A DNA stretch of 32,000 nt from Ignicoccus pacificus DSM 13166 (GCA_025340205.1 CP006868.1:600001-632000); one strand, 5' to 3'; positions 1 through 32,000 are shown, counted from the first letter of the stretch. The notes: generated from the letters alone by a model not told the origin. Translations and numbers: made by a program.

Positions 1-1
1 A

Positions 2-301
2 GAGACCATAAGCGCCGCCACCGAGGGTGCCATGAAGTACTGGGTCTGTGTACTCCACGCCCCCTACTGGTTCGCCAACTCCTTGGTGCTGGCTCCCGGA
101 AGGAACTCCTACCCGATAGTAGCAGTTCCCTACATGATCTTCTTCAGGGACTCTCCCAAGCTACCCTACCTAATAAAGTTCGCCGAGTATCTGCTGAGCG
201 ACAACATACAGAAGAACGTAGTGAGGATGGGATACGCCCCGCTGAGCAAGGCTCTAAGGATGGAGATAATCAAGGAGCTCAACATGCTCATGAGAAGGTG
301 A
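2..301 (+). CDS. C-terminal fragment of a periplasmic-type solute-binding protein (PstS/PBP2-like); 5' end lies outside the window
   Basis: The frame is open from the window edge, with no stop between nt 2 and the listed ATG at 32. The tail YPIVAVPYMIFF...KFAEYLLSDNIQKNVVRMGYAPLSKAL resembles the conserved C-terminal lobe of phosphate/anion ABC binding proteins. A T6 run follows the stop. Confidence 0.5.
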   Translation, partial: ETISAATEGAMKYWVCVLHAPYWFANSLVLAPGRNSYPIVAVPYMIFFRDSPKLPYLIKFAEYLLSDNIQKNVVRMGYAPLSKALRMEIIKELNMLMRR

Positions 302-307
302 TTTTTT
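302..307 (+). terminator. Oligo-T tract immediately after the stop codon (archaeal intrinsic terminator candidate)
   Basis: TGA is followed directly by TTTTTT. Confidence 0.4.
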
Positions 308-413
308 AGGCGCGGTCCCGGAGTCCATTAAACTCTTGTTATCGCCTCATGGGGTCTTCCCGTCTTCTCCTTAGGCGCGACACGTTAAGCCGCGGGCGGG
401 TCATCCCGCGCCT
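308..413. other. GC-rich element with a duplicated TTAGGCGCG motif and competing helices (possible structured RNA)
   Basis: AGGCGCGG (308-315) is perfectly complementary to CCGCGCCT (406-413). A second copy, AGGCGCG (373-379), can pair with the same 3' segment. A local hairpin CGCGGG (391-396)/CCCGCG (405-410) competes with both. Confidence 0.25.
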
Positions 414-847
414 TCTCGTTGTGTGATCCCATCGTTCTCTAATTAACCTTAACCTTACGTTAGCAATAAATCTTTTTTACCATCCCAAGGCGAAATATAT
501 TATCGCCTCTGATCCTCAGCTCTTTATTCGCTCTCTCGCAATTATCTTTAGAATTTCTTTCAGCGTTTGCTTTGATTGAGTTTAAAGTACCTACAACTTC
601 GTACACGAGATCCGACGTATCCATTGTCCACTTCTTCTTGCTCCTCTGTGGAAAGACCTTGGTAGAGAATAGTATGACATGTTTGAATTACACGTATCGA
701 CAAGGAAAGTACAAAATAGATCCCCCAATCCTAAACTCTATTCAGTCCATAAATAGAGAAATAAGTGAGATGCGTTTGTTCTGCCTTTAAAACTACTCAA
801 ACGGTTTATTATAGGGAATACTCGCAATTACTATACGATGAGAGAAC

Positions 848-1036
848 ATGAAATACGAACTAGCGAACATGGCGCTTGGTCTCTTGGGAGTGCTCGTGTT
901 CGCCTACTTGTTCCTCACAACAAAGGACAACAGCTATATTTACTACGCCTTTGGGGCGCTAGGTTATGCAGTAGTCTACTTCTTACTCTTTATAGTCTCA
1001 ATATCAAAAAAGAGAAACATCTCCTCCATCATCTAA
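848..1036 (+). CDS. Small hydrophobic protein, about two predicted TM helices
   Basis: ATG start. The sequence is LGLLGVLVFAYLFL...ALGYAVVYFLLFIVSI with a basic C-terminus. The overlapping 838..1320 ORF in another frame is Arg/Ser/Gly-rich and less protein-like. Confidence 0.45.
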   Translation: MKYELANMALGLLGVLVFAYLFLTTKDNSYIYYAFGALGYAVVYFLLFIVSISKKRNISSII

Positions 1037-1072
1037 TAAGGAAAATGCTTCCACTGAGATGGGGTCGATCCT

Positions 1073-1636
1073 TTGCTCCTCAAACCCTCGGACTCTCTAA
1101 AGGAAGCGGAAAAGCTTGGGATACCCGTTCCTCTGTGGAGCTTCGAACCCAACATAGAGCCTCCGGCCTACGTGAAGGCCGACGTGGCCTATCCACACAA
1201 GAGCGACGTGGGAGGGGTGAGAAGGGCCGAGACCAAGGAAGAGCTCTTGAAGTATTACCAAGAGATCAAGGAGAGGTTCGGATCAGCAATAGTTCAGAAA
1301 GAGGTGAAGGGGAACCTTGAGCTCTTGGTATCAATGAAGCGGGATAGGGTCTTCGGGAGAGTACTGGTAGTAGCCTTAGGGGGCCTCTTAGCATCCCTAC
1401 TCAAGGAGTCGGTCGTTACGTCCTGTCCCTTCTGCGAGGAAGTCTTCGAGAAGAAGATAGAGGGTTCGAGGCTCGGGGAACTCCTCAAGGGATACAGGAG
1501 AATAAGGGTGGATAAGGAATGCCTCTTCAGCGTTTTAGAGAAGCTCTGCTCAGCGGAAGCGGAGACTTTTGAGATCAACCCCTTGCTCCTCGCCGAGGGT
1601 GGCTGTTGGGCGGTGGATGTAAAGGTCTGGAAGTAG
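1073..1636 (+). CDS. Stand-alone ATP-grasp domain protein resembling the beta subunit/domain of ADP-forming acyl-CoA synthetases
   Basis: TTG start. EAEKLGIPVP, HKSDVGGV and a C-terminal EINPL match the ATP-grasp_5 / succinyl-CoA-synthetase-beta-like pattern. Confidence 0.65.
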   Translation: MLLKPSDSLKEAEKLGIPVPLWSFEPNIEPPAYVKADVAYPHKSDVGGVRRAETKEELLKYYQEIKERFGSAIVQKEVKGNLELLVSMKRDRVFGRVLVVALGGLLASLLKESVVTSCPFCEEVFEKKIEGSRLGELLKGYRRIRVDKECLFSVLEKLCSAEAETFEINPLLLAEGGCWAVDVKVWK

Positions 1637-2082
1637 CGAGGTACTATGATGCCATCGCCCGAGGCTACGATGAACTATATGGAGAGGAGCAAGAGAGGAA
1701 ATATTATGTCGGTTTGAAGATCCTCCCACCTAAGGAGAGGGTGCTGGACGCCGGGTGTGGGACTGCCTTGCTCTCGGAGCACGTCGAGGGATACTACTTA
1801 GGAATTGACATAAGCATCGAGATGCTAAAGATAGGAAAAGAGAAGATAAGAGGTGAAACTAAGGACTTGGTTCTAGGAGACGTCCAGCTCCTCCCCCTGA
1901 GAAGTAAGAGCTTCGCTACTTGCTACTCCTTCACAGTCCTTCAGAACGTGGAGGACCCCCACAAGGCTTTGGAGGAACTGAGGAGGTGTTGTTCCTCTTG
2001 TGTGGTCAGTTCCTTAAAGGGAAAAGGTCTCGAAGATGGGGATTGCTTAGAGGTTTACCCCGACGTGCTCTGCAAGATATAA
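1606..2082 (+). CDS. Class I SAM-dependent methyltransferase (short, core fold only)
   Basis: Motif I is VLDAGCGTALL. Downstream are GIDIS..ML and LPL..KSF..CYS..VLQNV. It has a TTG start and overlaps the upstream gene by 31 nt. Confidence 0.75.
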   Translation: MGGGCKGLEVARYYDAIARGYDELYGEEQERKYYVGLKILPPKERVLDAGCGTALLSEHVEGYYLGIDISIEMLKIGKEKIRGETKDLVLGDVQLLPLRSKSFATCYSFTVLQNVEDPHKALEELRRCCSSCVVSSLKGKGLEDGDCLEVYPDVLCKI

Positions 2083-2083
2083 G

Positions 2084-2422
2084 TTGCTACTGAATCCTTA
2101 TTATAGGGTCCTTCCCTTGGACCTCACTTGGGCTCCTGACGACGTCATCAAAGAGGTCCTCGAGGAGATAGAGAAGGAAGAAAAGAAGAGGAAGAAGGTA
2201 AACAGAAGGAGGCCCACGAGAAAGGACCTCATGAGAGCTATCTTGGAGGCTTTGAAGGAGGAAGTGGGTCCACAAGACTTCGTGGACTTGGTTTACGATA
2301 TCTTAGAAGAGAGGGGGTTCAACGTTAAGTTTACAAACGTCAAGAGGATATGGGGAACTTACGAGATGATGGTAAAGAAGGGATTTATTGAAGACGTGCT
2401 TGGAGTTTGTGAGAGATGCTAA
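2084..2422 (+). CDS. Hypothetical protein with a Lys/Glu/Arg-rich N-terminal half and a compact helical C-terminal half
   Basis: TTG start lies 1 nt after the methyltransferase stop. Composition is protein-like. I recognise no motif. Confidence 0.5.
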   Translation: MLLNPYYRVLPLDLTWAPDDVIKEVLEEIEKEEKKRKKVNRRRPTRKDLMRAILEALKEEVGPQDFVDLVYDILEERGFNVKFTNVKRIWGTYEMMVKKGFIEDVLGVCERC

Positions 2423-2425
2423 GCA

Positions 2426-2608
2426 TCAATCCATATATATTACCCTGTTCCCGACCTTCATGAAGTCGGGATCCCTATCTATGAGTCTTTCGAGTTCCTC
2501 TTGCGTTATCCTCGGTTCCCTCTCCCTCATGTACTCCAACAAGCTCTCCATCTTAGCAGAGCCTCCGAAGGAGAGAAGGGCCTCCTTAAGCAGAGACTCA
2601 CGAGACAC
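2426..2608 (-). CDS. Small hypothetical protein (60 aa), possibly winged-helix-like
   Basis: GTG start with a TATA-like CTATTTAAAG about 37 nt upstream. Charged helical composition. The antisense 2388..2657 ORF is Ser-rich and implausible. Confidence 0.5.
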   Translation of the reverse strand: MSRESLLKEALLSFGGSAKMESLLEYMREREPRITQEELERLIDRDPDFMKVGNRVIYMD

Positions 2609-2640
2609 CCGTCAACACCGTGCCTCGCCTAGGGGGCCTC

Positions 2641-2650
2641 CTTTAAATAG
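2641..2650 (-). promoter_or_regulatory. TATA-box candidate for the 60-aa gene
   Basis: The minus strand reads CTATTTAAAG, centred about 37 nt upstream of the GTG at 2608. Confidence 0.35.
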
Positions 2651-2667
2651 GGATTAGGTAGACCGAC

Positions 2668-3756
2668 TTATCCCTCTACCTCCTCCAAGCTAAGTCTTTC
2701 CCTCTTAGCAACTTGGATCGCTTTCTTAGCCAGAACTTTAACGTTGTAACCGGTCTTAGCTGATATCGGCACCAGTCCCTCAAACCTATCGTAATACCCT
2801 CCTATCACCTCGCTGATCTCCTTTGCCTTATCTTGCCAATCTTGAGCCAAGTCAACTTTGTTTAGAGCAACGATAAGGGGTTTTGCTATAACTCCTATGT
2901 TGGCCAACGTCTCCAAGCTACTCAAAGTCTTGTCGATAACTCTCTTCTTGGACTCACTAGAATCTATTACCAAGATTACGGCGTCGGAGTAGGCTATTTC
3001 AGATAGGGTAGCGTGGAAGGCCTCCACTATCTGGGGCGGAACGCTCTCTATAAAGCCCACCGTGTCGACGAATATTCCTTCCTCGCCATCGACCCATACC
3101 CTAGCGTGCTTTGGAAGCACCGTAGTGAACATTTCAGCTCCCTCCTTGAGCCTTAATTTGCTCAACGAATTCAGAAGGGCCGTCTTCCCTGCGCAAGTGT
3201 AGCCGGCTATCGCTATCTCGGGGATCTTGAGCTTCTGCAACCTCCTGCTTTTTTGTTGCTCCCTCATCTTTCTTATCCTTTCGAGCTTGTCCTCAATCTT
3301 TTTCATCCTCCTATGGATAGCCTTTATCACGTAATCGACTGCGTACTCTCCAGGACCTAGGAAGAACACTTGCTCACCTTTTTTCACCGTCCTTATATAT
3401 TCCCTGGCCATCGTCAGCTCGTACTTAAGCCTCGCCAGCTCTGTCTGGAGCTTCGCCTCCTCACTTCCAGCGTGGAGCTCGAAGATCTTCAGGATCAAAG
3501 AAGTCCTATCTATAACCTCAACTTTGAGATCTCTCATTATTCTGTATATTTGAGAGGGCTTCGGATTACCGTAAACCACGACTACCTCTGCTCCCTTCTC
3601 CTCCACCAATTCCTTGATCCTCTCGAGCCTTCCCGGCCCCACGTAGGTGGCTGGGTGAGGCCTTCTACACATGGGAACTACTTCGACTACCTCTAGGCCC
3701 GCCGTCTCGCAGAGGCCCAAGGCCTCTTGGAAGTCAGGCCTCTTGGGACAAGCCAC
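2668..3756 (-). CDS. hflX: GTPase HflX
   Basis: An N-terminal HflX-type domain is followed by G1 AGYTCAGKTALLN, G3 DTVGFI and G4 NKVD. GTG start. Confidence 0.9.
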   Translation of the reverse strand: MACPKRPDFQEALGLCETAGLEVVEVVPMCRRPHPATYVGPGRLERIKELVEEKGAEVVVVYGNPKPSQIYRIMRDLKVEVIDRTSLILKIFELHAGSEEAKLQTELARLKYELTMAREYIRTVKKGEQVFFLGPGEYAVDYVIKAIHRRMKKIEDKLERIRKMREQQKSRRLQKLKIPEIAIAGYTCAGKTALLNSLSKLRLKEGAEMFTTVLPKHARVWVDGEEGIFVDTVGFIESVPPQIVEAFHATLSEIAYSDAVILVIDSSESKKRVIDKTLSSLETLANIGVIAKPLIVALNKVDLAQDWQDKAKEISEVIGGYYDRFEGLVPISAKTGYNVKVLAKKAIQVAKRERLSLEEVEG

Positions 3757-3810
3757 TAGTACCGCCTTCTTCAGAGCGTAGCCCCCAAGCGGGAACCGCT
3801 TGGTAGTTAT

Positions 3811-4644
3811 GTGTTTAGCACTCCTCGTTATGGGGAGAAGCGCTTGAAGTACGCCCTTTTGGGAGGCTGGGGTTACGTAGGAGCGAACTTGGCGGAGCTC
3901 TTGGACTCTTGCGTAATAACTAGAAAAAGCTCTAAAGAGAGAAGACCCTTCTTAGCGCCCATATTTGAAGATAAGGAAGTTATTGAAATAAATGAAGTAA
4001 CCGAGGAAGAACTTCGAAAGGCGTTGGAGGAGTGCGGTGCAGACGTGCTCGTGTACCTAATAGGTAAGATAAAGGGGAGTTACGAGGAGATGAAGGAGGC
4101 TCACGTGGACAAGGCTCTCTTAGCTTACGAGGTGAGCGAGGAGCTCGGGATGAGGTTCGTCTACACAAGCTCTGTCGCTGCCATGGGATTTGCCGACAAG
4201 TGCAAGACTGGAGGCTTTGTGATGGAGGAGGACGAACTCCTAGAGGGATGCGAGCCCTTTGGTGATGTCTCTGTGACCAAGGCGGAAGGCGAACTAAGGT
4301 TATGGGAGAGGTCGAGGGGAAACGTCGGAATAGTGAGGCCGGCCTTGTTCTGGGGAAGGTATGCCTACCATCCCGAATGGAAGTTATTGAAGCTCTTCAA
4401 GAAGCTTAGGATACCCGTTCCAGAGATCAGCGTCACCAGCGCTCAGTGCATGGCTATAGCGGTCGAGACCGCTGCTGAGAGGAGGGGCTGGTACATAGCG
4501 TCCGATAAAACCCTTTCGGACTTAGGGCTGAAGACCGTAGAGGTAAAGCTACCGAAGGACTTGATTAAAAAAGCTCCTAGGTCCTTGCACCTACCCCTCT
4601 TGGTTATGAGGTACAAGTACTCATCCCGCTACTTGCCGTGTTAA
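3811..4644 (+). CDS. NAD(P)-binding Rossmann-fold protein of the epimerase/dehydratase (extended SDR) type, possibly atypical
   Basis: GTG at 3811. An in-frame TTG at 3844 would give MKYALLGGWGYVGANL, a typical GxxGxxG N-terminus. The expected YxxxK position reads VSVTK, so the catalytic Tyr is not evident. Confidence 0.65.
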   Translation: MFSTPRYGEKRLKYALLGGWGYVGANLAELLDSCVITRKSSKERRPFLAPIFEDKEVIEINEVTEEELRKALEECGADVLVYLIGKIKGSYEEMKEAHVDKALLAYEVSEELGMRFVYTSSVAAMGFADKCKTGGFVMEEDELLEGCEPFGDVSVTKAEGELRLWERSRGNVGIVRPALFWGRYAYHPEWKLLKLFKKLRIPVPEISVTSAQCMAIAVETAAERRGWYIASDKTLSDLGLKTVEVKLPKDLIKKAPRSLHLPLLVMRYKYSSRYLPC

Positions 4645-5252
4645 GCGGAGCTCAGCACCTTTACTGCAACTATTGCACTAGCGCTCACCAAGATCAGCGC
4701 TATCGAGTCTAGTAGCAGCGCGTTGAAGGGCGTTAGGAAGTGGTGGGCGGTGAAGGTCAAGGCGAAGAACGCGAAGGCCAGAGCCATTATGGTACCTGGT
4801 ACGTCCTTGGCCTCCTTGTATATCTCGTAGGCGCTGTAGAGCGCTATTAGGAAGGTCGGTATACCGTATACTATATGACTCAGTTTTGATATTTCTCTGT
4901 TTCCTATGGCCAGGCCTCCGTACTTGAATATCAACGCCAGTATGAAGAACCCCACTACTGCCTCGAAGAGCTTCTTGTTGCCGGTGACGCTGTATATCGA
5001 ATACATGAAGGCCAACAGTCCTAGAGCTAGGAGTAGGTAGCCTAGGTGGTTGTATATCATTACGTCTTGCTTCGGTACTCCTAGGTGCATCCACAAGTGG
5101 GTCGCCCAAGTCCAGCTGAACACTCCTAGGGATGCTAGTATCATTCCTCCCATTATTATTGCAGTCTCCTTGGTTCTATTGAACAAGTACAACAGGATAG
5201 ACGTTATTAGTGCTACGCCCGACAACGCGAAGATAATATAGTGAACGTCCAC
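4641..5252 (-). CDS. Integral membrane protein, about 6-7 TM helices, unknown function
   Basis: Continuous hydrophobic segments with short polar loops. The 143-aa ORF in another frame of the same strand is Arg/Pro-rich and rejected. Confidence 0.7.
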   Translation of the reverse strand: MDVHYIIFALSGVALITSILLYLFNRTKETAIIMGGMILASLGVFSWTWATHLWMHLGVPKQDVMIYNHLGYLLLALGLLAFMYSIYSVTGNKKLFEAVVGFFILALIFKYGGLAIGNREISKLSHIVYGIPTFLIALYSAYEIYKEAKDVPGTIMALAFAFFALTFTAHHFLTPFNALLLDSIALILVSASAIVAVKVLSSA

Positions 5253-5324
5253 TTCTGTTCACCACCAGTCAGTCAAAATCAAGCTATATATTAGATTTGG
5301 GCTCAGCTTCTTTTCAATGAGAGA

Positions 5325-6137
5325 TCAACAAATTCTTATGATAGAGTCTATAAGCTTAAACAACTGTTTCTCATCGTAGACATCTTTTTTGAAGAAGGGT
5401 ATAGCATAAGTAGGGCTTTTGAGACATATCCTTTCCCCGGTACTCTTATTCAAGAAACTCATCGAGTGTCTTATCCCAAACTCCTCTAGCTCCTCCGCCC
5501 CTCTCAGAGCTATCTTTAGGGGAAACCTCTCAGGCGTCGAAACCAAGACGTACTTCGAATCCTTTATTTCCTTTAAGACGTAATCCGCTATCTCCCTCCA
5601 CTTCTCTATTACCTTCAAGATTTTGGAACCTCTAAGGCCTAACTTAACTATTATCTTCCCGTATACTTTGGTGGCAGAGGTCATGTGATCATAGAAAATT
5701 TTCTCCGTCTTTAACATGTGGAGGACTGGGCCGAGGGGAGGGGTGTCAAAGTAGAGTACCTCAGCCCCCAGCTCTTGGGCTTTCTCCAAAGCAAACAACA
5801 TGGCGAACTGCTCAGGAACCCCGGGAGCTGTGGAAACGTGCTCCATCACTTCTTCTGCCTCTTTCCCTCTAATTCCAAGATCATCTAGTATTTCCTTTAG
5901 ATCCTCTCCGAACCTCTCGATCCAGAGCTTCCTGACCTTATCGTAATCTATTTCTGCAAAGTACTTTCCCTTATACTCAACGGGCTCGAAGGAGCACCTT
6001 ATGCCGATGACCTCACAGAGGTTGGGTAAGGGGTCTAGGGACATGGCAAACGTCCTCCTTTCCTCTTTAAGAGCTAGGGCGGCTGTAACGGTAGTTTTGC
6101 CCACACCTCCTTTTCCCACGACGAATATCTTATCCAA
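5325..6137 (-). CDS. ArsA/Get3-like (SIMIBI class) P-loop ATPase with degenerate switch motifs
   Basis: Deviant Walker A is VGKGGVGKTT. SLDPLPNL occupies the place of ArsA (S/T)DPAHSL, and FDTPPLGPVLHML the place of DTAPTGHT. The start overlaps the Lhr stop by 8 nt. Confidence 0.75.
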   Translation of the reverse strand: MDKIFVVGKGGVGKTTVTAALALKEERRTFAMSLDPLPNLCEVIGIRCSFEPVEYKGKYFAEIDYDKVRKLWIERFGEDLKEILDDLGIRGKEAEEVMEHVSTAPGVPEQFAMLFALEKAQELGAEVLYFDTPPLGPVLHMLKTEKIFYDHMTSATKVYGKIIVKLGLRGSKILKVIEKWREIADYVLKEIKDSKYVLVSTPERFPLKIALRGAEELEEFGIRHSMSFLNKSTGERICLKSPTYAIPFFKKDVYDEKQLFKLIDSIIRIC

Positions 6138-8748
6138 AGCTCAACCCGGTTTTCTGATCGGTCGAGCTTAATTCTTGCCTAAGCCCTATTCTCTGAAGTA
6201 CCATTTCCCTAAGCCTTTGCAATAACTTCCTCTTATCCTCCATTAATACCACGTCACTGAAGGACTTGGCAACTATTACGTGGGCGAACGGGCTGGGGAC
6301 GTCCAGGGGACCCACCACTCTGACCTCTACCCCCCCTTCGTGTATTCTTTTCACCGTTTCCAAGGCAGCCTCTATGTTCATATAGTCCTCCAGTATTTCC
6401 CTCAGCGTCTCCTTGTAAACGGGAAAGCCCTCGATGTTCTCAACCACCTTAATCAAATGCTGTGCCGAGAGCTGAAGCCTTTCGGGACTCTTCTCCCTTC
6501 CCATGTACCTCTTCAGTATCATGAATGACCTCTGAGCACAGTGCCTAAACCTCCTCTTGAACAGCTCCGTCCTCTTGACCGCTTCCTCCACGAGGGTCCT
6601 AAGGTTCTCCGGAGTAACTCCCCTTACCACCTCCATTGGGTCTACAGCTCTTTCCCTTGGAACGGTAAGCATGAAGCCGTAGTCGGTGACGGTGACGCTA
6701 ACGTTGGTGCCGGTAAGCTCTCCCAGCTTGTAGGCATAAGCTCTAGAGAGGGCGTCGATGCCCCTCCTCCCTATTAGGTAATGGAAGATGTAGTTTATTG
6801 TGTTGTCCTCTATGTTCTCCCAAATTTCAACGAGATAGGTCTTGTCCCCGGGCACAATGCCAACGTATCTTAACTGTTCCTCAGCGTACTCCTTCAGCGC
6901 CTTGGCTGCATGAGGTTCTAGAAGGTACCTCTCGATGAGTTCCTTCTCGCTCATACTAGGTAGACTTTCCCTGAACTTAGCCATCTCCCTGGCGGAGTCG
7001 TAAGCTAAAGGAAGCATCTCGCTGAACCAAGCGGGGACAGTCGGCCTTTCGCTAGGAGCCGGCTCCACGTAGATCCTCATTCCGTTAGCATAGAGGAACT
7101 TGTAGGTCCTACCACTTAACACGAACACGTCTCCGGGAACCAAGTTCTGCACGAAGAGCTCCTCCACGTGGCCGAGCAGCTGCTTGGTCTTAGCGTCGTA
7201 TACCTTAACCTTGCTTTCATCCGGTATAGTGCCCGCGTTCATCATGTATATCATTCTAGCTTGTCTCTTCCTCTTTAACACGTTCTTCTCCTTGTCCCAG
7301 TAGAGCTTGGAGTAAACCTTCTCGTCCTCGAGTCCGTATTCCCCAGCCAAGTACTTGACGACAGAGAGGAAGTCCTCCCAGCTCAAGTTCCAGTAGGGAT
7401 AAGCCCTCTTGGTGACTTCGTATGCCGTATCCAGTGGAATTTCGCCGTGCTCTATTGTCAAGCTTATCAAGTGCTGAGCTAAGACGTCCAAGGCGTTCCG
7501 AGGGATCCTAACTCTGTCTATCTTCCTATCTAACGCCAACTTGACGAGGACAGTATTTTCCATAAGGTCGTCCCTATCAACTACTATCACCCTCCCCTTC
7601 GAGACGGCATCTATCCTATGACCGGCCCTCCCTACCCTCTGCAAGAGTCTGCTCACGCTCTTAGGGCTTGAGAGGAGCACTACCAAGTCCACGTGTCCTA
7701 TATCTATTCCCATTTCCAATGATGTAGAGGTCACCACAACCTTCAACTCTCCCTTCTTCAGCTTCTCCTCGACCTCCAGCCTCACTTCCCTGGAAAGCGA
7801 GGAGTGATGGGTCTCTACCTTATCAGCCAGTCCTTCCTTTTCCAAGAGCTGCTTTAGCTTGAAGGCTACCTTCTCCGTGGAGTGTCTTGTATTGGTGAAT
7901 ATTATTACGCTGTTGTGACTCTTTATCAACTCAACCAACTTTTCATAGATCGCTTTATTGAGTTCCTCAGCGCTAGCATTAACTATGTCCTTAACCGGGC
8001 AGATGACCCTAATATCAACGGGTTTGGCGAATCTGGCGTCGACTATCCACGCCTCCCTATCCTTCCCCACCAAGAACTTCGCGACCTTCTCGAGAGGATG
8101 AATGGTAGCGGAGAGCCCTATCCTCACGAACTCCCCGGACCAGAGGGCCAACCTCTCCAAGGTCAAGGAGAGGTGGGTTCCTCTCTTACTAGATGCCATC
8201 TCGTGTATCTCATCCACTATAACGTACTCCACCCCCTTGAGCCTCTCCTTGAACTTCGTCGAGGCTAAGGCTATTGCCAGGCTCTCCGGGGTGGTGATCA
8301 GGATGTGCGGAGGCTTCCTTAACTGTCTCTGCTTCTCCGAGGGCGAGGTATCGCTAGTCCTTATCCCTACCCTCACCTCCTGAACCTCTTTTATTCCCTT
8401 CTCGGCCATCACTTGCCTTATCTCATTTAATGGCTCTACCAGGTTCCTCCTCATGTCGTTTCCCAACGCTCTCAAGGGAGAGACGTAGACAGCGTATACC
8501 TTGTCCTCGAGCTCCCCTCTTACAGCCTTTGCCAGAAGATCATCTAGAATTCCCAAGAAGGCAGCCAAAGTCTTCCCTGTTCCGGTAGGCGAGGAGATGA
8601 GTACGTTCTTTCTCTCTTTGATAAGCTTTATCGCTCCCCTTTGAGGAGGGCTCAGCTTGGAGTACTTTCTAGTGAACCACTCCCTCACGAAGGGCTGGAG
8701 CAGACCCAGAACCTCATCGCTCTCGGGCAAAGGCTCGAAGAGCTTCAC
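6130..8748 (-). CDS. lhr: Lhr-type superfamily 2 DEAD/DEAH-box helicase (Lhr core with C-terminal DEAD-associated domains)
   Basis: Motif I is SSPTGTGKTLAAFL, motif II DEIH, motif III SAT and motif VI QRVGRAGH, followed by a long C-terminal region typical of Lhr. The GTG at 8748 (VKLFEPLPESDEVL) is preferred over the listed 8823 start, which would overlap the upstream gene. Confidence 0.85.
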   Translation of the reverse strand: MKLFEPLPESDEVLGLLQPFVREWFTRKYSKLSPPQRGAIKLIKERKNVLISSPTGTGKTLAAFLGILDDLLAKAVRGELEDKVYAVYVSPLRALGNDMRRNLVEPLNEIRQVMAEKGIKEVQEVRVGIRTSDTSPSEKQRQLRKPPHILITTPESLAIALASTKFKERLKGVEYVIVDEIHEMASSKRGTHLSLTLERLALWSGEFVRIGLSATIHPLEKVAKFLVGKDREAWIVDARFAKPVDIRVICPVKDIVNASAEELNKAIYEKLVELIKSHNSVIIFTNTRHSTEKVAFKLKQLLEKEGLADKVETHHSSLSREVRLEVEEKLKKGELKVVVTSTSLEMGIDIGHVDLVVLLSSPKSVSRLLQRVGRAGHRIDAVSKGRVIVVDRDDLMENTVLVKLALDRKIDRVRIPRNALDVLAQHLISLTIEHGEIPLDTAYEVTKRAYPYWNLSWEDFLSVVKYLAGEYGLEDEKVYSKLYWDKEKNVLKRKRQARMIYMMNAGTIPDESKVKVYDAKTKQLLGHVEELFVQNLVPGDVFVLSGRTYKFLYANGMRIYVEPAPSERPTVPAWFSEMLPLAYDSAREMAKFRESLPSMSEKELIERYLLEPHAAKALKEYAEEQLRYVGIVPGDKTYLVEIWENIEDNTINYIFHYLIGRRGIDALSRAYAYKLGELTGTNVSVTVTDYGFMLTVPRERAVDPMEVVRGVTPENLRTLVEEAVKRTELFKRRFRHCAQRSFMILKRYMGREKSPERLQLSAQHLIKVVENIEGFPVYKETLREILEDYMNIEAALETVKRIHEGGVEVRVVGPLDVPSPFAHVIVAKSFSDVVLMEDKRKLLQRLREMVLQRIGLRQELSSTDQKTGLSFG

Positions 8749-8795
8749 TGACAACAGTGTTACCCGACTGCGGGTCAAACACGGTAAAAAGAGCG

Positions 8796-10337
8796 TTAGG
8801 TTAGAGGAGAGCCCTTGTAGCACCCGCTGGATATGTAGACGGTTCCGGTGTTTAGGTTCTCTCTGCTCACCAGTCCTCCTGTTGTAGGATTAACGACGGC
8901 AGAGTAGCAGAGCTCGTCGCCGTTGATGCTTGCTATTATGGTGATGCTGGACTTAGTGATGTTTTTCACTCCCACGACCTTGAAGTGGAATGTTCCAACG
9001 TTGGTAACTACGTCAAGTAAGTTCTTGGTGAAGTTTCCTAATCCGAAGATGTTCATAAAGCTTCCGTCGGTCTTGTAGATGACTCCTTGGAGCCAAGCGT
9101 AGCTTGGGGTGAGCTTGCCTATCCTTATCTCCTTCTTCCAGCCATGAGGATTGAGGTAGAGTATGGTGAACCCCTCTGGGCTGGCGGTCACGAAGGCGGC
9201 GTCTGCTAGATATCCTACTCCTTGGAAGTCTCCTATTCCCACAAAGTTGTAGAGTCCCGGCAAGACGAAGGACGTATTCTTGTTTTGAAGGACGTCGTAG
9301 AAGTACAGCTTGAAAGCGTGTACCGTTCCGGGTATAACGTTTTCTATCATGAGGATATATGGATTGGTCTTGTACGGGGCCTTCTCGAGGAACATGGGTC
9401 CGTAGGTGGTCAGCCTCATCTTCATGGGATTGAAGGTCCCGTTCGCTTGACCGTTATCACCTTTGTAGGCCCAGTAGACGTTCATGTCGAAACGCTTGGC
9501 CCATACGGCAAAGCATCCTTCGGCGTCTATGGCATCTGGAAGTATGTTCATAACGGTAGCGTTCTTGGCTTCGAACTTGAACTCCTTAAGCTTCTTCATT
9601 CCATGGAGGGCATCGTAGAAGGCGCAATAGCCGTAGGTTACGTTGCCCTTCTTCCAAGTCTTTATCTCCCAAGCGTAGATGTCGTTTCCTATCTTAATGA
9701 AGGAAGCTCTTCCAGTGGTGTTTATGTGGGCTATCTTCTTGGTTTGGTTACCGTAGAGTTCGTAAAGAGTGTTGTTTATCACCATGAGCAGCTTGTCATC
9801 CTTAACAGCATAGCTCATGAGTCTGGGGTCAATTACCGGCGCGCTGAGTCTGGGAAGGTCGTAGACTCCTACTAGCTTGCCGTCCTTAAAGGTCCATATT
9901 TGTTCCGTTCCTCCCACCGTCCTAACTGCGATGAACACAACTCCGTCCTTGGTGGGATAGTTAAGAGGAGCTGCTAACTTCACGTTTACGAGCTTTCTGA
10001 ACTTCATTGTATAGAGTTCCTTTTCGAATATCTTGTTAATGGTCCCCTTAGGCTTCGCTTGGGGCTTGGTTGTAGTAGCGGTGGTCGAAGTTTTGGGGGA
10101 TGCCTCCTTTACCTCCACATTAACCATTTCAGCCTTGCTGGTTCCCGTATGAACGGGCTTATGGATCAACACGAAGGCGAGGCCTATTATCGCGATTACC
10201 GCAATTATCACTGATGCAATTATTATCATCTTCCGGTTGTCCGCCTGAGCCTTACCTTCAGCGCTCACGAAGGCTTCACCGTGAGGCCTACATGCGGAGC
10301 GCTTATTCGCATTTAAGGTGTGGAACCAAAACTTCAA
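8796..10337 (-). CDS. Membrane-anchored extracellular protein, unknown function
   Basis: Start is TTG 10337 or, more plausibly, ATG 10229 (MIIIASVIIAVIAIIGLAFVLI, a single N-terminal TM anchor). A Thr/Pro/Lys-rich linker SPKTSTTATTTKPQAKPKG follows, then about 400 aa of aromatic, beta-rich ectodomain with several N-x-S/T sites. Confidence 0.7.
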   Translation of the reverse strand: MKFWFHTLNANKRSACRPHGEAFVSAEGKAQADNRKMIIIASVIIAVIAIIGLAFVLIHKPVHTGTSKAEMVNVEVKEASPKTSTTATTTKPQAKPKGTINKIFEKELYTMKFRKLVNVKLAAPLNYPTKDGVVFIAVRTVGGTEQIWTFKDGKLVGVYDLPRLSAPVIDPRLMSYAVKDDKLLMVINNTLYELYGNQTKKIAHINTTGRASFIKIGNDIYAWEIKTWKKGNVTYGYCAFYDALHGMKKLKEFKFEAKNATVMNILPDAIDAEGCFAVWAKRFDMNVYWAYKGDNGQANGTFNPMKMRLTTYGPMFLEKAPYKTNPYILMIENVIPGTVHAFKLYFYDVLQNKNTSFVLPGLYNFVGIGDFQGVGYLADAAFVTASPEGFTILYLNPHGWKKEIRIGKLTPSYAWLQGVIYKTDGSFMNIFGLGNFTKNLLDVVTNVGTFHFKVVGVKNITKSSITIIASINGDELCYSAVVNPTTGGLVSRENLNTGTVYISSGCYKGSPLT

Positions 10338-10465
10338 CTTTGTAAGAAACTCTAGTAGGCGCGAGCGAACCGGATCTTTAGGTAGCGAGCGTCGATCCGA
10401 TTAACCCTTATATTCACCTACACAGTCCAGCGCGTGGTCAGTGCTAAGCTAAAGTCAACGACGAG

Positions 10466-10987
10466 GTGATGGCAAGGTTGAGAATTCCTCTGGACACCAT
10501 ATGCGTGAAAACCGGCATCCTATGCCCCAGCTGTCAGAGGAAAGTGGACGAAGGAGAGGTACAAGAGTACGAAGTTGACGTGATGAGGAAGCTACTGGAA
10601 CTAGAGAACGAGATAAAGGAGCTGAAGAACGCCACTTACGTCAAGAGCTACGATCTAGGAAACCTGCTAATCGTTGTGCTAAAGATGGACGAGTGGGACA
10701 CCGACCTAGTGAGGAAGATCCGCCAAGCCCTCTCGAGAGCTCTCGACAGGAGGGTTAGGGTAGTGATAAAGACCCCGGAGCCCAGGGAGGTCGCCTCACA
10801 GCTACTGATACCTCTGACCGTGAGGGGAGTGAACGTCGTTTGGCTCCCCGACGGAACTCAGAAGTACGTGGTAAGGGTGAGCAGAGGCTTTTCGAGGAGG
10901 GGCCCGCGCTTACCGGCTCCCAAGGAGGAGCTCGAGAAGGTCCTGAGCGATATATTGGGAGCTCCTATAGAGATAAGGTTTGACTAA
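10466..10987 (+). CDS. N-terminal zinc-ribbon protein with a KH/NusA-like C-terminal region (predicted nucleic-acid binding)
   Basis: CPSC lies near the N-terminus (ICVKTGILCPSCQRKV), followed by a coiled segment and a region resembling archaeal NusA-like KH proteins. This is from memory of the family and not verified. The ATG at 10469 is an equally good start. Confidence 0.55.
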   Translation: MMARLRIPLDTICVKTGILCPSCQRKVDEGEVQEYEVDVMRKLLELENEIKELKNATYVKSYDLGNLLIVVLKMDEWDTDLVRKIRQALSRALDRRVRVVIKTPEPREVASQLLIPLTVRGVNVVWLPDGTQKYVVRVSRGFSRRGPRLPAPKEELEKVLSDILGAPIEIRFD

Positions 10988-10994
10988 AAGATTT

Positions 10995-11723
10995 TTATGA
11001 TTGCTCGGACTGCTCAGCGCTCTCCTGAGCGCCGCCTTCGGTCTTCTCCTCGGGCCTCTTGAGCTCCTCTACGAAGACTATCTTCTTGATGCTCGGGACG
11101 AACTTGAACACGTCGCTGACTATCATGGCCTTCACTAGCTGTATGTTCTCGCTCAGGAAGTACTTCTCGGGAACCTTTACTGTCATGGTGTCTCCCTCGA
11201 TGCTCACCTCCGCCCCCGGTATTCTCCTCTCTACCAACTTCTTGGCTTTTTCAGAATCTTCTTTTATTACATCGATTACCTTCATCTTAGCTAGTATCAC
11301 CTTACCAGCGTAGGGATGGTTGAAGTCTACCAGAACCCTTCCTCCGCTTACCGCCTTCACTACTCCGACCTTTCCTCCTATCTCGACGACCATTCCGGGA
11401 TAGACGTTCCTTATTCCGGCTCTCCTAAACTCTCCTAAGGTATACTTCTTCACCAAGGTGGGGTTCCTCGGTCCGTAGGCCTTCTCCGGAGGTATCTCGA
11501 CCTCCTTCTCCTCACCCTTCTCCATACCTACTACAGCTTCCTCCATTCCCGGGAGGAGCTTGCCCTCCCCCACGACTACTATTATGGGTTCATACTTCTC
11601 GTTTTCCTTGTAGATGCCCGCCTGCTTGGCCACCTCCTCGGAAGTAGTTTCTATCACCTCACCCGTATCCTTCAGCTTCAGCGTGTAATCCAATACTATA
11701 ACGTCGCCCTTCTCCACTGCCAC
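10995..11723 (-). CDS. Long-type archaeal FKBP peptidyl-prolyl cis-trans isomerase with an insert-in-flap and a C-terminal domain
   Basis: GDVIVLDYTLKL..GEVIETT, VVVGEGKLLPGMEEAVVGMEKGEEKEVEIPPEKAYG and VDFNHPYAGK are classic SlyD/FKBP26-like motifs. Acidic C-terminal tail. Confidence 0.9.
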   Translation of the reverse strand: MAVEKGDVIVLDYTLKLKDTGEVIETTSEEVAKQAGIYKENEKYEPIIVVVGEGKLLPGMEEAVVGMEKGEEKEVEIPPEKAYGPRNPTLVKKYTLGEFRRAGIRNVYPGMVVEIGGKVGVVKAVSGGRVLVDFNHPYAGKVILAKMKVIDVIKEDSEKAKKLVERRIPGAEVSIEGDTMTVKVPEKYFLSENIQLVKAMIVSDVFKFVPSIKKIVFVEELKRPEEKTEGGAQESAEQSEQS

Positions 11724-11771
11724 GACGCCTTCACCGTCGCGCTCTAGGAGATGGGTGGTAAAAAGGTCCCC

Positions 11772-12014
11772 CTACGCTCCCTCCTCCAAGGCCTCGAGGA
11801 TCATGAGGGCTTTCAAGATCAGCTCCCTCTCATCGTCACATAGGTTCCTCTTGTGAAGGGCCTCCTCTAACTCTCTTTCGAGAAACTTGAGGTCTGGATC
11901 GCCTTGAGAGGGGCAAGAGCTCAAACACCCTATTTCGCATAAGATTTCGATTACTCCCATCAGCTCGTCGAATAAAGCACCTCTCACCTCTTCATACCGT
12001 CTTCCACGTCCCAA
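11772..12014 (-). CDS. Small hypothetical helical protein (80 aa) with a CEIGCLSSC cluster
   Basis: The only ORF in this gap. Glu/Leu-rich helical composition, non-ATG start, no recognisable motif. Confidence 0.4.
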   Translation of the reverse strand: MGRGRRYEEVRGALFDELMGVIEILCEIGCLSSCPSQGDPDLKFLERELEEALHKRNLCDDERELILKALMILEALEEGA

Positions 12015-12189
12015 GGACTCTCAAATAACACGAAGAGTGCAAATGGCTTCTCGATTCGCTCGCTGGGCGGGTAAAGGGTGGGAGCAATAGTTCCAAGACC
12101 GCTGATAATGATCGCATAGATACGAGTAAGAGCATTGAACATACTTTTGAGTATTAAGCCTTCAGGGAAGTTAGGAGGAGGGGACTGAG

Positions 12190-12381
12190 TTGAGCAAGAA
12201 GTGTCCCTTCTGCGGAGCTCAGATGGAGAAATTTGGCACGTTCAAAGACCTAGCCAAAGGAGTCAAGGTACCGCTAATAGGCGACTTAAGCAACTTGCTG
12301 AAAGAAGACATAGCTGAGGTGGAGGTCTGGTACTGCCAATCGTGCGGCTTCATAGCGCTCTTCAGGGCACAGAACCAATAA
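12190..12381 (+). CDS. Small zinc-ribbon protein (CPFC ... CQSC)
   Basis: Two CxxC pairs lie at the ends of a 63-aa ORF. A purine-rich GGAGGAGGGG sits just upstream of the TTG start. Confidence 0.55.
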   Translation: MSKKCPFCGAQMEKFGTFKDLAKGVKVPLIGDLSNLLKEDIAEVEVWYCQSCGFIALFRAQNQ

Positions 12382-12415
12382 ACCCGTTTTCCAGACCTCG
12401 GAGAGGTCCGAGGCT

Positions 12416-13705
12416 TTGTACGCCTCCAAGTTCAAGAGAGCTAAAGACTACCTAAGCATAGAAGCGCCCGGTCTCTGGATACTTATCCACAAGTTCAAGG
12501 TAGAGGTTGAGAAGGGATCTCACAGCGCCTACTTAGACTCTTCCGAGATGAGCATAATCATTCCGGAGTCTTGGATGAACAGGATAAGCGATCCGGAGCT
12601 AGCTACCTTGCTCGCTCACGAGGCCCTTCACGGTATCTTGGGCCACTGGATGCCTCCGAAGGAGTACGATTTAGATCAGAGGAAGTGGAACTTGGCTTGT
12701 GACGTAGAGGTAAACCACGTCTTAGATGAGATGGGCTTGCTTAGGAACTTGATAAGGATGACAGACAGGTTGCTAAGGGCGAAGCCAGTTACTTGGGAGC
12801 TCTTCTCCCACTATGGTGTAGAGCCTAACGATCCCGCGGAGACTGTATATGCTAAGATTAAGGATAAGAACTTGAGCTTCAGCACCGTTTCCCCTAACGG
12901 AAAGAAGGAGGGTCATGGCGGAATAGTTGTTCCTATGGATCTAGGCGGAGAGGGGGAAAGGGGGAAGAGAGAGACTGTATGGAAGGGCGATGAGGAGTTC
13001 AGAGAGGAGGTGAGGGAACTAGCTGAGGTGGACAAGGGAGCTGCGAAGAAGACTCTGGCCCGAGTGCTGGCTGAGGTCATAGAGGCTCAGAAGAGTGCGG
13101 GCAACGTCCCTGCCTCTCTCTTAAGGAAGTTGAAGAGGTTCTTGGGCTCTGAGGTCCCGTGGAGCAGGTTGCTCGGCGCCGCCCTTAGGGAAGGGCTAGG
13201 AACCACCGTTAGAACGTGGCAGAGACCCAATAGGAGGCTCATAGAGAACGTCCCAGGTTCCATTACGAAGGGGACTAGCATTTGGTGCTTAGTCGATACA
13301 TCTGGCTCCATTTCGGAGGAGGAGTTAAGCAAGTTCGCTGGGGAGATAATCGCGGCCGCTAGGTACGCTTCAAAAATAAATCTCTTAAGCTGGGACGCGG
13401 AGGCGTACGAGACCATAAGGGTTCGGAGCATCTCAAGGCTGAAGAACGCTCTAAAGGAGATGCTGAAGGGCGGAGGAGGGACTGTGATCTCGGAGCCTTT
13501 GAGGAGGCTCTTTAAAGAAATGAGGAGCGGAGACGCGGTAATAGTGTTCACCGATGGCTTCTGGTTTGACGCAGAATCCGAGGAAACGAGAAAGCTGATG
13601 GAATCCGTTAGGAAGAGATCCTCAGTAGCGATACTCGTGAGCACGGGGGAGGTGCCGAGGGTAGCGGAGGAGGCAAGGTGGAGGGTCGTGAAAATTACTC
13701 CATGA
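12416..13705 (+). CDS. Putative metallopeptidase-vWA fusion protein (DUF2201-like architecture)
   Basis: The N-terminal half carries HEALHGILGH (HExxH). The C-terminal half carries the MIDAS motif DTSGS (CLVDTSGSISEEEL) and a vWA-like beta-alpha pattern (AVIVFTDG). Confidence 0.8.
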   Translation: MYASKFKRAKDYLSIEAPGLWILIHKFKVEVEKGSHSAYLDSSEMSIIIPESWMNRISDPELATLLAHEALHGILGHWMPPKEYDLDQRKWNLACDVEVNHVLDEMGLLRNLIRMTDRLLRAKPVTWELFSHYGVEPNDPAETVYAKIKDKNLSFSTVSPNGKKEGHGGIVVPMDLGGEGERGKRETVWKGDEEFREEVRELAEVDKGAAKKTLARVLAEVIEAQKSAGNVPASLLRKLKRFLGSEVPWSRLLGAALREGLGTTVRTWQRPNRRLIENVPGSITKGTSIWCLVDTSGSISEEELSKFAGEIIAAARYASKINLLSWDAEAYETIRVRSISRLKNALKEMLKGGGGTVISEPLRRLFKEMRSGDAVIVFTDGFWFDAESEETRKLMESVRKRSSVAILVSTGEVPRVAEEARWRVVKITP

Positions 13706-13754
13706 TGCTCAGAAGTTATAAGCTTCTCAATGCGATCCGCGAAGGGTCTGAGTA

Positions 13755-14456
13755 ATGCAAGTCCAGACGATGGGTAAGAAGAGCTTGATACTCTCGCAAG
13801 TGAGCATGACAATATTCGCGCTGGTCATGTCGTTCTTCCCAAATTACTACGGACTGCTACTGTTAGCGTACTTCTTAATAATGCCTGTAATAATGTACAA
13901 GTTCATGGCCAAGCCTCTAAAGGAGGCCATGGGCAGGGTAAAGGGAAAGACGCTGCATGAAGAGAACGCTAAGGAGCTATTCGAGAAGGATCCTGAGTTC
14001 GAGTGGATCATGAAGGGACAGATGTTCCAGAGCCTCCTCTCCAGCCTTCCCCTCTTAGTGTTAATCGCCTTCGGATTCACCCTATGGCCAGTGATAACGC
14101 ACATAAGCGATCCATGGATCAGATTCGCTGCTATAATAGCCTACTTCGAGGGTTATACGGTGCTCAACTACTTGGTCAACAAACACATGGCTAAGCAAGT
14201 AATGAAGGTGCCTAAGCCCATAACTAACTACAAGATTACCGACAAGGGAATACAGATAAAGCCCTTTGGTACCATCAACTTCCCGCTACAATCATATGTT
14301 GTAAAGCTGAAGAAGGAGAGCTACGCAGTGGATCTCCTTTCCAAAAAGGAGGGAAGTCCGAGCTATAGGATATACACGAAAAACCCGGAGAAGGTTTACC
14401 AGCTCCTCAGCTCCTTGGGGTTGAAGGTTGAAGAAGCTGAAAGTAGTGTTGCTTGA
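13755..14456 (+). CDS. Membrane protein (about 4 TM) with a soluble C-terminal beta-rich domain, possibly bacterial-PH-like
   Basis: Two hydrophobic hairpins are separated by a charged loop. The C-terminal ~90 aa (ITNYKITDKGIQIKPFGTINFPL...YRIYTKNPEKVYQLL) is soluble. The fold assignment is inference. Confidence 0.7.
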   Translation: MQVQTMGKKSLILSQVSMTIFALVMSFFPNYYGLLLLAYFLIMPVIMYKFMAKPLKEAMGRVKGKTLHEENAKELFEKDPEFEWIMKGQMFQSLLSSLPLLVLIAFGFTLWPVITHISDPWIRFAAIIAYFEGYTVLNYLVNKHMAKQVMKVPKPITNYKITDKGIQIKPFGTINFPLQSYVVKLKKESYAVDLLSKKEGSPSYRIYTKNPEKVYQLLSSLGLKVEEAESSVA

Positions 14457-15057
14457 ATCCTCTCTTGAACTAGCTCCCGGATGGCCCCGGGGACCCCTCA
14501 TCGATAAGAGGTATCATTATCATAGAATGTCTTCCCTCCCTCAGAAGTGGAAGAGGGGAAGGCCTGATATAGTGCACACAACCTTAATCCTACTCCAAGA
14601 CTCGTTCTTAAATATGGAAGGCCGCTTAGAGGTTTACATACATACGATAGACAACAAGGTGTATCGGGTAAGGGAAGACGAGAGGGTTCCAAAGCACTAC
14701 GACGCCTTCAAGGAGATAATGGCTCAAGTGTTAGAAAAAGGAAGGGTGCCTCCGGAGGGCGAGCCCTTAATATGGCTCGCCTATGATTCCCTCTCTGAAT
14801 TCGTGAAGGAGCACGGCGGGTTGATCTTGTTCTGGGAAGGAGGGAGGAGAGCTAAGTTCGTAGATGTGGCTAAAGATGCGTTGGAAAATGACCTTCCCGT
14901 CGGAATTGGAATGTTCCCCAGGGGCGACTTCAAGAGGAGCACGCTGAGGAAGGCTACCAGAAGGTACAGCGTAGCTGAGGGAAAACCTCTGAAGGCTTGG
15001 ACTATCGCCTACAAGCTACTCTGCGCAGCTGAGAGCTTGCTGGGAATAGACGTCTAA
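14428..15057 (+). CDS. nep1: Ribosomal RNA small subunit methyltransferase Nep1 (Emg1 family, SPOUT fold)
   Basis: Hallmark KRGRPDIVH motif, the typical VVLLESSLEL N-terminus and about 210 aa length. The TTG start overlaps the upstream gene by 29 nt. Confidence 0.85.
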   Translation: MKKLKVVLLESSLELAPGWPRGPLIDKRYHYHRMSSLPQKWKRGRPDIVHTTLILLQDSFLNMEGRLEVYIHTIDNKVYRVREDERVPKHYDAFKEIMAQVLEKGRVPPEGEPLIWLAYDSLSEFVKEHGGLILFWEGGRRAKFVDVAKDALENDLPVGIGMFPRGDFKRSTLRKATRRYSVAEGKPLKAWTIAYKLLCAAESLLGIDV

Positions 15058-15593
15058 CGCGGCTTTATGATCATCTTACACCTTCCTTCCTCCTTCAAGA
15101 CGGCAGAATGGCCTTGAGGGGTCTCGTAGAGCTCCGGCTCCCAGCGTCTTCTCGTTAATATAGACAAACAGACGCCGATGAAGTAAGGAACGGGGCAAGC
15201 GCTCCCCTTGATCTCGGCCCCTCCAACGCCCTTGGGACAGAGCTTACACCTCTCGCTAACTATCTCTATCTTTACCTCATCCTCCTTTGCCTCAATGGAA
15301 TACTCTCCATCCTTGTAGTTATACGCCTTGAAGGCATTCTCCAAGTTTTCCTTTATTGACTTACTCTCGTTGACTATGCCTTTCTCTAGCATATAGGCAC
15401 ATATCCTCGGGGTGAAGTAATGAGCTAGTAGTCCTACCGTTCCCTGGGTCAATATTCCGAGTTCATGAAGGGATCCTAAAAGGGAGGCCATCGTTATCGA
15501 AGATAGGCTAACGTCCCTCTTCCTGATTATATCTCTCGTTTTCCTCACGCTTTCCAATAACTCATCAATTCCTAAAGTCATAGAACATCCCAT
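15054..15593 (-). CDS. V4R-like (4-vinyl reductase / small-molecule-binding) domain protein with a Cys cluster
   Basis: ERCKLCPKGVGGAEIKGSACPVPYFIGVCLS resembles the Cys-containing core of V4R domains. It is divergent from the hydrogenase gene. The family call is from memory. Confidence 0.55.
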   Translation of the reverse strand: MGCSMTLGIDELLESVRKTRDIIRKRDVSLSSITMASLLGSLHELGILTQGTVGLLAHYFTPRICAYMLEKGIVNESKSIKENLENAFKAYNYKDGEYSIEAKEDEVKIEIVSERCKLCPKGVGGAEIKGSACPVPYFIGVCLSILTRRRWEPELYETPQGHSAVLKEEGRCKMIIKPR

Positions 15594-15812
15594 TCCATAC
15601 TATCGCTCGCGCTAAGTAATAAGCTGAGGTTGACCTCTCGATCAAAACTTATGCTCACGATCCTAACTTTTTCTATTTACGAACATATCAGAGAGCGGTC
15701 TCTAGTTCCTTCACCTTTACGTTTTTCCTTTAACACGCTACAAGTGCTCGAGTTACCCGTCATAACTAAAAGGTTGAAAGGTATAGGTTAGGAAGAAGCT
15801 GGGGCCTAAGCT

Positions 15813-17249
15813 TTGAGTACTCTTAAAGAGATGCACCCGAAGACCAAGAAGCAGATACTTCTCGACATGACTCTCATAGAAGGCCACATGAACGTAATAG
15901 TCGACACTGACGAAGGAATAATCAAGGACGTGAGGGTTCAAGGAATAGACTCGAGGTACTTCGAGAAGTTCTGTGAGGGCATGGCAATAGACGACCTCCC
16001 GAAGATAACTCCGAGGATCTGTGGCCTCTGTTCGGCCAGTCACCACGTCGCCTCTGCCATGGCTGTAGATCACGTTTATGGAGTCGAGATACCTCCTAGG
16101 GCCAAACTGATAAGAAGGGCCATAAACTATGGAATAATCTTGAACAACCACGTAATTCACTTAATAATGATGGGCTTTCCCGACCTACTGCTTAAGGGTA
16201 AGAACAGGAGCATGCTGAAGTTGATGACGGTGGACAAGGAGCTTGTGCAAGAGGGAATGAAGTTAGTAAAGCTAGGCCACGAGGCCGTGAGAGTCTTTGG
16301 AGGCAGGGACATCCACCCGGTAAGGGCTATGGGAGGGGGAGTAGCGAAGCCCCCCACCGAGACGGAGCTCAAGCTATTCAAGGAAATGCTCGAAAAACAC
16401 GAAGAGGTTATGAAGAAGTTCGTGAAAATGGCCCTTGACAAGCTCGCATCCGTGGAGGATCTCATAAAGTCCTACCCCAACGGAAACAAGTACTTCGGCG
16501 CGGTTGTACAAGGGAACAAGAGCGACTACTACGAGGGCAAGCTCAAGATAGTGGACCAGAAAGGCAACGTAGTAAAGGAGGTAGATCCCATAGACTATCA
16601 AAAAGCATTGAAGGAGTATACCTTCGACTGGACCTACATAAAGCCTGTCACCGTAGTAGATGAGGAGTATCCGGAAGGAGCCATAAGGGTAGGTCCCATC
16701 TCTAGGATAAACATCATAGATAGCTTCGGAACCCCTTGGGCGGACGAGCTCCTAGAGAACTTCCGCCAGAAGTTCGGAAGATATGCTTGGGACCCCTTGC
16801 TATACCACGAGGCGAGGGTCATAGAATCAGTCCACATGTTCGAAATGCTCAAGGAATTGATAGAAATGCCCGAGATGTGGGAAGGAGAGTACCTTATTGA
16901 CACTAATGGAATGAAGAACGAGAGGGGAGTGGGACTTACCGAGGCTCCTAGGGGAATACTGATTCACGACGTAACGGCCACGGAGAAGGACGGCGAAGTA
17001 GTTGTGAAGAAGTTCAACATAATAACTCCAACCGCAGTTAACGCCGCTGCTATTGAGAACGACTTGAAGAAGTTCCTCCTAGGAAAGAACTTGAAGGACG
17101 TAGAACAAGACCTCTACCGCATGGTCTCCTCCGTGGTGAGGTCATACGATCCATGCATGGCTTGTGCCACGCACTCGGTCTCTAAGGGACCGAGCATGGT
17201 AATTAGGATTAGGGAGAAGGGTAAAGAGGTAAGGGTGATCAAGGGATGA
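15813..17249 (+). CDS. [NiFe]-hydrogenase large (catalytic) subunit, group-3-like
   Basis: N-terminal Ni-binding motif RICGLCSASH (TGT at 16020), RVFGGRDIHP and EAPRG are present. The C-terminal motif DPCMACATH (GAT at 17148) is followed by a 24-aa extension. Confidence 0.9.
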   Translation: MSTLKEMHPKTKKQILLDMTLIEGHMNVIVDTDEGIIKDVRVQGIDSRYFEKFCEGMAIDDLPKITPRICGLCSASHHVASAMAVDHVYGVEIPPRAKLIRRAINYGIILNNHVIHLIMMGFPDLLLKGKNRSMLKLMTVDKELVQEGMKLVKLGHEAVRVFGGRDIHPVRAMGGGVAKPPTETELKLFKEMLEKHEEVMKKFVKMALDKLASVEDLIKSYPNGNKYFGAVVQGNKSDYYEGKLKIVDQKGNVVKEVDPIDYQKALKEYTFDWTYIKPVTVVDEEYPEGAIRVGPISRINIIDSFGTPWADELLENFRQKFGRYAWDPLLYHEARVIESVHMFEMLKELIEMPEMWEGEYLIDTNGMKNERGVGLTEAPRGILIHDVTATEKDGEVVVKKFNIITPTAVNAAAIENDLKKFLLGKNLKDVEQDLYRMVSSVVRSYDPCMACATHSVSKGPSMVIRIREKGKEVRVIKG

Positions 17250-17503
17250 AGGAGAAGTTCAAGGTTGTGATTAGGGAGTGGTGCAAGGGATGTCCCATCT
17301 GCGTCGACGTCTGCCCCGCTCCGGGAAACGTCTTCGAGATCGTGGACGGAAAGCCCAAGGTAGCTAGGACTGAGCTCTGCTTCGGCTGTGGTTTGTGTGC
17401 AGAGCTATGCCCCGCTAAGGCAATAGAGATAGAGGGATTGATCAAACCTCACAGGTTGCCTTTCAACGAGTACATAAGATCTCTTGTAGCTAGAATGGTT
17501 TAA
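17246..17503 (+). CDS. 2x[4Fe-4S] ferredoxin-domain protein (KorD/PorD-delta-like size)
   Basis: Two cluster motifs are present: CKGCPICVDVCP and CFGCGLCAELCP. The ATG overlaps the hydrogenase stop (ATGA). Confidence 0.85.
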   Translation: MKEKFKVVIREWCKGCPICVDVCPAPGNVFEIVDGKPKVARTELCFGCGLCAELCPAKAIEIEGLIKPHRLPFNEYIRSLVARMV

Positions 17504-17511
17504 GCTTTTAG
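17499..17511 (+). promoter_or_regulatory. TATA-box candidate for tRNA-Thr
   Basis: TTTAAGCTTTTAG lies 27-39 nt upstream of tRNA position 1. Confidence 0.4.
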
Positions 17512-17537
17512 GGGCTTTAGGAAATCCCTCCCCGCGG

Positions 17538-17627
17538 GCCGCCGTAGCTCAGCCGGCAGAGCGCCGGCCTCGTACGGCGAACCGGGAAAGCCGGTGGTCG
17601 CGGGTTCAAGTCCCGCCGGCGGCTCCA
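17538..17627 (+). tRNA. tRNA-Thr (anticodon CGU) with a 14-nt intron at the canonical 37/38 position and a genomically encoded CCA
   Basis: Hand-folded cloverleaf. The acceptor pairs GCCGCCG with CGGCGGC and the D arm pairs GCTC with GAGC. The anticodon stem CCGGC/GCCGG carries the loop CU-CGU-A, and the T arm is GCGGG-TTCAAGT-CCCGC. The discriminator is U, followed by CCA. The intron is 17575-17588. Mature length is 76 nt. Confidence 0.9.
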
Positions 17628-17671
17628 AGCCTCTTAAATCCCTTTTCCCTCACGCTTTTGGGTACCAGTGC

Positions 17672-18652
17672 TTGTCCCTAGAGAACCTAAACGAGCGTCA
17701 GAAGAGGGCTCTTGAGAACGTCCTGAGAGCTCTCAAGGCTAACGACTACGAGTCAGCGAAGGTAATCATAGAGAGTGAGTTCGATGGGGAAACGAGGGAG
17801 GAGGTGATCAAGTACCTAGAGGACTTAGGGTACCACATATCGTTCCACTTAAAGAAGCCCGTTAAGAGCGCTGCTCCGAAGAACTTAGTAATAGTTAGGG
17901 AGAGGCCGAAGACGTTCAAGCCGATAAGCTTCGCTCCGGTCAGAATGCCTTTAACGCCCCCGATCTATAGAGAAAGACCCCTTACTAAGGAGTACGACTT
18001 AGCGCTAATCCCTCTGGCGGGGGCGGTATATTCTTTGATTAAAGAAGCTAAGTACGAGGTATTGATAATGTCTCACAAGCTCCATCCGAAGATATCGAAG
18101 GAGCTCCGAAAGCTCTCTAACCAAGGCTTGGAAGTGAAGGCGCTGCTCTCTGAGGGTTCGTGTGAGAGCATAAGGTTGCTGGGGGGAAGGAGCAAGAGGT
18201 GCTTGATCAAAGAGACCGTTAAGGGTTTGGGGTTAAGGTCCATTCCCTTGGGCCTTGCCCTCTACCTCAACTCTCCCTTCAATTCCTTGGCCGCCGCTAT
18301 AGGCGGGGTGGCCGGACTCTCCCTTCTAGGCTTGTGGGGACTGGCCTTGAGCGCCCTAGTCCTCTCCTCCCCTGCCTACTTGTACGCAGGCTTGCCTTGG
18401 GGCTTGAAGGGGGCCTCCATAACTTCCTTGCTTACCCTAGGTCTATCCTTAAGGGTGAAAAAGAGCAACGTGGAGCTCCGAACATTGGAAAGGGTTCCTT
18501 ATTCCATAGTAGTTGTTGATGGAAAGAAGGCTATCGTCGCCCACGCCCCCTTCTCTTGGAAGGGCGACGTCCTCTCGAGGGTCTACCGCTCTTCCGCCGA
18601 GGAGGCCTTGAGGGAGTTCCGGACTTTCTGGGAGGTTGCCTCTGCTCTATGA
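17672..18652 (+). CDS. Hypothetical protein with a helical N-domain and a PLD/TrmB-C-like domain (no HKD motif) interrupted by a Gly/Leu/Ser-rich hydrophobic insert
   Basis: The listed start at 17594 lies inside the tRNA, so the first start outside it, TTG 17672, is used. YEVLIMSHKLHPKISKELRKLSNQGLEVKALL and YSIVVVDGKKAIVAHAPF flank about 90 hydrophobic residues (PLGLALYLNSPF...SLLTLGLSL). Confidence 0.6.
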   Translation: MSLENLNERQKRALENVLRALKANDYESAKVIIESEFDGETREEVIKYLEDLGYHISFHLKKPVKSAAPKNLVIVRERPKTFKPISFAPVRMPLTPPIYRERPLTKEYDLALIPLAGAVYSLIKEAKYEVLIMSHKLHPKISKELRKLSNQGLEVKALLSEGSCESIRLLGGRSKRCLIKETVKGLGLRSIPLGLALYLNSPFNSLAAAIGGVAGLSLLGLWGLALSALVLSSPAYLYAGLPWGLKGASITSLLTLGLSLRVKKSNVELRTLERVPYSIVVVDGKKAIVAHAPFSWKGDVLSRVYRSSAEEALREFRTFWEVASAL

Positions 18653-18863
18653 CCCATCCCTTCACGTGCCCGGGCGTGACCTCGTAGGACAAGATGTACT
18701 TCTTCCCCCTTAGCTTCCAAAGAATCGTCCTCCAGCACCTCTCCACCTCAACCGGTTCGCCTAGGACCTCAAATTCCGTGCCGCTGGGCAGCTTCTTTAG
18801 CAAGTCCTCGCAGCTGACCTCGCTCTCTCCTCCTTCTATCCTGAGCTTCAAGATCCTTCCCAA
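18531..18863 (-). CDS. Small hypothetical protein with an Arg/Pro/Ser-rich C-terminal tail, coupled to amzA
   Basis: Start is TTG 18863, or TTG 18851 overlapping the amzA TGA. The first ~70 aa look globular. The tail is read antisense through the 3' end of the convergent gene, a 122-nt overlap. Confidence 0.45.
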   Translation of the reverse strand: MGRILKLRIEGGESEVSCEDLLKKLPSGTEFEVLGEPVEVERCWRTILWKLRGKKYILSYEVTPGHVKGWVIEQRQPPRKSGTPSRPPRRKSGRPSRGRRPSKRRGRGRR

Positions 18864-19393
18864 GTGGCCAGAAGCTCCCTAGCCTTTAACTTACAGTCCT
18901 CGCACAAGTTCTCGCTCTTCCTATCCACGTCGAGTATCGAGTTGGAAAAGCTCATGACACACCTAGGATTAGGACAGTGATCAAGGCCTATAAGGTGTCC
19001 CAACTCATGATTTACTTCTTTCCTAACTCTGCTGACGAAGAGGTTCCAGTCCTCTGGCTCTCCGTAAAAGCTCGGTCTAAGCCTCTTCAAGAAGACCGAA
19101 GCCGCCCCGATCCTCGGAAGCGCTATTCCGAACACGAAGTTTAATCCGCTCTCATAGGCGTCGGCGTCAACTAGGAACACCAAGAACTCTCCTCTGGCCT
19201 TCTCTTGTGCTAGTTTCATGGTTAAGGCTGAGGCCAAGTACTGCAACCTCTCCCAGTTGAACGTCTCCATAGGAGGTTCGACCTTGAATGGATCTACTAT
19301 CACCTTGAGACCGTATTCGCTAGCTATAGCGTCTGCGGCTTCATATATCAGTTCCGTGGAAACGTCGCCTACCCTCTTCAGCCTCACTATCAT
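18848..19393 (-). CDS. amzA: Archaemetzincin (zinc metalloprotease)
   Basis: The full signature HELGHLIGLDHCPNPRCVMSF...CEDC (HExxHxxGxxxC...CxM...CxxC) is present, with length about 180 aa. Confidence 0.9.
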   Translation of the reverse strand: MIVRLKRVGDVSTELIYEAADAIASEYGLKVIVDPFKVEPPMETFNWERLQYLASALTMKLAQEKARGEFLVFLVDADAYESGLNFVFGIALPRIGAASVFLKRLRPSFYGEPEDWNLFVSRVRKEVNHELGHLIGLDHCPNPRCVMSFSNSILDVDRKSENLCEDCKLKARELLATWEGS

Positions 19394-19520
19394 CCCTACT
19401 CTCCAGAAGCCATGGGAGAACGGGAGTAGATAATCTTACGAGGGGTCGTCACCAGAAACCGTCTTCATCCATTCAGTCAATCTAGCTCTCTTCATCCCTT
19501 CGGAGGGGTTCCACTCCCAA

Positions 19521-19529
19521 CTTAAAAGC
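19521..19529 (+). promoter_or_regulatory. TATA-box candidate for the UPF0148 gene
   Basis: CTTAAAAGC lies about 35 nt upstream of the ATG at 19560. Confidence 0.35.
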
Positions 19530-19559
19530 AAGAGTCGAATATCCCTTTTTGGTGAGAGG

Positions 19560-19904
19560 ATGTCCAACGCAATCAAGAAGGCAGCCGAGTTACTCAAGGA
19601 AGGAGCTGTAATGCTCCCCGAGACTTGTCCCATCTGCGGATCCCCGCTGTACAAGCTGAGGGATGGCAGGATAGTATGCCCAGTTCACGGAGAGATAATG
19701 AAGATAAAGAGCAAGAAGCAAGAGACCGAAATGAAGGTCGATAATGCTCTCGATGACTTGATAAACGCTATGATACTGAAGGTTAGGGAGTTCACGGCGA
19801 AGGTTCCTAACGCTACAAAGTTGGATGCGGAAGAACTGGGTATATGGTTGAAGAACTTAGATATAGCTATAGAGATTAGAAACAAATTGAAGGTAGAGAA
19901 ATAA
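19560..19904 (+). CDS. UPF0148 / Sjogren-scleroderma autoantigen-1-like zinc-ribbon protein
   Basis: AAELLKEGAVMLPETCPICGSPLYKLRDGRIVCPVHG matches the conserved archaeal UPF0148 N-terminus. Confidence 0.8.
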   Translation: MSNAIKKAAELLKEGAVMLPETCPICGSPLYKLRDGRIVCPVHGEIMKIKSKKQETEMKVDNALDDLINAMILKVREFTAKVPNATKLDAEELGIWLKNLDIAIEIRNKLKVEK

Positions 19905-19905
19905 C

Positions 19906-20448
19906 CTAGAGTTCCCCTATTATTTCCTCGGCCTTTGCTATCCTGGCCCCGTAGACCAACTTCATGTAATCCAACCACCTTCCTTGTTCTTCCTTCGGCA
20001 CACTCATGGTTCCATCACTCACCACGGTTACCCTATACCCTCTGAAGTAGGCGTCAGCCGCCGTGTGGAGCACGCAAACGTTTGTAGCGACTCCCGTGAG
20101 GATTACCTCATCGACTCCCAGTTCTCTCAAAAGTAAATCCAAGTCCGTCTGGAAGAACGCGCTGTACCTCCTCTTAGTAACGACGAAGTCCCTCCCGCTC
20201 GGTTTCAACTCATCTACTACTTGAGCCCCCCAAGTTCCCCTGACCGCGTGCTCCCCCCAGAGCTGAAGTTCCTTGTCAACGCCCGGTATGTGGGAGTCGT
20301 TGGTATAGATCACCGGTAGAGATCTTCTCTCGAACTCTTCCTTCAATTTTTTAATATTTGGGATTATTTCCTCAGATCCGGGAACGTAGAGCTTCCCTTC
20401 CTTCCTCACGAAGTCATTTAACATGTCTATTACAAGGAGGGCCTTCAT
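19906..20448 (-). CDS. pncA: Isochorismatase-family cysteine hydrolase, nicotinamidase (PncA)-like
   Basis: The catalytic Asp lies in LLVIDMLNDF, the Lys in VTKRRYSAF and the Cys in GVATNVCV. DSH...EH residues sit where PncA binds metal. Confidence 0.8.
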   Translation of the reverse strand: MKALLVIDMLNDFVRKEGKLYVPGSEEIIPNIKKLKEEFERRSLPVIYTNDSHIPGVDKELQLWGEHAVRGTWGAQVVDELKPSGRDFVVTKRRYSAFFQTDLDLLLRELGVDEVILTGVATNVCVLHTAADAYFRGYRVTVVSDGTMSVPKEEQGRWLDYMKLVYGARIAKAEEIIGEL

Positions 20449-20540
20449 TTCGCAGACCCCGAGTAATCAGAAGTACGACCCTAACTAGTCATATAGCTAA
20501 GGACTCTAGCTCAAAAGCCTTCGAGCGGCTCAAGCTAACG

Positions 20541-20620
20541 CCCCGCCGTTCCCGGCGACGGCTGGGAGGCCTTACGCCCGCTGGAAGCGGGCGGATGGGC
20601 TTACCGCCTCCACGGCGGGG
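20541..20620. ncRNA. Candidate structured RNA or regulatory element made of G/C-only helices
   Basis: Three hairpins are present: CGCCG-TTCC-CGGCG (20544-20557), CGCCCGC-TGGAA-GCGGGCG (20575-20593) and CCGCC-TCCAC-GGCGG (20604-20618). Alternative nested pairings are CCCCGCCG (20541-48)/CGGCGGGG (20613-20) and GGAGGC (20565-70)/GCCTCC (20606-11). A TATA-like CATATAGC lies about 25-30 nt upstream on the + strand. Confidence 0.3.
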
Positions 20621-20664
20621 CACACCTAAAGATCCTCTAGACCTCGAGATCTTAGGCATCGACC

Positions 20665-21237
20665 TTGGTAAGGAGGGGTAAGAGCAGCGAGGAGTTGGCG
20701 AAGCAGTTACTCCAAGCGATAGGATTTGATATCATAGAGAGCAACAAAGAGATAATAATAAATGGAAGAGTAATAGCTGAGGTGGATATCTACGCTAGAG
20801 CGCCGTGCTCACACTACGCCGTCGAGGTAAAGGCGGGAAAGGTGGACGTGGGGGCAGTCAGACAAGCCTACGCCAATGCCAAGGCGCTTAACGCTATCCC
20901 TATGGTAATGGGATCAGGCTGGGCGAACGAGGAGGCGAGGCTCCTAGCTGAGAAGCTCGACGTTAAGTACTTGCTCTTTGATGATCTATTCGTAAGCACA
21001 AAGGAGGAACTGTATGACATGATAAGAATAGCCATGGAAGAGGTAATAGCCGACGTAGTGGGCTCCGTAAGACCTTCGGAGGAGGCTTGCAAGCTCTTGG
21101 AGCTGGAGGAGGGGTCTGAGGAGTTCTTAGAAACGTTGAAGAGGCTGAAGAAGGAAGGGATACTCCCAAAAAGGGGGACGCTGAAGCTGTACTTGGCACT
21201 GGCTCAATTATCTTGCTACTTGGCAAAGCCTTACTGA
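20665..21237 (+). CDS. PD-(D/E)xK nuclease-fold protein (YraN/Hjc-like core) with a C-terminal helical extension
   Basis: EELAKQLLQAIGFDII...AEVDIYA...YAVEVKAGK matches the alpha-beta-beta-beta D...ExK arrangement of restriction-endonuclease-like proteins. TTG start. Confidence 0.6.
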   Translation: MVRRGKSSEELAKQLLQAIGFDIIESNKEIIINGRVIAEVDIYARAPCSHYAVEVKAGKVDVGAVRQAYANAKALNAIPMVMGSGWANEEARLLAEKLDVKYLLFDDLFVSTKEELYDMIRIAMEEVIADVVGSVRPSEEACKLLELEEGSEEFLETLKRLKKEGILPKRGTLKLYLALAQLSCYLAKPY

Positions 21238-21521
21238 GTTTCGAATGTGAAACCTTTCAAGTCTCTTATCATCTCCTTGAGCATCGGATACAAGAGCTCG
21301 GCCGTCTTCTGCTTCGCTCTCGGATCCTTCTTCACCGCCTCTATCGTGGCCTTGAGAAGGGGATCGCTTACCTTCAAGTTCCTCCTATCTACTTCTACCA
21401 ACAACTCGTGAATTACTTGCTTGTCTTCTTCGTCAGCTATCTTAAGCAACTCCTCCGCTGTGGCCTTGATTAGAAGCAATATGGCCGCTCCGCTCTCCTC
21501 AGACGGTATCCGGAAGCTCAA
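21231..21521 (-). CDS. Small helical hypothetical protein (96 aa)
   Basis: Charged helical composition, non-ATG start and a 7-nt convergent overlap with the nuclease-like gene. No motif recognised. Confidence 0.45.
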   Translation of the reverse strand: MSFRIPSEESGAAILLLIKATAEELLKIADEEDKQVIHELLVEVDRRNLKVSDPLLKATIEAVKKDPRAKQKTAELLYPMLKEMIRDLKGFTFETQ

Positions 21522-21563
21522 GGTTTTTCTTCCTAAAGGTCGAGATAGAGGTTAGTAAAAAGC

Positions 21564-22469
21564 TCAGCTCACCGACCCATGGTATATCGTTCCAGTCTTG
21601 GTTCCTATAAGAACCTCCGTTTCGTTGAGCCAGCCTATTGCGCTAACCTCGTCCACCCCGAAGTCAGCAATTACGTGACCGCGGAGGTCGTAGACCCTCA
21701 CACCTTCCCCATCGACGAAGTCGTAGTAGTGAACCGCTACCTTGTCGCAGAGAGGTGACAGCTTCACCGTAGCCTTTGGAGCTATCTTCATCAACTCCAC
21801 TTTTATGCTGAGTATCTCGTTAGCTTCCGTACCGTTAAGCTTGTACAGCAATAAGCGATCGCTGGTCTTTACCGCTAGCACATCGCCGCAGACGTCTGCC
21901 CCTTGCAAGTCATCATAGCCATAAGTTTGTCTTAAGTCGCCGTTGGCATCAATGACCACTACCAAGCCCTTAACGGTATCGACGTAGAACACCTCGTCGC
22001 CGTGACCGATGAGCTTTGAGGTCTTGAATAGGTCGGTATCCGCTCTCACAGCCCAGAGCCTTTCCCCTTGGAAATTGTAGGCTGCTATCACTCCGTTGAG
22101 CGCGTCGTATCCCACGATAATTGGTCTCTCACCTTTCCCCACTTTGATCATAGCTATGGAATCGGTTGGGTTAAACGGCCAGAAGTCTACCTTAAACTTA
22201 GCATTAAAGGAACCCACCTCCTTTAGGTTGGTGGCATTGTAGAGCTCTACAGTCCCCTCGTCGAAGGATATTGCAAAAGTTCCGCAACAGTAGGCGGCGC
22301 TCTTGATGGGCTCGTAGTACCTGTACCCCGTTATCCATCCCTTTGGACCGAGGAGTCCCGCTTGAGTCTTCCATACGATAAGAGTTCCGTAGGGGCTCCA
22401 TACTATCTGGTGCACTGAGGATGCCATCGTCATAGCTATTAGACTCAAGAGTACAGCGGAGCCCCTCAC
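21564..22469 (-). CDS. Secreted or membrane-anchored beta-rich protein, probably beta-propeller-like
   Basis: N-terminal hydrophobic signal/anchor is MRGSAVLLSLIAMTMASS. Recurring strand patterns include VVVIDANGDL, VRVYDLRGHVIADF and IIVGYDALNGVIAAYNFQG. The fold is inference. Confidence 0.7.
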   Translation of the reverse strand: MRGSAVLLSLIAMTMASSVHQIVWSPYGTLIVWKTQAGLLGPKGWITGYRYYEPIKSAAYCCGTFAISFDEGTVELYNATNLKEVGSFNAKFKVDFWPFNPTDSIAMIKVGKGERPIIVGYDALNGVIAAYNFQGERLWAVRADTDLFKTSKLIGHGDEVFYVDTVKGLVVVIDANGDLRQTYGYDDLQGADVCGDVLAVKTSDRLLLYKLNGTEANEILSIKVELMKIAPKATVKLSPLCDKVAVHYYDFVDGEGVRVYDLRGHVIADFGVDEVSAIGWLNETEVLIGTKTGTIYHGSVS

Positions 22470-22563
22470 ACTCTCACCGATTAAGCAAACAATACTATCT
22501 TAATCAGGTTTGGTTTTACTTTAGTGATTAAAGGATTAAGAAGAATTCTTAATAAGTATAGAA

Positions 22564-24021
22564 TCACTCGGGCTTAACTTCGCTTGGAAAGCCGTAGCTC
22601 TCCCACCTACTCTTCACGAGCTCTACCAGCTTAGGATCTGGCTCAGTCCTCTCCGGCCATTCATATCCGCACTCCTCCTTCCACTTCCTAGTAGCATCTA
22701 TTCCCATCTTGGAAGCTATAGGAGGAGTAGGGGTTGTGTGATCCAGTACGTCGGTAACGTCGTTCTCGATTATTACGACGTCTCTCTTGGGGTCGACAGT
22801 GGAAGCTATGGCATACATGACTTCTCCTATATCATGAACGTCTACATCTTCATCTACCACAATTATCATTTTGGTGAACGACATCTGTCCAAGACCCCAG
22901 AGGGAGTGCATGACCTTTCTGGCGTGTCCCGGATACTTTTTCTTTATTGAAACTATCGCTATTCCGTGAAAGAGCCCTTCGGGAGGGAGGTTTACGTCCA
23001 CTATTTCCGGGATTAACCACTTCATCAACGGGAGGAATATCCTCTCCGTCGCCTTGCCTATGTAGGCGTCCTCCATAGGAGGCCTTCCCACTACGGTTCC
23101 GTAGTATATGGGGTCTTTCCTAGCGTACATCTTCTCTAAATGGAAGACTGGGTAAAGGTCCCTAGGGGTGTAGTAGCCCGTGTGGTCCCCAAAGGGGCCC
23201 TCCCAAGCGAGCTCCTCGGTGTCCACGTAGCCTACCAACAGCGCCTCCGCGTTTGCTGGGGCGAGTAGGCCGTTATCGAGCTCTATTACTGGAACGGAGG
23301 ATCCCTTCAGTATGCCAGCAAACATGTACTTGTCTATTCCCTCTGGGACGGGAAGGGCTCCGGTTAGGAGGGTGGCGGGATCTCCTCCTATGGCGATAGC
23401 AACTGGCATCTTCCTTATACCTTTCTTCTTGTATTTCAAGTAGTTCTGTGCTCCCCTCTTGTGCACTTGCCAATGAACCACCGCCCTCCTGGGAGAGTAG
23501 ACCATAATTCTGTAGACTCCGAAGTTGTGGACCTCCGTGTCGGGATCCTTAGTTATGGTAAGGGCGTAGGTGAAGTATCTGGAGGCGTCCTTCGGCCAAG
23601 TCTTGAAGGTAGGTATTGAAAGGAGATCTGGCTCCAGCTCCCTCTCTTGTACCGCTCCTTTCCTAACCTTCTTGGGTAAGTACTTACCCATCCCGATCAT
23701 TTCGCTTAGCTTCCTCAGCTTTCCGGTCACTCCCTCCGCTTTCCCCTTAAATGGAGCTAAGAACCTCTCACCTATCTCCTCTAAGTTCTCAGTTCCTAAG
23801 GCTATCTTGATCAATTCCATTGAACCAAATATGTTGCCAACCACCCTCCAGTCCTCATATCCCTTCAACTTGTTGAAGAGCACTGCCTTGGGATACCTCT
23901 TCCACATCAAATGCCTCAGTATCTCGGGAACCTCCTCAACCGGGTCTACCTCAACGTTAACTTCGTGAAGGAGATCCCTCTCCTTTAAGTGATCTAAGTA
24001 AGATCTCAAGTCCTCAAACAA
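22564..24021 (-). CDS. UbiD-family (prenylated-FMN-dependent) decarboxylase
   Basis: AIAIGGDPATLL and WEGPFGDHTGYYTP are hallmark UbiD motifs. Length is about 485 aa. Confidence 0.9.
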   Translation of the reverse strand: MFEDLRSYLDHLKERDLLHEVNVEVDPVEEVPEILRHLMWKRYPKAVLFNKLKGYEDWRVVGNIFGSMELIKIALGTENLEEIGERFLAPFKGKAEGVTGKLRKLSEMIGMGKYLPKKVRKGAVQERELEPDLLSIPTFKTWPKDASRYFTYALTITKDPDTEVHNFGVYRIMVYSPRRAVVHWQVHKRGAQNYLKYKKKGIRKMPVAIAIGGDPATLLTGALPVPEGIDKYMFAGILKGSSVPVIELDNGLLAPANAEALLVGYVDTEELAWEGPFGDHTGYYTPRDLYPVFHLEKMYARKDPIYYGTVVGRPPMEDAYIGKATERIFLPLMKWLIPEIVDVNLPPEGLFHGIAIVSIKKKYPGHARKVMHSLWGLGQMSFTKMIIVVDEDVDVHDIGEVMYAIASTVDPKRDVVIIENDVTDVLDHTTPTPPIASKMGIDATRKWKEECGYEWPERTEPDPKLVELVKSRWESYGFPSEVKPE

Positions 24022-24055
24022 GCTGAGACCCTAAAGGAAAAGCTCTCGGGATCAT

Positions 24056-25099
24056 TCAAAGGTATCTGAGCACCCTGAAGAACGTATCCCTTTGGGCGGG
24101 AATCCTATCGGAGGTCCTCGCATAGTGGGCGAGCTCCTCCAGGGTGGCATAGCCCTCGTACTGCTTAGCCGACTTGAATATCCTCTCGCTGAAGGCCGTT
24201 CCCACCAAGTCTGATCCTCCGAAGGCCAACAAGGCCGAGGAATACTTCTTACCATAGGCTACCCAGTATACCGAAATGTTGTCGATGAAGCCGCTGAGCA
24301 TTATCCTCGACATGGCAATGATCTTCGCGTCGTAGACAGCTGAAGCCTCGTGTTCAACTAATCCCCTCCTCTTGAGCTCCGTGTTCCAAGGCTTGAACTT
24401 CAAAGGTATAAAGGTAAGGAATCCCCCCGTCTTCTCTTGCAACCTCCTTATCTTGAACAGATGCTTTATTACGTGCTCAGGCTTTTCCACGTGTCCATAA
24501 AGCATGGTAGCGTTTGTCCTAATTCCAACATCGTGAGCTATCTCCATTACCCTGAGCCACTCCTCGGGATCCTTGGCAGGAGCGATCACCCTAAGCACCT
24601 CCTCGTCTAGTATTTCCGCCCCTCCTCCTGGCATGGCATCGAGGCCGGCTTCCTTCAGTCTCTCGAGGACCTCCCTCACGCTCATCCTATTTCTCCTAGC
24701 TAAGTAAGATACCTCGGTAGCGGTGAGCGCCTTTATGGTCATCTTAGGCCATCTTCTCTTAACCTCTCTGAAGAACTCCTCAAAGTACTCTACGGTTAGA
24801 TCTGGAACCATTCCTCCTACGACGTGTAGCTCCGTAGCGCCCAAGGAATAGGCCTCAGCTGCCATCTTCAACATGTCTTCGATACTTAGGAAGTACGCGT
24901 CTTTGTCTCCTTCCTTACGATAAAACGCGCAGAGGGGACATCTGTAGACGCAGACGTTCGTGTAATTTATATTATAATTGGCTACGAAAGTTACTACGTC
25001 ACCTACGCTCTTTCTCCGAAGGTCCTCCGCTATCTTCATGAGGTCATGTATGTCGTAATGCCACAGATCCAATGCCTCGGACGGCGTATCTGCTTGCAA
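24056..25099 (-). CDS. Radical SAM enzyme of the MqnC/MqnE/CofH family (futalosine-pathway type)
   Basis: NINYTNVCVYRCPLCAF (CxxxCxxC), GGGAEIL and LYGHVE...IRRLQEKTGGFLTFIPLKF are conserved in this family. TTG start. Confidence 0.85.
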   Translation of the reverse strand: MQADTPSEALDLWHYDIHDLMKIAEDLRRKSVGDVVTFVANYNINYTNVCVYRCPLCAFYRKEGDKDAYFLSIEDMLKMAAEAYSLGATELHVVGGMVPDLTVEYFEEFFREVKRRWPKMTIKALTATEVSYLARRNRMSVREVLERLKEAGLDAMPGGGAEILDEEVLRVIAPAKDPEEWLRVMEIAHDVGIRTNATMLYGHVEKPEHVIKHLFKIRRLQEKTGGFLTFIPLKFKPWNTELKRRGLVEHEASAVYDAKIIAMSRIMLSGFIDNISVYWVAYGKKYSSALLAFGGSDLVGTAFSERIFKSAKQYEGYATLEELAHYARTSDRIPAQRDTFFRVLRYL

Positions 25100-25131
25100 T
25101 CATGACCTCCTACAAGGGCTCGTGAAAGGGA

Positions 25132-26331
25132 TTAGAAGGGTTTGCGAAAGATAGTGTCGCTCCAGTCCTCTGAGAGCTTAACCCTACCGAAGCTGAGGTA
25201 CTTCGGCTCCCCCTGAAAGCACGTCCTAACCTTAACGAGCTTCTCTTGATACCTTATCCTAACCACCTCCCCCAGCACCTCGTTCCCACTTCCGTCGCCT
25301 AAGGCGACTAAGAGTCCTCTCTCCTCGCCCTCCTCTATCACTTCCACCTCTTTCACCTTCCTATACTTAGATCCTTTCCTAACCACTGCTATTACCTTCT
25401 TGTTATAAGGAACTACTATTAATGGTTTAGTACCTATGAGTTTGGTCACCGCTTCCTTCAGCTCCTCTCCTCCCCAAGGAGAGTTGAAGATGATGGAGTA
25501 GAGGGGATGCACTTCTTTCAAATCTATGTCTATGGTCTTACACCCTTCCAAGGCCTTCCTATACTTTTCCTTTCTTATCCCTCTCCTATCCTCCCTGCTC
25601 CTGGACCTTCCCGTAGAAGGGGGCAAGGAAAGCACCTTCCAAGGTCCTTGGGTCCACCAAGGAGGCTCTCCCATGTATATCACCAGCTCCGGTCTCACCG
25701 CCTCCAACAAGGAGCGCTTGTAGTAGCCAGCGTCAAATCCCTCAACCCAACCGTCGGTGTCGAGGACGTAGCTCGAGGAGGTCAAGGAAGCGACCGCCCC
25801 TATAACTCTCGACTGACACACTGCTGGAGTTATCGTCCCCGTGAACTTGCTTACTTGAGGCACCAAGTCGTTTAAAGTAAAGATGTAATCCTTAGCTTTA
25901 GTTTTACAGACAGTTGTTGGAAGGCAAAAGTTGCTTTGACCTACGTCAGAGTTTATTATTTCGATTTCCTTCCCCTTATTGAGCATGATGTTTACTAAGG
26001 TAGCCGTAACGCTGCTCTTCCCGCTATCCGTAGGTCCTAGTATAACCACCCTCTCAGCGTCGACCTCGTTCAGCTTATCCTCCCACACCTTTGATACGTT
26101 GTAATCTGTCAGCTTAACCTCTGATGTGGACGTTAAGGATACACTAACTTTCATGTCCTCGAGGGCCCTCACCACGTAGGTCCTCCACTGAGGAACAATG
26201 ATGAAGTCGCTTTTGCTCAAGACCTTTCCCATAAGCGTTCCCTTTCCTTCCACAACCCTCAGAGCAGCGGGTCCCGATATCTCCAAGAACTTGCCCTGTG
26301 GAATTAGAATTTCCTTATGATCTATCATCAT
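25132..26331 (-). CDS. Clp1/Grc3-family polynucleotide 5'-hydroxyl kinase (archaeal Clp1 homologue)
   Basis: An N-terminal beta domain is followed by Walker A GPTDSGKSS and an NSDVGQS motif (D-x-GQ). Confidence 0.8.
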   Translation of the reverse strand: MMIDHKEILIPQGKFLEISGPAALRVVEGKGTLMGKVLSKSDFIIVPQWRTYVVRALEDMKVSVSLTSTSEVKLTDYNVSKVWEDKLNEVDAERVVILGPTDSGKSSVTATLVNIMLNKGKEIEIINSDVGQSNFCLPTTVCKTKAKDYIFTLNDLVPQVSKFTGTITPAVCQSRVIGAVASLTSSSYVLDTDGWVEGFDAGYYKRSLLEAVRPELVIYMGEPPWWTQGPWKVLSLPPSTGRSRSREDRRGIRKEKYRKALEGCKTIDIDLKEVHPLYSIIFNSPWGGEELKEAVTKLIGTKPLIVVPYNKKVIAVVRKGSKYRKVKEVEVIEEGEERGLLVALGDGSGNEVLGEVVRIRYQEKLVKVRTCFQGEPKYLSFGRVKLSEDWSDTIFRKPF

Positions 26332-26445
26332 TTCTTCATCCCCTATGAGGCCTCTGTTAAGAGCGTTAATGTGGAGGCGCTAAATCTGAGTGGTTCCTTC
26401 CCTAATTTATATAATCCTAGAAGGGTAGAAGGTAAGCGATGGAGA

Positions 26446-27018
26446 ATGATAAGAGATACTTTCTCTTATTGTAACGAGCTGAGCATGGAATGTGGTACCG
26501 CCACCACGCTCCTAGAGCTGGCCTCCCGCGTCTCAATCTGTCCCTATTCAAGGGAGATTAGGGAAGTGACTAGAAAAGCAGAGGAGTTGATTGAACGACT
26601 GCTAACGCTTAATGAAGATTTAAATAAGGCTATGAAGAAGGGTCGATCCGATCTGTTCCTGGACATGCTATCATTAATTCAAAACAACATAACTTCCCTT
26701 AACAAGGAGCTCAACGAGCTCTTAAAGAAGCTCGATCAGAGTTGCAAGAAAGATGGTAGGTGTTGCGTAGCAGAGGAATTGATAGAAAAAGCAATTAAGA
26801 ACTTAGATTCATGTTTAGAGAAGACGAAGGAAAGTATAAGTAAGATGAGGAACATAATGGGTCTCTGCGAGAGCTGTCTGTACTTCTCAGAGCTCACCGG
26901 CTTGTGTATAAAGATGAGGGTAAAGGTAACGGATTCCGTACCGCCGTGTAGAGGGATGTACTTCAAGCCGATAAAGGAGGAGAGGGAGGAGGTCAAGCAG
27001 ATCTCAGTGCACGCTTGA
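26446..27018 (+). CDS. Cys-rich coiled-coil hypothetical protein
   Basis: The ATG at 26446 (MIRDTFSYCNEL) is preferred over the listed 26317, which overlaps the Clp1 start region. Long Leu/Lys/Glu heptad-like stretches are punctuated by C..C pairs (CCVAEE, CESC, PPC). Confidence 0.5.
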   Translation: MIRDTFSYCNELSMECGTATTLLELASRVSICPYSREIREVTRKAEELIERLLTLNEDLNKAMKKGRSDLFLDMLSLIQNNITSLNKELNELLKKLDQSCKKDGRCCVAEELIEKAIKNLDSCLEKTKESISKMRNIMGLCESCLYFSELTGLCIKMRVKVTDSVPPCRGMYFKPIKEEREEVKQISVHA

Positions 27019-28363
27019 CCACTTCCTCGACCTCCTTGTAGATTCGCTCTAGCTCGTCGGGATCCTTACTCTCCACCATGATTCTCATAACTGGTTCCGT
27101 ACCGGAAGGCCTCACTAGGAACCAGAAGTCTTGGCAAACGACCTTGAGACCGTCTATGGTCCACTTCTCGCAGTTCGGATACATCGAGGCCAGCTGCTGG
27201 TAGAGTCTCTCGTAGTCCACTTGAGGGGGTCTGGGCACCTTGCCCTTCTTGGCGTAAGCCTTTGGCAACTCGTCGAAGAGCTTGCTGGCCTTCTTGTTCT
27301 CAAGCGCCATCATTTCGAGGAACAAGGAGGCAGTCATAGCTCCGTCTCTAACTGGGTGGTGAACGGGGTTCATGAATCCGCCGTTCTCCTCGAAGCCGCT
27401 GAGTCCTCCCTCCCTGATCAAGGTGTGAGATATTACCACGCTTCCTACAGGTGTCCATCTAACCTCTATCCCCCTTGGCCTTAGATAGCCGTCCACTACG
27501 AAGTGGGAGGAGGACACTCCGGTAAAGGTTCTCTTGGGGAGTTGTGGGTACTTCTTGGAGAGATGATAGGTTAGCAAGGAACCGGACCTGTCTCCCCAAT
27601 GAACCCTTCCGAGCTCATCTCCTATTATCGCTCTATCGGCGTCGGCATCGTGAGCCACTAACAAGTCCGCCCCTACTGCCTTCACTATCTCCGCGGTCTC
27701 CTTGAGGCTTGAAGGGGTAGGTTCCGGCTCTCTTCCGGGGAAGGAGGGATCCAAGTTGCAGTTCACACAGAGCACCTTCACTCCAAGAGCCTTGAGGACT
27801 TGAGGCGTGGTGAGTGCCCCAACGCTGTTAGCTGCGTCAACGACCACCTTGTAGCCTTTCTTCCTTATGACCTCAACGTCGACTTCGTCCACTACTCCCT
27901 TCACGTAGGTGGATATGATCCTCTTCTCCTCTTTCCATCCCTTCACTTGATTGAACGATGCTCTCTTGAAACGCTCACTGAAAATTATCTCCTCTATCTC
28001 CCTCTCGCTCTCCCTTGGGAGCTCGACGCCGTTGGCTCCAATTACCTTGATGCCGTTGTAAGGAGGGGGATTGTGAGAGGCAGTAATCATTATTCCCATA
28101 TCATATCCTAAGCGAGGAACTGCGTACTGCAAGGCCGGGGTAGGAGCGAGGCCTCCGTAGTAGACTTCACATCCACAAGATAGGAGGCCCGCGCTTACGG
28201 CGTTTACGATCATATCCCCTCCGTACCTAACGTCCCTAGCGATCAGGACCTTCCCGCCCCCCAACCAAGTACAAGCCGCTTGGGCCACCTTCATTGCAAG
28301 CTCCGGAGTCAAGGTCTCGTTTACTATTCCCCTTACTCCATCGGTTCCGAAGAGCTTACCCAT
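26993..28363 (-). CDS. Alpha-D-phosphohexomutase (archaeal phosphoglucosamine mutase / phosphomannomutase type)
   Basis: The active-site loop is ITASHNPPPYNGIK, the Mg site HDADADRAI and the sugar-binding loop GFEENGGF. The N-terminus is LFGTDGVRG. Confidence 0.9.
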   Translation of the reverse strand: MGKLFGTDGVRGIVNETLTPELAMKVAQAACTWLGGGKVLIARDVRYGGDMIVNAVSAGLLSCGCEVYYGGLAPTPALQYAVPRLGYDMGIMITASHNPPPYNGIKVIGANGVELPRESEREIEEIIFSERFKRASFNQVKGWKEEKRIISTYVKGVVDEVDVEVIRKKGYKVVVDAANSVGALTTPQVLKALGVKVLCVNCNLDPSFPGREPEPTPSSLKETAEIVKAVGADLLVAHDADADRAIIGDELGRVHWGDRSGSLLTYHLSKKYPQLPKRTFTGVSSSHFVVDGYLRPRGIEVRWTPVGSVVISHTLIREGGLSGFEENGGFMNPVHHPVRDGAMTASLFLEMMALENKKASKLFDELPKAYAKKGKVPRPPQVDYERLYQQLASMYPNCEKWTIDGLKVVCQDFWFLVRPSGTEPVMRIMVESKDPDELERIYKEVEEVVKRALRSA

Positions 28364-28449
28364 AAGCTATCTCCGTGACACAATACTACAAAGGTTATTA
28401 TTACCTCAGGCTGGGGCACCGCTCATCGAGTCGCCGGTAATACCACTCT

Positions 28450-28671
28450 TCATCGGTTCTCAACTATCAGAGGACCCCACTCTATGTATTTCTTAACTAT
28501 AAAGAAACTCTTCGCCACGACCCCCGGCTCCTCCGGCACGCTCACTATCTTCTCTCCGTCTGTCGTTATCGCCACTAACCTCGCCAGCTTTCCTTCCTTC
28601 TCAACCCAAGCGTCCTTTATCTTGCCGTTCATGGCGAGGCCCTCGATTTGGAGTAGGTCGACGCCCTCCAA
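28450..28671 (-). CDS. Small hypothetical protein (73 aa)
   Basis: Protein-like mixed composition. It is divergent from the PhoU-like gene and has a non-ATG start. Confidence 0.4.
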   Translation of the reverse strand: MEGVDLLQIEGLAMNGKIKDAWVEKEGKLARLVAITTDGEKIVSVPEEPGVVAKSFFIVKKYIEWGPLIVENR

Positions 28672-28750
28672 CTTCCCTCATGCTAGGCCTAGGAGGCGCT
28701 CAGTAATTAAGGTGGGTCTATATCGGGTATATACGTGGGAGTGAAGTGAT

Positions 28751-29680
28751 TTGATCGAACAGAGAAAGTTGGTGAAGTTGGGGAAGTCCACGCTGGTAAT
28801 CTCCTTGCCGGCCGAGTGGGTGCGCAAAAAAGGGCTTAAGGCCGGCGATACCTTGACGCTCTATATAGACGAAAACGAGATAACCATAATTCCCTCAACC
28901 CTTGGAAGCTCTCACAAGATAACAGCAACTATAAGGGTGAAGAGAATCGAAGATGAGGTTCTCTATAGAATGATAGTTTCCGCTTACATAGCCGGAGCTC
29001 AAGACATAACCATTGAGCTGGAAGATACTTCATTAATGAAGGAAGTGCTCAAACAAGTGAAGAACGCCACCTCCCATCTAATAGGTCTCGAAATGGTGGA
29101 TCAGAGTCTAAACAAGGTAGTCCTCCAAGCCTTTACCGACGTTCACGCTCAGAGCCTTGAAAGCCTAATAAATAGAATCTTGAAGTTGATGATTCTGATG
29201 CTTGATCATTTAAAAGAGGAAAAGATAGATTTGAGCTATCTAAACGACCTAGAGAATGAGATAGACAAGCTCTATAGGCTCACAATGAGGAGAGCCAACC
29301 TCACGCACGAGTTCTCCCGTTATTCCTTAACGTTCCTACCATCGTTCTTGTTAATGCTCGAGACGGTCTCAGACAGCATCATTCCACTAGCGAACGCCCT
29401 TGAAGGTAACTATAAGCAAGTGGCTGACGTAATTGAAATAACCAAGGAAACTCTCAAGTTCCTCGTTACTTACAGGATAGGACAAGGAAACGTTATGGAG
29501 ATAAATAAGAGAATAGAAGCTTTCGAACAGCTAGAGGGAGAGATCTTCCAGAGGGATCTTCCCCAAACGCTGAGGTACCGTTGCCTCAACTTCATCCACC
29601 TCTTAAAGAACGCGTTGCTAGTAGTCTTCAATATGGAAGTAGCTGAACTGATAAAGAAGTCTAAAGTGATAGTTCTTTGA
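28751..29680 (+). CDS. AbrB/SpoVT-domain plus PhoU-like regulator (archaeal phosphate uptake regulator type)
   Basis: The N-terminus KLGKSTLVISLPAEWVRKKGLKAGDTLTL is an AbrB swapped-hairpin motif. The remainder is helical repeats of PhoU size. Confidence 0.75.
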   Translation: MIEQRKLVKLGKSTLVISLPAEWVRKKGLKAGDTLTLYIDENEITIIPSTLGSSHKITATIRVKRIEDEVLYRMIVSAYIAGAQDITIELEDTSLMKEVLKQVKNATSHLIGLEMVDQSLNKVVLQAFTDVHAQSLESLINRILKLMILMLDHLKEEKIDLSYLNDLENEIDKLYRLTMRRANLTHEFSRYSLTFLPSFLLMLETVSDSIIPLANALEGNYKQVADVIEITKETLKFLVTYRIGQGNVMEINKRIEAFEQLEGEIFQRDLPQTLRYRCLNFIHLLKNALLVVFNMEVAELIKKSKVIVL

Positions 29681-29975
29681 GCTTCTTCAACCACCATTCC
29701 TTGTACTTCTCCTTGTCCTTGCTAGTCTCCCTTACAACTTCGTCTAACTTAGAATAGCATATCTTACACACCCTTATGCCAGGATTAAGCTCGACGCTAC
29801 ACTCTCTACAGATGAGTCTTCCGCAGTAGTAGCACCTGCTTACGGAGAGTCTTTCTCTGCATACTTCACACCTTCCCATCTCACATGCTGGACAAGGGTC
29901 GTGAAGAGTGCAAAGAGGTCTTCCGCAGCTTGGGCACTTTTTTGCCGATGGCCTTCCACAGTAGTAGCAACGCAA
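29661..29975 (-). CDS. Tandem treble-clef (AN1/B-box-like) zinc-finger protein with a Lys/Glu-rich tail
   Basis: There are 17 Cys and 1 His in the first 73 residues. RCYYCGR occurs twice (RCYYCGRPSAKKCPSCGRPLCTLH and RCYYCGRLICRECS). The TTG at 29975 overlaps the permease 3' end by 95 nt. An alternative ATG at 29879 would delete the first repeat. Confidence 0.6.
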   Translation of the reverse strand: MRCYYCGRPSAKKCPSCGRPLCTLHDPCPACEMGRCEVCRERLSVSRCYYCGRLICRECSVELNPGIRVCKICYSKLDEVVRETSKDKEKYKEWWLKKLKELSL

Positions 29976-30672
29976 TTGTCATTACCGATACGGAATAGCT
30001 CAGGGGAAGGAAAAGGGATAGCGTCGCCGATGCCAAGGTAAAGACAAACGTAAGCATTATTTCCTCCTTTATCGTCTGGGCGCTGTAGCCGAGCAAGAGA
30101 GCGCCCAACGAGACCACGTGAGCCAGGAGGAATCCGTGGGAAAAGGTTAGGGTCGTGCCAGTCATTATAGCAAGTAAGAAGGTAAGGCCTATCCAAAGGG
30201 AGGGCTTGAGTCCCCTTACCTCACAGTATTCGGGATCGAAGATCGAATACTTGACGTTATCGTAAAACAGCACGTAGAGCGCGAACAGAACCAGCGAGAT
30301 AGCTAACATTTCCACGAGCTCCGGAGTTGGGGCGATGAACCCAGTTACAAAGGATTGGACCATTTCGTAGTACGAGTAAGAGACGAACGATAGGGAAAGC
30401 AGAGATATGGTATAGGCTATTACCTTTAAGTAAATGATACTTATTTCCTCTTTCTTTACCACTAAGAGGAGCAGTACAGCTGAGATCACCACCACCAATG
30501 GAAGTAAGGAGGGACAACAAGCGAGAGCCAGGAGAGCTGACGCCATGGCGAAGTCCGAGGAAGCTGGAACTAAGAAGCCGCTCTTGAGCGGGATTAAGGA
30601 TTTTCCTAATCTGACCAATACCACGAAAATAGCCACATTGATTAAGAGCATACTAATGTTCATGCTGGTCAC
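29881..30672 (-). CDS. ABC-3 family (ZnuB/MntB/TroCD-like) metal transporter permease
   Basis: About 8 hydrophobic segments, ~260 aa, overlapping the upstream ZnuC-like ATPase gene by 20 nt. Confidence 0.7.
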   Translation of the reverse strand: MTSMNISMLLINVAIFVVLVRLGKSLIPLKSGFLVPASSDFAMASALLALACCPSLLPLVVVISAVLLLLVVKKEEISIIYLKVIAYTISLLSLSFVSYSYYEMVQSFVTGFIAPTPELVEMLAISLVLFALYVLFYDNVKYSIFDPEYCEVRGLKPSLWIGLTFLLAIMTGTTLTFSHGFLLAHVVSLGALLLGYSAQTIKEEIMLTFVFTLASATLSLFLPLSYSVSVMTIALLLLWKAIGKKVPKLRKTSLHSSRPLSSM

Positions 30673-31435
30673 CCAAGAGAGGATAGCATATTCCGTCGTA
30701 AGATATTACCTTCACATGTATACCATATGCCTTCATAAGGTTTTCCGTCGTGAGAACCTCCTTTGGTTTACCCACGGCTATGAGTTTCTTATTGAGTAGC
30801 GCAACTCTCTTTATTGAATCGAGTATGGGAGCTAGGTCATGGGTGACCACCACTATGGTCTTCCCTTCTTGGTTGAGCTTCCTTAGCAAGGAAGCGACTA
30901 CCCTAGAGCTGTAAGCGTCCAGGGCCGAGAACGGCTCATCTAGTAAGAGAAGCTTTGGGTCGCTCACTATAGCCCTTGCGATGAGTACCCTCTGCTTTTG
31001 ACCTCCAGATAGTTCCCGGAAGAGCTTGTAGGCTACGTCCCTCAAGTTCACGTATTCTAACGCTTTAAGGGCCTTTTCCATGGCTTTATTCCTATTGAAG
31101 AGGAATTTCTTGGTGCTTATACCCATTAGAACTACATCTATAGCCCTTAAGGGTACCTTGTCGTTCACGTTCTCCTTCTGCGGCACGTACCCTATGTTCT
31201 CGACGACGACCTTCCTGTTCTTGAAGGGATCCTCTCCGAAGACCCTTACCTCCCCCTTTTCAGGCTTGACGACGCCTAGAATCACCTTGAGGAGTGTGCT
31301 CTTTCCAGCTCCATTAGGGCCGAGGATCGCCATATAATCTTGGGAGGGAATCTCTAGGTTTATGCCTTGTAAAGCGTATTCGTTTCTAAAACGGACCCAA
31401 ACGTCCTTGAGCTCGGCGACGTTCGTGGAAATCAC
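30653..31435 (-). CDS. ABC transporter ATP-binding protein (ZnuC/MntA-like)
   Basis: Walker A is GPNGAGKST, the signature LSGGQKQR, Walker B LLLLDEP and the H-loop VTHD. The GTG start lies 1 nt after the upstream stop. Confidence 0.9.
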   Translation of the reverse strand: MISTNVAELKDVWVRFRNEYALQGINLEIPSQDYMAILGPNGAGKSTLLKVILGVVKPEKGEVRVFGEDPFKNRKVVVENIGYVPQKENVNDKVPLRAIDVVLMGISTKKFLFNRNKAMEKALKALEYVNLRDVAYKLFRELSGGQKQRVLIARAIVSDPKLLLLDEPFSALDAYSSRVVASLLRKLNQEGKTIVVVTHDLAPILDSIKRVALLNKKLIAVGKPKEVLTTENLMKAYGIHVKVISYDGICYPLLGDQHEH

Positions 31436-31436
31436 C

Positions 31437-31871
31437 TCAGAGATAGTCGTCGAAGTCCCGGACCTTCTTGCCCATCTGGCGGAACTCCTTCTCCTCCTCT
31501 TCGAGATCCTTGAGGAAGTCTTCCTCCTTTTCCTCCTTTCTCAGCGCCCACGCGCATCTTCCATCAGGTAACAAGTACTTTCTCTCACAGTAGGCATATT
31601 GACAGTTGTAGCCTATACACCTATCCCCTACGAGTCTGCACATGACGACGGTCATCATCCTTCCTTTGATATACTTCTTAGTATACATTAAGGCGTTCTG
31701 TGAACACCTGAAGAAGGGGCACGCTGGGTTGCACTTGTCCCCTACTGGCTTCGGCGTTGCGTCCCTTCTGTACCCTCTATCCCTTCTAGGTCCTCCTCCT
31801 CTTCCAGTTCCTCTTCCTCCCCTTCTTCCGCCTCTCCTGAATCCATCGTAGCTCAAGGCGTGGACCCCCAC
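31437..31871 (-). CDS. RGG-repeat / eight-Cys / acidic-tail hypothetical protein
   Basis: GTG start is preceded by AAGGAGACAAG. The N-terminus is GFRRGGRRGGRGTGRGGGPRRDRGYRRD. The centre has Cys spacing C-x3-C-x4-C...C-x6-C-x4-C-x4-C-x10-C. The C-terminus is EEKEEDFLKDLEEEEKEF...DFDDYL. Confidence 0.6.
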   Translation of the reverse strand: MGVHALSYDGFRRGGRRGGRGTGRGGGPRRDRGYRRDATPKPVGDKCNPACPFFRCSQNALMYTKKYIKGRMMTVVMCRLVGDRCIGYNCQYAYCERKYLLPDGRCAWALRKEEKEEDFLKDLEEEEKEFRQMGKKVRDFDDYL

Positions 31872-32000
31872 CTTGTCTCCTTATCTTACCTTATTGCCTA
31901 GGGCAAGTACCACTTAAAAACGATATGATGCACGTTCTCCCCTTTGATTATTGCAAGCATGAACCTCTTCCTGACGCCGTGGGCCACTCTCCCAGCCCTA

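Follow-up and report, generated by a model that had tools for sequence, protein, structure and literature searches.

A cytoplasmic Mvh-type [NiFe] hydrogenase probably encoded by two separate loci in Ignicoccus pacificus

Broadly, sequence comparisons make it likely that Ignicoccus pacificus DSM 13166 possesses a [NiFe] hydrogenase of cytoplasmic, Mvh-like (group 3c-like) type, with four genes distributed over two loci, one half of the set lying in the 32,000-nucleotide stretch analyzed here (CP006868.1:600001-632000; hereafter, the window). The original prediction had described the large subunit in this window as one lacking a small subunit, which proved mistaken since a cognate MvhG-type protein (IPA_02345) is encoded in the same genome, and its fallback reading of a hydrogenase locus split across the genome was correct, as IPA_02345 lies elsewhere on the same replicon. 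Of the two observations named beforehand as speaking jointly against a large-subunit/ferredoxin module, a canonical small subunit elsewhere in the genome was found, and a ferredoxin without conserved linkage was not.

The large-subunit gene (IPA_03495, MvhA type from Pfam, NCBIfam and PDB comparisons; positions 15813 to 17249, plus strand) encodes 478 aa from a TTG start, the deposited start being an ATG at 15831, 6 codons downstream (472 aa), and its product shares 100% identity with the I. pacificus protein of that locus tag. It matches the Pfam family NiFeSe_Hases (PF00374, E = 9.5e-33) and carries, on the same strand, the motif RxCGxCxxxH as RICGLCSASH (N-terminal Ni-Fe ligands Cys70 and Cys73, residues 68-77, 16014 to 16043), the motif DPCxxCxxH as DPCMACATH (C-terminal ligands Cys448, Cys451 and His454, residues 446-454, 17148 to 17174), and the large-subunit motif RVFGGRDIHP (residues 160-169, 16290 to 16319). 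The four Ni-ligating cysteines and His454 are invariant across 23 large-subunit homologues. The 24 residues after His454 (17175 to 17246, plus strand) align with the C-terminal extension of MvhA, and are presumed to be the substrate of a maturation endopeptidase; an endopeptidase homologue adjoins the small-subunit gene in one related locus (L001). With an open frame and all ligands and motifs retained, the large subunit is intact. Its best match among solved structures is MvhA (5odc_F, 270 bits), over the full length and including the C-terminal extension, ahead of a bifurcating NiFe enzyme (7t2r, 241), HoxH (197), SHI (117) and FrhA (77), and its best NCBIfam match, VhuA, scored 224 bits, far under the equivalog cut-off of 800.

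Directly downstream is a gene for an 85-aa 2x[4Fe-4S] ferredoxin-like protein (17246 to 17503, plus strand; an ORF with Fer4 matches), whose start overlaps the large-subunit stop (ATGA at 17246-17249). The protein has two CxxCxxCxxxCP motifs (residues 13-24 and 45-56), as expected for two [4Fe-4S] clusters, matches Fer4_7 and Fer4_10 over the cut-off, and ends in a conserved tail of ~25 aa. It does not behave as a PorD/KorD delta subunit, either by score (38.7 bits where the TIGR02179 / PorD_Arch cut-off is 60, and 34.8 where it is 120) or by linkage, the gene being tied in 11 of 12 loci to a hydrogenase large subunit and not to oxidoreductase genes. In the deposited I. pacificus record this protein is named "ferredoxin" and all other genes of the enzyme "hypothetical". 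The tRNA-Thr(CGT) gene that begins 34 nt past the ferredoxin stop codon (17538 to 17627, plus strand, 90 nt, probably intron-containing; ARAGORN, and Rfam at 60.5 bits) lies where the transcription unit ends and does not belong to the enzyme.

All sequence features listed in the original prediction were recovered at the positions it gave, and its statement that the 32 kb hold no hyp or endopeptidase gene agrees with Pfam scans of the window's other large ORFs, which returned housekeeping families only. Searching the window with three small-subunit orthologues (tblastn) likewise detected no small-subunit gene (best E = 1.2). At the hydrogenase locus itself, an Rfam scan found the tRNA alone, and a repeat scan nothing beyond short matches in two copies, without evident meaning.

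The small subunit, IPA_02345 (P0124, 323 aa, PF01058, MvhG type), is encoded outside the window on the 1,685,057-bp replicon that also carries IPA_03495, and it has the proximal-cluster motif that a heterodimer with the large subunit calls for. It shares 68-83% identity with the small subunits adjoining orthologous large subunits in relatives, lacks a twin-arginine signal, and contains 12 invariant cysteines (the CGGC...C...C proximal motif plus 8 more), enough for three [4Fe-4S] clusters. Its best PDB match, again over the full length (residues 8-295 against 5-294), is MvhG (5odc_E, 183 bits), and the protein is thus of the three-cluster type found in group 3c. Judged by these best matches, both catalytic subunits appear closest to MvhA and MvhG, i.e., group 3c-like. 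The adjacent locus tag, IPA_02340 (P0158, 305 aa), belongs to a protein that we call X. This second locus is known from protein records and locus tags, and its distance from the window, ~230 locus tags, is an estimate from the tag numbers. Of three X orthologues scanned against Pfam, two gave no match and one a sub-threshold V4R match (E = 1.1e-5), but the X model matches the V4R / Bet3 / H-NOX fold (Foldseek), with two V4R-like domains in tandem over ~300 aa and an invariant Cys-Glu-Cys-Cys set in the first. X is probably a structural or ligand-binding subunit, or an assembly factor, and this is the least certain step of our explanation.

To compare gene order, we considered 12 distinct loci of relatives in the Desulfurococcales and Pyrodictiaceae; a profile search of genome contigs with the small-subunit alignment gave 8 MAG loci. 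The order X, small subunit, large subunit, ferredoxin is colinear in five loci (L010, L011, L012, L013 and L015), and in three others (L001, L008 and L014) X-small subunit and large subunit-ferredoxin form divergent pairs. The ferredoxin gene lies directly 3′ of the large-subunit gene in 11 of the 12, the exception (L003) having the first three genes colinear without a ferredoxin beside the large subunit, so that the proposed linkage of ferredoxin and large subunit is both real and conserved. A small subunit adjoins the large subunit in all nine related loci with a flank long enough to judge. Start/stop overlaps join X to the small subunit, the small to the large subunit, and the large subunit to the ferredoxin (window and related loci). 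No fifth gene is conserved among the related loci; a thioredoxin-reductase-like gene near X and the small subunit in L003 and L007 was considered as a member and set aside, being missing from the other loci.

An uncultured relative (metagenome 3300006076) shows the same division, with large subunit and ferredoxin on a contig of window-like synteny (L005) and X and small subunit on another contig (L007). Across relatives, all four proteins lose identity to their counterparts in parallel, from this organism (large subunit 77%, small subunit 83%, X 69%, ferredoxin 78%) through L001 (65, 68, 53 and 55%) to Pyrodictiaceae (about 41, 44, 24 and 40%). The split is old and under selection, since the same arrangement, with four intact genes, recurs where the large subunit has no more than 77% identity. 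The 219-nt region between the divergent genes in the window (15594 to 15812) is the likely breakpoint, because the equivalent region in L001, L008 and L014 separates X-small subunit from large subunit-ferredoxin.

Across this region, on the minus strand, lies IPA_03490 (15054 to 15593), a Cys-rich protein of 179 aa, probably of the MJ0207 family. Its "V4R-like" label is supported at the level of fold: the AlphaFold model (pLDDT 94.4) matches TRAPPC3/Bet3, the V4R protein MJ1460 (2oso), MopR/PoxR sensor domains and H-NOX (TM about 0.45-0.59, E only ~3e-3). A Pfam search of its sequence gave no match, but the L005 orthologue has a precomputed PF27343 (MJ0207) match and the I. islandicus orthologue bears the UniRef name "4-vinyl reductase domain-containing". 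The models of both IPA_03490 and X match the fold of V4R/Bet3/H-NOX proteins (MJ1460, MopR/PoxR/DmpR, TRAPPC3), with sequence matches below family thresholds and Foldseek E-values of only 1e-2 to 1e-3. Profile searches for a solved sequence relative of either protein returned insignificant or spurious matches, such as designer PPR proteins. IPA_03490 and the N-terminal domain of X are distant homologues (hhalign probability 81%, E = 1.3e-5).

As a conserved hydrogenase partner, IPA_03490 was rejected. Its family comprises 65 representatives, and a scan with a 5-sequence alignment as query retrieved 40 other (metagenome) loci, none with a hydrogenase gene near the MJ0207-family gene, which suggests that the adjacency in I. 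pacificus is probably incidental and that IPA_03490 is a neighbor left at the breakpoint and not part of the enzyme. The I. islandicus genome carries an orthologue, yet no large-subunit orthologue from that species was among the homologue matches. As to whether relatives keep the neighborhood, the answer is yes for large subunit and ferredoxin (11 of 12 loci) and no for the 179-aa protein (0 of 40), the conserved partner being instead the distantly related V4R-fold X, which travels with the small subunit. For context, I. hospitalis carries seven V4R proteins (PMC2253512), and the literature searched holds no report of a V4R protein as hydrogenase partner.

The best solved match of both I. pacificus subunits, MvhAGD(B) of methanogens (PDB 5ODC), is an F420-non-reducing (methyl-viologen-reducing) group 3c enzyme and is cytoplasmic, as we propose for the I. 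pacificus enzyme. The Methanothermobacter operon has the order mvhD-G-A-B, where MvhB is an accessory polyferredoxin, and the sequence of third subunit, small subunit, large subunit and Fe-S protein in the module parallels it. Three differences stand out: the first gene of the module encodes a tandem V4R-fold protein of ~300 aa, with neither MvhD nor linked Hdr genes; the last encodes a two-cluster ferredoxin of 82-85 aa where MvhB has 12 clusters; and the Ignicoccus genes, unlike the mvh operon, are split over two loci. One could thus imagine a canonical group 3c system, in which MvhAG docks through an MvhD encoded elsewhere onto an HdrABC-like complex for electron bifurcation, with X and the ferredoxin as accessories. 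The kinship of both subunits to MvhA and MvhG, the mirrored gene order, a weak match of the 85-aa protein to the VhuB polyferredoxin model (NCBIfam) and an HdrD-like Fer4+CCG gene 3.6 kb upstream in L005 would fit. However, no annotated related locus contains a FlpD/MvhD gene ([2Fe-2S]) or an Hdr gene beside the module, where only four genes are conserved, the HdrD-like gene has no counterpart in the window, and the three X orthologues scanned with Pfam give no sign of an MvhD-like domain, so that we regard this arrangement as unlikely.

Other cytoplasmic [NiFe] enzymes of hyperthermophilic archaea resemble the module less. SHI and SHII of Pyrococcus/Thermococcus (group 3b) also have four subunits, including extra Fe-S subunits, but SHI is a much weaker match (alpha subunit 113-117 bits, delta 77 bits), and their flavin/NAD(P) gamma subunit has no counterpart in the module. 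The cytoplasmic hydrogenase of P. delaneyi (Pyrde_1298/1299) probably belongs to the same family: a small subunit of that organism (P0129, which may be the one of this enzyme) is 45% identical to the L001 small subunit used as query, and Pyrodictiaceae loci carry the same four-gene module. The P. delaneyi enzyme was detected in the proteome and its genes are contiguous; the report names just its two catalytic subunits, with no V4R-like or ferredoxin genes and no subgroup (PMC8105010). The group 1g hydrogenase of P. delaneyi has its large- and small-subunit genes apart (Pyrde_0647 vs. Pyrde_0393-0395; Pdsh_09845 vs. Pdsh_08510; PMC8105010, PMC5556600), and although membrane-bound, exported and respiratory, unlike the I. 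pacificus enzyme, it shows that within this archaeal order the two subunit genes can lie far apart and still yield an expressed and active enzyme.

V4R-fold domains act as sensor modules in MopR, PoxR and DmpR, and each half of the I. pacificus enzyme has a V4R-fold gene linked to it, which could point to a regulatory hydrogenase in which both catalytic subunits and the V4R-fold proteins sense H2 and signal through a ligand-binding V4R domain. We consider this very improbable: the C-terminal extension of the large subunit is retained and homologous with the one in catalytic MvhA, and known regulatory hydrogenases have none; a three-cluster small subunit followed by a ferredoxin is a design for electron output; no DNA-binding or kinase domain is linked; and the 179-aa family is unlinked to hydrogenases elsewhere. 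The P. delaneyi orthologue, moreover, figures among the expressed enzymes of the cytoplasm (PMC8105010). Still harder to sustain is a minimal hydrogenase, or a nonstandard electron-transfer pair, made up of just the large subunit and the 85-aa ferredoxin. The window without a small-subunit gene and the translationally coupled, conservatively linked ferredoxin had made this attractive, but it conflicts with the cognate small subunit and its full set of 12 cluster cysteines in the same genome, the small subunit beside the large one in the nine judgeable related loci, its retention in the relative with the same split, and the identities of both subunits falling in step. Finally, a non-functional remnant heading to loss after rearrangement, which might be suspected from sister species in which the enzyme seems to be missing (neither I. 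hospitalis nor I. islandicus is named among the matches to either catalytic subunit or X) and from the "hypothetical" annotations, is very unlikely given an intact frame with every ligand and motif and four intact genes under the same split in the uncultured relative.

For the split four-gene hydrogenase that we favor, maturation of IPA_03495 would depend on Hyp proteins and an endopeptidase from genes outside the window, whose presence is suggested by obligate growth on H2 and by I. hospitalis (PMC2614490), and the matured protein would pair with IPA_02345. H2 would be oxidized at the Ni-Fe site, and electrons would travel along the three clusters of the small subunit (proximal, medial, distal) and on to both clusters of the 85-aa protein, which as a bound subunit or a dedicated ferredoxin may serve as output module and supply low-potential electrons to cytoplasmic metabolism, e.g., ferredoxin-dependent CO2 fixation. 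In the module, X stands where mvhDGAB has MvhD. In P. delaneyi crude extract, NADP-linked activity was attributed to the orthologue (PMC8105010); the diaphorase that such activity needs was not seen in the four-gene module. It is tempting to go further and speculate, as a tentative and rather doubtful extension, that Desulfurococcales and Pyrodictiaceae share a distinct, undescribed Mvh-type subclass, in which a tandem V4R-fold subunit and a two-cluster ferredoxin replace the MvhD/Hdr output to give a stand-alone cytoplasmic H2:ferredoxin oxidoreductase for autotrophy. If so, the V4R subunit might take up a hydrophobic ligand or a metal and serve to gate or target the enzyme, and IPA_03490 might be a recruited paralogue and not a bystander.

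Overall, an apparent anomaly disappears: the [NiFe] hydrogenase seen here does have its small subunit, its genes simply being separated at a divergent promoter, and in this archaeal order one locus is no sound basis for judging whether a hydrogenase is complete. A tandem V4R-fold protein and a mini-ferredoxin, as conserved partners of an Mvh-type core in hyperthermophilic Thermoproteota, make up a pairing that is apparently undescribed, if only mildly new. For I. pacificus, it means a second, cytoplasmic hydrogenase, one that does not figure in published accounts of I. hospitalis. Should the complex pass electrons from H2 directly to ferredoxin, this would be relevant to the source of low-potential electrons in these autotrophs, a modest advance though a useful one.

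The large-subunit gene, called as a 478-aa ORF from a TTG start (15813-17249, + strand), is 100% identical to IPA_03495, which is carried on a 1,685,057-bp contig and as deposited begins at the ATG at 15831 (472 aa). Its product matches Pfam NiFeSe_Hases (E=9.5e-33) and includes the motifs RICGLCSASH (residues 68-77), RVFGGRDIHP (160-169) and DPCMACATH (446-454); a tail of 24 residues extends beyond His454. The 85-aa ferredoxin ORF (17246-17503, + strand; two CxxCxxCxxxCP motifs) follows through an ATGA start/stop overlap (17246-17249), and a 179-aa ORF (15054-15593, - strand) is divergent from the large-subunit gene across a 219-nt spacer. Downstream lies a tRNA-Thr(CGT) (17538-17627). The ORFs, motifs, tail, overlap, spacer and tRNA are thus all located where the original prediction had placed them. 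Since this tRNA spans 90 nt vs. 71 positions in the Rfam tRNA model, it probably includes a short intron of the archaeal kind; a 352-aa ORF called at 17594-18652 from a GTG at 17594 overlaps it, so that its true start must be further downstream. A 20-nt direct repeat (85% identical, 15534-15553 and 17639-17658), with one copy within the 179-aa gene, at its 5' end, and a second immediately past the tRNA, flanks the large subunit-ferredoxin-tRNA block; this may be chance, or could be a trace of a rearrangement that moved the block.

As had been read from the sequence, no small-subunit gene lies in the window (best E=1.2 in tblastn searches with three small-subunit orthologues), nor does any hyp or endopeptidase gene, the remaining ORFs being housekeeping (among others an HflX-like GTPase, Lhr helicase, FKBP, EMG1/Nep1, archaemetzincin, isochorismatase, UbiD, a radical SAM enzyme, Clp1 and phosphoglucomutase). 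Two of these lie side by side at 22564-25099 (- strand), encoding a 485-aa UbiD-family decarboxylase and a 347-aa radical SAM protein resembling CofH/MqnC, and could represent a quinone or cofactor biosynthesis pair.

A small subunit (PF01058) adjoins the orthologous large subunits of uncultured relatives. In locus L001 (large subunit 65% identical), an endopeptidase gene and the small-subunit gene (326 aa) lie beside a gene for a 308-aa protein, upstream of the small subunit and divergent from the large subunit and an 82-aa ferredoxin, and in locus L003 (large subunit 57% identical) the order is 289-aa protein, small subunit, large subunit. Using the L001 small subunit as a query recovered IPA_02345 of I. 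pacificus DSM 13166 (323 aa, 69% identical), on a contig of the same size as that of IPA_03495, 1,685,057 bp. Likewise, the 306-aa protein upstream of the small subunit in metagenome locus L007 recovered IPA_02340 (305 aa, 69% identical; hereafter X), a tandem V4R-like protein with the adjacent locus tag. The proposal that the large subunit lacks a small subunit and forms a module, or a sensor, with the ferredoxin only is therefore not sustained, as the genome does encode a small subunit.

The other reading offered at the time, a locus split across the genome, is the one borne out: because IPA_02340 and IPA_02345 were found as adjacent tags, X and the small subunit are at one I. pacificus locus, and the large subunit and ferredoxin at another. 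Judging from tag numbering, the two would lie about 230 locus tags apart. Metagenome 3300006076 is split likewise, with the large subunit and ferredoxin in locus L005, where the order DUF2201-DUF2208-EMG1-MJ0207, divergent from large subunit-ferredoxin, exactly matches the window, and X and the small subunit (83% identical to IPA_02345) on another contig, L007. The divergent arrangement seen in some relatives already constitutes two transcription units, and a single rearrangement with its breakpoint in the shared spacer would give the Ignicoccus state with both units undamaged. Similarly, the large- and small-subunit genes of the group 1g hydrogenase of P. delaneyi are widely separated (PMC8105010, PMC5556600), and thus provide a precedent for split hydrogenase genes in this order.

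To describe the module in relatives, component proteins were compared by tblastn with all fetched loci. The order X-small subunit-large subunit-ferredoxin is colinear in five loci (L010-L013 and L015, four of them from Pyrodictiaceae or Hyperthermus MAGs and one from a Thermoproteota MAG), gives way in L001, L008 and L014 to two divergent pairs, and lacks the ferredoxin in L003. Overall, 11 of 12 distinct loci have the ferredoxin directly downstream of the large subunit, which upholds the linkage originally proposed, and X is upstream of the small subunit in all 11 judgeable cases. Gene coordinates (L001, L003, L007) indicate start/stop overlaps coupling X to the small subunit and the small to the large subunit. 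Across relatives, identity to the I. pacificus proteins declines in parallel for all four, a pattern expected of partners, and an all-against-all comparison of the loci revealed no other conserved neighbour.

Several genes were seen near the module in individual loci. The endopeptidase homologue of L001 (163 aa, 5503-5994, + strand), adjoining the small subunit, has an N-terminal GIGNxxxxDDxxG motif and a best PDB match to 5ttx (E=3.9e-7) with no Pfam match, and the other loci showed no counterpart beside the module. A thioredoxin-reductase-like Pyr_redox_2 gene (302-306 aa; L003 4354-5262, - strand; L007 13330-14250, + strand; products 61% identical) is no more than a few kb from the X and small-subunit genes in both of these Ignicoccus-like genomes and in no other hydrogenase locus, and could encode a lineage-specific redox partner or reflect mere conserved synteny. 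In L005, from the closest relative, the gene for an HdrD/GlpC-like protein (354 aa, Fer4 and CCG domains; 3279-4343, + strand) precedes the large subunit by 3.6 kb and is missing from the window, whose corresponding stretch is otherwise syntenic.

The large subunit is most similar to MvhA (5odc_F, 270 bits, from residue 18 to the final residue, including the C-terminal extension), followed by a second Mvh (253 bits), the bifurcating NiFe enzyme 7t2r (241), HoxH (197), SHI alpha (117) and FrhA (77), and its top NCBIfam match, VhuA (224 bits), is far under the equivalog cut-off. The small subunit aligns best, and along its entire length, with MvhG (183 bits), the single-cluster HoxY type being distant (46 bits); it has 12 invariant Cys, and inspection of its N-terminus revealed no twin-arginine motif. 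Based on these MvhA and MvhG matches and the sub-threshold VhuA score, we label the enzyme Mvh-type or group 3c-like, an assignment by best match. In none of the loci is an MvhD or Hdr gene linked to the module. The polyferredoxin MvhB is the last gene of mvhDGAB in methanogens, and the 85-aa ferredoxin, of a generic two-cluster type whose C-terminal tail is conserved, holds the same gene position. In the likeliest mechanism, H2 would, by homology, be oxidised at the Ni-Fe site of IPA_03495 and electrons would pass through the three clusters of IPA_02345, from where they may continue to the two clusters of the 85-aa protein and finally to cytoplasmic acceptors.

X has no Pfam family. Its best AlphaFold model (pLDDT 83.8; the other four 36-61) comprises two alpha/beta domains in tandem, for which the top Foldseek matches were BcsD, the V4R-containing sensor domains of PoxR and MopR, H-NOX and TRAPP TPC6 (high probability, weak E-values of 1e-2 to 1e-1). 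Residues Cys103, Glu112, Cys121 and Cys152, all in the first half, are invariant among 14 aligned orthologues. V4R domains of the MopR and DmpR type carry a Cys/Glu/Cys/Cys zinc site, and the resemblance of the four invariant residues of X to this site offers a lead. A literature search found no paper linking a V4R protein to a hydrogenase. Judging from gene order, the role of X is tied to the small subunit.

The 179-aa neighbour (IPA_03490) yielded a confident model (pLDDT 94.4) matching TRAPPC3/Bet3, the V4R protein MJ1460, MopR/PoxR/DmpR and H-NOX (TM 0.45-0.59), so that its original description as "V4R-like" is upheld as far as the fold is concerned. Its relatives form a small family of stand-alone proteins, about 170 aa long (65 representatives), and its L005 orthologue bears PF27343 (MJ0207). 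In 40 metagenome loci of the MJ0207 family (L016-L055), no large-subunit, small-subunit, X or ferredoxin gene was nearby. The commonest neighbour there was a roadblock/LC7-like gene (about 123 aa, 11/40 loci), and a gene resembling formylmethanofuran dehydrogenase subunit A was near in 5/40, apparently methanogens. An orthologue exists in I. islandicus (EYM_01570), from which no hydrogenase orthologue was seen. I. hospitalis is reported to encode seven V4R proteins (PMC2253512), which makes adjacency by chance plausible, and a 182-aa V4R-domain protein, Iho_1243, a candidate orthologue, is among its most abundant proteins (PMC3149612). Profile comparison does relate the family distantly to X, in the N-terminal domain of the latter (81% probability, E=1.3e-5), so that a functional link to the hydrogenase may yet exist.

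Protein searches with the large subunit, small subunit and X returned no named I. hospitalis or I. islandicus orthologue, and papers on I. hospitalis list only one uptake hydrogenase and an Ech-like complex (PMC2614490, PMC3149612); the enzyme therefore seems specific to I. pacificus among cultured Ignicoccus species. IPA_03495, IPA_02345, IPA_02340 and IPA_03490 are all deposited as "hypothetical protein", and only the 85-aa gene is named (ferredoxin) among the hydrogenase-associated records, so that this second hydrogenase of I. pacificus is in effect unannotated. The core enzyme belongs to a known kind; the novelty lies in its conserved accessory set, its split arrangement and its absence of annotation.

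Follow-up and report, generated by a model that had tools for sequence, protein, structure and literature searches.

The four closely packed minus-strand genes studied here, an ABC ATPase and permease flanked by two small Cys-rich proteins, lie at one end of a 32,000-nucleotide stretch of the Ignicoccus pacificus DSM 13166 genome (CP006868.1:600001–632000, referred to below as the window), and raise the question of whether they form a single system for handling zinc, as the original prediction proposed. The apparent "new four-protein zinc system" resolves instead into two adjoining units, and the explanation we favour, with somewhat better than even confidence, is that these differ in age: a tRNA-splicing endonuclease gene (endA) paired with the gene for an eight-cysteine (8-Cys) protein, and a divergent ABC-3 transporter with a zinc-finger protein. 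The predicted open reading frames are all borne out. The 8-Cys gene (31871–31437) encodes 144 aa and its TGA (31439–31437) is separated by 1 nt from the GTG (31435) of the ATPase gene (31435–30653; 260 aa). The permease gene (30672–29881) encodes 263 aa from a GTG, and only with that start at 30672 does the 20-nt overlap with the ATPase gene hold; starting instead at an in-frame ATG, at 30663 or 30651, would leave 11 or 0 nt, and the second of these agrees with the collection's record of the permease (P0032, 256 aa). The zinc-finger gene (29975–29661; 104 aa) overlaps the permease gene by 95 nt, as first described. The same four-gene order occurs in four related genomes (L004, L005, L088 and L089), and wherever the transporter is present, five genomes in all, the genes adjoin closely.

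The array was taken to begin at 31871, but endA runs upstream on the same strand, so that this position is not its start: the cut at the window edge left at least two further genes out of sight, those for a PhoU_div-like protein and the probable catalytic-type subunit of the tRNA-splicing endonuclease. Only the 3' end of endA (31898–32000, minus strand) lies inside the window, giving a C-terminus of 33 aa (31999–31901) that reads ...RAGRVAHGVRKRFMLAIIKGENVHHIVFKWYLP and ends at a stop codon at 31900–31898. Aligned with the end of the L004 protein, which carries PF02778 and PF01974, it has 52% identical residues and 85% positives, and full-length syntenic endA genes are present in L088 and L089. 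The TATA-like box that had been placed upstream of the first gene, TTTTTAAG (31920–31913), falls within the 3' end of the endA coding sequence. The pattern applied in our promoter scan was that of bacterial sigma-70, which is uninformative for an archaeon, and terminator-like matches across the window were not meaningfully above the shuffled background. Between endA and the 8-Cys gene there is a spacer of 26 nt (31872–31897), containing a Shine-Dalgarno-like AAGGAG at 31882–31877, 5 nt ahead of the GTG; the motif would be a sign of internal-operon translation. The array thus runs PhoU_div-like gene, endA, 8-Cys gene, ABC ATPase, ABC-3-like permease and zinc finger, and the studied region is its distal part.

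A genome scan with the 8-Cys protein returned 116 relatives, from which 80 loci were kept. Wherever a locus extends upstream of the 8-Cys gene, its immediate same-strand neighbour there is an endA homologue. By clustering of open reading frames the 8-Cys gene directly follows endA on the same strand in 76 of 79 loci from Sulfolobales, Desulfurococcales and Acidilobales, the median spacer being about 41 nt. A PhoU_div-like gene lies upstream in 69 loci, and the 8-Cys gene is the last before a convergent flavoprotein gene in 68 of 79, giving a conserved five-gene block of coiled-coil protein, PhoU_div-like protein, endA, 8-Cys protein and convergent flavoprotein. An ABC transporter follows the 8-Cys gene only in five Ignicoccus-like genomes, the window counted, while 74 loci have no ABC gene within 5 kb. 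Since the 8-Cys gene follows endA in 76 of 79 loci and precedes an ABC gene in just five genomes, the protein belongs to the endA unit. The pair is an old unit (Unit A), kept across the three orders, and the 8-Cys protein is not a transporter component.

These counts bear directly on the view that all four genes make up one metal-uptake or metal-handling system, in which the Cys-rich proteins act as metallochaperones or sensors and replace the binding protein. The 1-nt gap between the 8-Cys and ATPase genes, the tight junctions in all five transporter genomes, the richness in cysteine of both small proteins and the absence of a nearby binding-protein gene speak for it. Against it, the 8-Cys gene occurs with all eight cysteines kept, after endA, in the 74 loci lacking an ABC gene within 5 kb; neither small protein has a signal or membrane segment in its sequence, and as cytoplasmic proteins they would be unable to stand in for an extracytoplasmic binding protein; and homologues of the zinc finger exist apart from any transporter. 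We judge a single system improbable overall, and for the 8-Cys protein the neighbourhood survey has largely refuted it. The idea that two accessory Cys-rich proteins bracket the transporter is accordingly not upheld, nor is the 8-Cys gene conserved beside ABC-3 transporters, its constant neighbour being the older endA unit. In the Ignicoccus-like lineage itself, the 1-nt junction makes co-transcription of the 8-Cys and ABC genes probable, and a lineage-specific functional tie between them may exist.

The 8-Cys protein has the predicted composition, a direct count giving eight Cys and three RGG motifs. It consists of an R/G-rich basic N-terminal tail (residues 1–37, pI 11.9, holding the three RGG), a basic core (38–110) with all the cysteines (C47, C51, C56, C78, C85, C90, C95 and C106), and a charged C-terminal helix. 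The family follows the pattern Cx3Cx4C...Cx6Cx4Cx4Cx10C, with the motifs CNPxCPFFRC and LLPDGRC, to which the window protein conforms. The full set of eight cysteines is present in 77 of 78 members, including the window protein, and the median net charge of the core is +7, while the tail keeps its composition and not its sequence. The family is unnamed and confined to Sulfolobales, Desulfurococcales and Acidilobales; its members, among them Igni_0119, ASAC_0035 and KN1_20160, are all called 'hypothetical' in the databases. No family match was found in Pfam, NCBIfam or PADLOC, nor in a profile search of PDB sequences. DUF7097 was dismissed as noise, being a sub-threshold match in one of 19 members in a Pfam scan whose other matches were scattered and equally sub-threshold. 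The AlphaFold2 models were unusable, both for the full protein (19 sequences, pLDDT 48) and for the core (31 sequences, pLDDT 53), with a beta-hairpin and a C-terminal helix as the only elements predicted.

The pairing of a basic core with an R/G-rich tail is a typical feature of proteins that bind nucleic acid. The disordered R/G-rich basic tail beside a Cys-rich core recalls RGG/RG-tailed RNA-binding proteins and small archaeal zinc-finger proteins, although the protein is similar to no such family in sequence or profile. The eight invariant cysteines most likely form two Cys4 metal sites, with zinc as the predicted metal and an Fe-S cluster less likely. As far as can be judged from sequence, the protein would bind metal and nucleic acid, most plausibly pre-tRNA or other RNA, and would be produced together with the splicing endonuclease. 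Crenarchaeal EndA is of the heterotetrameric alpha2-beta2 type. The gene preceding the 8-Cys gene in relatives carries the EndA domains PF02778 and PF01974, whereas the 8-Cys protein has no EndA-like domain, and its candidacy as the structural beta subunit was rejected for this reason. We know of no described Cys-rich partner of archaeal EndA, and searches of the literature found nothing relevant on these genes, on their locus tags or on any endA-linked Cys-rich protein.

What the adjacency means for function can be read in other ways too. One is that it is only inherited synteny and that the 8-Cys protein has a housekeeping role unrelated to tRNA splicing; candidates would include a zinc protein that binds DNA or chromatin, a small Fe-S protein and a structural protein stabilised by disulfides. 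This is a serious contender, to which we give roughly one chance in three: it is the whole five-gene block that is conserved and not the pair alone, other members of the block have no obvious tRNA role, and the protein shows no homology to any RNA-processing family. Same-strand adjacency with a median spacer near 41 nt nevertheless persists across deeply diverged families, and the basic core with its R/G-rich tail resembles nucleic-acid binders, for which DNA would fit as well as RNA. The bolder reading, which we hold only tentatively and consider rather unlikely as a whole, takes the 8-Cys protein as an unrecognised metal-binding partner of EndA, either a subunit or a pre-tRNA-binding cofactor, whose operon in the Ignicoccus-like lineage captured an ABC-3 importer that lacks a binding protein and comes with a four-zinc finger. 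If true, metal supply would be coupled to the expression of these zinc proteins. As a separate observation, the block around endA is syntenic as a whole, and adjacency by itself is no proof of a functional link. An uncharacterised protein with eight invariant cysteines, persistently beside the tRNA-splicing endonuclease gene, is in any case the strongest lead from this locus, and its homologues in Sulfolobales, the order of the genetically tractable Sulfolobus, make a role in pre-tRNA processing directly testable.

The second of the two units (Unit B) would be young, limited to the Ignicoccus-like lineage, and composed of an ABC importer core set directly after Unit A. Its ATPase was described as ZnuC-like, which agrees with what was found. 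The Walker A (GPNGAGKS), signature (LSGGQ), Walker B (LLLLDEP) and H-loop (THD) motifs are intact, and the protein scores 117.5 bits against PF00005. Among NCBIfam models it comes closest to anch_rpt_ABC, AztA and MntA, in each case below the equivalog cut-off, and the closest solved structure is 7KYO_B, the PsaB ATPase of a Mn ABC transporter (153 bits), placing it with the PsaB/ZnuC/AztA kind; it would be catalytically intact. A defence-system reading was discarded, since PADLOC matched the ATPase only generically, to ABC/AAA models, and matched none of the other three proteins.

The permease is far more divergent. Hydropathy indicates a polytopic protein with about eight hydrophobic segments, yet it has no Pfam or NCBIfam match even at E<=1, does not reach the PF00950 gathering score, and found no match in profile searches of PDB sequences. 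It has four word-index matches; the closer family members P0046–P0051 also lack a Pfam match, and the family profile finds just nine representatives among 1.84e9 proteins. The two weakest of these, P0052 and P0053 (E 5.8e-6 and 6e-5 in that search), are genuine PF00950 proteins scoring 105–108 bits. An hhalign comparison of the permease family with ABC-3 gave 96.7% probability (E 4.5e-10) over 124 of about 260 columns, and paired the coupling-helix sequence FDPEYxExRGLxP with FDxExAxASGIxP of ABC-3. The partner ATPase also points to ABC-3 membership, since the adjoining, overlapping gene belongs to the ZnuC/PsaB/MntA subgroup. The name ZnuB-like thus stands in the sense of a remote ABC-3 relative recognised by profile methods, and not as a direct Pfam or NCBIfam assignment. 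By these comparisons the permease is an extremely diverged relative of the ABC-3 (ZnuB/PsaC-type) family that keeps the coupling-helix motif. An HMM search of all loci confined it to the window, L004, L005, L088 and L089. The divergence is so great that substrate and even direction of transport are uncertain.

The absence of a solute-binding protein gene, an early observation, is confirmed. No PF01297-type protein is encoded among 38 scanned reading frames of the window (37 of the 43 of at least 110 aa plus the 104-aa zinc-finger frame, the six left aside being overlapping alternate-frame or opposite-strand frames), and the records for L088 and L089 show none within ±10 kb of the same cluster. 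The type II, cluster A-I importers PsaBC, MntBC and ZnuBC (e.g. S. pneumoniae PsaBC, PDB 7KYO) resemble the Ignicoccus unit in having a PsaB-like ATPase, an ABC-3 membrane subunit (remote in our case) with the FDxExAxxxG coupling motif, and an ATPase gene followed by a permease gene with overlapping ends. They differ in that the window permease falls under every Pfam and NCBIfam threshold, that no cluster A-I binding-protein gene occurs here in the operon or, in L088 and L089, within ±10 kb, that the permease gene has a four-zinc finger gene nested into its 3' end, and that the family is limited to a few Ignicoccus-like genomes. If the pair were an ABC-3-derived non-importer, such as an exporter, a transporter of another substrate or a non-transport mechanotransducer, both the lack of a binding protein and the extent of the divergence would be accounted for. 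We think this doubtful, at perhaps one chance in five: a permease with no Pfam match and nine representatives in 1.84e9 proteins, no binding protein within ±10 kb and an hhalign match spanning just 124 of about 260 columns are what it would lead one to expect, but the nearest relatives are metal importers (PsaB, AztA, MntA and the PF00950 proteins), the coupling-helix motif typical of ABC-3 is retained, and a binding protein may be unlinked, elsewhere in the genome. As an importer, Unit B would transport a divalent metal (Zn, Mn or Fe) into the cell, and its binding protein would be encoded elsewhere or be dispensable. It shows the extent of ABC-3 divergence compatible with a retained coupling motif, and offers a candidate importer with no binding protein nearby in the Ignicoccus-like lineage, of which Ignicoccus, with its unusual cell envelope, is a cultured member.

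The last gene indeed encodes a tandem zinc-finger protein, its match to the double zinc ribbon (DZR, PF12773) passing at 28.6 bits (cut-off 27.3) and its ligands being paired as CxxC, while the match to the B-box (PF00643; 16.2 bits) is under the cut-off of 24.1. The cysteines number 15, plus one His, rather than the 17 first reported. They form eight CxxC/CxxH pairs (15 Cys and His25), and these 16 ligands, in columns invariant or nearly so across 13 homologues, are consistent with four Zn sites in two B-box-like modules; a K/E-rich helix follows at the C-terminus. The pairs fit two cross-braced two-zinc modules, as in DZR and B-box fingers, from which the protein differs in standing alone: it is archaeal, some 100 aa long, and carries a conserved CGRLICRECSVELQPGIRVC motif. 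Its family is small (10 clusters). The proposed tie to the transporter holds in part: the gene accompanies the permease in all five permease-bearing genomes, but the more distant homologues in L083–L087 have no transporter alongside. No common downstream partner was seen, the neighbour being ThiF-like in L004/L005 and unrelated genes in L084–L087. We envisage a cytoplasmic partner of the transporter, which would be a regulator or metal sensor.

In all five genomes the zinc-finger gene begins within the 3' end of the permease gene, in its +1 frame and, in the window, at a TTG, with overlaps of 68–98 nt, and because of this position the protein is probably made by translational coupling. The constant +1 frame, the overlap and the weakness of TTG as a start also fit a programmed +1 frameshift yielding one polypeptide, a permease with a cytoplasmic four-zinc domain. 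Such fusion is very improbable, however: no slippery or shift-prone motif was found, the common frame may just reflect shared ancestry, homologues occur as free-standing genes, and compact archaeal operons commonly have overlapping starts. For the preferred reading, gene content, the pattern of conservation, homologies and overlaps are what the analysis shows, and the binding of metal and RNA, the substrate, co-transcription and translational coupling are inferred. The zinc-finger gene was overlooked by gene callers in two public assemblies. Rfam identifies one tRNA only across the window. The array is closed by a convergent gene for a 309-aa AbrB/SpoVT-domain protein (28751–29680, plus strand), whose 3' end overlaps that of the zinc-finger gene by 20 nt and which has an equivalent position in L088 and L089.

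The region is a composite, in which an old endA/8-Cys pair is joined to the core of a very diverged ABC-3-type importer, and this joining is found only in Ignicoccus-like archaea. The ORF call bears out the four minus-strand genes described in the original prediction: the 8-Cys gene (144 aa, 31871–31437), the ABC ATPase gene (260 aa, 31435–30653), the permease gene (263 aa, 30672–29881) and the zinc-finger gene (104 aa, 29975–29661). A single nucleotide separates the TGA stop of the 8-Cys gene from the GTG of the ATPase. The ATPase and permease genes overlap by 20 nt, provided that the permease starts at GTG 30672; alternative in-frame ATG starts are available at 30663 and 30651, and P0032, the database entry for this permease (256 aa), agrees with the latter. 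The zinc-finger gene shares 95 nt with the permease gene. The description was thus largely correct, with corrections. The count of eight Cys in the 144-aa product holds (it also carries three RGG motifs), while the 17 Cys given for the 104-aa product should read 15 Cys and one His. As for its interpretation as one zinc operon with two Cys-rich accessory proteins, this partly survives where the transporter and zinc finger are concerned, and fails for the 8-Cys protein. No literature on these genes was found.

The edge of the window concealed the start of the array. Minus-strand bases 31999–31901 encode a peptide ending in RAGRVAHGVRKRFMLAIIKGENVHHIVFKWYLP, with its stop codon at 31900–31898. 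It shares 52% identity (85% positives) with the C-terminal end of a protein from L004, one of the two more distant Ignicoccus-like genomes (the other is L005), that has both tRNA-intron-endonuclease Pfam domains. By this match the truncated gene is most probably endA, for the tRNA-splicing endonuclease, and the TATA-like TTTTTAAG (31920–31913), previously proposed as the promoter, therefore falls inside its coding sequence. Between this gene and the 8-Cys gene GTG at 31871, the 26-nt spacer contains AAGGAG, a putative ribosome-binding site such as a gene inside an operon would have. Two syntenic contigs (L088 and L089) have the same-strand order PhoU_div-like gene, endA, 8-Cys, ATPase, permease, flanked upstream by a divergent AsnC-type regulator and downstream by a convergent AbrB-domain gene.

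The 8-Cys family comprises 31 clusters in a set of 5.8 billion proteins, all from Ignicoccus, Acidilobus, Stygiolobus and related archaea. They are annotated as 'hypothetical' throughout, and none of the 31 has a Pfam domain. With each GTDB species represented by a single genome, scanning gave 116 relatives, from which 80 loci were kept. By tblastn, an endA homologue lies directly 5' of the 8-Cys gene, on the same strand, wherever the locus has upstream sequence; a downstream ABC ATPase, permease and zinc finger accompany it in L004 and L005 only. Clustering of all ORFs places EndA upstream of 8-Cys in 76/79 loci and a PF02441 flavoprotein downstream in 68/79. It also defines a conserved five-gene block, consisting of a 137-aa coiled-coil protein, a PhoU_div-like protein, EndA, 8-Cys and the convergent PF02441 flavoprotein, that is seen in L006–L083 (e.g. 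L009, 3112–5976), across Sulfolobales, Desulfurococcales and Acidilobales. No connection with tRNA splicing is known for the coiled-coil or the PhoU_div-like protein. HMM searches of six-frame ORFs from all loci confine the permease to five of them, namely the window, L004, L005, L088 and L089. Judged by the refutation condition set in the original prediction, the 8-Cys gene does not count as a conserved neighbour of ABC-3 transporters, and its product goes with endA, not with the transporter. In one locus from Acidilobus saccharovorans (L001), the usual flavoprotein is replaced by a cation-diffusion-facilitator metal efflux gene (PF01545; 6359–7237, minus strand), convergent with the 8-Cys gene and overlapping its 3' end. 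This is probably coincidence.

The uncharacterised, endA-linked family with eight invariant Cys is the most valuable lead from this region. The full set (C47, C51, C56, C78, C85, C90, C95 and C106) is present in 77/78 family members, alongside the shared motifs CNPxCPFFRC, GDxC and LLPDGRC. The core is strongly basic (median net charge +7) and is followed by a C-terminal charged helix; the N-terminal tail is variable in sequence but of R/G-rich, basic composition, with a pI of 11.9 in the window. Searches of Pfam, NCBIfam, PADLOC and PDB sequences gave no match, and no fold can be assigned since two AlphaFold2 runs reached a pLDDT of only 48–53. We infer that this small protein holds two Cys4 metal sites, binds nucleic acid, most plausibly pre-tRNA, and is expressed together with the splicing endonuclease. 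Adjacency to endA alone is no proof of a common function, as the entire endA block is syntenic.

In the ATPase, which matches PF00005, the Walker A, signature, Walker B and H-loop motifs are all intact. Its nearest NCBIfam models (AztA, MntA and anchored-repeat ABC) all score under their equivalog cut-offs, and among solved structures its best match is 7KYO_B, the PsaB subunit of the manganese importer of pneumococcus. The permease, with about eight membrane segments by hydropathy, has no match in Pfam or NCBIfam, only four word-index relatives, and only nine representatives when 1.84 billion proteins are searched exhaustively by HMM. The two weakest significant matches of that search are genuine PF00950 ABC-3 proteins, and profile-profile comparison with ABC-3 gives 96.7% probability (E 4.5e-10) over 124 columns spanning the FDxExAxxxG coupling-helix motif. 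The label 'ZnuB-like' is therefore valid as remote homology, reached by profile searches, and not as formal Pfam membership. The predicted lack of a binding-protein gene nearby was confirmed: PF01297 is absent from the 38 window ORFs scanned and from ±10 kb in L088 and L089. The importer core has no binding protein close by and a four-zinc-finger gene embedded in it.

The zinc-finger protein scores above the gathering threshold for the double zinc ribbon, and its B-box matches are weak. Its eight CxxC/CxxH pairs provide 16 ligands, which would suffice for four zinc ions in two predicted B-box-like modules, and the ligand positions are invariant or nearly so among 13 homologues. The family is small (10 clusters). 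Each of the five genomes with the diverged permease has the start of the zinc-finger gene within the 3' end of the permease gene, in the +1 frame. The two genes share ~68–98 nt there, and across this stretch the zinc-finger frame is the conserved one, the permease tails being divergent. Distant homologues (39–48% identity) occur in unrelated neighbourhoods with no transporter, one of them (L083) ~2 kb from an endA/8-Cys pair. The link to the transporter is thus consistent, yet lineage-specific. The gene is present but uncalled in the gene lists of L088 (10704–11006, plus strand) and L089 (10692–10964, plus strand), at 61–64% identity, probably owing to a non-ATG start codon inside the permease gene. 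After the zinc-finger gene, L004 (7075–7650, plus strand) and L005 (5216–5695, plus strand) have a same-strand ThiF-family (E1-like) gene overlapping its 3' end, where the window, L088 and L089 have the convergent AbrB-domain gene. In L083, a Desulfurococcales MAG, the zinc-finger homologue (5845–6132, plus strand) and a second tRNA_int_endo-domain ORF (6856–7335, plus strand, 159 aa), possibly a structural subunit, lie 2–3 kb 3' of endA/8-Cys, a pattern unique to this locus.

Elsewhere in the window are genes for an Lhr-type large helicase (6130–8823, minus strand), an EMG1/NEP1 methyltransferase (14428–15057, plus strand) and a NiFe-hydrogenase large-subunit-like protein (15813–17249, plus strand). 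ORFs of 513 aa (8796–10337), 352 aa (17594–18652) and 301 aa (21564–22469) have no significant family match, the second having one sub-threshold NCBIfam match. A Clp1-type P-loop polynucleotide kinase gene (25132–26331, minus strand; PF16575, 87 bits) lies ~5 kb from endA, and its position is the same in L088 and L089. Since eukaryotic Clp1 is a partner of the tRNA-splicing endonuclease complex, this closeness may not be accidental. The tRNA-Thr (CGT) gene (17538–17627, plus strand) is 90 nt long by ARAGORN, and its Rfam tRNA match covers 87 nt against a model of 71 positions. This tRNA gene probably contains an intron, in which case its transcript would be a substrate of the endonuclease whose gene lies in the same region.
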